From positions 480,001-544,000 of the forward strand of contig CAVSHR010000004.1 in the NCBI GenBank assembly GCA_963727625.1: 64,000 nucleotides of DNA, written 5' to 3'. The notes beneath the pieces were generated by a model, which was given only the letters and a program-made list of their open reading frames with translations, had not been told where the DNA came from and searched no databases. Shown here one piece after another: positions 1-64,000 of the stretch (within the stretch, counting starts at the first letter, position 1; every line of letters starts with the position of its first letter). The stretch is from an uncultured delta proteobacterium. Its GTDB lineage: Bacteria; Desulfobacterota; Binatia; UBA9968. The position numbers and the translations under genes were made by a program.

Positions 1-383
1 GCGCTCTTGCTCAAACGAACCCGCGCCGGGTCATCCTTGGGTCCGATAATGACGAAGTCGTTGTACATCACCAGGCGCCGGTTGAGCAGCTTGCCGTCAG
101 TGACATATTTTTTCTCCAAGCTCGGGGCATGCACCAACGCCACGTCGGCATCCCCCTTTGCCGCCAATGCCAACGCTTGACCGGTGCCTACCGACACTGT
201 TTTGACGACATAACCGCTTTGCTTTTCAAACACCGGAACGAGCAAGTCGAGCAACCCGGAATCCTGCGTGCTCGTCGTGGTCGACAGAATGACGTTCCGA
301 TTAATTGATTCCGCGCCGTGCAAATCCAATCCGGGATACCCGATCAATACAAACAAAAAGGCGAGTAGCAACCAACTTCTCAT
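1..383 (-). CDS. tupA: Tungstate ABC transporter substrate-binding protein (runs off the window edge, N-terminal part only)
   Basis: Manual translation of the minus strand gives MRSWLLLAFLFV...VILSTTTSTQDSGLLDLLVPVFEKQSG...VGTGQAL...GDADVALVHAP...VMYNDFVIIGP. This has a signal peptide and the TupA TTTS motif, with GAAAGG upstream. Confidence 0.88.
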   Translation of the reverse strand, partial: MRSWLLLAFLFVLIGYPGLDLHGAESINRNVILSTTTSTQDSGLLDLLVPVFEKQSGYVVKTVSVGTGQALALAAKGDADVALVHAPSLEKKYVTDGKLLNRRLVMYNDFVIIGPKDDPARVRLSKS

Positions 384-403
384 CTTGCCCATTCCTTTCG
401 AGA

Positions 404-1324
404 TTAACTTTGTAACTGGATGATCCTTCCCGTTTCGCTCACATCGTAGCCGCCCATGTCGTCTACTCGTCGGCGGAACTCACGGGATCCGACAACAGCC
501 AACAGCGCCTGGATACGCGGCGCAAAAAAATTTTCCTTGCGTACCCATAGATCGAAGCGTTCGCGAGTCAACGGGATAAAATCGAGGCCTAACAGCTGAG
601 CCGCGGTTCGGGTGGCCAGACCGACATCCGCCTGGCCGCGAAGAATTTGTAAGCCTACATCCACGTGCGTTGACACTACCGTGGCGTAGCCGGATATTTT
701 TTGCGGTTTGATGTGCAATTTGAGCAATTCCTGATCAAGGTAGATACGCGTGCCGGAGCCTGCTTGCCGATTGATGAAGCGCACATCCCCTCGGGTGAGG
801 TCGCGGACCGCACTCAAGTTCAAGCGATTGCCGCGTACCACCACGAGACCTAATTCCCGATGAAATAGCGTGACCACCGCTGCTGTGCTTGAATATTCCT
901 TTCCGGTCGCGCTCCGTCCAGCCAGAGGACGCGCAGGGTCGAGCAGATGGGCCGTCGCGACATCGACCAGCCCCTCGTGCAGCGCTGCAAGACCCGCGCT
1001 GCTTCCGACCCTGGCCATAAAAAACGACGCCGGGCGAGTTTGCGCGTCAAAGAGTTCGTGCAAAATCCCGAGACTAGGATCGTCGCTGCCGGCGGCAAGG
1101 AGATGCGATCGACCTTCCGGCGATCTCGATCGTGCTACCATTCCGGAGGCGCTTTGCTCGATCCATTGCGCGACCAGTTTTTTTGGAAATGTCCATTTCC
1201 CGGTTACCCGCGTGCACGGGATCTTACCGGTCTTGGCGAGGAAATAGACTTTTTTCTCGTTGATGCCGAGATAGCGGGCAACCGCGCGCACAGTGAGAAA
1301 CTCAGACGCTTCTGATGTCTTCAT
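404..1324 (-). CDS. Excisionase-type HTH (HTH_17) plus periplasmic molybdate-binding-like (PBP_like) transcriptional regulator
   Basis: N-terminal LTVRAVARYLGINEKKVYFLAKTGKIPCTRVTGKWTFP; C-terminal GSDD, GSSAGL, FINRQAGSGTR, GLDFIPL and MGGYDV motifs; lies directly upstream of tupA. Confidence 0.85.
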   Translation of the reverse strand: MKTSEASEFLTVRAVARYLGINEKKVYFLAKTGKIPCTRVTGKWTFPKKLVAQWIEQSASGMVARSRSPEGRSHLLAAGSDDPSLGILHELFDAQTRPASFFMARVGSSAGLAALHEGLVDVATAHLLDPARPLAGRSATGKEYSSTAAVVTLFHRELGLVVVRGNRLNLSAVRDLTRGDVRFINRQAGSGTRIYLDQELLKLHIKPQKISGYATVVSTHVDVGLQILRGQADVGLATRTAAQLLGLDFIPLTRERFDLWVRKENFFAPRIQALLAVVGSREFRRRVDDMGGYDVSETGRIIQLQS

Positions 1325-1361
1325 TCGATTTTCGCCATATCAAAATTAGAAAGATAAGGCA

Positions 1362-1392
1362 AAATACTTACAAATACTTACAAAAATACTTA
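1362..1392. promoter_or_regulatory. Triple direct repeat AAATACTTA, candidate operator
   Basis: Exact copies at 1362-1370, 1372-1380 and 1384-1392, 38-68 nt upstream of the regulator start. Confidence 0.5.
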
Positions 1393-1450
1393 GACAAAGA
1401 AGCACAAACGGACGCGCAGCGGCCGGAATGGAGAGGATGTTGCTATGCCG

Positions 1451-3514
1451 TCAACGGGGTTGGTTGATTTCGATAACAATATTGCCGAAGCGGTCGACAT
1501 GCGCCTCTTGGCCCGGATGCACGACCGTCGTCGAATCCATCTGCTCGATGATCGCCGGACCGCTGAGCCGGTTGCCGGAGCGGAGTTTCTCACGGTCGTA
1601 GATCGGCGTTTCATGCCAGCCGTCGAAATACGCCCGGCGCCGCGCCTTGATCGCGCGATCGGCATTCGCGTCGCTCAGCGCTATCGCTGCGACGGCAGGT
1701 TTGGGAACGAGCACTTTGGTCGTCAAGCGAAAATTGACGATCTCGACCTTTTGGTCCTCGGCGCGCGAGCCGAAATGCTTTTCATGCACCTCATCGAAAG
1801 TTTTGCGCCATCCCGCCTTGGCGTCCGCCGCTAATTTGCCGCGCGCCACCGGCACCGGCAGCTCGTACTTTTGAATACTGTAGCGCAGGTCGATGGCGCG
1901 CTCGTAAACGATTTGCGCGGCGGGAACACCCTGGGATTCGAACTCCCGCTGCGCCGCCGTTTCCAGCGCTTCGAAGCGGCGCTGGATTTCTTCAACGTCA
2001 GCCGCTTCCAGCTCGGCAAAGTGCGTTTGCACGTAATCGCGCTTCAAGTCCGAGACGAGCAGGCCCATCGCCGAGTGCACCCCCGGGGAAGGTGGAACCA
2101 AAACACGGGGAATTTTGAGCTCCTGGGCCAACAGCACCGCATGCACCGGACCGGCGCCGCCGAAGGCCAGCAGCACATATTCACGCGGGTCCTCGCCGCG
2201 GGACACGGTAACCAGCCTGAGCGCTTCGACCATTTCCGAGCCAACGATTTTGATGATGCCGTTGGCCGCCTCGATGGTTTCGAGCTTGAGCGGTTCGGCG
2301 GTATGGGTCGAAATCGCCCGTGCCGCCGCCTTGGCATCGAGATGAAACTTACCGCCAACGAAAAACTCCGGATTCAACCAGCCGAGGGTCACGTCGGCGT
2401 CGGTCACCGTCGGCAACGAGCCGCCGTTCGGATAACAGGCCGGGCCGGGATCGGCGCCCGCGCTCTGCGGCCCCACTTTCAACAGGCCGCTCTTGTCGAT
2501 CCAGGCGATGCTGCCGCCGCCGGCGCCGATCTCGACCAGGTCGAGGGACGGTGTCGAGATCAGCCACTCGCCCGCTTGAAAGCGCGGTACGACGCGCGGC
2601 TCGCCATCTTGGACAATGCCGGCCTTCGCCGTGGTGCCGCCCATGTCGAATGAGATCACTCGCAGCTGATGGGTCATGCGGCCGATATGCGCCGCCCCGA
2701 GCACGCCCGCCGCCGGGCCTGATTCGATCATGCGCACGGGAATGCTGCGCAGCGCCCCGCCGGTGAGGCTGCCGCCGTTGGACTGCATGATGTAAAGCGG
2801 CTTGGTTATGCGCCGGCTCTTGAGCGCTTCCTCGAGCTGGTGAATGTAACGATTGACCACCGGCGCCACGTAGGCGTTGACCACGGTGGTCGCCAGGCGC
2901 GGATATTCGCGAATCTGCGGCAGGGTCTCAGAGGACAGGTAGACCTGCGCGTCGGGCACAACCTCGGCGACCAGCTGGCGCACGCGCTGCTCATGGGCGG
3001 GATTCATGAAGGAAAAAATCAGGCACACCGCCACCGATTCGACGCCGGAGTTTTTTAACCGCGCCAAACGCCGGCGCGTTTCCTTTTCGTCCATTTCCCG
3101 CAGCACGTTACCGCGAAAATCGATGCGCTCGGGAATTTGAATCGTATGGCGCTGCGGCACCAGCATGGGCGGCTTGGGATAGGCGAGATAGTCGTAGCTC
3201 GCGCTGCGCACCTCGCCCAACTCCGGGGTCTCGTACACGCCGGTGTAACCTTCAGTGATGATCAGCCAGGTCTCCGCGCCCTTGCGCTCGAGCAGCGCAT
3301 TGGTCGCCACCGTGGTGGCGTGAAAAAGAAAAGTGACATCCTCGGGTAAACGACCGCTGCCGAAGTATTCATCCACGGCGTTCATCACGCCCCGAGTCAG
3401 ATCCGCCGGCGTGCTTAAAACCTTGGAATTGAAAACCCTACCGTCCTGTTCGTCTAGCACGCTCAAATCAGTAAACGTGCCGCCGATATCGATACCGACT
3501 CTGTAGCGGGACAT
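1451..3514 (-). CDS. Hydantoinase/oxoprolinase family protein, A subunit
   Basis: GIDIGGTFTD, HATTVATNALLERKG, MQSNGG, ESGPAAG, FDMGGTT, EIGAGGGS, GPQSAGADPGPACY and FGGAGPVH motifs. Confidence 0.92.
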   Translation of the reverse strand: MSRYRVGIDIGGTFTDLSVLDEQDGRVFNSKVLSTPADLTRGVMNAVDEYFGSGRLPEDVTFLFHATTVATNALLERKGAETWLIITEGYTGVYETPELGEVRSASYDYLAYPKPPMLVPQRHTIQIPERIDFRGNVLREMDEKETRRRLARLKNSGVESVAVCLIFSFMNPAHEQRVRQLVAEVVPDAQVYLSSETLPQIREYPRLATTVVNAYVAPVVNRYIHQLEEALKSRRITKPLYIMQSNGGSLTGGALRSIPVRMIESGPAAGVLGAAHIGRMTHQLRVISFDMGGTTAKAGIVQDGEPRVVPRFQAGEWLISTPSLDLVEIGAGGGSIAWIDKSGLLKVGPQSAGADPGPACYPNGGSLPTVTDADVTLGWLNPEFFVGGKFHLDAKAAARAISTHTAEPLKLETIEAANGIIKIVGSEMVEALRLVTVSRGEDPREYVLLAFGGAGPVHAVLLAQELKIPRVLVPPSPGVHSAMGLLVSDLKRDYVQTHFAELEAADVEEIQRRFEALETAAQREFESQGVPAAQIVYERAIDLRYSIQKYELPVPVARGKLAADAKAGWRKTFDEVHEKHFGSRAEDQKVEIVNFRLTTKVLVPKPAVAAIALSDANADRAIKARRRAYFDGWHETPIYDREKLRSGNRLSGPAIIEQMDSTTVVHPGQEAHVDRFGNIVIEINQPR

Positions 3515-3587
3515 ATTTTTCGCTCACCTCTGCTTAGCTACATAACACAGGATGGGACAAAATAAACGAAACGAATCGGTTGTGATG

Positions 3588-3664
3588 GTTCAAGGTTCAA
3601 TCGTTCAACGTTCCGGGGCTGCAGGTCCTCCGACCTTGAACTTTTGAACCGTTGAACCTTGAAC
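3588..3664. repeat. Intergenic inverted tandem-unit hairpin (GTTCAA units versus TTGAAC units)
   Basis: gttcaaggttcaatcgttcaacgttc ... ttgaacttttgaaccgttgaaccttgaac. Confidence 0.8.
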
Positions 3665-3672
3665 AGGAAACA

Positions 3673-5118
3673 TTACGCCCAATAAGTCGTCCGATCGATG
3701 GGAATATGCTGCAAAATTTCTCCCGGCACGAAGTCTTCCAGCTTGATTCGTTTCATGGCTTCGCCGGGGCATTTCGATACCGGCGAGAACGGCCGGTCCA
3801 GCGGCTTGGTGGCGTCGACGATCATCGCGGAAGTGCGCCGCGGATGTTCCATCGAGGGATCGATAAGACTGCCGCGCATAATGTCTGGAATGATGGAAAT
3901 CTGCCGGTGCGGCTGCACTCGGGTCGCCAGGGCCCAGAGAATCTCGGTCGGATTGTAGACATCGATGTCCTCGTCGAAGACAAAAACGTTTTTCGCCCAA
4001 TCCCAGGTGAGCGCCGCCGCCGCGGCTCGCCCCGGGTCGCCTTCGGACATTTTTTTCATCGCAATAAAAACATTGAGCAGCGCGTGCCGTCCGCTGGCGC
4101 AAACCGCCTGGACTCCCGGCACCGCCTCTCGGCAGCGGCGCAGATAGGCGCCTTCGCGCGCCAGATCCATCCAGGGCTTGTCGCCTTCCGGCGTGAGAAT
4201 CGACATATGCATGGCACCGCGCCGATGGGTGATCGCGCGCACTTCGTAATGAGCCGATTGCTGATAGCCTTGCAAACCCAAATAACCGTTCACCTCGCCG
4301 AACGGTCCTTCGACCAATCGCTTGCCGGGCAGCAGCGCGCCCTCGATAACGATCTCGGCGTCCGCCGGCACCAGCAATCTCTCGCCCCAGATTTCCGACG
4401 GGACGAGCCGCAGCGGCTCCTGCATATAACCGCCGATAATATCGTACTCGCTGATCTCGAACGGCCCACCGTAACAGGCGCCCATCTGGTAAGCGGGATG
4501 ATGTCCAATCACCGTCGCCACCGGACACTCCTCGCCGGCCTCTTCGTAAACGCGAAAGATCCGCCACATATGCTGCAGCGTCATCAAAAACCCGGTGTGG
4601 TTTGGGTCTTTCACCTCCATGCGATGATAGGAGCAGTTGTAAACGCCGCTCTGCCGGTCCCTAGCGACACTGGACATGTCGATATACGGCCCGCCGTCCA
4701 TTTCATGGTGGCGCAAAAGCGGCAGCTCGTAGAGATCGACATCGTCGCCTTTACGAATAATTTCTTTCACCGGCGCGGCCTGTCTGCTCACGATCACCGG
4801 GCCAATCCTATTCGCTTCCCGGCGCAAACACTCCCGCGCCATCTCGGCGCGATCCATTTCGGGCGGCACGCCGAGCGCCGTTTGAACCTTTTTCTGCGAG
4901 TTCTCCGCGCTCATGACCAGCTTCATGTCCGTCACGTGACCATGGGCGTCGAGCGGATTTTCAAAAATGAGCACCGGAAATTTTTTCAGAGCCCCAAGCT
5001 GCTTGACGATCGCCGTGACGTCGTAGGTCAAAGGGTTTACCGTTTTTGCGATCGACACCACATCGCTCGGATATGCCCGGCGCATGTCGTTTAAAAACGT
5101 TCGTAGCGATTTCGACAT
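3673..5118 (-). CDS. UbiD family (prFMN-dependent) decarboxylase
   Basis: DGGPYI, YNCSYHRM, VPADAEIVIEG, EGPFGE, DEDIDV and WALATRVQP motifs. Start reassigned to MSKSLRTFL because the upstream extension is a translated REP. Confidence 0.9.
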   Translation of the reverse strand: MSKSLRTFLNDMRRAYPSDVVSIAKTVNPLTYDVTAIVKQLGALKKFPVLIFENPLDAHGHVTDMKLVMSAENSQKKVQTALGVPPEMDRAEMARECLRREANRIGPVIVSRQAAPVKEIIRKGDDVDLYELPLLRHHEMDGGPYIDMSSVARDRQSGVYNCSYHRMEVKDPNHTGFLMTLQHMWRIFRVYEEAGEECPVATVIGHHPAYQMGACYGGPFEISEYDIIGGYMQEPLRLVPSEIWGERLLVPADAEIVIEGALLPGKRLVEGPFGEVNGYLGLQGYQQSAHYEVRAITHRRGAMHMSILTPEGDKPWMDLAREGAYLRRCREAVPGVQAVCASGRHALLNVFIAMKKMSEGDPGRAAAAALTWDWAKNVFVFDEDIDVYNPTEILWALATRVQPHRQISIIPDIMRGSLIDPSMEHPRRTSAMIVDATKPLDRPFSPVSKCPGEAMKRIKLEDFVPGEILQHIPIDRTTYWA

Positions 5119-5136
5119 GGAATTGATTCGTCCCCA

Positions 5137-5183
5137 GGGCGATTCATGAATCGCCCCCACTACAGATTCGTAAATCGGCCTAC
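5137..5183. repeat. Two GTAG-type REP palindromes
   Basis: Perfect palindrome GGGCGATTCATGAATCGCCC at 5137-5156, preceded on the minus strand by GTAG. A second copy, GTAGGCCGATTTACGAATC, lies on the minus strand at 5183-5165, next to the RAYT. Confidence 0.75.
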
Positions 5184-5185
5184 AA

Positions 5186-5735
5186 TCAATGTTGATGTTC
5201 CGGCTCCGACACCGCCGGATTCTCCTGGTCGAATTCCCACTGCGCCGGATTATCCAGAATGTATTGTCGAATCCGGTTCAGGGATTCGTCATCCCGAATA
5301 ATATGTTCGTAGTAATTGCGCTGCCAGACGGGTATTCCCGGTGTATCGCGCAGAACGTTGAGCTGTTTTGCAGAAATCATTTTAAATCGCCCGAGGATCT
5401 TCGATAACAACATGTGGCGCCGACCTACAATACGGGTGGGTGACGATTATTCCATGCATGTGATTGGGCATGACGACGAACGCATCCAATTCAACACCTC
5501 TATAAAAGTGCGACAAACCATCCCATACGGACTGCACGATTCGCCCAGCCTCGTTCAATTCTATCTGACCATCGACAACGTTGCCGAACAAACATTCCCC
5601 CTCCCATCTGCATAGCGTGACATAATACGCCCCGGCCTGCGAATAATCGTATCCCTGCAAACGAATCGACCGACGTCTCCGTTTCTGGTCGATTGGATCC
5701 TTCGCGATTGCCGTCACGTACGCTCCGTTACACAA
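5186..5735 (-). pseudogene. REP-associated tyrosine transposase (RAYT, Y1/HUH), split across two frames
   Basis: N-half 5382-5735 has RRSIRLQGYDYSQAGAYYVT and VVMPNHMHGII (HUH). C-half 5186-5413 has ILGRFKMISAK, WQRNYYEHIIRD and YILDNP. The frame break is at about 5400-5430. Confidence 0.88.
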
Positions 5736-6031
5736 TCCGCATTCTCAATCGCGCCATTTGCTGGGCTCAGCCCCCTCGCCAGCTACGAAACCATTTTGCC
5801 AGAACCTGAATGTCGTGGCCCAGCGCGATTACGCGGGTCTCTCATACGGTTGCTACCTAACACGCGAAGAATCGTCTAAACAACACCGTCGAATCCGTCA
5901 CAAAACACTCGACACCGGGCATCGATGTAGTTCGAATTCTCCATTCTCAATTCTCATTATCGATTCCCTCCCCCTCTTGCACCCCGGCCCATGCCTGAGC
6001 TATTGCAATGGGAAGAAAAGGAGCCAGATCA

Positions 6032-7114
6032 ATGGGCATAATCGAACGAACCTATGGCAAGGAAACCAACACCGTCATCAACGAAGTTTTGATCTCGTCG
6101 GACTCGCATGTCATCGAGCCCGCGGGGCTTTGGCAGAAACAATTGCCCAAGGCTTATCAGGATCGGGCCCCCGATTTTGGCGGGCAAAGACCCAACGACA
6201 CCCCCGGCGGCGCCCAGGACAAGAACAAGCGCATCTCCGAAATGGCCGCCGACGGCGTCAGCGGCGAAGTGCTCTACCCGACCCATGGCTTGAAGTGCAT
6301 AAGCCTCGACGATCACGAGTTGGAGGTGGCCTGTTGCCGGGTCTATAACGACTGGCTCATCGACTACTGCAGCGCCGCCCCCGATCGGCTCATCGGTATC
6401 GCCATGCTGTCGATGTACGACATTGACGAAGCGGTGAAGGAGCTGGAACGCTGCCGTAAGGCCGGCATGCGCGGGTCGGTGATCTGGCAGGTGCCGCCGC
6501 CAGAGCTCCCGTTCTCCTCGTCGCACTACGACAAGTTCTGGACCGCGTCTCAAGAACTCGACATGCCGGTCAATTTGCACATCTTGAGCGGCCACGGCTA
6601 CAGCCGCAGCCGCTCCCTCGGGCAGGGAGACACCCCCACCGGCATGACCGCCGAGCACAATAGCGTCAACATGAAACTGTTCCAGTCGGTCGATAGCCTT
6701 TACGATCTAATCTATTCCGGCGTGTTGGAGCGTTTTCCCAAACTGAAGATCGTTCTGGTCGAAAACGAGCTGGGCTGGATTCCCTTTGTCCTGGAACAGT
6801 GGGACTACTACTTCAAGCGCCATGGCGCCAAGCGCGAAGGGCTGAACATAACAAAACCGCCGAGCGAATACTTCCACAAGCAGATTTTCACCACGTTCTT
6901 CAACGACGCCGTCGGCGGCCATATCCTGTCGTGGTGGGGCCAAGACAACTGCATGTGGTCAAACGATTTCCCGCACGGCAATTCGACCTGGCCCAATTCC
7001 CGTCAGGTTGTCAGCCGCGACCTGGGCAGTCTACCGGCCGACGTACGCGCCAAACTGGTGCGCGAGAACGTCGCGCGGGTTTATAACATCCCGGTGCCGA
7101 GCCCGGTGCAGTAA
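6032..7114 (+). CDS. Amidohydrolase_2 family protein
   Basis: ISSDSHVIEP, EVLYPT, YNDWL, PVNLH, ERFPKLKIVLVENELGW and MWSNDFPH motifs; AAGGAG RBS before the ATG at 6032. Confidence 0.9.
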   Translation: MGIIERTYGKETNTVINEVLISSDSHVIEPAGLWQKQLPKAYQDRAPDFGGQRPNDTPGGAQDKNKRISEMAADGVSGEVLYPTHGLKCISLDDHELEVACCRVYNDWLIDYCSAAPDRLIGIAMLSMYDIDEAVKELERCRKAGMRGSVIWQVPPPELPFSSSHYDKFWTASQELDMPVNLHILSGHGYSRSRSLGQGDTPTGMTAEHNSVNMKLFQSVDSLYDLIYSGVLERFPKLKIVLVENELGWIPFVLEQWDYYFKRHGAKREGLNITKPPSEYFHKQIFTTFFNDAVGGHILSWWGQDNCMWSNDFPHGNSTWPNSRQVVSRDLGSLPADVRAKLVRENVARVYNIPVPSPVQ

Positions 7115-7150
7115 TCGGCGGGAGCAGTTAACTCAATAGTTGTTGTCGCG

Positions 7151-7215
7151 GTTTAAGATGCTGGTGGAGAAGTGCGGCAAAACGTGCCCTTTTCCACCGA
7201 ACAGCTAGGTTGGGT
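7151..7215 (-). mobile_element. Degenerate attC-like hairpin downstream of the TA pair
   Basis: Minus strand reads ACCCAAC (RYYYAAC), CTAGCT, GTTCGGTGG...CCACCAGC, ATC, TTAAAC. The stem has an extra C at L'' position 4, but the GTT core lacks its G. Confidence 0.35.
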
Positions 7216-7423
7216 TCGTTTGAATAATTGCCGGCAGCTTGTTGAGAGTAAGCTTTTTAAGATCCACTTTTCGGCTGGCATTATCGATGTCAATGCCCAC
7301 CAAGTTCCCTTCGGCATCATAGTCAAGAACGACACCCTCCGTGATCTCTCGGCTTTCGACGCTCGGCCGCTCAGAAAGATCTATATAAAGGGAGTCTGTG
7401 TCTGCATAATAATTGAGCTTCAT
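7205..7423 (-). CDS. DUF2283 family protein (putative antitoxin)
   Basis: MKLNYYADTDSLYIDLSERPSVESREITEGVVLDYDAEGNLVGIDIDNAS is typical of DUF2283. Confidence 0.88.
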   Translation of the reverse strand: MKLNYYADTDSLYIDLSERPSVESREITEGVVLDYDAEGNLVGIDIDNASRKVDLKKLTLNKLPAIIQTNPT

Positions 7424-7662
7424 GGCTTGAACCCTCTGTCTGGAAAAGCGTTGTGAACCGTAACTTTATCATCCAACGTGACAACTCTCAGAATTTTCCC
7501 TTCAAACTCCTCGATTTTGCCCCAAAACCGATACCGGTTTTGCTCTTGCGGCTCGCTTCGCAGCGGATTTTCCAAAACCTGAATACACCACTCCTTCTTC
7601 AAATAGGGACGCTTACGCAAAACCTCGTGCTCGAAATATTCCGTGAACCCGAATTGTGGCAC
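7420..7662 (-). CDS. Putative toxin (DUF4258/RelE-like), partner of DUF2283
   Basis: 80 aa, FTEYF...RYRFWG...ILRVVTL...TVHNAFPDR; ATGA overlap with the DUF2283 gene. Confidence 0.7.
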   Translation of the reverse strand: MPQFGFTEYFEHEVLRKRPYLKKEWCIQVLENPLRSEPQEQNRYRFWGKIEEFEGKILRVVTLDDKVTVHNAFPDRGFKP

Positions 7663-7791
7663 TCCCAGAGGATAACCCGTTTCCCTTCAGATGACTAGGA
7701 TAACGAGGTCGCACCTGAGCAGCGGGGCGAAGGCCTCTCGATAAAAACTCTTCCCGCACGTATTTCTATGGGTAGGTTGTACGAGTCCTTG

Positions 7792-8007
7792 TTCGACGAC
7801 GCCGTCGGCGGTCACATCTTGTTGTGGTGGGGCGCCGACAACTGCATGTGGTCCAACGACTTCCCGCACGGCAACTCGACCTGGCCCAATTCCCGCCAGG
7901 TTGTCAGCCGCGACCTGGGCATTCTACCGGCCGACGTACGCGCTAAACTGGTGCGCGAAAACGTCGCGAAGCTTTACAATATCCCCATCCCGACGCCCGT
8001 TCAGTAA
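7792..8007 (+). pseudogene. Duplicated 3' end (72 codons) of the amidohydrolase gene
   Basis: Aligns without gaps to 6899-7114, with 27 differences in 216 nt by manual count, about half of them synonymous. Confidence 0.9.
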
Positions 8008-8014
8008 ATGCAAG

Positions 8015-8049
8015 ACAGCCGCGGTTTGTCGCCGACAAGCCGCGGCTGT
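8015..8049. terminator. GC-rich hairpin between convergent genes
   Basis: acagccgcggtttgtcg-c-cgacaagccgcggctgt inverted repeat. Confidence 0.55.
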
Positions 8050-8120
8050 TCTAAATCTCCCGGGAACAACCTTTCTGCCAAATTCATCGGCTGATCGAAC
8101 AGCCGATCGCGGCATCTAGC

Positions 8121-9551
8121 TCAATCAATGCCCGCCAGTTCCTTGGCCAGACGAACGAACGGGCTCAGATCATAGGCGCTTACGAGCCGCTGTTTGTTGG
8201 TGGCCAGGCTGGCGACGTTGTACATCTCAAACAGGAGCTGGCGCGAGCCGAACGAATCGCAGGCGTATTCCCACGCAAGTTTCAACATGCGAAACATTTC
8301 CTGCGTGCGCTCGTTCTCCCCGACAAAATAACGCCGGATTTGCTGACCGATCTCGGGGTTGTTCATGTCGGCCTGGCTCGGAGACATCAGGATGCCGGAG
8401 CCGCACAGCTCTCGTATCATCTGCAACATCTTGGGGTAGCCCTCGATCGAAAAGATGCGCGCAGCTTGCCCCGGCGTCCAATCGGGCAGGGTCAAGCCCG
8501 ATTGCGAGCGCACCGGGTTCATTTCGGCGGCATGGATGAATGCTCTCATCGTCTCCATGTAAACGATCGCGTCGGCCAGGGCTATTTGCACATGCGGTTG
8601 TTTCGAAGTGCCGAGATATTCGGCCATCGCGGCGCAGATCCCGAGCAGTACTTCTGCTTTGACCGCCAGCCGAACCAAAACATACCAGGGCCCAATGCCC
8701 ATCGCTCCCTGGAAGAGTCGCGCATAGAGACTCGGATCTGCGGGATGAGTTTGACGCAGATAGAACACGCGATCCCAGGGAATAAACACGTCGTCGAACA
8801 GCACCATCGCGTCCATCTCGTCCCAGTGCGGATTTAGCGGATGATCCTCGGGGTTTGGCGACGTCAGCGACTCCCGGCAGATGAGCTGGATGCCTTGGGT
8901 GTTTACCGGGACCGCGAAATACACCACCTCATCGGGCTGGAGGTTGGGTCTTGGCTGGGTCAGGCAAAGGATTTCATTGGCGTAGGGCGCCTGCGTTCCC
9001 ACTCCTTTGGCCCCTCGAACCACGATCCCGTCGGGCCGCCTCTCCACCACCCTCAAGTATTCCTGCTTGGCTTCCGGATGGCTTCGGTGATGAAACGGAT
9101 CGTTGAAAATAGTCGCGATGCTCAAATCGTTTTCGCGGCAATGCTCGAAGTAGCGCGTCACGTTCTCCGCGAAGCTCGGATTTTCTTCGCCGAAGACGTC
9201 GCGGCTGTCGTGCAACCCCAAAACCACCGTAGCCAGATGCTGCGGCAGACGTGCCGCCACCCCTCCGGCGCGGCGCACCAGGAACTCGTACATCTTGCGC
9301 TGCCGGATCAGATCTTCGATCGAATGGGGCAAAAGATAAGCGAGGCTTACCCGCTCGCCCGTCGCCGGTGAAATCATTGTCAGCAGCTCCTGATAGGCGG
9401 GATCATGCTGCAAGTCATAAACCGCGGCCACGCTGCGGGCGCAGCCCGCCAAACGGGGATGTTCGGTGACGTCCACCGATTCGCCCTGCAACCACACACG
9501 GCGCCCATCCCTCAGGCTATCGAGATATTGTTCTCCGCGACGTATCGGCAT
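8121..9551 (-). CDS. 4-hydroxyphenylacetate 3-hydroxylase family oxygenase (HpaB-like)
   Basis: YLDSLRDGRRVWLQGE, DGIVVRGAK, GIQLICRES, DEMDAMVLFDDVFIPWDRVF and FGSRQLLFE motifs. Confidence 0.9.
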   Translation of the reverse strand: MPIRRGEQYLDSLRDGRRVWLQGESVDVTEHPRLAGCARSVAAVYDLQHDPAYQELLTMISPATGERVSLAYLLPHSIEDLIRQRKMYEFLVRRAGGVAARLPQHLATVVLGLHDSRDVFGEENPSFAENVTRYFEHCRENDLSIATIFNDPFHHRSHPEAKQEYLRVVERRPDGIVVRGAKGVGTQAPYANEILCLTQPRPNLQPDEVVYFAVPVNTQGIQLICRESLTSPNPEDHPLNPHWDEMDAMVLFDDVFIPWDRVFYLRQTHPADPSLYARLFQGAMGIGPWYVLVRLAVKAEVLLGICAAMAEYLGTSKQPHVQIALADAIVYMETMRAFIHAAEMNPVRSQSGLTLPDWTPGQAARIFSIEGYPKMLQMIRELCGSGILMSPSQADMNNPEIGQQIRRYFVGENERTQEMFRMLKLAWEYACDSFGSRQLLFEMYNVASLATNKQRLVSAYDLSPFVRLAKELAGID

Positions 9552-9763
9552 TTACCCAGCTCTCAATAGAATTTTTGAGGTAATCAAACTCAACTCGACC
9601 GCCTTCGAGGCGAACCGTTCAGACTCGATCGAAACTATCCGATAACTTGACTCGAAACAATGTCAATTTGCGGGGAACGGAGTTGAGTTCGAAATGGCGC
9701 CCCTTGCACCAATGCGATGCCGGACTGGCGACTTGATGCCAGGCTAAAATAGGATACCAAGGA

Positions 9764-9823
9764 ACTTAACGCTCTGGTTCAGCGGCGGCGCGGAGTGCTA
9801 TCCGCTTCAACCGTTTGTTCGGC
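9764..9823 (-). mobile_element. Integron attC site (59-base element)
   Basis: Coding strand reads GCCGAAC-AAACG-GTTGAAGC-GGATAGCACTCCGCGCCGCC-GCTGAAC-CAGAGC-GTTAAGT. This gives R'', a 5-nt spacer, an 8-nt L'' with an extra base, a 7-nt L', a 6-nt spacer and R' = GTTRRRY. It is 60 bp long and 30 nt after the RT stop. Confidence 0.85.
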
Positions 9824-9853
9824 GGTTTTCCACTGACGTATCCTCGTCCTCGG

Positions 9854-11350
9854 TTAGTACATTGCTGCATTCTGCTTGAACAATTCCACTTCTTCTGGCT
9901 GAACCACTTCTGTCGCGTCCCCTGCATCAGCAATGACAATCTTGCGGCCATCTAAGGCTTTCTTGAGTGCCTCGCTTGCGATCCAGCTAGACTCCCAAAG
10001 CTGAGATGATGCCCCATTCACGACCTGACAAATAGGTTCGTTACTCTCGAACATGATGCCAACGGACTTAGGTTGCGTGACACGCTGGAGCCAAATTTCA
10101 AGGTAACCGTTGTACGGGACTCGCGCCATCTTTTCGCGTACTCTTGTCCACAAGCGCACCTTCTCTTCATTTGGCGCAAGTGAGATAAGATGGCTCAGAA
10201 TGCCGGCCACAGCCGGAAACGTCGAGGGTGAAACAAACGCAATATCTGTCGCAATCGCGACCTGTACGTCAAGGTCGTCGGGAGCTTCAGTCTGTTTTGA
10301 AATATTGGTGTGAAACTCACCAACCAACCTTCGCAAAGCTCCGCTATTTGGAAACCTCTGACCGAATAAATGCAGCCTTAAGAGCTGCTTTTGAATTGTC
10401 TTCGCGTTAGTTGTTCCGAGGTCTTGTAGCTCAATGCCGGCTAATTTATCTGGTTTGATCGATCCTTCCACTACGTTTCTGGAGGAAAATGTTTTTGATA
10501 CTCCGAGCCTCATCCCTACCGCTCGTAGCTTATCGCTGACTATCTTCAGGACCGCTTCGGCACGTTCGTCGCTATTTGCAAAAATTCTATAGTCGTCCCT
10601 ATATCGCAGTATCCGGATGTCAGTATTTCCCGCGAGAGCTAGGTTAATCTGCTCATCCACGTATCCAAGGACAATTTCCGCGATGAAGTCCATGAGGACC
10701 GATCCTTGCGCAATACCGTTGGTCTGGCCGAAACGACTAGCTTGGATATGGGAATCGATCTTGTTGCCGAGCAGAGCTTTATTCGTCTTTTCTTCCTTTG
10801 CTTTCGATAAGCCGTGCAACGCCCAAGCAATACTATGGGTGTACAGAGAGCCATAACAGTCGGTCACATCGGTATGGAAAACATGACTGAACTCCAGTGA
10901 ATAAGTCAGCGACCTTTGCTCAACGCTCTGCCACCAGCTTTTGATCTGAGTCGCAACATCCGTCTGGTGATCGACCGACATCACGGGCGCGCTGCAACAA
11001 TCAACTACACCGCCCGCAAATTCTTTGAGCCGCGCTCTTATGCTTTCCCAGTTCGCCTCCTCACAAATCACATTTACTAACGAGACGTAAATGGCCGGAT
11101 GTATCAACTCATAAGGCCGCCAGGCAAATTTTCCGTCCTTGTTTGCAATAAAGTTGTAGTTTACGTTCTGAAGTTCGTTGGGATTTGCGTTCTTAAACTC
11201 GGCATAGTTCCTGCCATTAAGAGCGGTTGAGACGTTATTCAGTATTGGTTCAAAACTGATGTAATTGGGCAGATCCCCGTTGAAGTAGCTGCTGCCCTTC
11301 AGAAAATGGCCTCTTGCCTCTTCGTTGGAAAGGTCAATCAATCGCTTCAT
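9854..11350 (-). CDS. Abi-P2-like abortive-infection reverse transcriptase (protein-primed DNA polymerase family)
   Basis: RT motifs TDVTDCYGSLYTHSIAW, QTNGIAQGSVLMDFIAE and catalytic RYRDDYRIF. The N-terminal LSNEEA..FL...SY...LP.YI.F, KDGKFAWR and WWQSVEQRSL segments resemble the recalled Abi-P2 sequence. It has a helical C-terminus and is visibly more AT-rich than the flanks. Confidence 0.85.
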   Translation of the reverse strand: MKRLIDLSNEEARGHFLKGSSYFNGDLPNYISFEPILNNVSTALNGRNYAEFKNANPNELQNVNYNFIANKDGKFAWRPYELIHPAIYVSLVNVICEEANWESIRARLKEFAGGVVDCCSAPVMSVDHQTDVATQIKSWWQSVEQRSLTYSLEFSHVFHTDVTDCYGSLYTHSIAWALHGLSKAKEEKTNKALLGNKIDSHIQASRFGQTNGIAQGSVLMDFIAEIVLGYVDEQINLALAGNTDIRILRYRDDYRIFANSDERAEAVLKIVSDKLRAVGMRLGVSKTFSSRNVVEGSIKPDKLAGIELQDLGTTNAKTIQKQLLRLHLFGQRFPNSGALRRLVGEFHTNISKQTEAPDDLDVQVAIATDIAFVSPSTFPAVAGILSHLISLAPNEEKVRLWTRVREKMARVPYNGYLEIWLQRVTQPKSVGIMFESNEPICQVVNGASSQLWESSWIASEALKKALDGRKIVIADAGDATEVVQPEEVELFKQNAAMY

Positions 11351-11516
11351 TTGGCCACAGACCTTTTCATGACGTCGACCTATCTAGTGAACTGCCGATT
11401 CGGTCCGCGGGTTATTATGGAAGCCATCCTCTGCGTCGAAGTCAGGAATCAGTTACAGGAATCAGCCTCAGATTTTTACGAATCGATTATCTAGTGATGT
11501 CTTCGGCGCCAATCTG

Positions 11517-11912
11517 TCACTTCCGAAAATCTTCTGCCCTCAACTCGATCGGCTTTCCATGCGGCGTTCGGTGCATGGCGCGCTCCCAGGCTCGGAAGTG
11601 TTCCGTGAGTGCCTGCTTTGAGGTCGCGCCTTTTTCCGCGACCATGCGTTCGAGCGTTGCGAGCCAGTGGTGGTAGTAGGTTTCGCCGGTGTCGGGATCG
11701 CCGGCGGCTTGGGCTTTTTTGATTTCTTCGCCAAGCATAGCGGACCACTCGGTCCAGGCGAACAATCCTTTTTCGTAGAGCGCCAGCCCCATTGCGAAGG
11801 CGTGAGCTTCCCAGGGCGCGCGAAAGACGGGACCGTTCTCGTCGCGCGGAATGCCCGGAACCGCGTCTGCCGCTTTGCGGGCGGCTTCGGGTTCAATCAA
11901 CTTTTCAGACAT
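11517..11912 (-). CDS. Nitrile hydratase accessory protein (P14K/NhhG-like)
   Basis: GPVFRAPWEAHAFAM, YYHHWLATLE and RTPHGKPIEL motifs; downstream of nthAB. Confidence 0.9.
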   Translation of the reverse strand: MSEKLIEPEAARKAADAVPGIPRDENGPVFRAPWEAHAFAMGLALYEKGLFAWTEWSAMLGEEIKKAQAAGDPDTGETYYHHWLATLERMVAEKGATSKQALTEHFRAWERAMHRTPHGKPIELRAEDFRK

Positions 11913-11959
11913 GTTTTAGACCAGATCCAAACGACGCGAAGTAAAACCTTTCGTGAACA

Positions 11960-12199
11960 TCACGCAACGTTCTGCATTTTCGTTACGAAATCCCGTCCGG
12001 ACGTAGGAGGAGGCAATACCCTTCCCTCTTTCTTGTAAATCGCAATCGCCTCTTCGACGATCTCGCAGAGTTCGTTAAATACTTCTTTTTCATCGTCGCC
12101 GTGGTAGCCGCCTAAGATCAAGCCGGGCGCACTGCCGACGTAGCATTGATCTTGGACCGACCATTCGACGATTTTTGCATACTTTGCGCTGTGCTTCAT
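11960..12199 (-). CDS. HicB-like antitoxin domain protein (orphan)
   Basis: KYAKIVEWS..DQCYVG.APGL...G.HGDD...V..EL..IVEE...GRVLPPP is the HicB N-terminal fold pattern. Confidence 0.75.
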   Translation of the reverse strand: MKHSAKYAKIVEWSVQDQCYVGSAPGLILGGYHGDDEKEVFNELCEIVEEAIAIYKKEGRVLPPPTSGRDFVTKMQNVA

Positions 12200-12208
12200 T
12201 TCTTTGAC

Positions 12209-12869
12209 TCAGGCATGTTCCAGATAAGGCTCAAACGCTTCAATGGAAACCTTCAATGTCGGCATCAGCGTCCGCGCCCCAAAGTTCCTGGGCATCGAAG
12301 CGCACGGTGTAAAGCCACTGGGGATCGTCGCCTTTGCCGGCCGCCACCGAGTCGGGAAAAGCGTGGGTGCCGTGCAGACGCTCGACAACGCCCACGTGGC
12401 CGCGTGCATAGCGCGGCAGGCGCGTGTGCGTCTTCGGGTGGATGTTCTTCGTGCGCACGCGATCATCGATTTTGAACTTGGCGGGTCCTTGGGCCGGCCG
12501 GTAAAACGAGCCCCGTTTGGTAACCTTTTCAATATCGGCCAATGCAAACGGGCCGCGGGCCAAATTCTTCGCCGGACGCAGCGCGTGCCCGGCTGCGACC
12601 TCGTCGGCGTCGATGAGACCGTGCTCGATGAGCAAGTTTTGATTGCGCAGGAACCACTTCTCGTAATATGAGCGCGTCAAATAGATCGACGGCGCTAACT
12701 TCTCGATGGTGTAGCGGCTGGTGTCGATGGTCCAGGCGCGGAAGACGCCGATGGCGCGGCTCATCGCCAGCACGCGCCCCTCCCAGCGATCATGAAAAAC
12801 CGGCTCGTTGGGCTTGGGCTCGACCTTGCCGAACCCGTCCATACCGCCCATATCGTGAACGCCGTCCAT
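12209..12869 (-). CDS. nthB: Nitrile hydratase beta subunit, frameshifted near the 3' end
   Basis: MDGVHDMGGMDGFG, YYEKW and HTRLPRYARG motifs. The ORF stops at 12240, while the conserved tail PTLKVSIEAFEPYLEHA is in another frame ending at 12209 (extra base near 12263). Confidence 0.9.
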
Positions 12870-13495
12870 CAGGCCACCTCGCTCGGTTTTTTCGCCAGGC
12901 CGGTGCCGACCATGGAGTCGCGCGTGACCAGCTTGGCGAGCTGCGTTTCACTCCAGCCTTCGGTTCCGGCCGGACGCATCGGCACGACCAGGTAGCGGGT
13001 CTCGGCCGTCGAATCCCAAACCCGAATTTCGGTCTCGGCCGGCAGCGTGACGCCGAAATCGGCCAATACCGAGCGCGGCTCCTTGACGACGCGCGACCGG
13101 TAAGCAAACGACTTGTACCAGGTCGGCGGCAGGCCGAGCACATCGGTTGGATAGCAGGAGCACAGAGTACACACGATCATGTTGTGCACCTGCGCCGTGT
13201 TCTCGACGGCGATCAGATGCTCGCCCACGTTGCCCACCTGGGGCGCGAGGCCGGCCACCGCCTTGCTCGCATCCTCGAGCAGCGCCGTGCGAAATCCAGA
13301 ATCGCTCCACGCCTTCGCCACCACCTGGGCGCCGATATGCGGGCCGATCTTGGTCTCGTAGAGCTCGACGATGCGGTCGAGCGCCGCCGTTTCGATATAA
13401 CCCTTCTCGACCAAAATGGTTTCGAGCGCGCGCACCCGCAAATCCATCTCGGTCAGATGGGAACCCTCATCATGATCGTGTTCGTGTGTCGCCAT
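12869..13495 (-). CDS. nthA: Cobalt-type nitrile hydratase alpha subunit
   Basis: VCTLCSCY metal motif (Thr/Tyr, Co type), LGLPPTWYKS..YRSR and VWDSTAETRYLVVPMRP; start reassigned to MATHEHDHD. Confidence 0.95.
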   Translation of the reverse strand: MATHEHDHDEGSHLTEMDLRVRALETILVEKGYIETAALDRIVELYETKIGPHIGAQVVAKAWSDSGFRTALLEDASKAVAGLAPQVGNVGEHLIAVENTAQVHNMIVCTLCSCYPTDVLGLPPTWYKSFAYRSRVVKEPRSVLADFGVTLPAETEIRVWDSTAETRYLVVPMRPAGTEGWSETQLAKLVTRDSMVGTGLAKKPSEVA

Positions 13496-13501
13496 AAGCG
13501 A

Positions 13502-13531
13502 AATATAGCCAAGGAAGCAGGCGGCATGCAA
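13502..13531 (-). promoter_or_regulatory. Putative sigma70 promoter for a leaderless nthA transcript
   Basis: TTGCAT-18 nt-TATATT, then 6 nt to the ATG; no Shine-Dalgarno sequence. Confidence 0.45.
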
Positions 13532-13778
13532 TCGGAACCCGAGGGCAACATCAATGGTGATTGGATGCGCCTGCCTCGATAGCCAGTCGATTGACCGTGC
13601 AAGCTTGGCTAGCCCGTCGCGTTGATGAAAACTACCACCACTGGCGCCGTGAATCGAATTATTTCCCAACCAAACTTCTATGCCCGAAGCGGCGGGATGT
13701 CTCTGGGAATTGGCCGGGGTCATGCACCCGGCTTTCCCAATGCGGCGGTTCGTCTTGTTGGGTGCCAGGCGGTACGGT

Positions 13779-14165
13779 TTATTTTCCGACCGGCAACCAT
13801 CGGGCGGCTGCATCCGCACTATCCTCGGGCCGTGTATTGAACGCAATTGCCGCGCCCGGCGCAGCCTTGTGGACGGCATTGATGACCGCTTCGAATAATG
13901 CCAGGCGCCGGGGCGGCAGGCGGACGCCGGCTCCGATTACAACGCAATCATAAGTCTTCGCTGCTAATTGATGCTCCACTGTCGGTCCAGCGGTTTCATC
14001 GGGCCGGATGTAACCCACGTCCGCCTCCCATCCCCGTTCAGCGAATTGCTTCAGCGCAACCGCAATGCCGGCGCGAACCTTTTCCGCGGTCATTCCCGGC
14101 GGCAAAGCAGGGTCGGAAAAATCCACGGTCGCTGGATCGTAACCAACGAGCAAAATCCGCGTCAT
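13779..14165 (-). CDS. Conserved hypothetical protein (small alpha/beta fold)
   Basis: 128 aa ORF with a GGAGGA RBS and plausible codon usage; YDCVVIGAGVR and AFNTRPEDS motifs. Confidence 0.75.
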   Translation of the reverse strand: MTRILLVGYDPATVDFSDPALPPGMTAEKVRAGIAVALKQFAERGWEADVGYIRPDETAGPTVEHQLAAKTYDCVVIGAGVRLPPRRLALFEAVINAVHKAAPGAAIAFNTRPEDSADAAARWLPVGK

Positions 14166-14289
14166 GAGTCCTCCCTAAGTCTGAGTCGCGTCATTTAAGC
14201 ACACTCTCCACGACCGCAGGGGTGGTCGATTCGAGCCGCACGAAACCCGGTCTGCGAAAACCTAATCCACCGACCGGGACGCGCGCGAT

Positions 14290-15033
14290 TCAGTGGAATA
14301 TGCTCCCCCCATCCACGACTATCGCCTGCCCTGTCATGAAGTCGCTGTCGGATGAGCAAAGAAACACCAGCGTGCCCATCAAATCGTCCGGAGTTTGCAG
14401 CCGTTTGATCGAGCGGGCTTTGAGCTGCAATTCGGTCAGCTCTTTGGGCGCGGTTTGACCTTCGTGCTCGACCAGGCCCGGCGCGATGGCGTTGACGCAG
14501 ATGCCGTACTCGCCGACTTCGCGAGCAAGCGAGCGGGTCATGCCGATCAGCGCCGCTTTGGAGGCGACGTAGTGGAGAAAGTTGGGCGTGCCCCAGTAGG
14601 CGGTGGACGACGAGATGTTGATGATCTTGCCGCTCTTCTGCTCTCTCATCTGCGGAAAGACCGCTTTGGCGCAGAGAAACGGTCCCTTGATGTTGACCGC
14701 GGAGACTTTGTCCCATTCCTCGGCAGTGATCTCGTAGAACGGATGGCGCTGAATGGCGATGAAGATCGCCGCGTTGTTGACGAGAATATCGATGCAGCCG
14801 AAGGCTTTCACCGCTTCCACCGCCATGCGATTGGTGTCTTCTTCCTTCGACACGTCGACTTTGAGCGCGAGAGCCTTTCCGCCCTTGGCGCGAATCTCCT
14901 CGGCGGTCACTTCTCCGTCGAGAATATCCGCAACCACCACAGCCGCGCCCTCTTCGGCCAGTTTACGGCAGTAAGCCGCGCCGATATGGCGCGCCCCGCC
15001 CGTCACGATGGCGACTTTCCCCGCCAGCCTCAT
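14290..15033 (-). CDS. Short-chain dehydrogenase/reductase (FabG-like)
   Basis: TGGARHIG, LVNNAA, SS, YVASK and VNAIAPG motifs; GGAGG RBS. Confidence 0.92.
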   Translation of the reverse strand: MRLAGKVAIVTGGARHIGAAYCRKLAEEGAAVVVADILDGEVTAEEIRAKGGKALALKVDVSKEEDTNRMAVEAVKAFGCIDILVNNAAIFIAIQRHPFYEITAEEWDKVSAVNIKGPFLCAKAVFPQMREQKSGKIINISSSTAYWGTPNFLHYVASKAALIGMTRSLAREVGEYGICVNAIAPGLVEHEGQTAPKELTELQLKARSIKRLQTPDDLMGTLVFLCSSDSDFMTGQAIVVDGGSIFH

Positions 15034-15044
15034 AACCACCTCCG

Positions 15045-15129
15045 GGAGTGATGGAGTAATGGAGTAGTGGAGTGATGGGTCCGGATCCGAAACCCAATGC
15101 TCCAGTACTCCAACACTCCCATACTCCAA
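15045..15129. repeat. Inverted array of 8-nt units (GGAGTRRT versus its complement)
   Basis: ggagtgatggagtaatggagtagtggagtgatggg ... cccaatgctccagtactccaacactcccatactccaa. Confidence 0.8.
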
Positions 15130-15133
15130 CTCT

Positions 15134-16756
15134 TCATCGCAGCCCCTTGAGATGTTCTCTGAAGTCTACCGGCTTCCACCACGGCTTCATACCCAGCGAC
15201 TCGGCGATCACCTTTGCCGCGTTGTAGCCCGGCGCGCCGGTGATATTGCCGCCGGGATGGCAGGACGATCCGCACATAAATAAGCCGTCGATCGGTGTCT
15301 TGTACTGTCCCCAACCGGGAAACGGCCGGTTCTCCAACGCCTGATCGCCGGAATACTCGCCAATCATCCAGTCGCCGCAATACATGTTTTTGTCGTGCCG
15401 CTCGATGTCGAGCGGCGTCGTCGAATCACTCGAAAGTATATTGCTCTCGTCGAGATTGGGTGCAAACTTCTGCCAGACTGCGAGCTGCTTGGAAAACCAA
15501 TCGTGGCGCGCCTTGTCCCAGTTGAGCGGATTGCCCCAGAGATTGTAGGTCATGAGCTGCCACATGAACGCCGTCGCCTTGCCCGGCGGCGCTTGTGTCG
15601 GGTCGTGAAACGACGGCGTGGCGCCGTTCATGAACGGCTTGCGCGGCAGCTGGCCGATGCGGCAATCCTCGAACAAATTCACCAGATCCTGATACTCGTC
15701 GAGCCCGACGATATGCATGAACGCGCCCGCCACCTCGGGATGTTTTTCTTCGGTGATATATTTGGGCCGCTCGTTCAGAGCTAAATTCACGGCAAAGATT
15801 GGCGTGGTCTTGGAGAAGCGAAAGTTCGCCGCTAAGTCGGCGAACTTGGGTTCGAGATTCTCCTGGCCGACGAGCTTGATGAACGTCTCAACGGGATTGA
15901 CATTGGAGGCGATGAACTTCCGCGCCTTGATCACCGTGCCGTCTTCGAGCACCACCGCTGTCGCCTGGCCTTTCTCTACGAGGATCCGTTCGACACCGTT
16001 GGCCTCGATGTAATCGACGCCGTTGTGCGACAACATATGCGCCAGATTGTCGCCGAGCGCGTGAGACGTGCCGCGGCAAAGCTGCGGATTAACGCCCCAG
16101 GCGATCATGGCCGGGATTAGATAGCCGGTCTGCGGCGCGTCGAGCTCGTAGCCGCGCATGACGCCGAGAAAGCCGATGAAGGCGCGCACACGCGGATCTT
16201 CGAAATGTTTCAGCACGAACTCTTCCGGCGTGGTGTCGAAGTATTTGAGATACTCCCGCCCCTCGACGGTTTTCTCGAGCAGCGGTTTCTTCTCCTCAAA
16301 CGGCACCGGCACGGCATAGGTCTCCGTAAAGACGATCTTCTGCACCACCGGCTGCCAGCGCGTCCAGAGGTCGATGAACGACGCGGCGTCTTTCTTCGAA
16401 AAGCGCTCAATGGTCTCGACGGTCTTCTTGACGTCGGCGAACCAGCCGAGATAGCTCTTGTCGAGAAAATGCTGCACCACACCCGGATCGGGACGGTAGT
16501 AGTGAATGCCGAAGTTCTCGAGTTCGAGATCCTTGAACCACGGCAGCGTCATCAAGCCGCGGTGGAACACCGAATGAATGTTGTGCCAGAAGCCGGGGTA
16601 GTTGCGGTCCTCGTGCGAATCCAATCCGCCGCCCACCTCCATGTTCTTCTCCACGACCATGATCTTCTGCCCGCACTTGGCCAGATAAGCCGCGCAGATC
16701 ATGCCGTTATGCCCCGCCCCGATCACGACGCCATCGTATTCCAGAATTTTGGCCAC
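15134..16756 (-). CDS. Phytoene-dehydrogenase-like FAD-dependent oxidoreductase
   Basis: VIGAGHNG, EK..EVGGG, DPTQAPPGK and TPIDGLFMCGSSCHPGGNITGAPGYNAA motifs; GTG start assumed. Confidence 0.88.
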   Translation of the reverse strand: MAKILEYDGVVIGAGHNGMICAAYLAKCGQKIMVVEKNMEVGGGLDSHEDRNYPGFWHNIHSVFHRGLMTLPWFKDLELENFGIHYYRPDPGVVQHFLDKSYLGWFADVKKTVETIERFSKKDAASFIDLWTRWQPVVQKIVFTETYAVPVPFEEKKPLLEKTVEGREYLKYFDTTPEEFVLKHFEDPRVRAFIGFLGVMRGYELDAPQTGYLIPAMIAWGVNPQLCRGTSHALGDNLAHMLSHNGVDYIEANGVERILVEKGQATAVVLEDGTVIKARKFIASNVNPVETFIKLVGQENLEPKFADLAANFRFSKTTPIFAVNLALNERPKYITEEKHPEVAGAFMHIVGLDEYQDLVNLFEDCRIGQLPRKPFMNGATPSFHDPTQAPPGKATAFMWQLMTYNLWGNPLNWDKARHDWFSKQLAVWQKFAPNLDESNILSSDSTTPLDIERHDKNMYCGDWMIGEYSGDQALENRPFPGWGQYKTPIDGLFMCGSSCHPGGNITGAPGYNAAKVIAESLGMKPWWKPVDFREHLKGLR

Positions 16757-16780
16757 CGTTTTTCTTGCCTCTGATCGTCC

Positions 16781-16948
16781 TTGAACTTTTTTTGAACCCT
16801 TGAAACTCGAACGACCCGCCGCGTTCAAATAGTTCAAACCGCTCAATCGCTGCGCTCCGATCAATCCCCCTCCTTCCGTCCTCCCCCGCGACGCGGGGGA
16901 GGAAACGGGTAGGGCTTGATCCCTTTGAACGATTTGAACGGCTTGAAC
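16781..16948. repeat. Nested repeat element: TTGAAC/GTTCAA unit arms around a GC-rich REP-like hairpin
   Basis: gttcaaatagttcaaaccgctcaa ... tcctcccccgcgacgcgggggagga ... ttgaacgatttgaacggcttgaac. Confidence 0.75.
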
Positions 16949-16950
16949 AC

Positions 16951-18531
16951 TTACAGGTTTAAATCCTCTTTCATAATTTGCCAGCAGTTATATCCCGATC
17001 CCGCAATGACCGCATCCGCGGGATGCATGGCGACGCCGACTTGGTACAGGCCTTGAATCGGCGTACGATAGTCGGCGACCTGCTCGATCGGCCGTTGCTC
17101 GCCCATTTGCACGGCGATCTTGCGCGCCACCCACACCGAACCCCGCCGCATGTTGGGCCAGCGGCCGGAGATGTAGAACGGGTCCACGGCCACTTTCATT
17201 TCGATGTTATCGTCGGTCAGGTTGGTGGCGTAGCGCCGCCAGATGCTCAAGACTCTTTCCATGTAGCCGGTCTTCAATCTGACCCAGTCCTCCGGCGTTT
17301 TTCCCTTGAGTTGAAACGGCACCGGAACAAAAACCGAAGCAGCGTGCTTGCCCGCCGGCGCTTGCAACGGATCGAACGCCGTCGGACAGATGGCGTGCAG
17401 GCATGGGGGCTCAGGGAATTCGCCGGCGCGGATTTCCCGCCACATGCTTTCCAGGTCTGCGGGCGTTTCCGGCCCGATGGTCACGCTCATCGCCCGCCCC
17501 ACCGAAGCGTTTTCGGCCTCGTGCAGCGCGTAGCGCAACGGCGCCTTCAGCGCCAAGTGAACTTGAAAAATTGAAAATTCATCGAGCTGAATATCCTTGA
17601 CCCGCTCGACGAAGGTGCGCGGCAGATAGTCCTCGCCCACCATCTCGACGAACGTCGAATACGGATCGGCGTTGGAAACCACAGCCAGATGCGCCTTCCA
17701 TTCCCGTCCGTCGCGCAGTCGGACTCCTACCGCCCGCCCGTCGTCGTCCACGAGGATTTTCTCGACATGATGCACGGCGCGAATCTGCCCGCCGCCGTGC
17801 ACGAAGGCGCGCTGCAATACTTGAGCGATGGAATGGGAGCCGCCGCGGGCCAGCTCAGGCTTCTCGTCGCCCGCAACCAGTTTCAAAACTTCGATGCCGG
17901 CGCCGGCATAATCCAAGCCCACGCCGCGCGGGATCGCCATTTGTGACAGAATCAGCGTCTTTACCGCAGCATTTTCAAAAAGCTCGTCGACGACCTGCCG
18001 CGGCGTCAGTTGCCAAAGCCTTTTGAATTCTTTAGCCGATGCGTCGCCGTCGAGTTTTTGCAGCACATCGTCCAAATGCTGAGGCCGGGTGTGGTAGTAC
18101 GGAATCAAGTAATCGCGGATGATCCGATGAAACCGCTCGTGCGTCACGCGCCAAGTATCGGCATCTTTGGCGGAAAGTTTTTTGATGTCGGCAACCGTCT
18201 CGTCGAGCGCCTGATGGTGTGAGAGGGATGCGCCGTTGTTCAAGATCAGCGCGCTCACCACCGGCGGCGCGACAAACTCGGCGTGGTAACCCTCGGCCCA
18301 ATTAAGTTCTTTCCAGACCCGCGACGCCTCGCGGTTGTCCTGAAAGTAAGCGAGGGTATTATGCCAGTAACCCGGCATGGTGATCTCTTCGCTCGCCAAA
18401 CGGCCGCCGTTTTCCAACCGGCTTTCGCAGATCACGGTTTTCAAGCCCGCCTTAGCGAGGTATGTGCCGAGAGCAAAGTTATTTTGCCCGGCGCCGATAA
18501 GAATCACGTCCCACTCGCTGTCAATCACCAT
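16951..18531 (-). CDS. Phytoene-dehydrogenase-like FAD-dependent oxidoreductase (divergent paralog)
   Basis: LIGAGQNN, DPLQAPAGKH and YRTPIQGLYQVGVAMHP motifs. Confidence 0.85.
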   Translation of the reverse strand: MVIDSEWDVILIGAGQNNFALGTYLAKAGLKTVICESRLENGGRLASEEITMPGYWHNTLAYFQDNREASRVWKELNWAEGYHAEFVAPPVVSALILNNGASLSHHQALDETVADIKKLSAKDADTWRVTHERFHRIIRDYLIPYYHTRPQHLDDVLQKLDGDASAKEFKRLWQLTPRQVVDELFENAAVKTLILSQMAIPRGVGLDYAGAGIEVLKLVAGDEKPELARGGSHSIAQVLQRAFVHGGGQIRAVHHVEKILVDDDGRAVGVRLRDGREWKAHLAVVSNADPYSTFVEMVGEDYLPRTFVERVKDIQLDEFSIFQVHLALKAPLRYALHEAENASVGRAMSVTIGPETPADLESMWREIRAGEFPEPPCLHAICPTAFDPLQAPAGKHAASVFVPVPFQLKGKTPEDWVRLKTGYMERVLSIWRRYATNLTDDNIEMKVAVDPFYISGRWPNMRRGSVWVARKIAVQMGEQRPIEQVADYRTPIQGLYQVGVAMHPADAVIAGSGYNCWQIMKEDLNL

Positions 18532-18796
18532 TGTCGCTCCGAAAAGAAATTGGCATCTTCACCCACTTGTTGAAACCCGGCGCTCTTAACACGGTGGAGT
18601 TCGTGCTTTCAAGGGTCGTCGTGCCTGACAAACTGTGTGTAACCCCTGGCTAACAGGGTTCCCCAAAATGAAAAGCTAACCGGCCGCACCGAAAAGCCTC
18701 CCCAACGAGATGATTTGATTTAATATCGAAAAGCATTGGGTCTGTCCATTGTTTGTTTCGGGCCGGATCCTTTGGTACTTTAATGGGGAACCGATT

Positions 18797-19915
18797 ATGA
18801 CCGCGCAAGAAAAACTCAAGAATATTCGCGAGGAGTTGAAGCAGATATTCCTGGAACGCGGCGACTTGATCGACGGTGCCCTGGCCGCGCTGCTGTCTTC
18901 GCACCATCTGCTGATCATCGGCCCGCCCGGCACGGCGAAATCGATGCTTGCCGACGAACTGTGCCGGCGCATCGAGGGGGCGAATTATTTCCAGTGGCTG
19001 CTCACCCGCTTCACGACCCCGGAAGAAATCTTCGGCGCGGTCAGCTTGAAGGCGCTGGAGCAGGACGATTACCGGCGCGTGACCACGCGCAAACTGCCGG
19101 ATGCCCATATCGCTTTCCTGGATGAAATATTCAAGGCCAATTCGTCGATCCTCAATGCGATTCTGACGCTGATCAACGAGCGCTTGTTTCATAACGGCAA
19201 GGAAGTAACGCACGTGCCCCTGCTGACCCTTTTCGGCGCCAGCAACGAGCTGCCCGAGGAAGAGGAGCTGACTGCGCTTTACGACCGTTTTTTGCTGCGC
19301 TTCGTAGTCAATTATATCGCCGAGGATTTTCGGTTCTTGCGCATGCTTGAATCTCAAGCGCAGCCCCAGCGCACCATTCTATCGTTGGCCGAGTTGCAAG
19401 AATTGCAGCAAGCCGTCCGCGCCGTCGCCCTGCCGCCCCATGTTTACCGCGGCATCGCCGATATCCGGCGCGAGCTCAACAAGAAGAACATCGTAGCCTC
19501 CGACCGCCGCTATCGCCAATCCCTCGCCTTGCTCCAGGCCCATGCCTTCCTCGAAGGGGCCACCGAAGTACAGGAGAAAAATCTTTTTTTCCTCGAACAT
19601 GTGCTGTGGCGCGATCCGGTGGAGCAGGAGCAAGTGCGCGGGACGATTCGCGAGCTCTTGCTCGGCTACGAGGAAGAAATCGCCGAGCTGCTCTACGAAT
19701 CCCGCGAAATCCGCGAGTCGGCCTTGCAGCCGGGACGAGCCAGCGAAGAACGCGCCCGCGCGCTCATCGAGTTTCACACCAAGCTGCGAAATATTCTCGC
19801 CAAGGTCGATCAGATTGTGGACAAAGCCCAGCGCCTGGGCCGTCCGCTCGAGCGCGTCAACAACGTGCGCACCGAGATCGAGCAGCTGCAAAAAGATATG
19901 CTGGAGCAGTTCTGA
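18797..19915 (+). CDS. MoxR-family AAA+ ATPase, RavA-like
   Basis: Walker A GPPGTAKS, LLTRFTTPEEIFG, Walker B FLDEIFKA..ILN, ASNELP, ALYDRFL and SDRR motifs. Confidence 0.9.
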   Translation: MTAQEKLKNIREELKQIFLERGDLIDGALAALLSSHHLLIIGPPGTAKSMLADELCRRIEGANYFQWLLTRFTTPEEIFGAVSLKALEQDDYRRVTTRKLPDAHIAFLDEIFKANSSILNAILTLINERLFHNGKEVTHVPLLTLFGASNELPEEEELTALYDRFLLRFVVNYIAEDFRFLRMLESQAQPQRTILSLAELQELQQAVRAVALPPHVYRGIADIRRELNKKNIVASDRRYRQSLALLQAHAFLEGATEVQEKNLFFLEHVLWRDPVEQEQVRGTIRELLLGYEEEIAELLYESREIRESALQPGRASEERARALIEFHTKLRNILAKVDQIVDKAQRLGRPLERVNNVRTEIEQLQKDMLEQF

Positions 19916-21489
19916 TGCCGCCCCGGCGGACCAAGAAGACGCTGCCCAAACGGGTTTTTCAGCCCCTCCCTAAAAATACTTTCTGGCTTGAGCATGACGC
20001 CTATGACCGGCGCGTGTGGGCGCATCTCCGCAGCGAATCGCCGTCACTGCGCGAGGTCGAGGAGAAGGGCGGCAATCTTTTACCCCACTTCGCCTCGCTG
20101 TTGCAGGACATCTTTTGCCTACTGTTCAAATTCAACATCAAATATCACCCGGAGGCAGAGCTGCTCCCCAGCGCGCTGCTCAATCATCAATTTCTCCAGG
20201 CCATACATCAGGGCGCCCAGTATGACTTTCTGCGCGAGCAGACCCTGCTCAACGAAGCCCACGCCGGCCTATCGACGCTGATTCTCGCCGAGCGCCTGCT
20301 GGCGCTGGTGCGTGAGGAGAAGTTTCTTACGCGCCGCGACCTGCGCGATCTCTGGGACATCCAGAAACAAGAAGAACTGGTCGGTCAAAAGCTCGAAGAA
20401 TACGAGAACTCCGACACGATTCCGCAGGAGCAAATGTCGGAGCAAGGCAAGAAGGCGCTGCAGCAGGCCAAAGAGCGCATGGGCGGCGAGGTACAAGGCG
20501 CCGAAGCCTTATTAAGGCATAAGAGCCAACAACTGAAGGAAGACTTAAGGCAAATCGAAGCGCAGGCGACCAACCGTCTCCAGGCCGAAGCGATTAAAGT
20601 CGCCCAGGAACTAGAGGACGCCACCGAGGCGGCGCAAACCTGGGGCGACACCATCGGCACCGGCGCTCGCACCCCGCCCGGCCAAAAGCTCGAGCTCGGC
20701 CGGCGCCTGGCCGGCAACGAGAAACTCAAAAAGCTCGCGCGCATGGTCGGGCGCATGAAGTTTCACGCTTTAGCCTTGCGAAAAAAGGTGTTTGAGCGAT
20801 CAAATGAAGAATTACTTGAGGTGGAACAGGGCGATGCTCTGCATCGGTTGCTGCCCCATGAATTGCTCAGCCTGCACCACCCGGTGCTGCGGAAGGACTT
20901 TTACCGCCGCTATCTCGATCAGGAGCTGATCCAGTATTCGCTGCGCGGCGTGGAAGAAAAAGGCAAAGGCCCGATGATCGTCTGCCTAGACGGCAGCTCT
21001 TCCATGTCCGGGGACAAGGAAATTTGGTCGAAGGCGGTAACGCTGACGCTGCTGGAAATCGCCCGAAAGCAGCGCCGGCTGTTCCGGTCGATATGCTTCT
21101 CATCGGCGGAGACGCCGCTCCAAGTCCTCGACATGAACCCGCGCGACCGCTACGAGATCGAGACGAAAACGGTCATGGATTTAGCCGAATATTTTCCCGG
21201 CGGCGGCACAGACTTTCAAACTCCCCTAGACGCTGCATTGGATTGCCTGCGAGAATCGCGCTTCAAGAAGGGCGATATCATCTTCATCACCGACGGCGAA
21301 TGCCAGGTCGATCCGGATTGGGCGGAGCGCTTTCGCGAGGAAAAAGAACAACTCGGCTTCTCGCTGTTCTCGATTTTGATCGACGTTGGATCAGCGTCCC
21401 TAGGAACGCTCAAGGAATTCAGCGACCGGATCTCGACGATCAAGCAGTTAACCGGAGACGAAGCGCAAGAGATTTTTGTGAAGTTCTGA
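19915..21489 (+). CDS. VWA-domain protein, ViaA-like
   Basis: RLLPHEL, KGPMIVCLDGSSSM (MIDAS), GGGTDF and DIIFITDGE motifs; translationally coupled to the ATPase. Confidence 0.88.
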   Translation: MPPRRTKKTLPKRVFQPLPKNTFWLEHDAYDRRVWAHLRSESPSLREVEEKGGNLLPHFASLLQDIFCLLFKFNIKYHPEAELLPSALLNHQFLQAIHQGAQYDFLREQTLLNEAHAGLSTLILAERLLALVREEKFLTRRDLRDLWDIQKQEELVGQKLEEYENSDTIPQEQMSEQGKKALQQAKERMGGEVQGAEALLRHKSQQLKEDLRQIEAQATNRLQAEAIKVAQELEDATEAAQTWGDTIGTGARTPPGQKLELGRRLAGNEKLKKLARMVGRMKFHALALRKKVFERSNEELLEVEQGDALHRLLPHELLSLHHPVLRKDFYRRYLDQELIQYSLRGVEEKGKGPMIVCLDGSSSMSGDKEIWSKAVTLTLLEIARKQRRLFRSICFSSAETPLQVLDMNPRDRYEIETKTVMDLAEYFPGGGTDFQTPLDAALDCLRESRFKKGDIIFITDGECQVDPDWAERFREEKEQLGFSLFSILIDVGSASLGTLKEFSDRISTIKQLTGDEAQEIFVKF

Positions 21490-21513
21490 GCCGCCTTGCA
21501 GGGATATTCACTG

Positions 21514-22650
21514 CTAGCTCGCCTGTTTCGTTTTACGCGGATACAACGCATCGACCATGGCGCGCTTATGATAGAGCGGCGTGCCCAGATACTGATAGAG
21601 CGAATGCGCCAGTACGCTGTGCGCCATCAACGGATGTTTGTAGTCGGTGCCGGCGCCGGCGAAAACCATGTGGGAAAAATTACAGGACTGATAATAGGCC
21701 TCGCTCGCCACCGCTTTCGCTTGGTGCACGCTGGCCCGCGCTTCGATCCCGGACTCGATCTTCCACAGAGTTTCATAAGTCGTCCAGCGCGCGCCATCGA
21801 GATGGATCGAGATGTCGACGCAGTGATCCTGCACCCGCTGAAAGCGGCCGATGGGCTGGCCGAACACGACGCGCGTGCGCGTGTATTCGTTGGTCATCTC
21901 GAAAATTTCCTGGCAGGCGCCGACTTTGTAGGCGCACAGAATCGGCAACGTCTGGCCGAGCGCCGATTCGATGGTCTGCCAACCGGAATCCACCGCGCCG
22001 ATGAGAGCATCGGCGCCCACCGCAACGTTATCGAAGCCGACTTCAGCAGCGCCGACCATGAAACCGAAAACCGGCTTGACCGAAACCCCGGGCGCGTTGC
22101 GATCGACCAGCGCCAGCATGACTTTACCGCTCTCAGTGCGCGCCGCGCAAATAAAATGGCTCGCGGCCTCGCCGTCATGCACGAACCGCTTGGAACCCTT
22201 GAGCGTATAACCCTTGGCGGTTTTGTTTGCCCGCGTCTGCACCGAGCGCGGCCCGAATTGAATCTGATCGTCGGAGATCGCGGGAATGACGATCGCGCTG
22301 CCGTCGCAGATCTTCGGCAGCCAGGTTTTTTTCTGTGCGTCGGAGCCGCCGGCTAAAATCAACTGCGCCGACAAGACACCCGAAGTAAAAAACGGTCCAG
22401 GTAGCGGGCCCCGGCCAAGCTCTTCAAACACCACCGCGCAATCGGTCCAAGAAGCTCCGCCGCCGCCGAACTCTTCCGGCACGATCATGCCAAGCCAGCC
22501 GACTCCCGCGGTCTTCTTGTAGATCTCCGGGATGAAAGTGATTTTTTTCTCGTACCATTCGGTAATTGCATAAGGCGGCGCCTCGGCCTTCAAAAATACC
22601 GCCGCGACTTTCTTCATCATGTTTTGATCGTCATTTAATCTAAGATCCAT
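21514..22650 (-). CDS. Acyl-CoA dehydrogenase family protein (probable non-catalytic partner subunit)
   Basis: PEEFGGGG, EELGR, LKGSKRFV and FGQPIGRFQ motifs. Confidence 0.88.
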   Translation of the reverse strand: MDLRLNDDQNMMKKVAAVFLKAEAPPYAITEWYEKKITFIPEIYKKTAGVGWLGMIVPEEFGGGGASWTDCAVVFEELGRGPLPGPFFTSGVLSAQLILAGGSDAQKKTWLPKICDGSAIVIPAISDDQIQFGPRSVQTRANKTAKGYTLKGSKRFVHDGEAASHFICAARTESGKVMLALVDRNAPGVSVKPVFGFMVGAAEVGFDNVAVGADALIGAVDSGWQTIESALGQTLPILCAYKVGACQEIFEMTNEYTRTRVVFGQPIGRFQRVQDHCVDISIHLDGARWTTYETLWKIESGIEARASVHQAKAVASEAYYQSCNFSHMVFAGAGTDYKHPLMAHSVLAHSLYQYLGTPLYHKRAMVDALYPRKTKQAS

Positions 22651-22693
22651 AGTTCAGTCCCCATCCGGTTGCATTCGTTCTTTTTTGCCGAAT

Positions 22694-23908
22694 TCACACG
22701 GTCGTCGGAGCGTTTTCTTGCGACGGGCGGCCCAAGCCCAATCGCCGTGCGATGATCAGGCGGTCCGTGTCCAACGTGCCGCCGCCATGCAGCCAACCCG
22801 GACCGCTGCGCACGGTGTATTCGAAATCCGCGACCTCATGCACCGAGTTGTCCGGCACCAGCGCGTCGTAGCCCAAGATCTTCTGCACGCGCTCGGAATT
22901 GCGCAGCCGCACCATGCGCTGGAAATAAAGATACTGCGGCCCGCCGTAGGCGTGCGGTTCGCGCACGTAGCGGTGCCAGAAATTGCGCAACCCCATCAAG
23001 CGCTGAACATCGAGATCGATCAAGATATCGGCGATCTCGTCGCGGATATCCTGATCTTCCATCAGACTCTCGCCGTCGAAGTCGGTTTTTTGGCAGTGCT
23101 CGACGATCCGTTTGAACAGCGGCTGCTCAGCCACGCTGCCACCCCCGCCATGCTCAAGCTCTAAATAGCTGTTGGCTACTTTCCAGCCGTTGTTCTCGCC
23201 GCCGACCAAATATTTCGCCGGCACGCGCGCGTTATCGAAGAATACAGCGTTCTTGATACCCATCATTAGATGCATGTGTTGCAGCGTGATCCCCGGCAAA
23301 TTGGCCGGTATATAGAGCCAGCCGAGATTTTCATGACGCTTGCCGGCAGGGTTGGTGCACACGAACGTCCAGAGATAGTCCGGCGGCAGATGGTGACCGA
23401 CCAAGACCTTCTGGCCGTTGACGACATAGTGGTCACCGTCGCGAATCGCTTTGGTCTGACAGTTGGCGACATCGCTGCCGCCCTGCGGTTCGGTCAACAG
23501 TTGCCAGACGGCAAGCTCGCCGCGCATCATCGGCGGCAGAAATTCCATCTTCTGCTCTTCTGTGCCGAACTTCATCAACGCCGGCGCCACCAAGCGCGCC
23601 AGCGTGTAAAAGACCGAGCCAAGGGACAAGCCGTAACGGTCGATTTCGGTTTCGAGCACGAACTGATGATCGAGGCTCAACCCGGCGCCGCCATATTGCA
23701 CCGGATAGGTCGGAAACAACCAGCGTTTTTGCCCCAATTTACCGGCCAGCGCGCGGCGAAATCTGTACTCCTCGTCGTTTTCCCGGGTCGACCAGTTGCC
23801 GGACCAGCGCAGATGCTCGCTGCCCTTCATCTGTTCCACCAACCACTCGCGCACTTCCCGGCGAAATGCGCTAATCTCGGGAGTGTCTTGTTGCAAGCTA
23901 AAATCCAT
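22694..23908 (-). CDS. Acyl-CoA dehydrogenase family protein
   Basis: YGGAG, FGTEEQK, TEPQGGSDVA, VVNGQK and GGENNGW motifs; AGGAG RBS. Confidence 0.9.
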   Translation of the reverse strand: MDFSLQQDTPEISAFRREVREWLVEQMKGSEHLRWSGNWSTRENDEEYRFRRALAGKLGQKRWLFPTYPVQYGGAGLSLDHQFVLETEIDRYGLSLGSVFYTLARLVAPALMKFGTEEQKMEFLPPMMRGELAVWQLLTEPQGGSDVANCQTKAIRDGDHYVVNGQKVLVGHHLPPDYLWTFVCTNPAGKRHENLGWLYIPANLPGITLQHMHLMMGIKNAVFFDNARVPAKYLVGGENNGWKVANSYLELEHGGGGSVAEQPLFKRIVEHCQKTDFDGESLMEDQDIRDEIADILIDLDVQRLMGLRNFWHRYVREPHAYGGPQYLYFQRMVRLRNSERVQKILGYDALVPDNSVHEVADFEYTVRSGPGWLHGGGTLDTDRLIIARRLGLGRPSQENAPTTV

Positions 23909-24000
23909 GGTGGCTCTCCTTTTTCTGTTTGAAACAATAAAGTTTTTCGCGCTCGCGCTCGAATCCGGCCCGATACGACCCACGCACACAATCACGAGCT

Positions 24001-24516
24001 TTAAACATCCCACTCCCCCGCCACCAGCCGCACAATCACGGGATGAAGAATTCGATAGGACAAACCCCAGAGCCGGTGCTGGCCGACTTGATAGTAAGTC
24101 ACCTGCTCGGCCTTGGTCCAGGTGGGAAAGCGGTCGATCATCTTGTCCTGGACGCCGGGTCGGGTGAGATCGCTAAGTTTGACGTCGATCAGCTCGGCGA
24201 TTTCTCGTTCGTCGATCCGCCATCGATCCGGCAAGGAGATACGCGCGAGATACGGGAACACGCGATAACCAGTGGTTCGTGTTTGTTCCATCGGCAACTC
24301 GGCGAGCACGTCGTGTTTCGGCACATTCAGACCCAATTCCTCGCGCACTTCGCGCAGCGCCGTATCAAGCATTGTTTCGTCTTCCGCGTCATGCTTGCCG
24401 CCCGGAAAAGCGATCTGCCCTCCGTGAACTCCGCCGGGATTGCGCAAAATCATGACGATACGCAGCTCGCCTGACTGCGCGCGATAGACTGGAATTAGCA
24501 CGGCAGCGTCGATCAT
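24001..24516 (-). CDS. Nudix hydrolase, CoA pyrophosphatase type
   Basis: AAVLIP, HGGQIAFPGG, TALREVREELG (Nudix box) and LWGL motifs. Confidence 0.88.
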   Translation of the reverse strand: MIDAAVLIPVYRAQSGELRIVMILRNPGGVHGGQIAFPGGKHDAEDETMLDTALREVREELGLNVPKHDVLAELPMEQTRTTGYRVFPYLARISLPDRWRIDEREIAELIDVKLSDLTRPGVQDKMIDRFPTWTKAEQVTYYQVGQHRLWGLSYRILHPVIVRLVAGEWDV

Positions 24517-24649
24517 CGGTGGGCATCCTCTTTCTCGCTTTTACTACATCCCTAAGGGGTTAAGCAAAGATCGCTATGGCACGGGAAAATTAGATTGCAT
24601 CATGGCGTTATTGTGATAAACGGAATCCGGCGAAAGGATTCCTCTCCCT

Positions 24650-26257
24650 ATGGATCGAACACCCAATTTCCTTCTGATTATCACCGACCAGCATCGCGCG
24701 GATCATCTCGGTTGTTACGGCAACACCGTAGTCCAAACGCCGAATATCGATCGGCTCGCCGACTCGGGAACGCGCTTCGAACGCTTCTACGTTGCCACGC
24801 CGATCTGCATGCCGAACCGCGCGACCTTGATGACCGGGCGCATGCCGTCGCTTCACGGAGCGCGCCAAAACGGAATTCCGCTGTCGCTCACGGCGACCAC
24901 CTTCGTCGACATCATGCGCGCGGCTGGCTACGAGACCGCGCTGGTCGGCAAGTGTCATTTGCAAAGCATCAACGGCAATTTGCCGGTCACGGGGATGCCC
25001 GAAAGCGATCCCAATTTTACCCCGGCGCCGCTGGAGTTAAGGGAAGCCGACAACACGCTGCGCAGGCATGGACGTTACGATCAAGAACTGCCTTCCACCT
25101 GGGCGCGCGAGCGGGACTTCGAACCGACGCTTCCCTACTATGGCTTCGACCATGTCGAGCTTGCCATCGGCCACGGCGACAAAACCGTCGGCCACTACTC
25201 GCGCTGGCTCAGGACTCGCCACCCCAACCCCGATTCATTGCGCGGACCGGAAAATCAGCTGCCTGGCAACCACTACATTGCGCCGCAGGCCTGGCGCACC
25301 AGAGTTCCTGAATCGCTCTACCCGACGGCCTATGTGGCCGAGCGAACCATGAAGTACCTGGAGAACTATTCGCGCACCGACCGCGCCAGGCCGTTCTATA
25401 TCCAATGTTCGTTTCCCGATCCGCACCATCCGTTCACCCCGCCGGGGCGCTACTGGGATATGTACGATCCCGAGTCGATCAAATTGCCGCCGTCATTCGA
25501 TGCCGGGGAACGGTCGATTCCGCCTCATCTGCAAAGCCTCTACGACGAGCGGGAGCAGAACACGAGCAACCGGGACGGCCAGCGCACTTTCGCGATCACC
25601 GCTCGCGAAGCGCGCGAAGCGATCGCGCTATCTTACGGTATGATTTCCATGGTCGACGATGCCATCGGCAGCATAGTGGGATGGCTGAAAAACCTCCGTC
25701 TCGATCAAGACACCGTCGTCATCTTTACCAGCGATCACGGCGATTTTATGGGCGATCACCAATTACTGCTCAAAGGCGCGCTGCATTACCGCGGCCTGGT
25801 GCGCGTTCCGTTCATTTGGAACGACCCGGCCAATGACAGCTGCGGCATCGTCAACTCGGAACTCTGCGGCACGCTCGACATCGCCAGCACCATTCTCGCC
25901 CGGGCTCGATTGCAGGGCCACAACGGCATGCAAGGCGTCAGCCTGCTGCCGGCGATGCGCGGCGAAAAGACCGGACATGGATCGCTCGTCATCGAGGAAC
26001 ACCAGCGACGCGGCTATATGGGACTTAAAAATAATTTCCGCGCCCGGAGTTTGATCACGGCCGATGCTCGATTGACTTTGTATGAGGGTGCCGAGTGGGG
26101 CGAGCTTTACGACCTGAGCCATGACCCCGATGAAATGAACAATCTATGGGACGATCCACGTTCCCGCGACCGGCGCTACGGACTGACTGAAGAGCTCGCG
26201 CGACAAATGATGGCGCGCGCCGATTCCAGCCCGCTGGCGACCCACCATGGACCGTAA
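24650..26257 (+). CDS. Sulfatase (Cys-type), no signal peptide
   Basis: PNFLLIITDQHR, CMPNRATLMTGR (CxPxR), GKCH, DPHHP, TSDHGD and ELYDL..DP.E motifs. Confidence 0.92.
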   Translation: MDRTPNFLLIITDQHRADHLGCYGNTVVQTPNIDRLADSGTRFERFYVATPICMPNRATLMTGRMPSLHGARQNGIPLSLTATTFVDIMRAAGYETALVGKCHLQSINGNLPVTGMPESDPNFTPAPLELREADNTLRRHGRYDQELPSTWARERDFEPTLPYYGFDHVELAIGHGDKTVGHYSRWLRTRHPNPDSLRGPENQLPGNHYIAPQAWRTRVPESLYPTAYVAERTMKYLENYSRTDRARPFYIQCSFPDPHHPFTPPGRYWDMYDPESIKLPPSFDAGERSIPPHLQSLYDEREQNTSNRDGQRTFAITAREAREAIALSYGMISMVDDAIGSIVGWLKNLRLDQDTVVIFTSDHGDFMGDHQLLLKGALHYRGLVRVPFIWNDPANDSCGIVNSELCGTLDIASTILARARLQGHNGMQGVSLLPAMRGEKTGHGSLVIEEHQRRGYMGLKNNFRARSLITADARLTLYEGAEWGELYDLSHDPDEMNNLWDDPRSRDRRYGLTEELARQMMARADSSPLATHHGP

Positions 26258-26364
26258 ACAACCTAGCAAACAGTAAGTTATGAGACCTGAGTTCTGAGCA
26301 AAAACTTACAAAAATAAAAGAATCCGGCGAACATTTTACTCGGCTCCCAAGACTCAGCATGCTC

Positions 26365-27183
26365 CTACCGTTTAATCGCCGAAGCGATCAGCGCGGGCAT
26401 CGGCAGCTCGACCACGTCACCCTTGGTATATTTTTCCAGCTCGACGCGCATGGCTTCGCGAATTTTGTTCAAGACCGTCGGCTTTTGCACTCCCAACAAT
26501 CCCGCCGTGCGCACGGTGCTGTTCTTCATTGCCTCGAATAATCCGTCGGCAGCGGGCAGGCGCCAACGCTGCGCAACTTTGGTAATCTTCGGCAACTCGA
26601 AACCCGCGGCGATTAGGCTCCGAACGCACTCTTCGGCGTCGCTGAAGCGAAAAAACGGCGGCCCCTCCGGCAATTCGATCCGCGGCTCGCCGTGCAACTC
26701 CACTGCGCGCAGAACGATGCCGAAGCCGATGGTTTCCTGGGGCGGAGCCCAGACCGAAAAGGCGAAACGCCCGCCCGAACGCAAGACCCGGTAAGCTTCC
26801 GCGATCGCCAGATCCGGACGACCGAGATGAAGAATACCGAAGTTCATCGCGGCGGCTTCGAACAGGCCGTTGCCCAAGGGCAATGCTTCGGCGTCGCCCT
26901 CGCGAAACTCCACGCCGGTATGTAGCCGCTTTGCTTGCGCGACCATTGCCGCGGAAAAATCGAGTCCCAAAACGACCGCGCCACGCTCGGCCGCCGCAGC
27001 GGCGACGTAGCCGGGACCGCTGGCAATGTCGAGAAAGGTCATGCCGCGTTTGACTCGGGCCGCGTCGAGCAACGATTCGATCGCTTGCGTCGTCAGCCGG
27101 CCGAACGCGTCATGGTAACCATCGGGAATGCCTTCCCAACCCTGATGTTCAAAATTTCTAAATTTCTCAATGTCTAGAGCCAT
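26365..27183 (-). CDS. Class I SAM-dependent methyltransferase
   Basis: LDIASGPG, GLDFSAAM, GDAEALP and RVLRSGG motifs. Confidence 0.9.
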   Translation of the reverse strand: MALDIEKFRNFEHQGWEGIPDGYHDAFGRLTTQAIESLLDAARVKRGMTFLDIASGPGYVAAAAAERGAVVLGLDFSAAMVAQAKRLHTGVEFREGDAEALPLGNGLFEAAAMNFGILHLGRPDLAIAEAYRVLRSGGRFAFSVWAPPQETIGFGIVLRAVELHGEPRIELPEGPPFFRFSDAEECVRSLIAAGFELPKITKVAQRWRLPAADGLFEAMKNSTVRTAGLLGVQKPTVLNKIREAMRVELEKYTKGDVVELPMPALIASAIKR

Positions 27184-27270
27184 AAGCCGTTTGCCGCCAG
27201 AAAACCTTGGCTGCTTTCTATCCTGGCGTGTTGGCGATGTAAAGCGAACGGCGAAAAATGCATTTTCAGC

Positions 27271-27299
27271 TTGACCAACGCGGTATTTTTTTTTACTGT
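27271..27299 (+). promoter_or_regulatory. Putative sigma70 promoter
   Basis: TTGACC-17 nt-TACTGT upstream of the substrate-binding protein gene. Confidence 0.45.
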
Positions 27300-27321
27300 C
27301 TGAAGCCACCGGGGGTAGTCG

Positions 27322-28314
27322 ATGAAAATTGTTTCGAGATTTCTTTTTGCTCTGTCGATTGGGCTGCTCTACAGCGCCACGCCTTTGTCCGCGGCTCAGC
27401 TGTTAACCAAGGTCATCATGACCACTGGGTCGTTCAGCGAACGCGAAGCGGCCATGTATGTGGCGCAGGATTATGGTTTTTTCCGCCGCCACGGTCTCGA
27501 ATTGACATTCGTTCAAGTGCGCAGCGGCCCCATCGGCATGGCCGCCCTCGCATCGGGCGAAAGCCAGTTTCATGAGGGCTCGGCTACGGGCGCCGTTCTC
27601 GGTTCCGCTGCTGAAGGAACCGATCTGGTTTTTGTCGCCGGCATGATCAACAAGCTCATCGGCAACATCATGGCTTCGCCGAAAATCAAAAGCCCCGCCG
27701 ATCTCAAGGGCAAAATGATCGGCGTTACCAGCGCCAGCGGCGGTAGCTGGATGTTTGTCACGCTGGCCCTCGAGTACTGGGGCTTGGACGCCAAACGCGA
27801 TGGCATCACCTTTCGTATTCTCGGCAACGAATCGGTGCGCAGCCAGGCGCTGGTGAACGACGCAATCGCGGCGACCCATCTCGGTTACACCTTTGCCGGC
27901 CCGCTCAAAGCCCGCGGCTTCACGAACCTTGCCGATCTCGCCCAACTCCCGATCCCGTTCCAGAGCACGGGAGTGATGACCACCAAGCGCTTCATTAACA
28001 CCTCGCCCGACGTGGTCGAAAACGTGCTGCGCGGCATCGTCGACTCGATGGCGTTTATCGCCCAGCCGGAAAACAAACCGGCGGTGCTCAAGAGTCTGGC
28101 CAAGGGGCTACGGCTGGCGAAGGTCGAGCAAGCAGTCGAAGGTTACGAAAGCCTCCCCAGACTCTACGAACGGCGGATCTTCCCCCGAGTCGACGGCATC
28201 CGCAACGTTATCCGGCTGCTCGGCGCCACCAACGAAAAAATTCGCAAGCTCAAAGCCGAAGACTTGGTCGATGAACGGTTCGTCAGGAAATTGGAGAAGG
28301 AAGGAAAGTTCTAA
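27322..28314 (+). CDS. ABC transporter substrate-binding protein (NMT1/SsuA/TauA-like), orphan
   Basis: Signal peptide, YVAQDYGFFRRHGLE, ALASGE and DLKGKMIGV motifs. Confidence 0.85.
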   Translation: MKIVSRFLFALSIGLLYSATPLSAAQLLTKVIMTTGSFSEREAAMYVAQDYGFFRRHGLELTFVQVRSGPIGMAALASGESQFHEGSATGAVLGSAAEGTDLVFVAGMINKLIGNIMASPKIKSPADLKGKMIGVTSASGGSWMFVTLALEYWGLDAKRDGITFRILGNESVRSQALVNDAIAATHLGYTFAGPLKARGFTNLADLAQLPIPFQSTGVMTTKRFINTSPDVVENVLRGIVDSMAFIAQPENKPAVLKSLAKGLRLAKVEQAVEGYESLPRLYERRIFPRVDGIRNVIRLLGATNEKIRKLKAEDLVDERFVRKLEKEGKF

Positions 28315-28356
28315 AAATCGGCAGCCGGTATTTCACCCGTCGCAAAGCTGGAATGG

Positions 28357-29082
28357 TTACGGCATCTCTTCCAGGAGCATGCCGAAGCCCGGCACCGGCT
28401 GCCGCACGTGCAGCCGTTTTTCCACCGCCCAGACCCGCGCCGGCACGGCGTGCACGACCGGAACTTGCAAATCCTCTTCGAGCAAATGAATGATGTCGAG
28501 GCAACGCCAGCCCGTGCCGAGCATGTAAATGCCATCGGCACCTGGATGTTTCAGAAATGCCCTGCGAGTATGCGCGTAAATCTCCGTTGACGCCAGGCGG
28601 CCGACGTCGGCAAAGGCGACTTCCATTCCCTCCATCGCCAGAACGTCGAAGCCCGCCCCTTGAAAATAACGAGCAAACATATCGTTGATGCTGCCGGTAA
28701 AATAAGTCACGCCGACGAATTTTTTAATGCCCAGTGCACGCAACGCCTCGACCTGCGTCTGTGCCGCGGTGACAATGGGCGTTTTAAATTCGCCTTCCCA
28801 TTCCTTGACGATCTTTGCTTCGCCGTCAAAGCCGTGGACCATGAACGGTGGCGCGCCCTCGGGATGGATCAGATCGACGCCCTCTTTGGCTAGCTCCTCA
28901 ACCTTTCCATGCACCGCATCGAGCGCGGCACGAAACTCGTCTTCAGTACCGCGTTGAAAATTTAGATAGACCGGCACCACGCCGATGCCTTCCGGCAAGA
29001 GACGGATAAATTCTTCCAGCGATCCCGGCCGGTGCGTCGGCTTAACCACGCCGACTACGCCGCGCCAACTTGTGAATACCAC
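28357..29082 (-). CDS. Asp/Glu racemase superfamily protein (maleate isomerase/arylmalonate decarboxylase-like)
   Basis: ALRALGIKK..GVTY, GFDV, ADGIYM and LEEDLQVPVV motifs. Confidence 0.75.
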   Translation of the reverse strand: MVFTSWRGVVGVVKPTHRPGSLEEFIRLLPEGIGVVPVYLNFQRGTEDEFRAALDAVHGKVEELAKEGVDLIHPEGAPPFMVHGFDGEAKIVKEWEGEFKTPIVTAAQTQVEALRALGIKKFVGVTYFTGSINDMFARYFQGAGFDVLAMEGMEVAFADVGRLASTEIYAHTRRAFLKHPGADGIYMLGTGWRCLDIIHLLEEDLQVPVVHAVPARVWAVEKRLHVRQPVPGFGMLLEEMP

Positions 29083-29106
29083 GTCGAACTCCTTTAAAAC
29101 GATGAC

Positions 29107-30579
29107 CTACCCTTTAAAGACTTTAGGGAACTTGGCCTTGAGCTCGGCTCGCACCTTCTCCGACACCTCGACGACTTTGGGAAACTCGCCGCGCAGCTTG
29201 CGATTGTACGGCTGGCAGGCGTCGATCAAAATTCTGTTATTAAAATTTCCCGGCAAAAACATTGGATCGCGTCCCGACGACCACGCCTTCTGAACCAGAT
29301 CGATATCGGTCATCGGATCGAAGCGCGTGCCCATGGCCCACAGCACCTGATCGATATCCGAGCAATCGACATCGTCGTCGACCACCACGGTCCATTTGCC
29401 GTTGTAGGCGCCGGCCATACAGTTGGACGCGACGTGCAACACATTGCGCGCATGGCCGGGATAGCGCTGGCGAATTTGGATCGCTGTAAAGCGCGTTGCC
29501 GGTGCGCCCTCGTGATTCCACACGCCGAGGATATCGGGTAGGCCGCAACCCTCCAGCGCGTTCCAGATTTCCGCCGCACCGGCGATACCCTTGAGCAAGC
29601 CGGTCTCGTCCACCGGTTTATGCTGCGGCGCGCAGGTCAGAATCGGATTATTGCGGTACATAACCGTCTTCACGTTAAGATAGGGCCGCGGCACCACGTC
29701 GTCGGAATAATAGCCCATCCACTCGCCAAACGGCCCTTCCGGTTTGCTCTGTCCCGGCACGGCTTCGCCTTCGATGACGATCTCGGCGTCGGCAGGAATC
29801 GGAAAACCGGTAAACGGCCCCTTTACGACTTCGACCGGTTCGCCGCGAATGCCGCCGGCAAAGTCATACTCTGAAACCCCGGATGGCAGCGGGCTGGCCG
29901 AAAGCATGTAAAGCAGCGGATCTTGGCCGCAGACGATGGCAAACTTACAGGTCTGGCCGCGCTCAAAATATTTGTCGCGGTGAATTCGGCCATGCTTGCC
30001 CTCGGTGATCTGACAGCCGATGGTTTTTGGGTCGTAAACCTCGCAGCGGTAGGCGCCGAAGTTGTACCACTCGGCGTCGGGATCTTTGGTGATACACATG
30101 TCCGCCGTGCCGATGTAGCGGTGGGTATCGGCTTGATGATGGATCGGCACCGGCAATTTCAGCACGTCGACTTTGTCGCCCTCCAAGACGTTCTCGAAAA
30201 TCGGCCCGGTCTTAACCATCCTCGGCTTGATCAGCTTCATGTCGGTCATGACATGATGGTAAGCCTTGACGATATCGGCTTTGTGTTCGTACTCAAGCGG
30301 CAAACCAAGCGTGAGCGCGACGCGCTTGATCGTCGAAAACTGACCGTAGAACGTTCGGTAGCCCTTCGGATAGCCTGGTACTTCATCGAAAAGAATTGCC
30401 GGCGCTTTGCCCTTGCCACCTTCGGTGAGCATCTGCGTGATTGCGCCCATCTCGCGGTCCCAGTGCGCCCCCTTGACCTTGAGCAGCTCGCCCATTTTCT
30501 CCACTTGGTCGATCCAATCGCGCAAACCGCGGTAGGTGACCGTGCCTTGTGAAGTGCCAATTCGTTCCGGGCGTGCCAT
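29107..30579 (-). CDS. UbiD family decarboxylase
   Basis: PAILFDEVPGY, RYIGTA, GAYR, PADAEIVIEG, EGPFGEWMGYY, VVDDDVD and LWAMGTR motifs. Confidence 0.92.
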   Translation of the reverse strand: MARPERIGTSQGTVTYRGLRDWIDQVEKMGELLKVKGAHWDREMGAITQMLTEGGKGKAPAILFDEVPGYPKGYRTFYGQFSTIKRVALTLGLPLEYEHKADIVKAYHHVMTDMKLIKPRMVKTGPIFENVLEGDKVDVLKLPVPIHHQADTHRYIGTADMCITKDPDAEWYNFGAYRCEVYDPKTIGCQITEGKHGRIHRDKYFERGQTCKFAIVCGQDPLLYMLSASPLPSGVSEYDFAGGIRGEPVEVVKGPFTGFPIPADAEIVIEGEAVPGQSKPEGPFGEWMGYYSDDVVPRPYLNVKTVMYRNNPILTCAPQHKPVDETGLLKGIAGAAEIWNALEGCGLPDILGVWNHEGAPATRFTAIQIRQRYPGHARNVLHVASNCMAGAYNGKWTVVVDDDVDCSDIDQVLWAMGTRFDPMTDIDLVQKAWSSGRDPMFLPGNFNNRILIDACQPYNRKLRGEFPKVVEVSEKVRAELKAKFPKVFKG

Positions 30580-30619
30580 GAATTCCTCCGTAAAAACAGT
30601 GCAATACAACGAACAGCTT

Positions 30620-30648
30620 ACCTTACGTTCGATGCCCGGGGATGTCAA
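30620..30648 (-). promoter_or_regulatory. Putative sigma70 promoter
   Basis: TTGACA-17 nt-TAAGGT upstream of the second ubiD. Confidence 0.5.
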
Positions 30649-30760
30649 GAAAGAGTCGCCGCGCGGCTCTTGTCGCCCGGCATGGGTTAATGCTATGACC
30701 CCAATCAGCCTGCAGCTTGATCTTTCATCTTCGCACCAATACGCGATCGGTGAGGGTTCG

Positions 30761-31240
30761 ATGACAGCAAGAAAGACTTACGATCAGCAATTACGCACGA
30801 TCGGCCAATCGCTCGAAGCACAACGCATCAACGTATTCGAGCTCAGCAACCAAGGGGATGTTTACGTGATCAAGGGCGAGCCGGATCAGGAAACTTCACT
30901 GCTTGCCACGTTGAAAAGATGGCAGGGGCGAATGCGGCGTGAGGGAGTCGCGTCTTCGTTGACATTCACTTGTACCGACATCGAAGAACTGGATCGGCAA
31001 GGGCGAGCGAATCGAGCAAAAACCAACCGCCTCCCCGACTTCCACAGCCTGCCAAATACATTGAGAACAGTAGGATCCTACGTGGAGTCCAAAGAGGGGG
31101 AACTTATCGAACTGCGAAAACGTCAACTCAGCGTCTTGATCCTCACGCGCAGCAAATTCGGCCATCCAGAGTTCGAAGAGAAAAGTCTCGGTTCGTTTTA
31201 CGATCTTTTTCTCCGCTTGCACGATAAACGAGGCAAGTGA
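30761..31240 (+). CDS. Hypothetical protein with an internal duplication
   Basis: GAGGG RBS; two related segments, QLRTIGQSLE and TLRTVGSYVE. Confidence 0.65.
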   Translation: MTARKTYDQQLRTIGQSLEAQRINVFELSNQGDVYVIKGEPDQETSLLATLKRWQGRMRREGVASSLTFTCTDIEELDRQGRANRAKTNRLPDFHSLPNTLRTVGSYVESKEGELIELRKRQLSVLILTRSKFGHPEFEEKSLGSFYDLFLRLHDKRGK

Positions 31241-31389
31241 GCAACTAGGATTGAAATTGCTCGACCGTTGAAAAAACTGCTATCTCGGAGATCGTTCCAG
31301 CGACCAGAAACTTAGCCGGAGAACGACTCCACAGGCACCTCCCCGCAGTATCATTCGCTCATCGCGCGCGTTCTCAAACGCAGCTAGGC

Positions 31390-31992
31390 CTAACCCGCCT
31401 TTTCCCTAAGCATCTTCTTCAAATTTTCGAAAGACGATTTCGAGATGACGCGGTCGAACTGAGAGCGGTAGTTGTTGACGATGCTGATGTTTTCGACCAC
31501 CGCGTCGTAGACTTTCCATTTTTCATCGGTGTGCCTGAGCCGATAGACGATGGAACTCTCCTCACCCTTGGCGTTAATCACCGTCGATTCCACCTGGGCG
31601 TAATCCTGATCGATCGTCTCGCGTCCGAAAGTCACCTTCTCGCCATCATAGACATCGACTCGATCGGAATAAATCTTTTCTAAGAATGCGCGAAACAGCG
31701 TGGTAAATTCTTCCTGCTCTTCCGGGCTGCGCCGGCGCCAGTGCCGCCCCAGCGAGCGGCGCGCCATTTCCTTGTAATCGAAAATCGGATTGATGATTTC
31801 TTTCAAGCGCTCGATGCGCTCTTTCTTTTGATCCAGCCCTTTTAATTTAAGATCGCGCAGAACCGCGATCGCTGCTTCCGCCGCGGTCTTGACGAGGTTG
31901 AGCGGTTCTCCGGCTTGGGCCGCACCGACTCCGGCGAAACAAAGTGCCGTGAAAAGTAAAATCAACGATTGGGTCGATCTAGACAACTTCAT
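31390..31992 (-). CDS. mlaC: MlaC/Ttg2D family phospholipid-binding protein
   Basis: Signal peptide, FDYKEMARRSLGRHW and WKVYDAVVENISIVNNYRSQF motifs. Confidence 0.88.
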   Translation of the reverse strand: MKLSRSTQSLILLFTALCFAGVGAAQAGEPLNLVKTAAEAAIAVLRDLKLKGLDQKKERIERLKEIINPIFDYKEMARRSLGRHWRRRSPEEQEEFTTLFRAFLEKIYSDRVDVYDGEKVTFGRETIDQDYAQVESTVINAKGEESSIVYRLRHTDEKWKVYDAVVENISIVNNYRSQFDRVISKSSFENLKKMLREKAG

Positions 31993-32025
31993 AACCTCAC
32001 CTCGATTGGGGACTTTTTGGATCAC

Positions 32026-32386
32026 TTAACCCAACCACAGAAATAGCCAAAGCATCGGCGCTAGGACTATCGCGCAAAAGACCGCGACGGAGCCGAGATC
32101 TTCGGCGCGGCCGGATAGCTCGTGGCGCTCGCTACCGATTCGGTCGACGACCGTTTCGATCGCTGAATTGACGAGCTCGGCAATGATGACCAAAAGCCAA
32201 CTCGCGATCAGCAGTGCCCTTTCGAAAGCTTTTTCCCGCCAACCACGATAACGGGATCAGGACCAGAAGAATATAAATTTCGTAGCGCAAGGCCGCTTGA
32301 ATGCGCCATGATTGACCGAGACCGATGCAGGAATATCGGGTCGCGTTGACGACTCGCCGCAGCGGCCCCGGCTCAACCATGCGCAT
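32026..32386 (-). pseudogene. dgkA: Diacylglycerol kinase, frameshifted
   Basis: The N-half RVVNATRYS..GL...AALRYE shifts frame at about 32225 to ERALLIASWLLVIIAELVNSAIETVVDRIGSERHELSGRAEDLGS. Confidence 0.85.
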
Positions 32387-32433
32387 ACAACAAGAAAATG
32401 TCCGTTTCCCTCAAGCGCCATCCGTCGTTTGGC

Positions 32434-34656
32434 CTATTTCCCCTTGAGCGCGTTTAAAACTTTTTCCGCCGTGATCGGCAGCGATTTGATCCGCACGCCG
32501 ACGGCGTCTTCCACGGCATTGGCGATCGCCGCTGCGGTCGGAATCAGCGCGGTCTCACCGATGCTCATGCTGTTGTACGGCCCGCTGCCGAAATCGGACT
32601 GTAGGATGGCGGTCTGAAGCTCGGGAATATCTTGAATGTTGGGAATCTTGTATTCGCCGAGGTTGGTCGCGAGCACCTTGCCGCTCTCGTCGTAGCCGAG
32701 GTTCTCGATCGTCCCATAACCCATCCCCATGATCACGCCGCCGTCGATCTGTCCCTGGTGCGTCAACGGATTCAAAATCGTTCCGGTGTTATGCGCGGTA
32801 GTCAGTTGGATCACGCGCACTTCGCCGGTTTCGGCATCGACTTCGACTTCGGCGACCTGGGCCACCAGCGAAGCCTCCGGTCCATCGGCCATATTGACGT
32901 AATGCCCTTCGGCCGTCAGCGGGCTGCCGTGCGCGCGCACGATCTCGCCGTAGGTCATGCGCCGCTCGGCTCGTCCATGGGTCACCCCGCCGTCATAGAC
33001 GATCAATTCGTCGGGCGACGCCTCCATCAATTGCCCTGCCACTCGGAGGATCTCTTCGCGCAGTTTGCGCGACGCATCTAACGCCGCTGTGCCGTGCACC
33101 CGCGTGCTGCTGCTGCCGCGCACGCCGGTGTCCTTTACGACTTTGGACGAATCGAGCATTTCCACTTCAATCGCATCCAAAGGCACCTTGAGCTCCTCGC
33201 CGACAACCTGGCGCATCATGGTAAAAACTCCCGGTCCGGTATCGGTCACCGCGGAGGAGAGCATCACGACGCCGTCAGCATCAACTCGCAACCGCACATA
33301 GGATTCACCGCCTTTGGAAACCCAATCGGCTACAGCGCAGCCGCGGCCGATATTTTTTCCCTTGGCGCGTTCGTAGCCGGATTCGTTCAACGCCTTCGAC
33401 AGCGTCTCGGTGGCTTTGACGTGGGGAATCACTTCGCCCAGCGGCGCGGTATCGCCATCGTGCATTAAATTCATCCGGCGAAACTCCGTCGGTGCGATGC
33501 CCAGCCGGCGCGCTACTAGATCGGCCTGGCTCTCACAGGCGAACATCGCCTGTAAATGGCCGGGGGCGCGCATATAGCCGCAAGGCATTTTGTTGGTGTA
33601 GACGTAAATCTCTTCGACCAGGCAATTGGGCACCCGATAGGGGCCCGGCGCATCGTGCGCGCCGACCAAATAGCCCTGCGGCCGGTAGGCACCATAAGCG
33701 CCGCTGTCGAAGATAAACCGCACATGCTGGGCGATCAATATGCCGTTTTTCTTCACTCCGGTCTTGACCGTGATCACCGCGCCATGGCGCGGATTGCCGG
33801 CAACCAGTTCTTCGGCGTAATCGATCAGCAGTTTGACCGGCCGGCCGCTTTTCTGCGCCAGCGCGTAACATAGCGCGACATCGTTGCCGTCTCCCTTGCC
33901 GCCGAAATCTCCGCCGACGTAACAGGGCCGAATGATCAAGCTCGCCGGCGATATTCCCAGCGCGCTTCCGACCTGGTCGCGCAAGGCGAACGGGCTCTTG
34001 TTCGATGACCAGATTTCCGCCGTGCCGTCGGCGTTGATGCGCACCAGGGAGCAATGCGGTTCGATGTAGGCTTGGTGCACTGCCGGCACGGTGAAAGTGT
34101 TTTCAAGCACCACGTCGGATTGGCGAAAGCCTGCTTCGACTTCGCCTTTCTTCCAGTTAAGCCGCACAAAGGCGTTGCTCGGCGTCTCGATTTTGTGCAG
34201 CAGACCTTTGTATTCTGCGAGATTGGGGTGGAGTAGCGGCGCCTCCGGGGCGAGTGCCTCGAGCGCATCAATGAGGACCGGCAGCTCTTCATACTCGACG
34301 TCGATTAGATTCACCGCAGCGTCGGCGACGGCTTCGCTCTCGGCCGCCACGGCGGCCACCTTTTCACCGGCGTAGCGCACCACCCCGTCAGCCAACAACG
34401 GCATATCAACGATTTTTTTACCGATACGGGCGCCAGCCAGGTCGGCGCCGGTCAAGACCACTTTTACACCCGGCAACGCCAGCGCTTTGGACACATCGAC
34501 ACTCTTGATTCGGCCATGAGTGATGGGACTGCGCAAGACTTTCGTCCACATCATGTCCGGTAACACGACATCCGACGCATACAACGCGCCGCCGCCGACT
34601 TTTTGTTCCCCTTCGACTCTCGGACTGGGTATACCGACGCTGCGGATCTCGTTCAT
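32434..34656 (-). CDS. Xanthine dehydrogenase family molybdopterin-binding subunit
   Basis: LRSPITHGRI, HQAYIEPH, VGGDFGGKG, MRAPG, QVAEVEVD.ETG, GQIDGG and IGE...IPTAAAIANAV motifs. Confidence 0.92.
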   Translation of the reverse strand: MNEIRSVGIPSPRVEGEQKVGGGALYASDVVLPDMMWTKVLRSPITHGRIKSVDVSKALALPGVKVVLTGADLAGARIGKKIVDMPLLADGVVRYAGEKVAAVAAESEAVADAAVNLIDVEYEELPVLIDALEALAPEAPLLHPNLAEYKGLLHKIETPSNAFVRLNWKKGEVEAGFRQSDVVLENTFTVPAVHQAYIEPHCSLVRINADGTAEIWSSNKSPFALRDQVGSALGISPASLIIRPCYVGGDFGGKGDGNDVALCYALAQKSGRPVKLLIDYAEELVAGNPRHGAVITVKTGVKKNGILIAQHVRFIFDSGAYGAYRPQGYLVGAHDAPGPYRVPNCLVEEIYVYTNKMPCGYMRAPGHLQAMFACESQADLVARRLGIAPTEFRRMNLMHDGDTAPLGEVIPHVKATETLSKALNESGYERAKGKNIGRGCAVADWVSKGGESYVRLRVDADGVVMLSSAVTDTGPGVFTMMRQVVGEELKVPLDAIEVEMLDSSKVVKDTGVRGSSSTRVHGTAALDASRKLREEILRVAGQLMEASPDELIVYDGGVTHGRAERRMTYGEIVRAHGSPLTAEGHYVNMADGPEASLVAQVAEVEVDAETGEVRVIQLTTAHNTGTILNPLTHQGQIDGGVIMGMGYGTIENLGYDESGKVLATNLGEYKIPNIQDIPELQTAILQSDFGSGPYNSMSIGETALIPTAAAIANAVEDAVGVRIKSLPITAEKVLNALKGK

Positions 34657-34843
34657 AGAAAATCACCTCGTTATGCTATTCCGACATGCTAATTAAAACT
34701 ATTCTTATTACAATTCTAAGAGCCTTGAGTTGTTACGAATTTGCGGCGCAACTTCCGCAACGCTTGTTTTCGAAACTCAACTATGATTTGAGGTAGTTAC
34801 AACAACCCAACATTCGTCGCAAGAGTAATTAAGGAGGAATCTC

Positions 34844-35131
34844 GTGGATGATGTAAAGAGCCAGATGGAAGGCGTTACGCGCATATACCTCGAATTAGAT
34901 AATAAAATTTCCGACAAGGGCGGCGTGCAGAACCTGTTCGGCATGAACCGGAAAATCCGCCAGGCCCTGGAATCCATTACAATCGGCGAGCTAGACTCCA
35001 TGCTCGCAGAAATTCATCGTGCTAAAGAAGGTTTAACGCGATTACAGGAAGATGTTGTTGAGATCCGGGTCTTAAAAGAAGTCCTGACCACACCGATTTC
35101 CAAACAGGCCAACGGTCAAGCCCGAATATAA
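34844..35131 (+). CDS. Small hypothetical coiled-coil protein
   Basis: Strong AAGGAGG RBS before a GTG start; 95 aa, amphipathic helical pattern. Confidence 0.65.
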   Translation: MDDVKSQMEGVTRIYLELDNKISDKGGVQNLFGMNRKIRQALESITIGELDSMLAEIHRAKEGLTRLQEDVVEIRVLKEVLTTPISKQANGQARI

Positions 35132-35262
35132 AATAACGTCGCAGCTCGGGACCAAAACTCTGTAGTCCTGCCGGTCAGGCCGGTGAACCGGTGTTATCTG
35201 ATGGACTCAGGGATCATTCCTGATCGCTGCAAGCGGCAGTCGGTTGCCCTTCTATAAGCCTG

Positions 35263-38200
35263 CTAGACTTTGACCGGCGCTCGCGTTAATTGAAGCCGGC
35301 TCAACACTTCGCCGAGTAATCCGACGCCCACCACTGCGCCGCATTCATAGGCGATGACTTGGTTCGAGTACGGCGACAGGCGGCTCCCCGGGGCAATGAT
35401 GCCGAGCAAGTTCAGCGGGTCGGCCGCGCCAATCATAGCCACGCCGGCACTCTCAGGCCTGCGTTTCATTTCGCGCAACGCGTCGACGGCCTCGGCCAAA
35501 GCAAACTGCTCGCCGACAAAGCCGCTAACGAAGCGGCCGCCGCGAATCTCGCCGCGCGCCTCTAAACGACGGTACACCGACAGCAAGTTACGCCAAGGCG
35601 GCATGATCGCTTCGCGCGCGAGCAAATCGCGAAATACGATGCCGTAGCGTCGCAGCAACTGGCGCGCTCGCCGTTCTAAAACCGCTTCGATGCTCAGAGC
35701 TTCCCCGGTTCGATTGTGACGCCAAAGTGACCAGCGCCCCACTGGCATGGATCGCTCGTCGCTCCGGCCTCCGGAAATCACACGCAGGCTGCGCCGCCGC
35801 TCGGTTTTTCTGTGATCCGGCGTTAAGAGAACGCGCAGACCCGCAACCCCGTCGCCGGTGGCTAGTCCATGGGCCACCAGTTGCCAAAGCGCCTCTTCGA
35901 CCTTAACTTTCAAAAGCCCCGTGCCATGTGCAATATCATTCAGGAATGATGCGCCATAGTGTTCGAGATAGGCGCCCACCTCGACGGCCATCGCCGAAAG
36001 TGCACCGATCTGGTCGAAGGGTCGATTCGTTGATTCTAGGAAGCTGTCGAGATCCTCGCGCATGACAAAGGAGATCGGTGCATTGCGGGCCGGCGCCAGC
36101 AAGCGTTTGGACCTCCGCCCTGTTCTCCCTTGTTGTGACAGGTTTCCGAGTTCGCAAAGACCGGCCTGCAAACGACCCCACGCGACTACGCCAGCCAGAC
36201 AAAGATGCTCGAGATCCGCGGGATCGTAACGACCGATTCGCGCCGGCAATATCTGCTGCTCCCAGGCGGGCGCAGGCAGCTCCAGGCCTTGCAGCTCTTG
36301 AATCACCCGCAAGATGCCCTCGCGCCCGTGCAATTGCGTGCCAGGCGCGACATGTTGCCAAGCCAAGAGAAAGTTCACGAAATCGGTCGCGGAAACCGGC
36401 TCAATTTCTTTGCGCATGCGTCCCAGGGTCAGCCGGTGAATGCGCGCGAGCAAGACGCGATCGCACCATTCGCTTTCGCTCTCGGATCGCCCTACGGTGA
36501 ATTGGCCGCGTAAAACCACTCCCGCGCTTTCCAAAACGATGAGCGCCGCGTCGATTTTTCCTTTTGAAATTCCTAGACGAGCCGCCAACGCCGTCGCCGC
36601 AACCGGCCCGCAGACTTCGAGCCAACCTTGAACGATTTTTCCCAAAGCCCCTTCCGGTGACCGAGCGTTTTCACAAAACCCCAGCGGCAGTTCCACCGGC
36701 GGAATCAAATTTACCGCGCCGAGCGCCAGACGAATCAAATCGGCGCGCTCGGCGGCAACGTACGCACGCCGCTCCGTACCGTCAAACTCCCAAGCCGTGA
36801 TGCAGGCGCGACCGCTCGCAATCAATGTCTCAGCGAACAAGTGCCAATCCGGTCGATCATTGACCGGCAATAGACAAACACCCAACAAAAGGTCATGGAG
36901 CTCATCGGCGTTACGCGCTTCCGGCCAAGCCTGCTTGCGCACTTCGTCGATGGCGGCCGGGTCGAGCTGGCCGAATTCCCGGCCGATCCAAGGATCGACC
37001 CGCCGCAGCGACACGGCGCGCGCGCGCCGCTCTTCCAGCGGCGCATCGTCTAAAAATGCGTAGGGATTGGCGTTGAGAATCTCATGGGCCATGGGCGAAG
37101 GCGCCGGGGTATCGACCGCGAGAGTATCGATGGCACCAGTTTCGATGCGCTGGAGAATTTCGGCCAAGCCGTCCATGTCCATGGCTTCGTGTAAACAGTC
37201 GCCCATGGTTTCTCTGACCAGCGGATGATCGGGCAAATCCACCGGACCGCTGCGGTTGTCCTGGCACATCACCTGCTCGGGAAACACCGCAGCCAGCAGA
37301 TCTTCTGCGCGCATTCGCTGCAGCGCCACGGGAACTTTTCGCCCGCCGCTGTGGCGCATCACCGCCAGCGCTCGGGTAGCGTTCCAGCGCCAGCGGTTGG
37401 TAAACATCGGCGCCGCCAGAGCGGCTTGGGTCAAGTTGTATTCGAGAGTCGCGGGCCGAAGCATCGAGAAAACATCGGTCAACGGAAAGGAATGTTGCTC
37501 GACCAGCGAAATGCAGATGCCGTCGTCGGTCGCCGCCGCTTGCAATTCGCGGTCAAAGCTCACACAAAAGCGTTTGCGCAACGCTAGACCCCAAGCACGG
37601 TTGATCCGCCCGCCCCAAGGTGAATGGAGAATCAGTTGCATGCCGCCGGCCTCGTCGAAAAAACGCTCGGCGATCACTTTATCCTGCGCCGGCACAGTGC
37701 CGAGAGCTTGCACTGTGTCGGCGATGTAATTGACGATCTGTTCGGCCGCGCTCTGCGGCATGGCGACTTGGTCCATGAGCCACTGCGCTGCGCCCGGGCG
37801 ATCCGGCAGTTTCGCGGCGACGGCTTGGCGCAGATCGCTAACTGCCATGGACAACTCCAGGGTGCGCCCTGGCCCCTCGCCCATCCAAAAAGGAATGCTC
37901 GGGGGTAAACCTTGGGCGTCCTCGACCCAGACTTTGCCGGAGCCGACGCGACGAATTCTCCAGGAGCGATTGCCGAGAAGAAAGATATCGCCGGCCAAGC
38001 TCTCGATCGCGAAGTCCTCATTGACCGTGCCGACGAAGGTCTCACTGGGAAACTCCACCACGCTGTAATCGGCGGTATCGGGGATGGCGCCACCGTTGGT
38101 AATCGCGGTCAAGCGCGCGCCGCGCCGTGGCCGCAGCATGCCGTGGATGCGGTCGCGATGAATGTAGGCGCTGCGCCGGCTACGCCAGGTCTGGACTCCC

Positions 38201-39621
38201 TCGCTGAGCATTTCCAGCAACTGCTCAAAATCTTCGCGCGTGAGATCTTTGTACGGATAGGCCGAGCGCACCAATTGCCACAACGCTTCTTCGGCGATGC
38301 CCTCATCATCGGGTTTCTTACTGCCGCCCGACCGCGCCGTTGAGCCCAGGCTCGCCACGGTCGCAACCATCTGCTGCGCCAAAACATCGAGCGGTTTCCT
38401 AACGACGGCCAACCTATCCAATTCGCCCTGGCGCACCGCGCGAATCGCTGCGACCGATTGCAAAAGATCGTCACGGGTCAAAGGATAGAGAATCCCTTTG
38501 GGAATCGCCCCGTGCCAATGGCCCGATCTGCCCACGCGCTGCAGTAGAACTGCGAGATTGCGCGGCGAACCGATGTGACCGACGACATCGACGTGGCCAA
38601 TGTCGATGCCGAGTTCAAGCGAGGCGGTGGCAACCACGACGGGAAATTGGCCGGATTTGAGTTTTTCTTCAACCTCGAGGCGAGTCTTGCGCGACAGGCT
38701 ACCGTGATGCGCGCCGACTTTACCCTCGCCGAGTCGTTCGGTCAGCTGGTGCGCAACGCGCTCGACCAGACGGCGCGTATTGACGAAAATCAAGCTCGTG
38801 CGATGCGCCCGAATTTGCTCCACCAGCCTGTCATACACCGCCGTCCAAATTTCCTGGCGAATGATCGGCCCAAGCTCGTCATCGGGAACGTCGATGCGCA
38901 AATCCATCTCGCGCTGATGACCGACGTCGACGATAGCGCAATCGGGCGTACCGTCGGCAATGACGTTGCGCGATCCAACCAGCAAACGCGCGATCTCTTT
39001 GATCGGTTTCTGTGTCGCGCTCAAGCCGATCCGCTGCAGCGCCCGCCCCGCCAGAGCGTCAAGCCTTTCGAGCGAAAGCGCGAGATGCGCGCCGCGTTTA
39101 TCCTGCGCGACGGCATGAATCTCATCGACGATCAGCGTCTCGGCGGAATTAAGAAACTCCCGGCTGCGCGGTGCAGTGAGAAGAATATAGAGCGACTCCG
39201 GAGTCGTGATCAGAATATGCGGCGGCCGACGCACCATCGCCTGGCGCTCTTGAGCGGGCGTGTCTCCGGAGCGCACTGCCACTCGAATGGACGGTAAAAG
39301 GATCCCTTCGCGCCCCGCCAGCTCGTAAATCGCCAGGAGCGGGCCCTGAAGATTTTTAGCGATGTCGTTGCCAAGCGCTTTGAGCGGCGAAACGTAAATC
39401 ACGCTAGTGCGCCCGTCGAGCCCGCCGTTGAGAGCGCGCTTGATCAGCCGGTCGATGGACCAAAGAAAGGCCGCCAGGGTTTTGCCGGAGCCTGTCGGCG
39501 CCGCGATCAGCGTCGACTTTCCCGCGGAGATCGACTCCCAGCCTTGCCGCTGCGCCGGTGTGGGGCTCTGAAAGCGCTCGGTAAACCAGCGCTGTATGAT
39601 GGGGTGAAAAGACGGACCCAA
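35263..39621 (-). CDS. lhr: Lhr-family (large helicase-related) DEAH helicase
   Basis: APTGSGKT, YVSPLKAL, TTPESL, DEIH, SAT, HHGSLS, SLELGID and QRVGRSGH motifs, plus C-terminal LLRRYG and EIRGGRFV..F.GEQFA. Confidence 0.93.
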   Translation of the reverse strand: MGPSFHPIIQRWFTERFQSPTPAQRQGWESISAGKSTLIAAPTGSGKTLAAFLWSIDRLIKRALNGGLDGRTSVIYVSPLKALGNDIAKNLQGPLLAIYELAGREGILLPSIRVAVRSGDTPAQERQAMVRRPPHILITTPESLYILLTAPRSREFLNSAETLIVDEIHAVAQDKRGAHLALSLERLDALAGRALQRIGLSATQKPIKEIARLLVGSRNVIADGTPDCAIVDVGHQREMDLRIDVPDDELGPIIRQEIWTAVYDRLVEQIRAHRTSLIFVNTRRLVERVAHQLTERLGEGKVGAHHGSLSRKTRLEVEEKLKSGQFPVVVATASLELGIDIGHVDVVGHIGSPRNLAVLLQRVGRSGHWHGAIPKGILYPLTRDDLLQSVAAIRAVRQGELDRLAVVRKPLDVLAQQMVATVASLGSTARSGGSKKPDDEGIAEEALWQLVRSAYPYKDLTREDFEQLLEMLSEGVQTWRSRRSAYIHRDRIHGMLRPRRGARLTAITNGGAIPDTADYSVVEFPSETFVGTVNEDFAIESLAGDIFLLGNRSWRIRRVGSGKVWVEDAQGLPPSIPFWMGEGPGRTLELSMAVSDLRQAVAAKLPDRPGAAQWLMDQVAMPQSAAEQIVNYIADTVQALGTVPAQDKVIAERFFDEAGGMQLILHSPWGGRINRAWGLALRKRFCVSFDRELQAAATDDGICISLVEQHSFPLTDVFSMLRPATLEYNLTQAALAAPMFTNRWRWNATRALAVMRHSGGRKVPVALQRMRAEDLLAAVFPEQVMCQDNRSGPVDLPDHPLVRETMGDCLHEAMDMDGLAEILQRIETGAIDTLAVDTPAPSPMAHEILNANPYAFLDDAPLEERRARAVSLRRVDPWIGREFGQLDPAAIDEVRKQAWPEARNADELHDLLLGVCLLPVNDRPDWHLFAETLIASGRACITAWEFDGTERRAYVAAERADLIRLALGAVNLIPPVELPLGFCENARSPEGALGKIVQGWLEVCGPVAATALAARLGISKGKIDAALIVLESAGVVLRGQFTVGRSESESEWCDRVLLARIHRLTLGRMRKEIEPVSATDFVNFLLAWQHVAPGTQLHGREGILRVIQELQGLELPAPAWEQQILPARIGRYDPADLEHLCLAGVVAWGRLQAGLCELGNLSQQGRTGRRSKRLLAPARNAPISFVMREDLDSFLESTNRPFDQIGALSAMAVEVGAYLEHYGASFLNDIAHGTGLLKVKVEEALWQLVAHGLATGDGVAGLRVLLTPDHRKTERRRSLRVISGGRSDERSMPVGRWSLWRHNRTGEALSIEAVLERRARQLLRRYGIVFRDLLAREAIMPPWRNLLSVYRRLEARGEIRGGRFVSGFVGEQFALAEAVDALREMKRRPESAGVAMIGAADPLNLLGIIAPGSRLSPYSNQVIAYECGAVVGVGLLGEVLSRLQLTRAPVKV

Positions 39622-39705
39622 GCGTATCTCTCCAGTGGTGGGAGTAACGACAAACCAGCGAGCCGGGACGGCGCAAAATCAACGCCGATCGAACGCGATC
39701 AAAAA

Positions 39706-40077
39706 CTACTTTGTCGGCTCGACGTCCGCTTTACTCGGCGATCGGGCTTGCGACGCCGCGCCGACACCCCGCTTCAAGAGCTCTTCCATGACCAGCTTTG
39801 CGCCGGCATGCCCCTGATCGGCGAGCTCTCCGGTTTTGCTGACCAGCAGTTTGAACTGCGCCTGAACCTTTTGCGCTTCTTGGATCGCCGCATCCTGATG
39901 GCTTTTCACCGCCGTCAAATTGACCCGTTCGGTCAGCCCTTGCAGCGTCTCAAAACCGAAATAGATCGTGAGCGCCGCCAAGGTAATGATCAACGGTAAA
40001 TTCGAACTGGCCGGATGGGTCCCCTGTAGTTCGTCAGGGCTCTCCGACTCGGCATTACTTTCATTTTCGTCCGCCAT
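39706..40077 (-). CDS. Hypothetical single-TM coiled-coil protein
   Basis: TM segment LPLIITLAALTIYFGF followed by a helical domain; GAGG RBS. Confidence 0.7.
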   Translation of the reverse strand: MADENESNAESESPDELQGTHPASSNLPLIITLAALTIYFGFETLQGLTERVNLTAVKSHQDAAIQEAQKVQAQFKLLVSKTGELADQGHAGAKLVMEELLKRGVGAASQARSPSKADVEPTK

Positions 40078-40086
40078 GCTGCCTCA

Positions 40087-40371
40087 CTACTTCGCGGTGG
40101 CAGTTCCTGGCGCCGCATCGAGATTGACCCCGCTTTCGGCCAGGACTTTTTTCAACCGCTCGTCGTTGGTTTTAAGCGCCATGCTGGCGAGCACGGTGAT
40201 CAGCTGGCGGTTGAGGGTTTCAAGCTGGATGGTTTGGGCGATCACCTGCTGGCGTTCGCCCACCTCGGTTTGAATTGAGTGATTGCCCAAGGAAACCAGA
40301 ATATTCACGAGCACTAACAGCAGGATCACTGCCGACCAAGCGGTCAGGAAAATTTTAGGTTTTTTACTCAT
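40087..40371 (-). CDS. Hypothetical single-TM coiled-coil protein
   Basis: TM segment IFLTAWSAVILLLVLVNILV followed by a helical domain. Confidence 0.7.
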   Translation of the reverse strand: MSKKPKIFLTAWSAVILLLVLVNILVSLGNHSIQTEVGERQQVIAQTIQLETLNRQLITVLASMALKTNDERLKKVLAESGVNLDAAPGTATAK

Positions 40372-40431
40372 GAAGCCTTAACCGCGGGCGTAGAAGCAAA
40401 AAATATCGCCTTGGCTCCGCCGCCCGGTTTA

Positions 40432-41118
40432 TCAGTGAATCAAACTGCCAATCCGCTCCCAGCGCACCCAGCGATCCGATCCGTCCCACGACCAATAAAT
40501 GAGAAACGCTTTGCCTCGCACTTCGTTGAGATCGACGTAGCCCCAGAAACGGCTGTCGTAACTGCGGTCGCGGTTATCACCCATGACGAATATGTGATTT
40601 GCCGGAACCGTTTTCGGCCCGTAATCGTCGCCGCTGCCGACCGCGCCGGCTTGCGGATCGTAGCCGGCAAAATATGCGTGCGCATCGTCAACCTGTTTGC
40701 CGTTGATGAAAACCTTCTTGGCGCGTATTTCGACCGTATCACCGCCCACCCCAATCACCCGTTTGATGAAATCCTTCGAGCGGTCCTCCGGATAAATAAA
40801 AACCACTACGTCGCCCCGCTGCGGCGTGGCGTACTCAATCAAGTACCGTTCGAGAAAAGGAATGCGCAAACCGTAGGAAAGTTTATTGACCAAAATATGG
40901 TCGCCGATCTGCAGAGTCGGGATCATCGAGCCGGACGGAATCTTGAACGCCTGCACGATAAACGTGCGGATGAACAGCGCCAATATCAGCGCCATGATAA
41001 TCGCTTCCGCGTACTCGCGGAAAGCGGATTTCGTTTTCGCCGTTGCCGGATGATCCATTACGCCTTGCTCTTTCACTTTTTCACCTTTTCTAACACAATT
41101 AACAAGCGGCGGCGTCAA
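40432..41118 (-). CDS. lepB: Signal peptidase I
   Basis: [18 protein letters not shown] and [15 protein letters not shown] motifs; true start may lie slightly downstream. Confidence 0.95.
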
Positions 41119-42908
41119 ACTTTGAGCGCCGCGAGGAATGCCTCCTGGGGAATCTCCACCTTGCCGACCTGCTTCATGCGCTTCTTGCCTTCTTTCTGGC
41201 GTTCCAGCAGCTTGCGTTTTCGCGTAATATCACCGCCGTAACACTTGGCTGTGACGTTTTTGCGCAGCGCCTTGACCGATTCCCGCGAGATCACGCGGCT
41301 GCCGATGGCAGCCTGGATCACGACTTCGAAGAGCTGGCGCGGAATCAGCTCGCGCATTTTCTGCACCAGGTCCCTGCCGCGATGATAGGCTTTATCACGG
41401 TGCACGATCATTGACATGGCGTCGACCACGTCGCCGTTGATGCGCACGTCGAGTTTGACTAGGTCGGCGGCGCGATAACCTGCCAGTTCATAATCCATCG
41501 ATGCATAGCCGCGGCTCACGGATTTCAGCCTATCATAGAAATCCACGACAATCTCATTGAGCGGCAGCTCGTAAACCAGCACCACCCGTTTCGGACCGAG
41601 ATAGCGGATCTCTTTTTGCACGCCGCGCTTTTCTTCGCAGATTTTGAGCACACCGCCAAGGAACTCCTGGGGCAAATGGAGCGATGCTTGAATGACCGGC
41701 TCTTCGATGCGCTCGATCTCCGATTCGTTGGGCAAACGCACTGGATTGTCGATCATTAGAGTTTTCCCGGCCGTGGTTACGACTTGGTAAATAACCGTCG
41801 CTGCTGTGGTAATCAGGGTGAGGCCGAATTCGCGTTCGAGCCGCTCGCGTATAATGTCCATATGCAGCAGGCCGAGAAACCCACAGCGAAATCCGAAACC
41901 CAATGCCTGGGAGGTTTCCGGGTCGTAAGTAAACGATGAGTCGTTGAGGCGGAGCTTTTCCAGGGCGTCGCGCAGCCCTTGGTATTGGCCCGAGTCGGTC
42001 GGATACAGGCCGCTGAAAACCATCGGCTTCATCGGTTTGAACCCCCCCAGCGGCGCGCCTGCGGGGCGTTCATCGGTCGTGATCGTGTCGCCAATTTGGG
42101 TCTCGGCGACTTCTTTGATGCCGGCCATAAAGAAACCGACTTCGCCGGCTTTTAGCTCCGAGACTTCCACGGACCCGGGCGAGAAAACACCAAGGCGCAG
42201 CACTTCGAACGCATGGCCGCTCGACATCATGCGAATCTTGGTGCCTTTTTGCATGGCGCCGTCGAAGATACGCGTCATCACAACGGCGCCGTGGTACGGA
42301 TCAAACCGGCAATCGATAATCAAAGCGCGCAAGGGGGCCGAAGCGTCTCCCCTCGGCGGCGGAAAATAATGCACGATGCCTTCGAGAATTTCTTCGGTGC
42401 CGATCCCCTCTTTGGCGCTTGCGCATACGGCGTGGGACGCGTCAAGACCAATGACGTCCTCAATCTCGGTTCTGACCCGCTCTGGATCGGCGCTCGGCAG
42501 ATCGATTTTGTTGATCACCGGGAGAATTTCCAGGTTGTGATCCAGCGCCATGTGCACGTTGGCCACGGTTTGCGCCTCGACGCCTTGTGCGGCATCAACA
42601 ACCAGCAGGGCGCCCTCGCAGGCCGCCAGACTGCGCGACACTTCGTAGGTGAAATCGACATGCCCGGGAGTGTCGATCAAGTTGAGCTTATATTCTTTGC
42701 CATCCTTGGCACGGTAGCGAAGACAGACCGGACTCGCTTTAATGGTAATGCCGCGCTCGCGCTCAAGCTCCATGCTGTCGAGGATTTGATCGGTTTTCTC
42801 ACGCGCGCTCACCGCGCCGGTGAACTCGAGCAAACGATCTGCCAGGGTCGACTTCCCGTGATCGATATGGGCGATGATCGAAAAATTTCTAATGTGGTCC
42901 AGTTTCAT
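41115..42908 (-). CDS. lepA: Elongation factor 4
   Basis: [28 protein letters not shown] and [14 protein letters not shown] motifs. Confidence 0.98.
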
Positions 42909-43831
42909 GGGGAAACGGTTTCACGGTAATAGGAAGCGGTGTGCTTCAGGCCCTCTGCCAGAGACATTTGCGGGCGCCAACCGAGCACTTCCCCGGCCAG
43001 CCGGGTATCGAGGCAACTGCGTCGCTGCTCGCCCGGCTTGGGCGGACCGTATCGGGCGTCGACGGCGCAGCCCAGCGCTTGGCGTAGATGTTGAAAAACC
43101 GTCACCACATCGGTTTCAACGCCGGTGCCGATATTGACAGCGCCCACGAAAGACGACTGCAACGCCGCCAGATTGGCGGCCACGACATCGCCGACATAAA
43201 CGTAATCGCGCGTTTGCCGGCCGTCGCCGTTGATCGTCGGGGTCTGTCCGGCAAGCAACTGCGATAAAAAAATCGCCACCACGCCGGCCTCACCCTTCGC
43301 CGACTGGCGCGGTCCGTACACGTTGCCGTAACGCAGCGCGATATAGGAGAGCCCAAATGCCAGGCGATAATAAGACAGATAAAGCTCGCCGGCGCGCTTG
43401 CTTACCCCATAGGGACTCGCGGGCCGGGTGAGGTGACCTTCGGGCGCTGGAAACACCTCTTGCTCCCCGTAAACCGCCCCGCCCGAGGAAGCAAAAACAA
43501 CTTTTTTAACGCCGATATTAATGCAGGCCTGCAGCAAATTGATAAAGCCGATGATATTGACCCGAGCATCGAAGGCCGGATCGGCTACCGAATGGCGCAC
43601 ATCCATCTGTGCCGCATGATGGCTCAATACTTCGGGTTTGATTTGTTCGATCAGCTTTACGACCTTAGCCTCGCCGATATCAATACGATGAACCGTCGCT
43701 TTCGGATTTAAATTAATCTCCTGGCCTGTCGAGAAATCGTCCAGGATGTGAACTTCGTGGCCGCGCTCGAGGTATGCATCAACGATTTGCGAAGCGATAA
43801 ATCCAGCGCCGCCCGTAACCGCGATCTTCAT
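42905..43831 (-). CDS. NAD-dependent epimerase (UDP-glucose 4-epimerase-like)
   Basis: [21 protein letters not shown] and [10 protein letters not shown] motifs. Confidence 0.9.
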
Positions 43832-44775
43832 CCCCCCGGCTCCGTAAGTTTGGTCCGAAAATATTCGATGGTCTTGATCAGCCCTTCTTCAAGGTCCACC
43901 TTGGGTTCCCAATCGAGAATCTTACGTGCCTTGGTGATATCCGGTTGACGTACCTGTGGATCGTCTTGGGGTAGCGGTTTATTCGCAATCGAGCTCTTCG
44001 AATGCGTCAACTCAATAATTTTTTTTGCAAACTCCAAAACCGTCATCTCGTGGGGATTGCCGATGTTAACGGGCAGATGATGATCCACTTGCAGCAGCTT
44101 TTCGATGCCGACAACAAGGTCGTCGATGTATTGAAAGCTACGCGTTTGTTGCCCTTGGCCGTAAACCGTGAGTGCTTCACCTTTGAGCGCCTGCATGATG
44201 AAATTGGGCACCACGCGGCCGTCCTGCAAACGCATTCGGGGACCGTAGGTGTTGAAAATGCGCACAATGCGAGTATTCAAACCGTGATAGCGATGATACG
44301 CCATGGTGATCGCCTCTGCGAAGCGTTTGGCTTCGTCGTAGACGCCGCGCGGACCGATGGGATTGACATTACCCCAGTATTCTTCGCTTTGCGGCCGAAC
44401 CAGCGGATCGCCGTAAACTTCCGAGGTGGAGGCGAGCAAAAAAACCGCACCCTTGGCCTTTGCCAGGCCGAGCGCGTTATGAGTTCCCAAGGCGCCAACC
44501 TTCAACGTCGGGATCGGCAGCACGAGATAATCCACAGGACTCGCCGGCGAGGCGAAATGGAGGACGTAGTCGAGCGGCTCCGGTACCTCGATGTAGCGGC
44601 TCACGTTGTGGTCGATAAAGCGAAACCGCGGGTTCTTGAGGAAGCCGGCGATGTTTTGTTCAGCGCCGGTCGAATAATTGTCCATGCAGAGTACTTCATG
44701 CCCGTGATTAAGGAATTTCTCACATAGATGGGACCCTATAAAGCCGGCACCGCCAGTCACCAGGTATCTAGCCAT
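43828..44775 (-). CDS. UDP-glucuronate decarboxylase (UDP-xylose synthase)
   Basis: [44 protein letters not shown] and DDP..RQPDI motifs. Confidence 0.93.
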
Positions 44776-46072
44776 GGTTCCGTCCGATCGAGTAATATTG
44801 GATACCGAGTTTTTGTAAATCCTTAGGATCGTAGATATTGCGGCCATCGAAGATCACCGGTTGTTTGAGCACATTTTTAATGCGCTCAAAATCGGGCCGG
44901 CGAAATTCATTCCATTCCGTCAAGATCAGCAGCGCCGAAGCGCCGTGCAGCGCGTCATAGTTCCTATGGGTGTATTGGACCCGGTCGCCGAAAATTTTTC
45001 TCGCTTCTTCCATCGCTTCAGGATCGAATGCCTGCACGCGAGCGCCCGCCGCGAGCAACAATTCAATCACGGTAATTGCTGGAGCATCGCGCATGTCGTC
45101 GGTGCGCGGCTTGAACGCAAGACCCCAGACGGCAAAGACCAAACCGGACAAGTCAGCACCGAAATGGCGCTTCACCTTTTCGACCAAGAGCCCCTTCTGA
45201 CGCTCGTTAACCTCTTCCACCGCTTTTAGTAGCAATATCTCCGGCTTGTTCGCGCCCATACGGATCATCGCCCGAATGTCCTTCGGGAAACAGGAACCCC
45301 CGTATCCCACGCCGGGAAAAATAAAATGCGGCCCGATTCTGCGATCCAGGCTGATCGCGCGGCGCACTTCGCCGATGTCGGCTTTCAGCTCTTCGCAAAG
45401 CCGCGCCACTTCATTGATGAACGAGATCTTGGTCGCTAGCATGGCATTGGATGCGTACTTACTCATCTCGGCGCTGCGGCTGTCCATAATCAAGATCGGG
45501 TTACCGGTGCGTACAAACGGCTCGTAGAGCTCCTTGACGGTCTCCAGCGCCTCTCCCTGATCGCCGCCCAGGACCACGCGATCAGGCTTCATAAAGTCGT
45601 CGACCGCCGCGCCTTCTTTTAGAAATTCCGGGTTGGAAACCACCGCGAAGGGCTCGGCGGTTTCCTCGGCGATCCATTGCTTGATGCGATCCGCGGTACC
45701 CACCGGCACCGTGCTTTTCGTGACGATAATGCGAAACCCGTCCATCGCCTGGGCAATCCCCTTGGCGGTGGCTTGCACGTAATCGAGATTGGCGTCGCCA
45801 TTGGCACTCTGCGGCGTTCCCACGGCGATAAAAATGATCGGCGACTTTTTTACCGCGTCGGTTAAATCGGTCGTGAACAATAAGCGCTGCTCCGCAGCGT
45901 TGCGCCGAACCATTTCCTCCAGACCGGGCTCGTAAATCGGCACCTTGCCGGAATTCAGAGCGGCGATTTTCTCCGCGTCAATATCGACGCAGAGGACCTC
46001 GTTGCCGCTTTCCGCAAAACAAGTGCCGGCAACCAAGCCGACATAGCCGGTGCCCACCACCGTCAAATTCAT
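44768..46072 (-). CDS. ugd: UDP-glucose 6-dehydrogenase
   Basis: [33 protein letters not shown] and FDGRN motifs. Confidence 0.95.
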
Positions 46073-47022
46073 GACGTTTCCCCCCGCTCCAACACTTCGC
46101 GGACCACGTAGACCGGACGGTCCTGCGACTCGTGATAGGTGCGTGCCAGCATTTCGCCCAGAAGACCCATGGTAACGAATTGAATGCCGATGAAAATCAG
46201 CAAAATTGCCAGCAAGAGCAGCGGCCTGCTGCCAATCTCGAGATCGTAGACCAACTTTTGCACGGTCAAATGAAGCGCGAGCAGGAATCCCGTCAGCCCG
46301 CTGATCACGCCGATGGGGCCGAAGACATGCGCCGGACGGGTTGAATAGCTGCTTAAAAATTTCACCGTGAGCAGATCCAGCACCACCCGCAGGGTCCGGG
46401 AAATGCCGTATTTCGAGGTGCCGTGCAGCCTGGGCCGGTGATTGACTTTGACCTCGACGACTTGCGCGCCGCGCTCGTAAGCGATCGCCGGGATAAACCG
46501 GTGCATTTCACCGTAAAGCCTCAACCCCTTCGCCACCTCTCTGCGCATCGCCTTTAGCGTGCAGCCGTAGTCGTGAAGTTTCACCTTAGTCGTCCACGAT
46601 ATCAGACGATTGGCAATCATTGAAGGCAAGCGCCGGTTGAGAAAAGGGTCCTGGCGATTGAAGCGCCAACCCGCCACCAGATCGTTCCCCTCGTTGATCT
46701 TTTCGAGCAAGGCTGGGATGTCGGCGGGGTCGTTCTGGCCGTCGCCGTCCATCAGCACGACAATCTCGCCTTGGGCGTACGCCAAACCGGCGGCCAGTGC
46801 CGCCGTTTGCCCGAAATTTCGTTTGAGCCGGACCACTTTGAGCGCCGGCTCTTCGACATGCAACCGGCTCAGCACCGCGAAGGTGCCGTCTCTGCTGCCA
46901 TCGTCCACGGCGACGATTTCAAATTTTGTTCCCAATGGCGCCAAAACGCCGCATATTTCGCGCATCAACGGTTCGATGTTTTCTTCTTCGTTGAAAACGG
47001 GGACGACGATGGACAGCTGCAT
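46069..47022 (-). CDS. GT2 glycosyltransferase (ArnC/DPM1-like)
   Basis: VPVFNEE, VDDGSRD, RNFGQ, MDGDGQNDP and HRFIP motifs, with two C-terminal TM segments. Confidence 0.92.
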   Translation of the reverse strand: MQLSIVVPVFNEEENIEPLMREICGVLAPLGTKFEIVAVDDGSRDGTFAVLSRLHVEEPALKVVRLKRNFGQTAALAAGLAYAQGEIVVLMDGDGQNDPADIPALLEKINEGNDLVAGWRFNRQDPFLNRRLPSMIANRLISWTTKVKLHDYGCTLKAMRREVAKGLRLYGEMHRFIPAIAYERGAQVVEVKVNHRPRLHGTSKYGISRTLRVVLDLLTVKFLSSYSTRPAHVFGPIGVISGLTGFLLALHLTVQKLVYDLEIGSRPLLLLAILLIFIGIQFVTMGLLGEMLARTYHESQDRPVYVVREVLERGETS

Positions 47023-47025
47023 CGA

Positions 47026-47931
47026 TCAAGAATGAAAGTCGGTTAACTGAACGAAGCGCTGGTAGCGCTCTTCGATTTCCGCCAGGGACAGGTCGGTAAG
47101 CCGTTTGACGCCGAAATCCTCGACAGTGAACGAGGCGACCACCGAACCGTAAACGATCGCCCGGCGCAGGCCGCCTTGGCTGTGATCGCCGGAGCGCGCC
47201 AGTTGGCCCAAAAAGCCGCCGGCGAAGGAATCGCCCGCGCCGGTCGGGTCGAAAACTTCTTCCAAAGGATACGCGGGGGTAGCAAACATGGAAGAGTCCG
47301 AGAACTGCAAGACACCGTACTCGCCGCGCTTGATCAACACCATCTTCGGGCCCATTCTTAGGATCGCCCGGGCCGCCTTGACGATATTGTCATAGCCGCT
47401 CAACAGCCGCGCTTCGGAATCGTTGATGACCAGAATTTCAATGCGCTGCAAAACCTTCTTCAGCTCTTCGCGGCTCTGGCCGATCCAATGGTCCATGGTA
47501 TCGCAAGCCACCAGTTTGAGCCGTCGAATCTGGTCGAGCACATTCATTTGCATGACCGGGTCGATATTGCCGAGAAAGACATACTCGGCGTCACGATAGC
47601 TCTCCGGCAGTTTCGGCTCGAAGCCGGCTAAAACGTTCAAGTGAAGCTCGAGGGTGTCGCGCAGATTCACGTCCTCGTGATAACGCCCGCGCCAGTGAAA
47701 GGTGTTGCCCTCTGCCCGTTCGATACCGTCGATATCGATGTTTCGCTGCGTGAAAAGATCGAGATAGTCCTGGGGAAAATCCTGGCCGATCACACCGACG
47801 ATACGCACCGGCGCGAAGAAACTCGCGCCCAGGGCAAAGTATGAAGCCGAACCGCCAAGTATGCGCTCGGCGGAGCCAGACGGGGTTTCAATCGAATCAA
47901 AAGCAACCGTTCCAACGACTAAGGCACTCAT
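47026..47931 (-). CDS. PfkB family carbohydrate/nucleoside kinase
   Basis: GGSASY and DPTGAGDSFAGG motifs. Confidence 0.92.
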   Translation of the reverse strand: MSALVVGTVAFDSIETPSGSAERILGGSASYFALGASFFAPVRIVGVIGQDFPQDYLDLFTQRNIDIDGIERAEGNTFHWRGRYHEDVNLRDTLELHLNVLAGFEPKLPESYRDAEYVFLGNIDPVMQMNVLDQIRRLKLVACDTMDHWIGQSREELKKVLQRIEILVINDSEARLLSGYDNIVKAARAILRMGPKMVLIKRGEYGVLQFSDSSMFATPAYPLEEVFDPTGAGDSFAGGFLGQLARSGDHSQGGLRRAIVYGSVVASFTVEDFGVKRLTDLSLAEIEERYQRFVQLTDFHS

Positions 47932-48788
47932 ATATATTTTCCGATGATCGGGCGCAGCTCCGCGCGCAGTTTTTTTGGAATCAAGGCGCGTTTTGTGATG
48001 ATAGCATCCTTTAGGGCCGAAGCACATGCGCAACTACGCAGCTCGGTCAATTGCGTCAGCGCGCGCCGGATGGTGCGCTGGGCCAGCTCGACGTTATGCT
48101 TCAAGACCGCCAGCACGTGCTCGATTTCGACGTCGCCCGCGCGATCGTTCCAGCAGTCGTAATCAGTGGCCAGCGCCAGCGTTCCGAAACAAATCTCCGC
48201 CTCGCGCGCCAGTTTCGCTTCCTGAAGATTGGTCATGCCAATCACGTGGGCGTTCCAGCTGCGATACAAGCGCGACTCCGCGCGAGTAGAAAATTGGGGG
48301 CCTTCCATGCACAGGTAGGTGCCGCCGGCGTGCACCGAGACATTCTCGGCTCGCGCCGCATCGACCAGCACGCCGGAAAGGTGCTTGCAGAAAGGGTCCG
48401 CCAGACTCACGTGAGCGACCAACCCTTTGCCGAAGAAAGTGCTGGGGCGCTGCGTGGTCCTGTCGATAAATTGATCCGGCACGACCAAGTGGCCCGGAGC
48501 GATATTCTCTCGCAAGCTGCCTACCGCACTGACCGAGATGATCCGCTCGACGCCGAGTTTCTTCATGGCGAAAATATTGGCGCGAAAGTTGACCTCAGTC
48601 GGTAGGTAGCGGTGTCCCTTGCCGTGGCGCGGCAGGAAGACCAGCTCGGCGTCGCCAAGCCGGCCGCGGATGAGCTTGTCCGATGGTTTACCGAAAGGAG
48701 TCTTGACGACCACTTCGCGCACCCGGCCTATTCCCTCCATTTGGTATAGACCGCTGCCGCCGATAACGCCGATGATGGGTGCCGCCAT
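47928..48788 (-). CDS. mtnP: S-methyl-5'-thioadenosine phosphorylase
   Basis: GVIGGSGLY, TPFGKPS, PRHG, SAVGSL, EGPQFSTRAES, GMT and TDYDCW motifs. Confidence 0.95.
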   Translation of the reverse strand: MAAPIIGVIGGSGLYQMEGIGRVREVVVKTPFGKPSDKLIRGRLGDAELVFLPRHGKGHRYLPTEVNFRANIFAMKKLGVERIISVSAVGSLRENIAPGHLVVPDQFIDRTTQRPSTFFGKGLVAHVSLADPFCKHLSGVLVDAARAENVSVHAGGTYLCMEGPQFSTRAESRLYRSWNAHVIGMTNLQEAKLAREAEICFGTLALATDYDCWNDRAGDVEIEHVLAVLKHNVELAQRTIRRALTQLTELRSCACASALKDAIITKRALIPKKLRAELRPIIGKYI

Positions 48789-48795
48789 TGATGAA

Positions 48796-49866
48796 TTAAA
48801 GCACGTCGACGGCGACCGTGGTGCCGCGTCGCATCCGCTCCGTCTCCTCGCCTTGAAGTTGGCCACAGGCCGCTTGGATGTCGTCGCCGCGCGGGCGGCG
48901 CAGGTTGATCTGCACGCCGGCGTCGCGCAGCGTGGCTTGAAAACGTTCGATCTGCTCGGGGGTGGGCCGCGCAAAACCGCTGCCGGGATGCGGATTGAAG
49001 GGAATCACGTTGATCTTGCTGGGAACCCCGCGAAGCAGCCGGGCAAGCTGGCGCGCCTGCTGTTCCGAATCGTTGATCCCGCCAAGCAAAACATATTCGA
49101 AGGTAATGCGCTGGCGCCGCGGCATCGATAGCGCGCGGCAGCACTCGAGCAGCTCCGCCAGCGGATACTTACGGTTGACCGGCATCAGCGAGCCGCGCAA
49201 TGTATCGTCCGGGGCATGCAGCGAGACCGCTAAATTGACCCGCGTTTCTTCCATGAGTTTTTGGATCTGCGGCACCAATCCCACCGTGGAAAGCGTCACC
49301 CGGCGCGGCGAAATGCCGAGCCCCCAGTCGCCATTGTTGATTATTTCCAGCGCCTTGAGGGTTTGCGAATAATTCGCCAACGGCTCGCCCATGCCCATAA
49401 GCACGATATGGGTGATGCGCTGCTCGCCTGCCAAGGCACGGCTCGCTTCGAGAATCTGGTCAACGATTTCACTGGCGGTCAAATTGCGCGTCAATCCCAA
49501 TGTCGCAGTGGCGCAAAAAGCGCAGCCGAAACCGCAGCCGGCCTGGGTTGAAATGCACAGCGTCAGGCGGCGCGCTTCGGGAATCAGCACGCTCTCGATG
49601 CTCGCGCCGTCGGCCAGACCGAAAAGAAATTTCACCGTGCCGTCGGCCGATTCGGCCCGGCGCAAGGTCTCGAGCCGGCCAATGGTAAAGCTTGCCGCCA
49701 GCTGGTCACGCAATGGGCGCGACAAATTGGTCATCTCGCCAAACTCTGTAGCGCGTTTGTGAAACAGCCACTGACGAATTTGCTTGACGCGAAAGGCGGG
49801 CTGTTTGCATTGGCTCAAAAAGGCCGACAACTCGTTGAAGCTCAGTGCTTTAATGTTGGGCTTCAC
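48796..49866 (-). CDS. rlmN: Dual-specificity RNA methyltransferase RlmN
   Basis: CISTQAGCGFGCAFCAT, MGMGEP, SLHA and RGDDIQAACGQL motifs; start approximate. Confidence 0.95.
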   Translation of the reverse strand: MKPNIKALSFNELSAFLSQCKQPAFRVKQIRQWLFHKRATEFGEMTNLSRPLRDQLAASFTIGRLETLRRAESADGTVKFLFGLADGASIESVLIPEARRLTLCISTQAGCGFGCAFCATATLGLTRNLTASEIVDQILEASRALAGEQRITHIVLMGMGEPLANYSQTLKALEIINNGDWGLGISPRRVTLSTVGLVPQIQKLMEETRVNLAVSLHAPDDTLRGSLMPVNRKYPLAELLECCRALSMPRRQRITFEYVLLGGINDSEQQARQLARLLRGVPSKINVIPFNPHPGSGFARPTPEQIERFQATLRDAGVQINLRRPRGDDIQAACGQLQGEETERMRRGTTVAVDVL

Positions 49867-49906
49867 CGCTAAATCCAACCGCTCGGAGTTGGACGCTACT
49901 GCGAGT

Positions 49907-50326
49907 TTAGAAAATTTCGTCGGGTCTGAAAAAGAATGCAATTTCATTGGCCGCGGTCTCCGGACCGTCCGATCCGTGCACCGCATTTTGTTCGACGTCG
50001 TTGCCCCAGTCTTTACGAATCGTGCCCGGCGCAGCCTTGGCCGGATCGGTGGCGCCCATAATCTCGCGATTTTTCAATATCGCATTTTCGCCGTCGAGCA
50101 CCGAAACGAAGATCGGCCCGGAGGACATGTAGGCGCACAAGCTCGCAAAAAACGGCCGCTCCTTGTGCACCGCATAGAACGATTGGGCTCGCTCAGGGGT
50201 CAATCTTAAAAGCTTCCCGGCGGCGACTTTTAGCCCCCGGGATTCGAATCGGCGGAGGATTTCACCGATTAGATTTCTTCCCACCGCGTCGGGCTTGATG
50301 ATCGACAAGGTTTTCTCTACGCTCAT
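49907..50326 (-). CDS. ndk: Nucleoside diphosphate kinase
   Basis: [18 protein letters not shown] and NAVHGSD motifs. Confidence 0.97.
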
Positions 50327-51198
50327 GACTTTGCTAAAGCCTCCTGCATCGTGCGGCCAATGGTCGCCGGCGACGACGCCATGCGAATCCCGGCCCGTTT
50401 CATCGCTTCAATTTTCTCTTTGGCGGTGCCTTTGCCGCCGGAAATGATCGCGCCGGCGTGGCCCATGCGTTTGCCCGGCGGCGCGGTCTGTCCCGCTATG
50501 AAACCCACTACGGGTTTTTTCATATGCGCCTCGATCCAAGCCGCCGCTTCTTCTTCGGCACTGCCACCGATTTCGCCGATCATGACCACGGCCTCAGTAC
50601 CCGCGTCTTGATCGAACATCTTCAACACGTCGATAAATTCGAAGCCATGCACCGGGTCACCGCCGATGCCGACGCAGGTCGATTGTCCCATGCCCAAGCG
50701 CGTCAGTTGATCCACCGCTTCGTAAGTCAAAGTCCCGCTACGCGATACCACGCCGATGGTTCCTGGTTTGTGAATATGCCCGGGCATGATGCCGATCTTG
50801 CATTCGCCCGGGGTAATCGTGCCAGGGCAATTCGGGCCCAGCAGTTCCGACTTCCGGCCGGCGAGGTAGCGTTTTACTTTGACCATGTCGCGTACCGGCA
50901 CGCCCTCGGTGATACAAATGATTAAGGGGATATCTGCGTCGGCCGCTTCAAGGATCGCGTCCGCAGCAAACGGCGGCGGCACATAAATAACCGTCGCGTT
51001 CGCTTCGGTCTCCTTAACCGCTCGCTGCACCGTGTCGAAAATCGGGATGCCCTCATAGCGCATGCCGCCTTTGCCCGGCGTCACGCCGCCGACCATCTGA
51101 GTGCCGTATTCTCTACACGCCTTAGTGTGGAACTGTCCGGTCGCGCCGGTGATCCCCTGGGTCAAGACTCGCGTTTGCTTGTTCACTAGAATCGACAT
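50323..51198 (-). CDS. sucD: Succinyl-CoA synthetase alpha subunit
   Basis: [21 protein letters not shown] and MGHAGA motifs. Confidence 0.97.
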
Positions 51199-51205
51199 CG
51201 TTTTA

Positions 51206-51313
51206 TTCAGGATTTCGGATCTTGGTCATTCGCTTCCCGAAAATAGAAAGACCTGTCATACAACGAAGCAACGTGACTTCCCGAATTCAAAATCGCAAAT
51301 CCAAGATCTAAAA
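51206..51313. repeat. Intergenic inverted 7-nt unit repeats between sucC and sucD
   Basis: ttcaggatttcggatcttgg ... aattcaaaatcgcaaatccaagatctaaa. Confidence 0.55.
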
Positions 51314-52474
51314 TTACTTTACCGCTTGCACGATCTTTTCCGCCGCTTCAGCCATGGTCTCCGCGGCAATAATCGCCAAGTCCGATTCGGCGAGGATTTG
51401 TTTGCCGATTTCGACGTTGGTGCCCTGCATTCTGACCACCAGCGGAACCGTGATGTTGAGCTCGCGCGCCGCCTCGACGACGCCTTGAGCCAAAACATCG
51501 CAGCGCATAATGCCGCCGAATATGTTGATCAGCACGCCGCGTACCCGCGGGTCGGCAAGGAGAATACGAAACGCTTGGGCCACTTTTTCTTTGTCGGCGC
51601 CACCGCCGACGTCGAGGAAATTGGCGGGCTCGCCGCCGTACAGCTTGATGATATCCATGGTCGCCATTGCCAGACCGGCGCCGTTGACCATGCAGGCGAT
51701 ATTGCCGTCAAGCGAGATATAGGAGAGATCGTATTTGCTCGCTTCGACTTCGCGCGGATCTTCTTCGTGCAGATCGCGCAACGCCAGGATTTCCTTTTGC
51801 CTGAAGAAAGCGTTGCTGTCGAAATTCATCTTGGCGTCGAGGGCCATGACCCGACCTTCCTTGGTGATGATCAGCGGATTGATTTCCGCAAGTGACGCGT
51901 CGCACTGTTCAAACGCGTCGTAAAGCCCCTGCATAACGACGGTCATCTTGCCGGCCGCTTCCAGGGGAACACCCAACGCGTAGGCCAGGCGCCGGCATTG
52001 AAAACCCGCCAAGCCGATCACCGGATCGACGGTTTCTCTGAGTATTTTTTCCGGATGATTCGCAGCGACTTCTTCGATCTCGACGCCGCCCTCCGAAGAG
52101 CAGATGACACCGACACGCGACTGCGCCCGATCGAGCACCATGGCCAGGTAAAGCTCGCGCTCTATATTGAGTCCCTGTTCGATCAGAACCCGACGAACTT
52201 CTCTTCCCTCCGGTCCGGTCTGATGGGTGACCAGCTTCTTGCCGAGCATTTCGCGCGCTTTGGCGGCCGCTTCCTCTGCGCTTTTGACGACCTTGACGCC
52301 ACCGCCCTTGCCCCGACCGCCGGCGTGAATCTGCGCTTTAACCACGCATACGCCCCCGCCGAGCTTCGCCGCGGCTATTTTGGCTTCGTCAGGAGTCGAA
52401 GCGATAAGACCGCGCGGCACGGGTACGCCGAAACGCTTGAGTATTTCCTTGGCTTGGAATTCGTGAATGTTCAT
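51314..52474 (-). CDS. sucC: Succinyl-CoA synthetase beta subunit
   Basis: [35 protein letters not shown] and [10 protein letters not shown] motifs. Confidence 0.97.
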
Positions 52475-52488
52475 CGATCTAAGGCCAT

Positions 52489-52533
52489 CAAAAAATGAGA
52501 CCCTAAACTAAGCGAATGGTCTCAGGGTCTCAT
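52489..52533 (-). terminator. Terminator-like hairpin between mdh and sucC
   Basis: ATGAGACCCT...AGGGTCTCAT followed by a T run on the minus strand. Confidence 0.55.
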
Positions 52534-52552
52534 CGATCGAACTTTTGCTCGA

Positions 52553-53497
52553 CTAGGCGACGCCCAAGACGCGGTTCATCGCCTGTACGATATTTTTAAC
52601 GTGATTGAGCGATTCATCGAAGGCCTTCTTGTCCGCGGCATTGAGATTGATGTCGATGACCTTCTCAACCCCGCCGGCACCGATCAAGACCGGCACGCAA
52701 AAATAAAAACCGCTTACGCCGTACTCCCCTTCAAGCAGGGCGGCACAAGGCAGAATCTCCTTCTTGTCGAAAAGATAAGCCTCGGTCATTTGAATGGCTG
52801 CAGACGCAGGTGAAAAATAGGCCGAGCCGGTCTTCAAGAGCGCAACGACTTCGCCGCCGGCGTTGCGTACGCGCGCTTCGATTTCTTCCAGCCGTTTCGA
52901 CGGGATCAACTTCTCGACGGGCACGCCGCCGGCGAGGCAGGAGCTGCGCACCGGGACCATATCGTCGCCGTGTCCACCCAACACCATCGCCTGCACACTC
53001 TTAACCGAAACCTTGAGCTCTTTCGCAATGAAGGAACGATAACGCGAAGAATCGAGAATTCCCGATTGACCCACGACGCGGTTTTTCGGAAAGCCGAGAG
53101 CGCGCTGCAACAAGGTGACCATCGCATCGAGCGGATTCGTTATAACGATCACGAACGAGTTGGGCGCATGTTTCTTGATCCCGTCCGCAACCGAAGTAAG
53201 GATCTTGGCGTTGGTGCCGAGCAAGTCGTCACGGCTCATACCCGGCTTACGCGCGATTCCCGCGGTAACGATGCAAACATCGGCGCCCTCGATGTCTTCG
53301 TATTGGTTGGTGCCAATCACGTTGCCGTCAAAACCCTCCACTGGTCCGGCGTGAGAAAGGTCGAGCGCTTTGCCCTGCGGCAAGCCCTCGACCACATCAA
53401 ACAACACCACATCTCCGAGCCCCTTTAAAAGCGCCAGATGGGCCATCGACCCGCCAATGTTGCCCGCGCCAATTAATGCAATTTTCTTCCTTGCCAT
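52553..53497 (-). CDS. mdh: Malate dehydrogenase (LDH-like)
   Basis: [26 protein letters not shown] and GSAY motifs. Confidence 0.96.
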
Positions 53498-53554
53498 AAA
53501 TTCCTCTGATCTGAATAGTCTAACATTTAACGCACCGATGACGCCGTGCCGAAT

Positions 53555-54961
53555 TTACATATTCGCGATAATCGCATCGCCAAACCCCGAGCAACTGACC
53601 AGCGTCGCGCCCGGCATTAGCCGCTCGAAATCGTACGTCACTGTCTTGGCATTGACCGCGCCTTCGATGCCCTTGATGATAAGATCCGCCGCTTCAGACC
53701 ATCCCATGTACCGCAGCATCATCTCCCCGGAGAGAATCACCGATCCGGGATTGACTTTATCGAGATCGGCGTATTTGGGCGCCGTGCCGTGGGTGGCCTC
53801 GAAGACCGCGTGGCCGCTGTTATAATTGATATTGGCGCCCGGCGCGATGCCGATGCCACCGACCTGCGCCGCCAGTGCGTCGGAGAGATAATCACCGTTC
53901 AAGTTCATCGTCGCGATCACGTCGTAGTCCCTCGGCCGAATGAGTGAGAACTGAAAAGTAACGTCGGCGATCGAATCTTTTATCAGCAGTTTTTTCTTCC
54001 ACTTGCCGTCGCCATGGGTCGGCCAGAGCTTGAGCGCCTCTTCGACTTCCTTTTTGATGTCATTCTGCTGGTCCCGCGACATCATGTCGAAGCCGGGGTC
54101 GATCGCTTTGGCGTTATCCTCAACGCTGATCTTGGGATTGGCTTCTTTATTGCCCAAGATCCACGACTCGCGTTCACTGACGGTCTCGTTGCGAAACTCA
54201 CGCTTGGCCAGGGCGTAACCCCAATCCTTGAACGCGCCCTCGGTGTACTTCATGATGTTGCCTTTGTGCACGAGGTTGATGTTCTTGCGCTTATTCGCCA
54301 GCGACCATTGAATCGCCGCGCGCACCAATCGCTCTGTGCCCTCAACGGAAACCGGCTTGAGCGCGATCCCCGCCGTATCGGGAAAGCGAATCTTCGCATA
54401 TTCTTTGGGAAAGTTTTCTTTGAGAAAGGACTTGAACTTCTTGTTCTCTTCGGTCCCGTTGATGAACTCGATGCCCGTATAAATATCTTCGGTATTCTCT
54501 CGAAAGATCACCATGTCCACGTATTCCGGATGCTTGACCGGGGACGGCACACCGTTGAAATAGCGCACCGGACGCAGGCAAACGTAGAGGTCGAGCAAGA
54601 TACGGAGTGAAACGTTCAATGAGCGAAAGCCGCCGCCGATCGGAGTCGTGAGCGGGCCCTTGATGCCCACAAGGAATTCGGTAAACGCCTGGACGGTTTC
54701 GTCTGGCAGCCAATTCTTGAACTGCCTGAATGACTTCTCGCCGGCGTAGATTTCCATCCAGTGAATTTTCTTTTTGCCCTTGTAGGCCTTTTCCACAGCC
54801 GCGTCGAACACGCGAACCGACGCGCGCCAAATGTCGCGGCCGGTACCGTCGCCTTCGATGAATGGGATGATCGGATTATCGGGAACCTGAAGTTGCTTGT
54901 TGGCTCCCATGGTGATCTTGGCGCCATCCTTCGGGACTTTTACCACTTTGTACTCTGCCAT
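53555..54961 (-). CDS. icd: NADP-dependent isocitrate dehydrogenase
   Basis: [45 protein letters not shown] and [10 protein letters not shown] motifs. Confidence 0.97.
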
Positions 54962-54976
54962 GTTCTCCTCATGTGC

Positions 54977-55025
54977 AAAAAAAGCCTAAGGATGTCCGCG
55001 AATCGTCTCGCTCCTTAGGCTATTT
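54977..55025. terminator. Terminator-like hairpin upstream of icd
   Basis: AAAAAA-AGCCTAAGGA...TCCTTAGGCT-ATTT. Confidence 0.55.
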
Positions 55026-55090
55026 GCTAAAAAGTAGATTTGGAACTGATCGAAATTAGCTGATTACCCATAGCGAGTCAAGGCGACTCA

Positions 55091-55765
55091 CTAGTCGTTT
55101 TTCTTCTGCTCTAACCATTTTTCCAGGTAACGTCCGGCGACCTCGCGACCGCCTAGGCCGAATGCCAGCGCGAGTGCGAAACAGAGCGCGCCAAAGACCA
55201 GGATAAACGCCCAAATGACGATTTCAGAGGCAATATCGAGGATTTCAAATATCCCGGCTACGACAAAGATCGTCGTGCCGAAATAAGCGGCACGGCCAAT
55301 CGCGCCCGCTTGTGCCAGGCCGGCGTTGGCGCAGGATGTGCGCGTCACCGTCTCCAAAAAATTCGCGAAATAGAGACCGAGAATCAGCGTGACCAGAGCC
55401 GCGACGATTTTTGGAATATAGAGATAAATCGTATGCAAGGTGTCCGTCGCGCCGCTCAGGTTGAGCGTTTCCAGCGTGGTCACGATGGCAATCAAAAAAA
55501 GAAACCAAAAGGTCAGCAGGCCGAGAATATCCGACGCCGACTGCTTGATCCCGCCGCGCTCGAGAATTTGATTGATACCGGCGCGCTCGGCCAGGGCATC
55601 GAATTGGCACAGCTTCAACAGGCGCACCACGATTCTTTTGATGACGTTACAAATGACCCAACCGAGCACGATGATCGCCGCCGAAATAAACAAATTCGGC
55701 AGAAACACCGCGATTTTGGTAACGAACGCATCCCAGAATCCGGTAACCGTAACGATGGGATTCAT
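55091..55765 (-). CDS. TM-helix-repeat membrane protein (CmpX/MscS N-terminal-like)
   Basis: FLPNL..AAII..LGW, YIPKIVAAL and LALAFGLGGREVA motifs. Confidence 0.8.
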   Translation of the reverse strand: MNPIVTVTGFWDAFVTKIAVFLPNLFISAAIIVLGWVICNVIKRIVVRLLKLCQFDALAERAGINQILERGGIKQSASDILGLLTFWFLFLIAIVTTLETLNLSGATDTLHTIYLYIPKIVAALVTLILGLYFANFLETVTRTSCANAGLAQAGAIGRAAYFGTTIFVVAGIFEILDIASEIVIWAFILVFGALCFALALAFGLGGREVAGRYLEKWLEQKKND

Positions 55766-55870
55766 CTATTCCTCCTTCGGATCCGCGCGTGAACTGTTAT
55801 CTAATTAAATAGGGGACTCGCGCCAATAATGTCAATCGATGGCGCTAATTAAACATAAATTCCGGCACAC

Positions 55871-55899
55871 TTGAATCAACGAGGTGCGCCCTCTATATT
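55871..55899 (+). promoter_or_regulatory. Putative sigma70 promoter of the ccm operon
   Basis: TTGAAT-17 nt-TATATT. Confidence 0.5.
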
Positions 55900-55953
55900 C
55901 GATGAATTCAATTCTGCGGCATTGCCGTCCGTTGGTTTGATTGGGCTCAAACA

Positions 55954-56661
55954 TTGCGTGTAACCGTCGATAAACTAGCCAAGGCCTTTGGCTTCCTTTG
56001 GGCGCTCAAAGATCTCGATCTCGATCTGGCACCCGGCGAAGCCGTCGCTCTTTTGGGCCCCAACGGCGCCGGCAAAACCACTCTGTTAAGGCTGCTCGCC
56101 GGCCTCAACGCGCCGACGCGCGGCTCCATACGTTTTGACGGCGCAATTTTTTCGCCCAACCTGCCCGAACTACGCGCGCGCATCGGCTTGCTCGCACCCG
56201 CCGATCATCTCTATGAAAACTTGACCCTCCAAGAGAATCTGCGTTTTTTCACCCGCCTCTATGGTCGAAATCCTAGCGCAAGCGCAATCGCCGCGGTTTT
56301 GGAGCAAGTCAACCTGGCGCACCGTGCGGGCGAATTCGTCGCCAATCTATCGAGCGGCATGAAATGCCGGCTCTCCCTCGCCAAGTGGCAGTTGCTCGAA
56401 CCCGAGCTTTTATTGCTTGACGAACCCTACGGAGTTCTGGACGGCAACGGAGTCGACCTATTGGAACATTTTCTCCGCCGGCAATGCGCCAAAGGCAGCG
56501 TCGTGATGATCGCCTCGCACCATGTGTCCCGTGTGCTGCCGCTCTGCAGCCGCGCGGTGATCTTGAGTCAGGGACGCCTGACCTTTAACCAGACGAAGCA
56601 ACACCCATGGCCGGCTTTTGACGAGGCCTTCGGCGAGTTTCTTCCCGAGGGCGGCTCATGA
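55954..56661 (+). CDS. ccmA: Heme exporter ATP-binding protein
   Basis: GPNGAGKT, LSSGM and LLLLDEP motifs; first gene of the ccm cluster. Confidence 0.9.
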   Translation: MRVTVDKLAKAFGFLWALKDLDLDLAPGEAVALLGPNGAGKTTLLRLLAGLNAPTRGSIRFDGAIFSPNLPELRARIGLLAPADHLYENLTLQENLRFFTRLYGRNPSASAIAAVLEQVNLAHRAGEFVANLSSGMKCRLSLAKWQLLEPELLLLDEPYGVLDGNGVDLLEHFLRRQCAKGSVVMIASHHVSRVLPLCSRAVILSQGRLTFNQTKQHPWPAFDEAFGEFLPEGGS

Positions 56662-57335
56662 CTTTGGTGATGCAAGCTTGCTTGCTGCTGCGGAAAGATC
56701 TGCTCTTGGAGCTGCGTCGCCGGGACAGCCTTCTGACCATGTTTTTCTTCGGCACGCTATTGCTTTTTGTTTTCCACTTCTCCTTCGACCTGGCGCCCGA
56801 TCGAATCATCGGCATGGCTCCGGCCATGCTCTGGCTGGCGTTTCTGTTCACCGGCACCTTGGGACTGGCGCAAATGTTTCAGTCGGAGCGCGAGAATCAT
56901 TGTCTGGATGCTCTCTTGCTATCCCCCCTGGACCGCGGCGCGCTCTTTCTCGCCAAAACCGTGTTCAATCTCATATTGATGAGTCTGGTCGAACTCGTCG
57001 TGATTCCGCTTTTTTGGATTTTATTCAATTTGCCCGCATGGAATTTGCTACCGCAGGTTTTTCTCGTTACCTTATTAGGTACCATCGGTTTTTGTGTTTT
57101 AGGTACGCTCATGTCAGCGATCACGTTGAGGGCGCGCGCGCGCGAGCTGTTGCTACCGCTGGTGCTCTTCCCGTTGATGATTCCGGTTATCCTGGCGACG
57201 ATTCGCTGCTTGGAGGAAGTGCTGGGTACCGGCCAGTCTGGCGACGCCGCTCCTTGGCTGCGGTTGCTGATTAGCTATGATGTCATCTTTTCGACCGCGG
57301 GAGTGCTGATTTTCGACTGGGTGATAGAGAGCTGA
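56658..57335 (+). CDS. ccmB: Heme exporter protein B
   Basis: KDLLLELR, F..ERE...LDALLL and ELLLPLVLFPLMIP motifs. Confidence 0.92.
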   Translation: MTLVMQACLLLRKDLLLELRRRDSLLTMFFFGTLLLFVFHFSFDLAPDRIIGMAPAMLWLAFLFTGTLGLAQMFQSERENHCLDALLLSPLDRGALFLAKTVFNLILMSLVELVVIPLFWILFNLPAWNLLPQVFLVTLLGTIGFCVLGTLMSAITLRARARELLLPLVLFPLMIPVILATIRCLEEVLGTGQSGDAAPWLRLLISYDVIFSTAGVLIFDWVIES

Positions 57336-57337
57336 AT

Positions 57338-58045
57338 ATGGCCGAACGACTGCAACCGCTAAGACGTAGAAAAGGCATTCTTGGAGGACTGGCGCTGGTG
57401 GCCGTCGGGGTCGGTCTCTATTGGGCGCTGATCGTCGCGCCGCCGGACGCCTATCAAGGCGAGGTGCAGCGCATCATGTATCTCCATCTGCCGAGCATTT
57501 TGATCGCCTACCTCTCGTATTTTCTGGTGTTCGTCGGCAGCGGACTGTATTTGTGGAAGCGCGAAAAGCGCGACGACCTGCTAGCCCATGCCGCGGCGGA
57601 AATCGGCGTGCTGTTTACCGCGCTCACCATCGCCGAAGGATCGATCTGGGGCCGGCCCACCTGGGGCGTGTGGTGGACTTGGGACGCGCGCTTAACCTTG
57701 ACCGCGATCTTGTTGTTAATTTACACGGGCTATCTGATGTTACGCTCATTGATTGAAGACGAAAGTCGCGCCGCCAGCGCGGCCGCCGTGCTGGGCATCA
57801 TCGGCTTTCTCGATATTCCGTTAATACACATGTCGGTTTACTGGTGGCGCACCCTGCACCAGCCGCCGTCGATTTTGCGGCCCGATAAGGCTCCCTGGGA
57901 AAATGTCGATCCGAGCATGCTGACCGCGTTAGCGATCAGCTTCGTCGGCTTTCTGCTGCTTTATTTTTATCTGATGTCGCTGCGCTACCGGGTCGGCGAG
58001 ATGCGCGAAGAAATCAAGGCGCGGCGCTTGGCGCGAGGTGAATGA
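57338..58045 (+). CDS. ccmC: Heme exporter protein C
   Basis: RIMYLHLP, GSIWGRPTWGVWWTWDARLT (WWD) and WRTLHQ motifs. Confidence 0.95.
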   Translation: MAERLQPLRRRKGILGGLALVAVGVGLYWALIVAPPDAYQGEVQRIMYLHLPSILIAYLSYFLVFVGSGLYLWKREKRDDLLAHAAAEIGVLFTALTIAEGSIWGRPTWGVWWTWDARLTLTAILLLIYTGYLMLRSLIEDESRAASAAAVLGIIGFLDIPLIHMSVYWWRTLHQPPSILRPDKAPWENVDPSMLTALAISFVGFLLLYFYLMSLRYRVGEMREEIKARRLARGE

Positions 58046-58200
58046 TGGGGCCCTGGGGCTTTGTATCCCTAGCTTACGGAATTGTTTGGGGTGTGATCCT
58101 GGTGTATTTGTATAATTTGAAGCGGCGCTACAATCGCGCGGCTGCCGAACTACAAGAGTTGGAATCGACGGAGGCCAATGCTGGCAATGCGAAGAAATAG
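58045..58200 (+). CDS. ccmD: Heme exporter protein D (51 aa, absent from the ORF track)
   Basis: Manual translation gives MGPWGFVSLAYGIVWGVILVYLYNLKRRYNRAAAELQELESTEANAGNAKK, lying between ccmC and ccmE. Confidence 0.85.
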   Translation: MGPWGFVSLAYGIVWGVILVYLYNLKRRYNRAAAELQELESTEANAGNAKK

Positions 58201-58630
58201 GCGTTTATTGATTGGCGGCGTCATCATCTTAGCGGCGATCTCTTATTTGGTTGTAGGCGGCATGAAGGAAGCCCTGGTGTACTTTAAAATGCCCTCGGAA
58301 CTACGTGCGGAAGAGTCCGCGATGAAAGGCAAATTCGTGCGCATGGGCGGGATGGTGGTCAAAGGCTCGCTGCAAAAGGATTTAAGGACTCTTACCTATC
58401 GTTTCGATCTCAGCGACGGTAAAACCACATTTCCAGTATTCTTCAAAGGCGTGCCACCGGATCTTTTTACCGAAGGCAAAGGCGCGGTGGTCGAAGGACG
58501 AATCGGTTCCGACGGCGTGTTTCAAGCATCGACCATCATGGCCAAGCACGCCGAGGAATATAGTCCCCACCCCGACGGCGAGCCGCCAACAAAAAGTTTC
58601 GTTCCGGCCAAGGAAGCCGCCGCCAAGTGA
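58178..58630 (+). CDS. ccmE: Heme chaperone CcmE
   Basis: RMGGMV..GS, PDLFTEG and AKHAEEY (HxxxY) motifs. Confidence 0.95.
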   Translation: MLAMRRNRRLLIGGVIILAAISYLVVGGMKEALVYFKMPSELRAEESAMKGKFVRMGGMVVKGSLQKDLRTLTYRFDLSDGKTTFPVFFKGVPPDLFTEGKGAVVEGRIGSDGVFQASTIMAKHAEEYSPHPDGEPPTKSFVPAKEAAAK

Positions 58631-60588
58631 CCTCTACCCTGGGCCACACATCGATTCTGCTGGCCTTTTGTATGGCGCTTTGCGGGATCGTCAGTCCGAT
58701 CATCGCCGCGCGCTCCGGCCAGGAGCGCTATTTGTCGGTCGCTCGCTATGCCATCTTTGGCCAATTTCTCTTGGTTACAACGGCCGCGGCGGCACTGATT
58801 TACGGCCTGGTGACCACCGATTTTTCGATCAAATACGTCGCCTTCAACACCACCCGGGCCACACCGATTTACTATCGCATAACCGGCCTGTGGGGTGCTC
58901 TGGAAGGTTCGCTGCTGCTTTGGGAATGGATTCTGATCATCTTTTCCGGCATCATCGCGTGGATTTACCGCGACCGACACAAGGACACCCTGCCTTGGGT
59001 GATTATGATTTTTTCCATCATCTCGGCGTTTTTTCTCGGCGTCGTCGGCCTACTCTCCAATCCCTTCGAGACCATGTCACCGATTCCTCTGGATGGGCGC
59101 GGCTTAAACCCGCTGCTCGAAGACGCCAACATGATGACCCACCCGCCCTTGCTTTATACCGGATTCGTCGGCCTCACCGTGCCCTACGCCTTCGCCATGG
59201 CAGCTTTGATCGTCGGCAAGCTTGACGAAGCCTGGATTGTCACCACGCGGCGCTGGACGATCATCGCCTGGTTCTTTCTCACCGCGGGTAATTTAGTCGG
59301 CGCGTGGTGGTCGTATCACGTACTCGGCTGGGGCGGCTATTGGGCCTGGGACCCGGTGGAAAACGCCGCATTCATGCCCTGGCTGCCGGCCACCGCTTTT
59401 CTTCATTCGATTCAGGTGCAGGAGCGCCGCCGCATGTTGAAAGTGTGGAATTTATCTTTGATCATCATCGCCTTCAGCCTTACCATCTTCGGCACCTTCC
59501 TCACCCGATCCGGGGTTTTATCGTCGATCCACGCCTTTTCGTCGGGACCGGTCGGCGGATTTTTTCTCGCATTCCTAGGCATTATTCTGCTCGGCTCCTT
59601 CGGCCTGGTCGCCTATCGAGCCGATTTGCTAAAAGAACAGCCCGAGCTTGACTCCATGGTCAGCCGTGAATCGGCTTTTTTGTTAAACAATATCGTCCTG
59701 GTCTCAGCGCTGTTCACGATTTTCCTTGGCACGATCTTTCCGTTGCTTTCCGAGGCGGTCGCTGGCGTTCAGGTAAGCGTTGGCGCGCCCTATTTTAACT
59801 CCGTTACCGTACCGTTGTTTTTGATTTTGGTCTTTCTCATGGCTGTCGGACCGATGATTGCCTGGCGGCGCGCCTCCTGGGACAACTTGAAACGCAATTT
59901 CCTCATACCGGCGGCGGCTTCGTTGCTATTCGCTATGGCGCTGTTTGTCTGGAAAGTCCAGGATTTTCTGCCGCTCTTGGGTTTTACCCTCCTGGCCTTT
60001 GTCGTGCTCTCGATCCTTTACGATACCGCGCTGGCACTGCGCGCGCGCCATCGCATCGCCGGCGAAGGCATCCTGGGAGGCCTGCTCACGCTTGCCCGAC
60101 GCAATCAACGTCGCTATGGCGGCTTAGTCGTCCACCTCGGGGTCGTCCTGATCATGATGGGCATCGGCGGCTCAATGTCTTATAGCCTGGAAAAAGAGGC
60201 CACCCTCGGCATCAATCACGATCTCAACATCGGCAACTATCGGGTGCAATTTCAAGGTTTGAAGGGGTCCCAGCAACCGACGCACTTTCGTGTCGAGGCC
60301 GACTTCCGGGTATTTCACAACGGCAATGACGAAGGCATCATGAACCCGGCGCTGAAATTTTTTCCTACTCAGGAATCACCCATCGGCCGTGCCGTGCATC
60401 AAAGCAGCCTGACCGAAGACATTTATTTGATCCTTTCGGGGTTCAGCGAGGTCGACCGCAACCAAGCGACGCTAAAAGTCCTGGTTCGTCCGCTGGTTGT
60501 TTGGATGTGGATCGGCGGCTTCGTCATCGCCCTGGGGACGTTGGTATGTATCTGGCCGATGAGGAAAGCAGAGTTCGCGGAATCATGA
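58627..60588 (+). CDS. ccmF: Cytochrome c heme lyase CcmF
   Basis: GLNPLL, HPP, LGWGGYWAWDPVENA and GTFLTRSG...SIHAF motifs. Confidence 0.96.
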   Translation: MTSTLGHTSILLAFCMALCGIVSPIIAARSGQERYLSVARYAIFGQFLLVTTAAAALIYGLVTTDFSIKYVAFNTTRATPIYYRITGLWGALEGSLLLWEWILIIFSGIIAWIYRDRHKDTLPWVIMIFSIISAFFLGVVGLLSNPFETMSPIPLDGRGLNPLLEDANMMTHPPLLYTGFVGLTVPYAFAMAALIVGKLDEAWIVTTRRWTIIAWFFLTAGNLVGAWWSYHVLGWGGYWAWDPVENAAFMPWLPATAFLHSIQVQERRRMLKVWNLSLIIIAFSLTIFGTFLTRSGVLSSIHAFSSGPVGGFFLAFLGIILLGSFGLVAYRADLLKEQPELDSMVSRESAFLLNNIVLVSALFTIFLGTIFPLLSEAVAGVQVSVGAPYFNSVTVPLFLILVFLMAVGPMIAWRRASWDNLKRNFLIPAAASLLFAMALFVWKVQDFLPLLGFTLLAFVVLSILYDTALALRARHRIAGEGILGGLLTLARRNQRRYGGLVVHLGVVLIMMGIGGSMSYSLEKEATLGINHDLNIGNYRVQFQGLKGSQQPTHFRVEADFRVFHNGNDEGIMNPALKFFPTQESPIGRAVHQSSLTEDIYLILSGFSEVDRNQATLKVLVRPLVVWMWIGGFVIALGTLVCIWPMRKAEFAES

Positions 60589-60651
60589 TCGGTTTCGAAG
60601 TTGGAATGTTTTTTGACCGTTGCCGCCCTGTCGCGCGCATAGAGAATTGAA

Positions 60652-61218
60652 ATGCCCTGGCGCCGCTTAGCGATCACACTTGCGATCATCGGCCCGATTC
60701 TGGCGCTACTGGCTTTCGGTTTTACCCGAGACGCTCACTATATCACCTCGCCGCTGCTTGCCAAGCCGGCTACACCTTTTGCCATCACCTTGTTCGACGG
60801 CCGCAAACTTACCTTGAACGACTTGCGCGGCAAAGCGGTGTTTTTGAATTTCTGGGCATCGTGGTGTTTGCCCTGTCGCGACGAAGCGCGCGACCTTGAA
60901 GCCGCTTGGCAGAAAGTCAAAGACCGGAACATGGTCTTTCTCGGTGTCGCGCTACAAGACACCGAAGAAAATTCCCGCAAATTTCTAAAAGAATTTAACA
61001 TCACTTATCCGAACGGTAAGGATGAGAGCGGCAAGATCGGTATCGACTACGGCACCTGGGGCATACCCGAAAGCTTTTTCATCGATCCGCAAGGACGGAT
61101 CACTTACAAGCACGTCGGCGGCATCCGCGCGGCGCTGGTCGTTGCCAAGCTCGAGGATGCGGCTAAAGGCATCGTGAGCGCCCAGGAAGGGCGCGGCGAT
61201 TACCAGGGGGTCAAGTAA
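60652..61218 (+). CDS. ccmG: Thiol-disulfide oxidoreductase CcmG/TlpA
   Basis: NFWASWCLPCR and GIPESFFID motifs; N-terminal TM segment. Confidence 0.88.
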   Translation: MPWRRLAITLAIIGPILALLAFGFTRDAHYITSPLLAKPATPFAITLFDGRKLTLNDLRGKAVFLNFWASWCLPCRDEARDLEAAWQKVKDRNMVFLGVALQDTEENSRKFLKEFNITYPNGKDESGKIGIDYGTWGIPESFFIDPQGRITYKHVGGIRAALVVAKLEDAAKGIVSAQEGRGDYQGVK

Positions 61219-61220
61219 GC

Positions 61221-62879
61221 ATGCTGTTCGTGCGCGCGCTAATGGTCGTTTACGCGCTATGGGTTTTACCCGGTCATATTCTCCAGGCCGCGCCCGCGCC
61301 CGATATCGAACAGCGAACGCGGGCGATTGCCACCGACCTGCGCTGCGTGGTTTGCCAGAATCTCTCGGTCGCCGACTCTCCTTCGGAAATGGCCCAGCAG
61401 ATGCGCGCCATCGTGCGCCAACAAGTGGAGGCCGGCAAATCGCCCGAGGAAATTAAAAATTTCTTTGTCTCGAAGTATGGCGAGTGGGTGCTGCTCAAGC
61501 CCAAGACCAGCGGCTTCGCCGCCCTATTATGGATCTTACCCTACATCGTCCTTTTGCTCGGTATCCTCGCCGCGCTATGGTTTCTGCGGCGCTGGTCCTC
61601 AGCGAAAAAAGACAAACAAATTTCCGCCGAGCCGTCGCCGGTCAGCGAGGAAATGCGCCGGGAATTTTTAAGCGAAGAATTCGCCACGCCGGAGTTGGAA
61701 GATGCCAGTCCCCGCGCGAGTTTGCTCCGTGACCAAAATAGGCTGAAAAGCGAGCTGGCCGAACTCGAATTCGATTTTCAGTCCGGTAAACTCTCTGACT
61801 CCGACTACTCGGCGTTGAAGCAAGAAATTGAAACCAAAGCGGGTGCCGTGATCGCTCAGATTCACGCTCTGCCCGCGGAGCCAAGTCCTAAAAGACCGGC
61901 CAAAGCAAAGCCCATCGAGCAAAACGCGCCAGGGAGTGGTGCGAACCCAGCACGAATTCGCCGATGGCAACTGATAACCGGCGGACTTTTTCTGATGCTT
62001 TTCGGCCTTGCGCTCGGCGTAATGCTAACGAAATCGCTTCGGCCGCGCGGCTCCGAAGGCGACACGATGACAGGCGATTTTCTCACCGGCACGAGCTCAC
62101 CATCCGGCGACGTCCGCGCCGCCCTGGAAGAAGGCAAAAGAGCCTTCGGCACGCAGGAGTTTCCCAAAGCGATCGAATCGTTCAAAAAAGTTTTAGCGGT
62201 CGAGCCGAATAATCCGGAAGCGCACAGCTATATGGGATTTATACTGGTGCAAGCCGGCCACGGCGAAGGCGCGTTGATGGCGTTCGACAAAGCTCTGTCC
62301 CAGGCACCAAATTTTCCCATGGCGCTGTGGGGAAAAGGAATGGTTCTGTACCAGGATAAAAAGGATTTCGCCGGCGCCCGCGAAATCTTCGAGCGTTTAT
62401 TGAATCTCGTGCCGCCCGGTGAGGAACGAAACGAGATCACCAAGGTGCTCGCCGAAATTCCCGCAACCGGAGGGAAAAAGGGTCCAGCGGCAGCGACTGC
62501 CGCGGCTTCACCCGCTGCGCCCGCATCCTCGTCGCAAATCAGCGGCAAGATCACTATTGATTCGAAGCTCAAAGCCAAACTGGACCCCAATGCCGCGCTG
62601 TTCATCATCGCCCGTCCCGCCGGAGGCGCCGGCGGCCCGCCCCTCGCGGTCAAAAAAATCGACCGCCCGACTTTTCCGCTGGACTATAGCTTGAGCCAGC
62701 AAGACGTGATGATGCAAGGCATGCCTTTCACCGGCAAGATCAATATCACCATCCGCCTCGACAAAGACGGCAACCCCATCACCCACACCCCCGGCGACAT
62801 GAGCGGCGACTACAAGAAAAATCCGGTGGAAGTGGGGTCGAAGAATGTGGATATCGTGATTGATCAGCAAACGCGCTGA
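61221..62879 (+). CDS. ccmH: CcmH-CcmI fusion (CxxC domain, TPR and C-terminal domain)
   Basis: LRCVVCQNLSVADS, ELEFDFQSGKLS..DY, TPR repeats and PPLAVK...FP...LSQQDVMM motifs. Confidence 0.9.
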   Translation: MLFVRALMVVYALWVLPGHILQAAPAPDIEQRTRAIATDLRCVVCQNLSVADSPSEMAQQMRAIVRQQVEAGKSPEEIKNFFVSKYGEWVLLKPKTSGFAALLWILPYIVLLLGILAALWFLRRWSSAKKDKQISAEPSPVSEEMRREFLSEEFATPELEDASPRASLLRDQNRLKSELAELEFDFQSGKLSDSDYSALKQEIETKAGAVIAQIHALPAEPSPKRPAKAKPIEQNAPGSGANPARIRRWQLITGGLFLMLFGLALGVMLTKSLRPRGSEGDTMTGDFLTGTSSPSGDVRAALEEGKRAFGTQEFPKAIESFKKVLAVEPNNPEAHSYMGFILVQAGHGEGALMAFDKALSQAPNFPMALWGKGMVLYQDKKDFAGAREIFERLLNLVPPGEERNEITKVLAEIPATGGKKGPAAATAAASPAAPASSSQISGKITIDSKLKAKLDPNAALFIIARPAGGAGGPPLAVKKIDRPTFPLDYSLSQQDVMMQGMPFTGKINITIRLDKDGNPITHTPGDMSGDYKKNPVEVGSKNVDIVIDQQTR

Positions 62880-63155
62880 TGACGTAAGGTGCACGTCTCC
62901 AGGCGAAGAATCGTCCGCACCAGCCTACATTCGGCGTGTGCAATGGTAATACACTGAAGTAAGGTGCTGCTCTATTCACTGGTGGGCATGATCGCGTTTG
63001 GTTTCATGCGGCTTTTCGCGCCCACCAAAGCGCTCAATCCGACGGTCCCGCCTCCGGAGGCCCTGCGTCTTAGCTTAAGAATTAAGTGGCCAGCGACAAA
63101 CCTATCCATATCTCAAAGCCAATATCGCCTGTGCACCGATCACGATCCCTCGCGA

Positions 63156-63503
63156 CTACGTGTATCTCCGATAAATCGCGTCCGTCTTAGCCGCCATGAT
63201 GAAATCGTTCTTGTGCAGGTTTTTGATCTTGTGCGTCCACCAGGTGACGGCGACTTTGCCCCACTCCGTAGTTAGTCGCGGGTGATGGCCTTCTTCTTCG
63301 GCGGCGGCGCCGACGGCGTCGGTGAAGGCGATGGCGTCTTTGAAATTTTTGAATTTAAACTCGCGGTCGAGCTTGGGAATCTTGTCTTCGGTGATGATCT
63401 TCCACTCGGGTATTCTTGGCTGAAGCTCGTTGACTTCCTCCGGCGTCACCGAGGGCGCGCCGACCCGGCAGGCTACGCATTTTTGTTCGGTCAGCTGTTC
63501 CAT
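63156..63503 (-). CDS. phhB: Pterin-4-alpha-carbinolamine dehydratase
   Basis: KCVAC, FKFKNF, AEEEGHHP and WWTHKI..L..NDFIMAAK motifs. Confidence 0.92.
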   Translation of the reverse strand: MEQLTEQKCVACRVGAPSVTPEEVNELQPRIPEWKIITEDKIPKLDREFKFKNFKDAIAFTDAVGAAAEEEGHHPRLTTEWGKVAVTWWTHKIKNLHKNDFIMAAKTDAIYRRYT

Positions 63504-63510
63504 TTTCGCC

Positions 63511-63548
63511 CTCCAATAATCCAAAACTCCATCACTCCAATACTCCAA
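63511..63548. repeat. Array of 8-nt units (half element, same family as 15045-15129)
   Basis: ctccaataatccaaaactccatcactccaatactccaa. Confidence 0.7.
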
Positions 63549-63554
63549 CCCGCT

Positions 63555-64000
63555 TCACAGCTTCGGCATCACCTCGGCAGCGAACTGCTCCATCGACGCC
63601 TTGACCGCGGCATGGGGCACCGTGCCGATGTTGAACCATGTGATCAGCTGGGTCGCCCCCGTTCGTTGAGCCAGCCCTTTTAATTTTTCCACGGCCATGT
63701 TCGAGTCGCCGATGACCGCATGTTTTTCGCAAACCGTCTCGAAAGCGACCTGGGTTCCAGCGGCGGTGCGTAAACGCGCCGGCAGTTCGACCCCGCGCCG
63801 GTTGAGCCAGTCGGTATAATCCAAGCGCAGATCGCGGATCGTGTCAAAGTAACTCATCACGCCGCTTTCCGAGCGCACCTTTGCCTCAGCGGTGGTCGCC
63901 GCCAGATGCATCGGAATCAGCAGGCCGAGCTCGCGCGCCTGCGGGTCGTGGCCATGCTGTTTCAGCCCGGCCCAATAGGCATCGGCGTATTCGAAGAGCT
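63555..64000 (-). CDS. Luciferase-like (LLM class) flavin-dependent oxidoreductase, C-terminal part (5' end off window)
   Basis: The frame is open to the window edge; C-terminus VIGD...VEKL...G...SMEQFAAEVMPKL. Confidence 0.8.
   Translation of the reverse strand, partial: LFEYADAYWAGLKQHGHDPQARELGLLIPMHLAATTAEAKVRSESGVMSYFDTIRDLRLDYTDWLNRRGVELPARLRTAAGTQVAFETVCEKHAVIGDSNMAVEKLKGLAQRTGATQLITWFNIGTVPHAAVKASMEQFAAEVMPKL

Follow-up and report, generated by a model that had tools for sequence, protein, structure and literature searches.

A probable single-gene integron cassette with an AbiP2-family reverse transcriptase downstream of a nitrile hydratase operon

The locus and its reverse transcriptase

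The window, by which we mean the whole stretch of 64,000 nucleotides analyzed here (C4:480001-544000, on contig C4 of the host genome), carries on its minus strand a nitrile hydratase operon, a reverse transcriptase (RT) gene and an hpaB-type hydroxylase gene, arranged as listed in Table 1. An earlier reading of the letters alone, referred to below as the sequence-only reading, had described the middle gene as an AT-richer ORF of 498 aa with an RYRDDYRIF motif. This ORF is present, YRDD being residues 250-253, and its GC content of 0.46-0.51 is lower than the 0.55-0.60 of the flanks and the 0.566 of contig C4 as a whole, lying about 8 points under the surroundings and 6-10 points under the genome.

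Table 1 Coordinates of the features at the RT locus and of the host integrase gene. Positions are those of the window unless contig C4 is named.
Feature	Position	Strand	Remark
hpaB-type 4-hydroxyphenylacetate 3-hydroxylase	8121..9551	-	Pfam HpaB_N + HpaB; downstream neighbour
attC, 60 nt	9764..9823	-	starts 30 nt past the RT stop codon
attC boxes	R'' GCCGAAC 9817-9823; L'' 9802-9812; loop; L' 9776-9785; R' GTTAAGT 9764-9770	-	
Predicted attC crossover	between 9770 and 9769	-	
Whole gene cassette, 1,609 bp	9770..11378	-	28-nt leader, RT ORF, 30-nt spacer, and attC to the crossover G
AbiP2-family reverse transcriptase P0001, 498 aa	9854..11350	-	stop codon 9854-9856
Cassette leader and 5' junction	11351..11378	-	GG|TCGACGTCATGAAAAGGTCTGTGGCCAA then ATG; alignable to the leaders of relatives
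138-nt spacer, accessory gene to cassette	11379..11516	-	last 41 nt (11379-11419) recur elsewhere before a G|TT junction
Nitrile hydratase accessory (beta-like) gene	11517..11912	-	Pfam NHase_beta_N; co-oriented, directly upstream
Nitrile hydratase beta subunit	12240-12869	-	
Nitrile hydratase alpha subunit	12869-13879	-	
Intact intI	C4:370924-372081		118 kb from the cassette; array runs away from the window

The assignment of the protein to the Abi-P2-like RTs, also made by the sequence-only reading, is borne out by PADLOC, where the AbiP2 family was matched at E 9.1e-193 (639.5 bits, profile positions 4-487 of 489) and the runner-up families were UG14 (164.7 bits), Drt6 (151.6), Drt4 (132.7) and AbiK (96). 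A grouping with retron or group II enzymes, which would have spoken against the assignment, was not seen: these models scored far lower than AbiP2, and the NCBIfam models for Drt4, Drt3b, group II and retron RTs all remained far under their cut-offs. The ORF also matched Pfam RVT_1, and PDB 7R08 was aligned to it at E 2e-72 across residues 1-491. Judged by sequence comparison, the protein is a full-length member of the AbiP2 family, nearer to the AbiP2 profile than to those of the sister families. Both the YRDD palm motif and a putative priming tyrosine in the N-terminal loop, Y30, are conserved, with D252 and D253 retained in 65 of 66 aligned relatives and Y30 in 59, the other seven having gaps at this position.

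Abi-P2 itself is an Escherichia coli P2-like prophage protein (PDB 7R08), for which the accessible part of Figiel et al. 2022 (PMC9508834) describes DNA synthesis primed by the protein itself and independent of a template, as well as protection against phages, the synthesis being abolished by the change Y61F. The RT at the locus resembles it in its full-length similarity, its membership of the same PADLOC family, the YRDD palm motif and a C-terminal helical domain. In the alignment Tyr30 coincides with the tyrosine of the Y61F change and is the putative counterpart of the Abi-P2 priming tyrosine, on the assumption that the numbering of the paper is that of the deposited chain. By analogy with Abi-P2 as seen in 7R08, the RT would form trimers or hexamers and prime itself on Tyr30; it would make template-independent single-stranded DNA, the basis of an abortive-infection defence against phages.

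The attC site and the borders of the cassette

A 60-bp site with attC architecture had been claimed 30 nt after the RT stop codon, and both R'' (GCCGAAC) and R' (GTTAAGT) were found at the places given for them. Two covariance models were applied to this stretch, R1 trained on RT-linked attC sites and R2 trained on 11 attC sites of which none is RT-linked; the R2 training sites were gathered with the help of R1, so R2 is not fully independent of RT-linked training. With filters off and over 82 kb, R2 matched the site at 35.3 bits (E 1.8e-7; genome-wide E 1.5e-5), the second-best R2 match within the window reaching 10.3 bits, and with R1 the site gave 34.7 bits, the best match in 6.6 Mb. Nine of its 10 L-box pairs are formed (alignment A4). 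In a 12-site attC alignment, 10 of 17 pairs carry compensatory changes and 80.4% of cells are paired, and the covariation score observed for this set was attained by 0 of 500 shuffles. The site is closely similar to the attC beside the host genome's own intI, and the first base of its L''/L' internal loop is off-pattern, being G on the top strand where the attC beside that intI and the attC of locus L027 have C (two sites, compared by eye). On the strength of its sequence, the stretch is a real attC.

Fold energies were no better than those of shuffled sequences, with z of -0.56 on the minus and -0.08 on the plus strand and a like result for a wider 114-nt stretch on both strands, so that thermodynamics alone cannot decide the attC question. 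An Rfam scan of 9000-12500 returned a chance lncRNA match only. Other approaches were tried and set aside: the fixed pattern CCGAAC..GTTAAG yielded no repeat family genome-wide, a home-made arm-complementarity score could not separate real sites from background, and RNAalifold predicted no pairs on the first MAFFT alignment, so that R1 and R2 received manually drawn structures.

The cassette is filled by a single ORF that is oriented towards the attC. On the 3' side it closes with the G of R' GTTAAGT, and metagenome contigs from three runs, 90-97% alike, lose their similarity at 9765-9768 and at 9825/9826. At the 5' end, the cassette can be aligned from TCGACGTCATGAAAAGG onwards with the leaders that precede the RT in cassette-borne relatives (TTCGGCGTCATGAGAAGG..ATG); these leaders open with G|TTCGGCG, which complements R'' GCCGAAC exactly. 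The 5' junction of the cassette, 11378|11379, reads G|TCGACG, which is one T fewer than the canonical G|TTCGNCG and includes one further difference from the relatives. A scan with a weak consensus revealed no sigma-70-like site on the minus strand in 11351-11520, and the interval from the nitrile hydratase accessory gene to the RT showed no terminator-like site. We propose that the cassette, for which no promoter of its own was detected, is probably transcribed by read-through from the nitrile hydratase operon.

Upstream of the cassette, the R2 scan and a hairpin test recovered no recognisable attC or attI, and the 138-nt spacer was rejected as a decayed attC, having neither a model match nor a hairpin (z +1.67, +1.18). 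No further copy of the spacer was found in the host genome or among the RT loci. The part adjoining the cassette recurs in genome G008, where C56:218-258 is 88% alike to 11378-11419 and is followed by GTTAGGC on the minus strand, and contigs of run X3 match the spacer end only (11376/11380-11419/11420). A 33-nt spacer pattern was found in the host alone among 31 genomes, because the counterpart in G008 carries an indel difference.

Related cassettes, the host integron and the locus in the genus

The closest relatives of the RT are 81-90% identical in amino acids and bear phylum labels from several phyla, the nearest known one standing at 90%. Among the 68 RT loci with at least 150 nt of downstream sequence, 18 have an attC within 150 nt downstream, among them 9 of 15 at 78% identity or more and 7 of 7 at 81% or more, the nearest homologues having it as far behind the stop codon as the host has. 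The remaining 50 of the 68 testable relatives have no attC, so the RT family lives outside cassettes too. A TTCG[GA][CT]G motif lies 25-35 nt before the start codon in 14 of 72 RT loci, and all 30 R1 and all 52 R2 matches in RT loci are on the RT strand. Fragments of intI occur in four RT loci (L030, L031, L057 and L103), that of L031 adjoining the RT and facing away from it. The hosts of the ORF-plus-attC unit, whose proteins are 70-90% identical, are labelled Pseudomonadota, Planctomycetota, Nitrospirota, Chloroflexota and a candidate-phylum bacterium, besides the present Binatia-like lineage.

The sequence-only reading was right that the window contains neither intI nor an array: 0 of the 14 TIGR02249 matches fall within it, and a single attC match was obtained in the 64 kb. 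Its proposal of an integrase acting in trans needs a correction. The same contig has an intact intI and its array at a distance of 118 kb, so that "in trans" would most simply mean the genome's own integrase. This intI scored 467.8 bits against TIGR02249 (cut-off 265), covering positions 1-314 of 315 with no stops, and at least four attC sites stand beside it, with further clusters and single sites elsewhere in the genome. Neither intI nor attI adjoins the RT cassette, which places it outside the definition of a complete integron. The array also supplies an example of distant placement: an 820-bp cassette of it at C4:369152-369970 recurs at C4:1357356-1358173, about 1 Mb off, with 98.5% identity, and the copy is a second single cassette whose borders are precise, with G|TTAGGCC as its exact start and its own attC as its end. 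The proteins of other cassettes in the host genome (221, 292 and 234 aa) matched no PADLOC or Pfam family. Among the sequencing runs, no RNA run was listed as a holder, and at most 0.16 of the sampled words were present in any one run.

In two comparisons within the genus, of 24 and of 30 other genomes, none had the RT. As for the empty site to be sought in relatives, G019 holds just 233 bp at the locus. On each of the three points at which the sequence-only reading had offered to be refuted (the attC model, the grouping of the RT and its presence in relatives), the outcome thus favoured that reading. The hpaB upstream region, including TTAAGTTCC, is common to the host, G019 and G014, and the DNA between the nitrile hydratase stop codon and the attC or attC-like site is unrelated among these three genomes. 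In G019 and G014, weak attC-like sequences end at the same junction G|TTAA(G/A)TTCC, with scores at or near background (13.4-15.5 and 7.6-8.8 bits, respectively); they are about 65% alike to the host attC over its length, the same level as in the adjoining intergenic DNA. The notion of a secondary site as an arbitrary place had to be given up, for in G045 the same nitrile hydratase accessory gene is followed by at least two other cassettes, with attC sites of 27.2 and 28.2 bits directly behind it. These comparisons suggest that the locus after the nitrile hydratase operon took up cassettes repeatedly in the genus. A variable segment in G021 was considered as a cassette and rejected; its contents are an Xre/RES pair plus two ORFs of unknown kind, and its attC scores stay at 6.4 bits or less.

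Origin of the cassette and relation to known systems

We consider it probable that 9770-11378 on the minus strand is one intact integron cassette, comprising a leader, the AbiP2-family RT and its own 60-nt attC, and that it was inserted by an integrase. It would have been excised as a circle from the integron array of another bacterium and moved between hosts, after which an integron integrase, most simply the host's own IntI, would have inserted it by recombination, presumably recently. The target would have been the G|TT in an att-like site that closely follows the nitrile hydratase operon.

The 65% likeness of the G019 and G014 sequences to the host attC means that this attC could be old at the locus, the RT being inherited and lost in relatives. 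In such a history the attC, perhaps with the RT cassette, was already in the ancestor of the three genomes, the relatives subsequently lost the RT through deletion or replacement, and a recent in-trans insertion never occurred. The shared position and junction of the attC-like sequences, their similarity at the level of the neighbouring intergenic DNA and the 90% identity of the RT to its nearest relative, similar to the 92% of hpaB between the host and G019, are all in keeping with it. However, the GC content of the RT is still 6-10 points under that of the genome, neither G019 nor G014 yielded an RT remnant, the unrelated DNA between nitrile hydratase and attC is what different cassettes would predict, and the attC is intact in the host whereas its counterparts are at or near background; we therefore regard long residence as unlikely.

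A chance resemblance to attC, with the gene being an ordinary island-borne AbiP2, is close to refuted as an explanation. The fold energies agree with chance, and single attC hits are reportedly noted in the IntegronFinder papers as prone to false positives, but two models converge on about 35 bits with E of 1e-5 to 1e-7, the attC of the nearest homologues is spaced from the stop codon just as here, and the R'' box corresponds to the 5' ends of homologous cassettes. Arrival without an integrase would make the attC a passenger, brought in by homologous recombination of a larger transformed cassette-bearing fragment (beside nitrile hydratase or hpaB genes) or by an unrecognised mobile element. 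We hold this to be quite improbable: the second host cassette has exact G|TT borders, unrelated metagenome contigs lose similarity 2-5 nt from the predicted crossover, and the 10 neighbouring ORFs gave no Pfam match to a transposase or phage integrase family, which together weigh against the non-canonical 5' junction with its missing T, the 138-nt spacer of unexplained origin, and the accessible part of PMC12614218, where cassette shuffling in chromosomal integrons is attributed to natural transformation.

With integrase-mediated insertion as the preferred reading, the RT cassette would add a further member to the defence cassettes in integrons, which have been in print since 2025. As cited in the accessible part of 10.64898/2026.03.17.712381, phage-defence cassettes have been described from mobile-integron BRiCs (Kieffer et al. 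2025), sedentary chromosomal integrons (Darracq et al. 2025) and Vibrio parahaemolyticus (Getz et al. 2025). They are characterized in the accessible part of 10.1101/2024.07.02.601719 as compact single-gene ORFs plus attC, moved by the integrase and with homologues in and out of integrons. The RT cassette is likewise compact and single-gene, an ORF plus attC; unlike those cassettes it carries an AbiP2-family reverse transcriptase, and unlike the Vibrio and clinical-plasmid defence cassettes it is single, 118 kb from intI and in an uncultured environmental lineage. The terms "reverse transcriptase" and "DRT" have 0 occurrences in the accessible parts of 10.1101/2024.07.02.601719 and 10.64898/2026.03.17.712381. 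A search that covered publications apart from their supplements returned none with "integron" and AbiP2 or Abi-P2, and Darracq et al. or Getz et al. may already list an AbiP2 cassette.

Experimental proof that integron cassettes carry defence genes dates only from 2025 and comes largely from Vibrio and clinical plasmids. The RT cassette would extend integron defence to reverse-transcriptase immunity, to single cassettes remote from an integrase and to lineages of uncultured soil and sediment bacteria, and its position far from the integron illustrates how immune genes may travel between very different bacteria. A host with two single cassettes, one of them an array copy, offers a clean natural case for distant seeding by a chromosomal integrase, and the 1.6 kb RT-attC unit is a compact ready module for the functional study of non-model AbiP2-type enzymes. 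A more tentative proposal, which we would put forward as a possibility on the doubtful side, is that the RT-attC unit is among the most widely travelled integron cassettes known and that the spot after nitrile hydratase is an integrase-less docking site reused by different cassettes, where read-through from a catabolic operon replaces the integron promoter. If that is true, integrons would be a main route by which a stand-alone RT immune gene spreads across phyla.

The carrier sets the gene apart from Abi-P2, which is encoded in a prophage hypervariable region; the gene at the present locus sits in an integron cassette. A CALIN is a cluster of attC sites without integrase, usually with two or more attC. 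Such elements are reportedly the subject of Cury et al. 2016, and cassettes at secondary sites are said to have been treated by Recchia and Hall 1995. The RT cassette shares with both an attC without adjacent intI and a G|TT end in ordinary chromosomal DNA. Unlike a CALIN, it has one attC only and an intact intI on the same contig, and it differs from CALIN and secondary-site cassettes alike in that the same locus is occupied in related species by other cassettes, as in G045, or by weak attC-like sequences, as in G019 and G014.

An AbiP2-family reverse transcriptase followed by an attC site

The sequence-only reading had described an AT-richer ORF of 498 aa with a YRDD motif as Abi-P2-like, and both descriptions hold: GC content is 0.46-0.51 in the reverse transcriptase (RT) ORF versus 0.55-0.60 in its surroundings, and PADLOC assigns the protein to AbiP2 by a full-length profile match (E 9.1e-193, 639.5 bits, positions 4-487/489), with much weaker runner-up families (UG14 164.7, Drt6 151.6, Drt4 132.7 and AbiK 96 bits). 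The Pfam domain RVT_1 was detected, none of the NCBIfam models (Drt, retron, group II) came near its cut-off, and the nearest solved structure was 7R08, the Abi-P2 polymerase (E 2e-72, residues 1-491). When the RT was aligned with 65 relatives, D252 and D253 of the YRDD motif (residues 250-253) were conserved in 65/66 rows and Tyr30 in 59/66, the remaining 7 being gaps from truncated ORFs. According to the Abi-P2 study (PMC9508834), Y61F abolished DNA synthesis; Tyr30 would align with that tyrosine provided that the paper numbers residues as in the deposited chain, an assumption which fits both tyrosines named there. By homology to Abi-P2, the RT may be expected to perform protein-primed, template-independent DNA synthesis and to serve in abortive-infection defence.

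On the - strand, the site after the RT reads GCCGAAC-AAAC-GGTTGAAGCGG-A-(15 nt)-CCGCTGAACC-AGAGC-GTTAAGT. Since its folding energy was no better than that of shuffles (z -0.56 and -0.08) and an Rfam search there returned no match, attC covariance models were built from natural sites. The first, R1, which had an R-box/L-box structure written by hand, was trained on 15 attC sites from other genomes that directly follow an RT homologue; it scored the window site at 34.7 bits (E 2.8e-5 in 102 kb) and ranked it top in the 6.6-Mb genome (150 of 1,310 candidates scored). The second, R2, was trained on 11 sites not linked to an RT (nine from other cassettes of RT-homologue loci and two beside the intI of the source genome, G000) and is not fully independent, R1 having been used to harvest its training sites; with filters off it gave 35.3 bits (E 1.8e-7 over 82 kb; 1.5e-5 genome-wide), the second-best match within the window reaching 10.3 bits. 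In a 12-row attC alignment the window site forms 9/10 L-box pairs, while over all rows 80.4% of cells are paired, 10/17 pairs show both-side changes, and 0/500 shuffles reached the covariation score. The 60-nt site at 9764-9823 is an attC, and the architecture that the sequence-only reading had assigned to it is upheld by both models.

Coordinates of the RT cassette and of integron features (C4, C2 and C11 are contigs of G000, the window lying on C4; bare numbers are window positions)
Feature	Position	Strand	Remarks
RT ORF	9854..11350	-	498 aa
Whole RT cassette	9770-11378	-	1,609 bp
attC after the RT	9823 down to 9764	-	60 nt, begins 30 nt past RT stop codon
Intact intI	C4:370924-372081	-	TIGR02249 467.8 bits (cut-off 265), positions 1-314/315, no stops
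intI-array attC sites	C4:364115, 365534, 369161, 369964	-	R2, just 3' of intI
Three attC sites	C4:791024-792442		R2, adjoin intI remnant C4:790494-790583
attC pair	C11:65984-68136		R2
Single attC sites	C4:1358084, C4:850960, C2:201723		R2
attC pair of G045 (related genome) and several ORFs without known families	L133:2400-4208 (G045:C40)	same as accessory gene	directly after accessory gene

Cassette context and boundaries among RT relatives

Scanning a single genome per species yielded 158 stretches encoding RT relatives, of which the best 80 (44-90% identity) were kept; labels of the closest among them include Proteobacteria, Planctomycetota, Nitrospirota, Nitrosomonadales, Gallionellaceae and Thermoguttaceae. 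Two loci, L028 and L029, are identical in sequence around the RT cassette, yet are labelled Planctomycetota and Nitrospirota, probably owing to a misplaced contig in one of the two bins, so taxonomic labels on short contigs assembled from metagenomes should be treated with caution.

An attC was counted as downstream when it lay within 150 nt of a full RT match followed by at least 150 nt of sequence and reached E <=0.05 by R1 or R2; 4 of the 72 full-length loci were excluded because the contig ends too soon. On this count, 18/68 loci among the best 80 of 158 relatives carry an attC behind the RT (9/15 at >=78% RT identity and 9/53 below it), including 7/7 at >=81%. Every attC match in the 80 loci lies on the RT strand (30/30 for R1, 52/52 for R2), several loci contain arrays of 3-5 matches, and four (L030, L031, L057, L103) hold intI fragments, that of L031 adjoining the RT and pointing away from it.

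The leader ahead of the start codon is common to the relatives and opens G|TTCGGCGTCATGAGAAGG, the motif sitting 25-35 nt before the start in 14/72 loci. Its 5' end, TTCGGC, is the exact complement of GCCGAA in R'', as expected if the cassette closes into a circle. The G000 junction, GATAGG|TCGACGTCATGAAAAGGTCTGTGGCCAAATG, has the same leader one T short, which would delimit the cassette as 9770-11378. Contigs matching the RT at roughly 90-97% identity come from four metagenome runs in four studies, and in three of the runs (X1, X2, X5) similarity ends at 9765-9768; one metagenome contig matches the attC alone (9767-9825), and another has some other attC behind its RT, similarity ending loosely before 9826. 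These breakpoints lie a few bases at most from the predicted crossover (9770/9769) and the R'' edge.

The spacer upstream of the cassette (11379-11516) had no match in relatives or elsewhere in G000, no attC model match and no hairpin. Its last 41 nt (11379-11419) recur at 88% in the related genome G008 (C56:218-258, L135:205-400), where GTTAGGC, a canonical R' box, follows on the - strand, and in two contigs of run X3, where similarity stops at 11380. As a short conserved sequence that ends at a G|TT ahead of a cassette, this element may be a sequence-specific attachment site rather than an attC. In G008 it is preceded by a 43-aa ORF, the contig stopping 210 nt beyond.

The insertion spot in related genomes

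The RT protein was found in 0/24 other genus genomes, the sole other match among 41 relatives being one of 22 bits to the palm domain in G035. The sequence-only reading had also proposed looking for an empty site: a DNA search with window 8121-13879 left the RT ORF unmatched in 30 other genus genomes, with short 82% matches to the window attC in G003, G023 and G043 and one of 88% to 11378-11419 in G008. The adjacency of nitrile hydratase and hpaB is kept in three genomes, the homologous flanks being only 233 bp apart in G019; G014 has 1.3 kb with a frameshifted luciferase-like monooxygenase, and G021 has 2.8 kb (L026:2041-4514, G021:C27) with an Xre-type antitoxin/RES-domain toxin pair, two ORFs without family and no attC.

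Where G000 has its attC, attC-like sequences occur in G019 (13.4-15.5 bits) and G014 (7.6-8.8 bits), not in G021, and end G|TTAA(G/A)TTCC as in G000. Their likeness to the G000 attC, about 65%, is at the level of the adjacent intergenic DNA, and the DNA from the nitrile hydratase stop to the attC or attC-like site is unrelated among the three genomes; that the attC is old at the locus, rather than a recent insertion, is in our judgement unlikely. The accessory gene of G045 is 89% identical to that of G000 and is followed by two attC sites on the same strand (27.2 and 28.2 bits), with ORFs of no known family between them. Counting the cassettes of G000 and G045 and the attC-like sequences of G019 and G014, four of the genus genomes examined at this locus have one or the other behind the nitrile hydratase operon. 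Beyond the G045 sites lie a DUF3303 gene and a histidine-specific methyltransferase.

Integrons of the host genome and origin of the cassette

The genome-wide search for intI and related attC sites that had been suggested yielded an intact intI 118 kb from the RT cassette and, by R2, 13 attC sites including that of the RT (150/2,466 candidates scored). Four attC sites stand on the - strand 3' of intI, so intI and array point the same way, whereas the classical integron layout is divergent. This complete integron (C4:364115-372081; L009 is 368000-387999) comprises intI (-) and then at least four attC on the same strand, with cassettes for a methyltransferase, a membrane protein and proteins without known family. 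The intI remnant reaches 34 bits in a 71-aa frame; its group (C4:790494-792442) and the C11 pair are integrase-less cassette clusters. Furthermore, C4:1357356-1358173 is a copy of the array cassette C4:369152-369970 (98.5% identity over 820 bp), with an exact G|TTAGGCC start, its own attC at the end (50.9 bits) and an ORF split into 204-aa and 110-aa pieces; thus, at least one other G000 cassette has moved out of the array to a place about 1 Mb off, where its borders are exact.

Beside the established anatomy, family assignments, context in relatives and host integrase, an integron integrase, most simply the host's own, would have inserted the RT cassette at G|TT. Expression may proceed by read-through from the nitrile hydratase operon, whose claimed co-orientation with the RT is borne out by three genes; a simple consensus scan of the - strand from 11517 to 11350 detected no terminator-like or promoter-like site.

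Integron cassettes are known to occur with no integrase close by and also at secondary sites. As integron cassettes carrying defence systems are known too, the RT cassette adds a neat, well-supported case to a known kind and introduces no new principle. Such defence cassettes are described in the preprint of Kieffer et al. (10.1101/2024.07.02.601719), and the reference list of 10.64898/2026.03.17.712381 names Darracq et al. and Getz et al. as further integron-defence papers. Reverse transcriptases go unmentioned in the main texts, supplements apart, of the Kieffer preprint and 10.64898/2026.03.17.712381, and a literature search, which covered neither supplements nor Darracq and Getz, found no pairing of 'integron' with 'AbiP2' or 'Abi-P2'.

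Within the genus, intI exceeds the cut-off in 9/31 genomes and reaches E <=1e-30 in 15/31, all genus counts (intI, attC, RT, locus) including the unpublished G005 as one genome; R2 (E <=0.01) gives 15 attC sites each in G019 and G014 and 5 in G021. Just upstream of the G000 intI, a 182-nt stretch is duplicated (L009:4029-4210 and 4911-5092, 83% alike), each copy inside a small - strand ORF. GTTCAA arrays of 9-base period, often forming inverted pairs around small ORFs, occur at L009:5226-5264, 5716-5759, 6027-6083 and 12846-12937 and also in L022, upstream of hpaB in G018, and look like a genus-wide repeat element.
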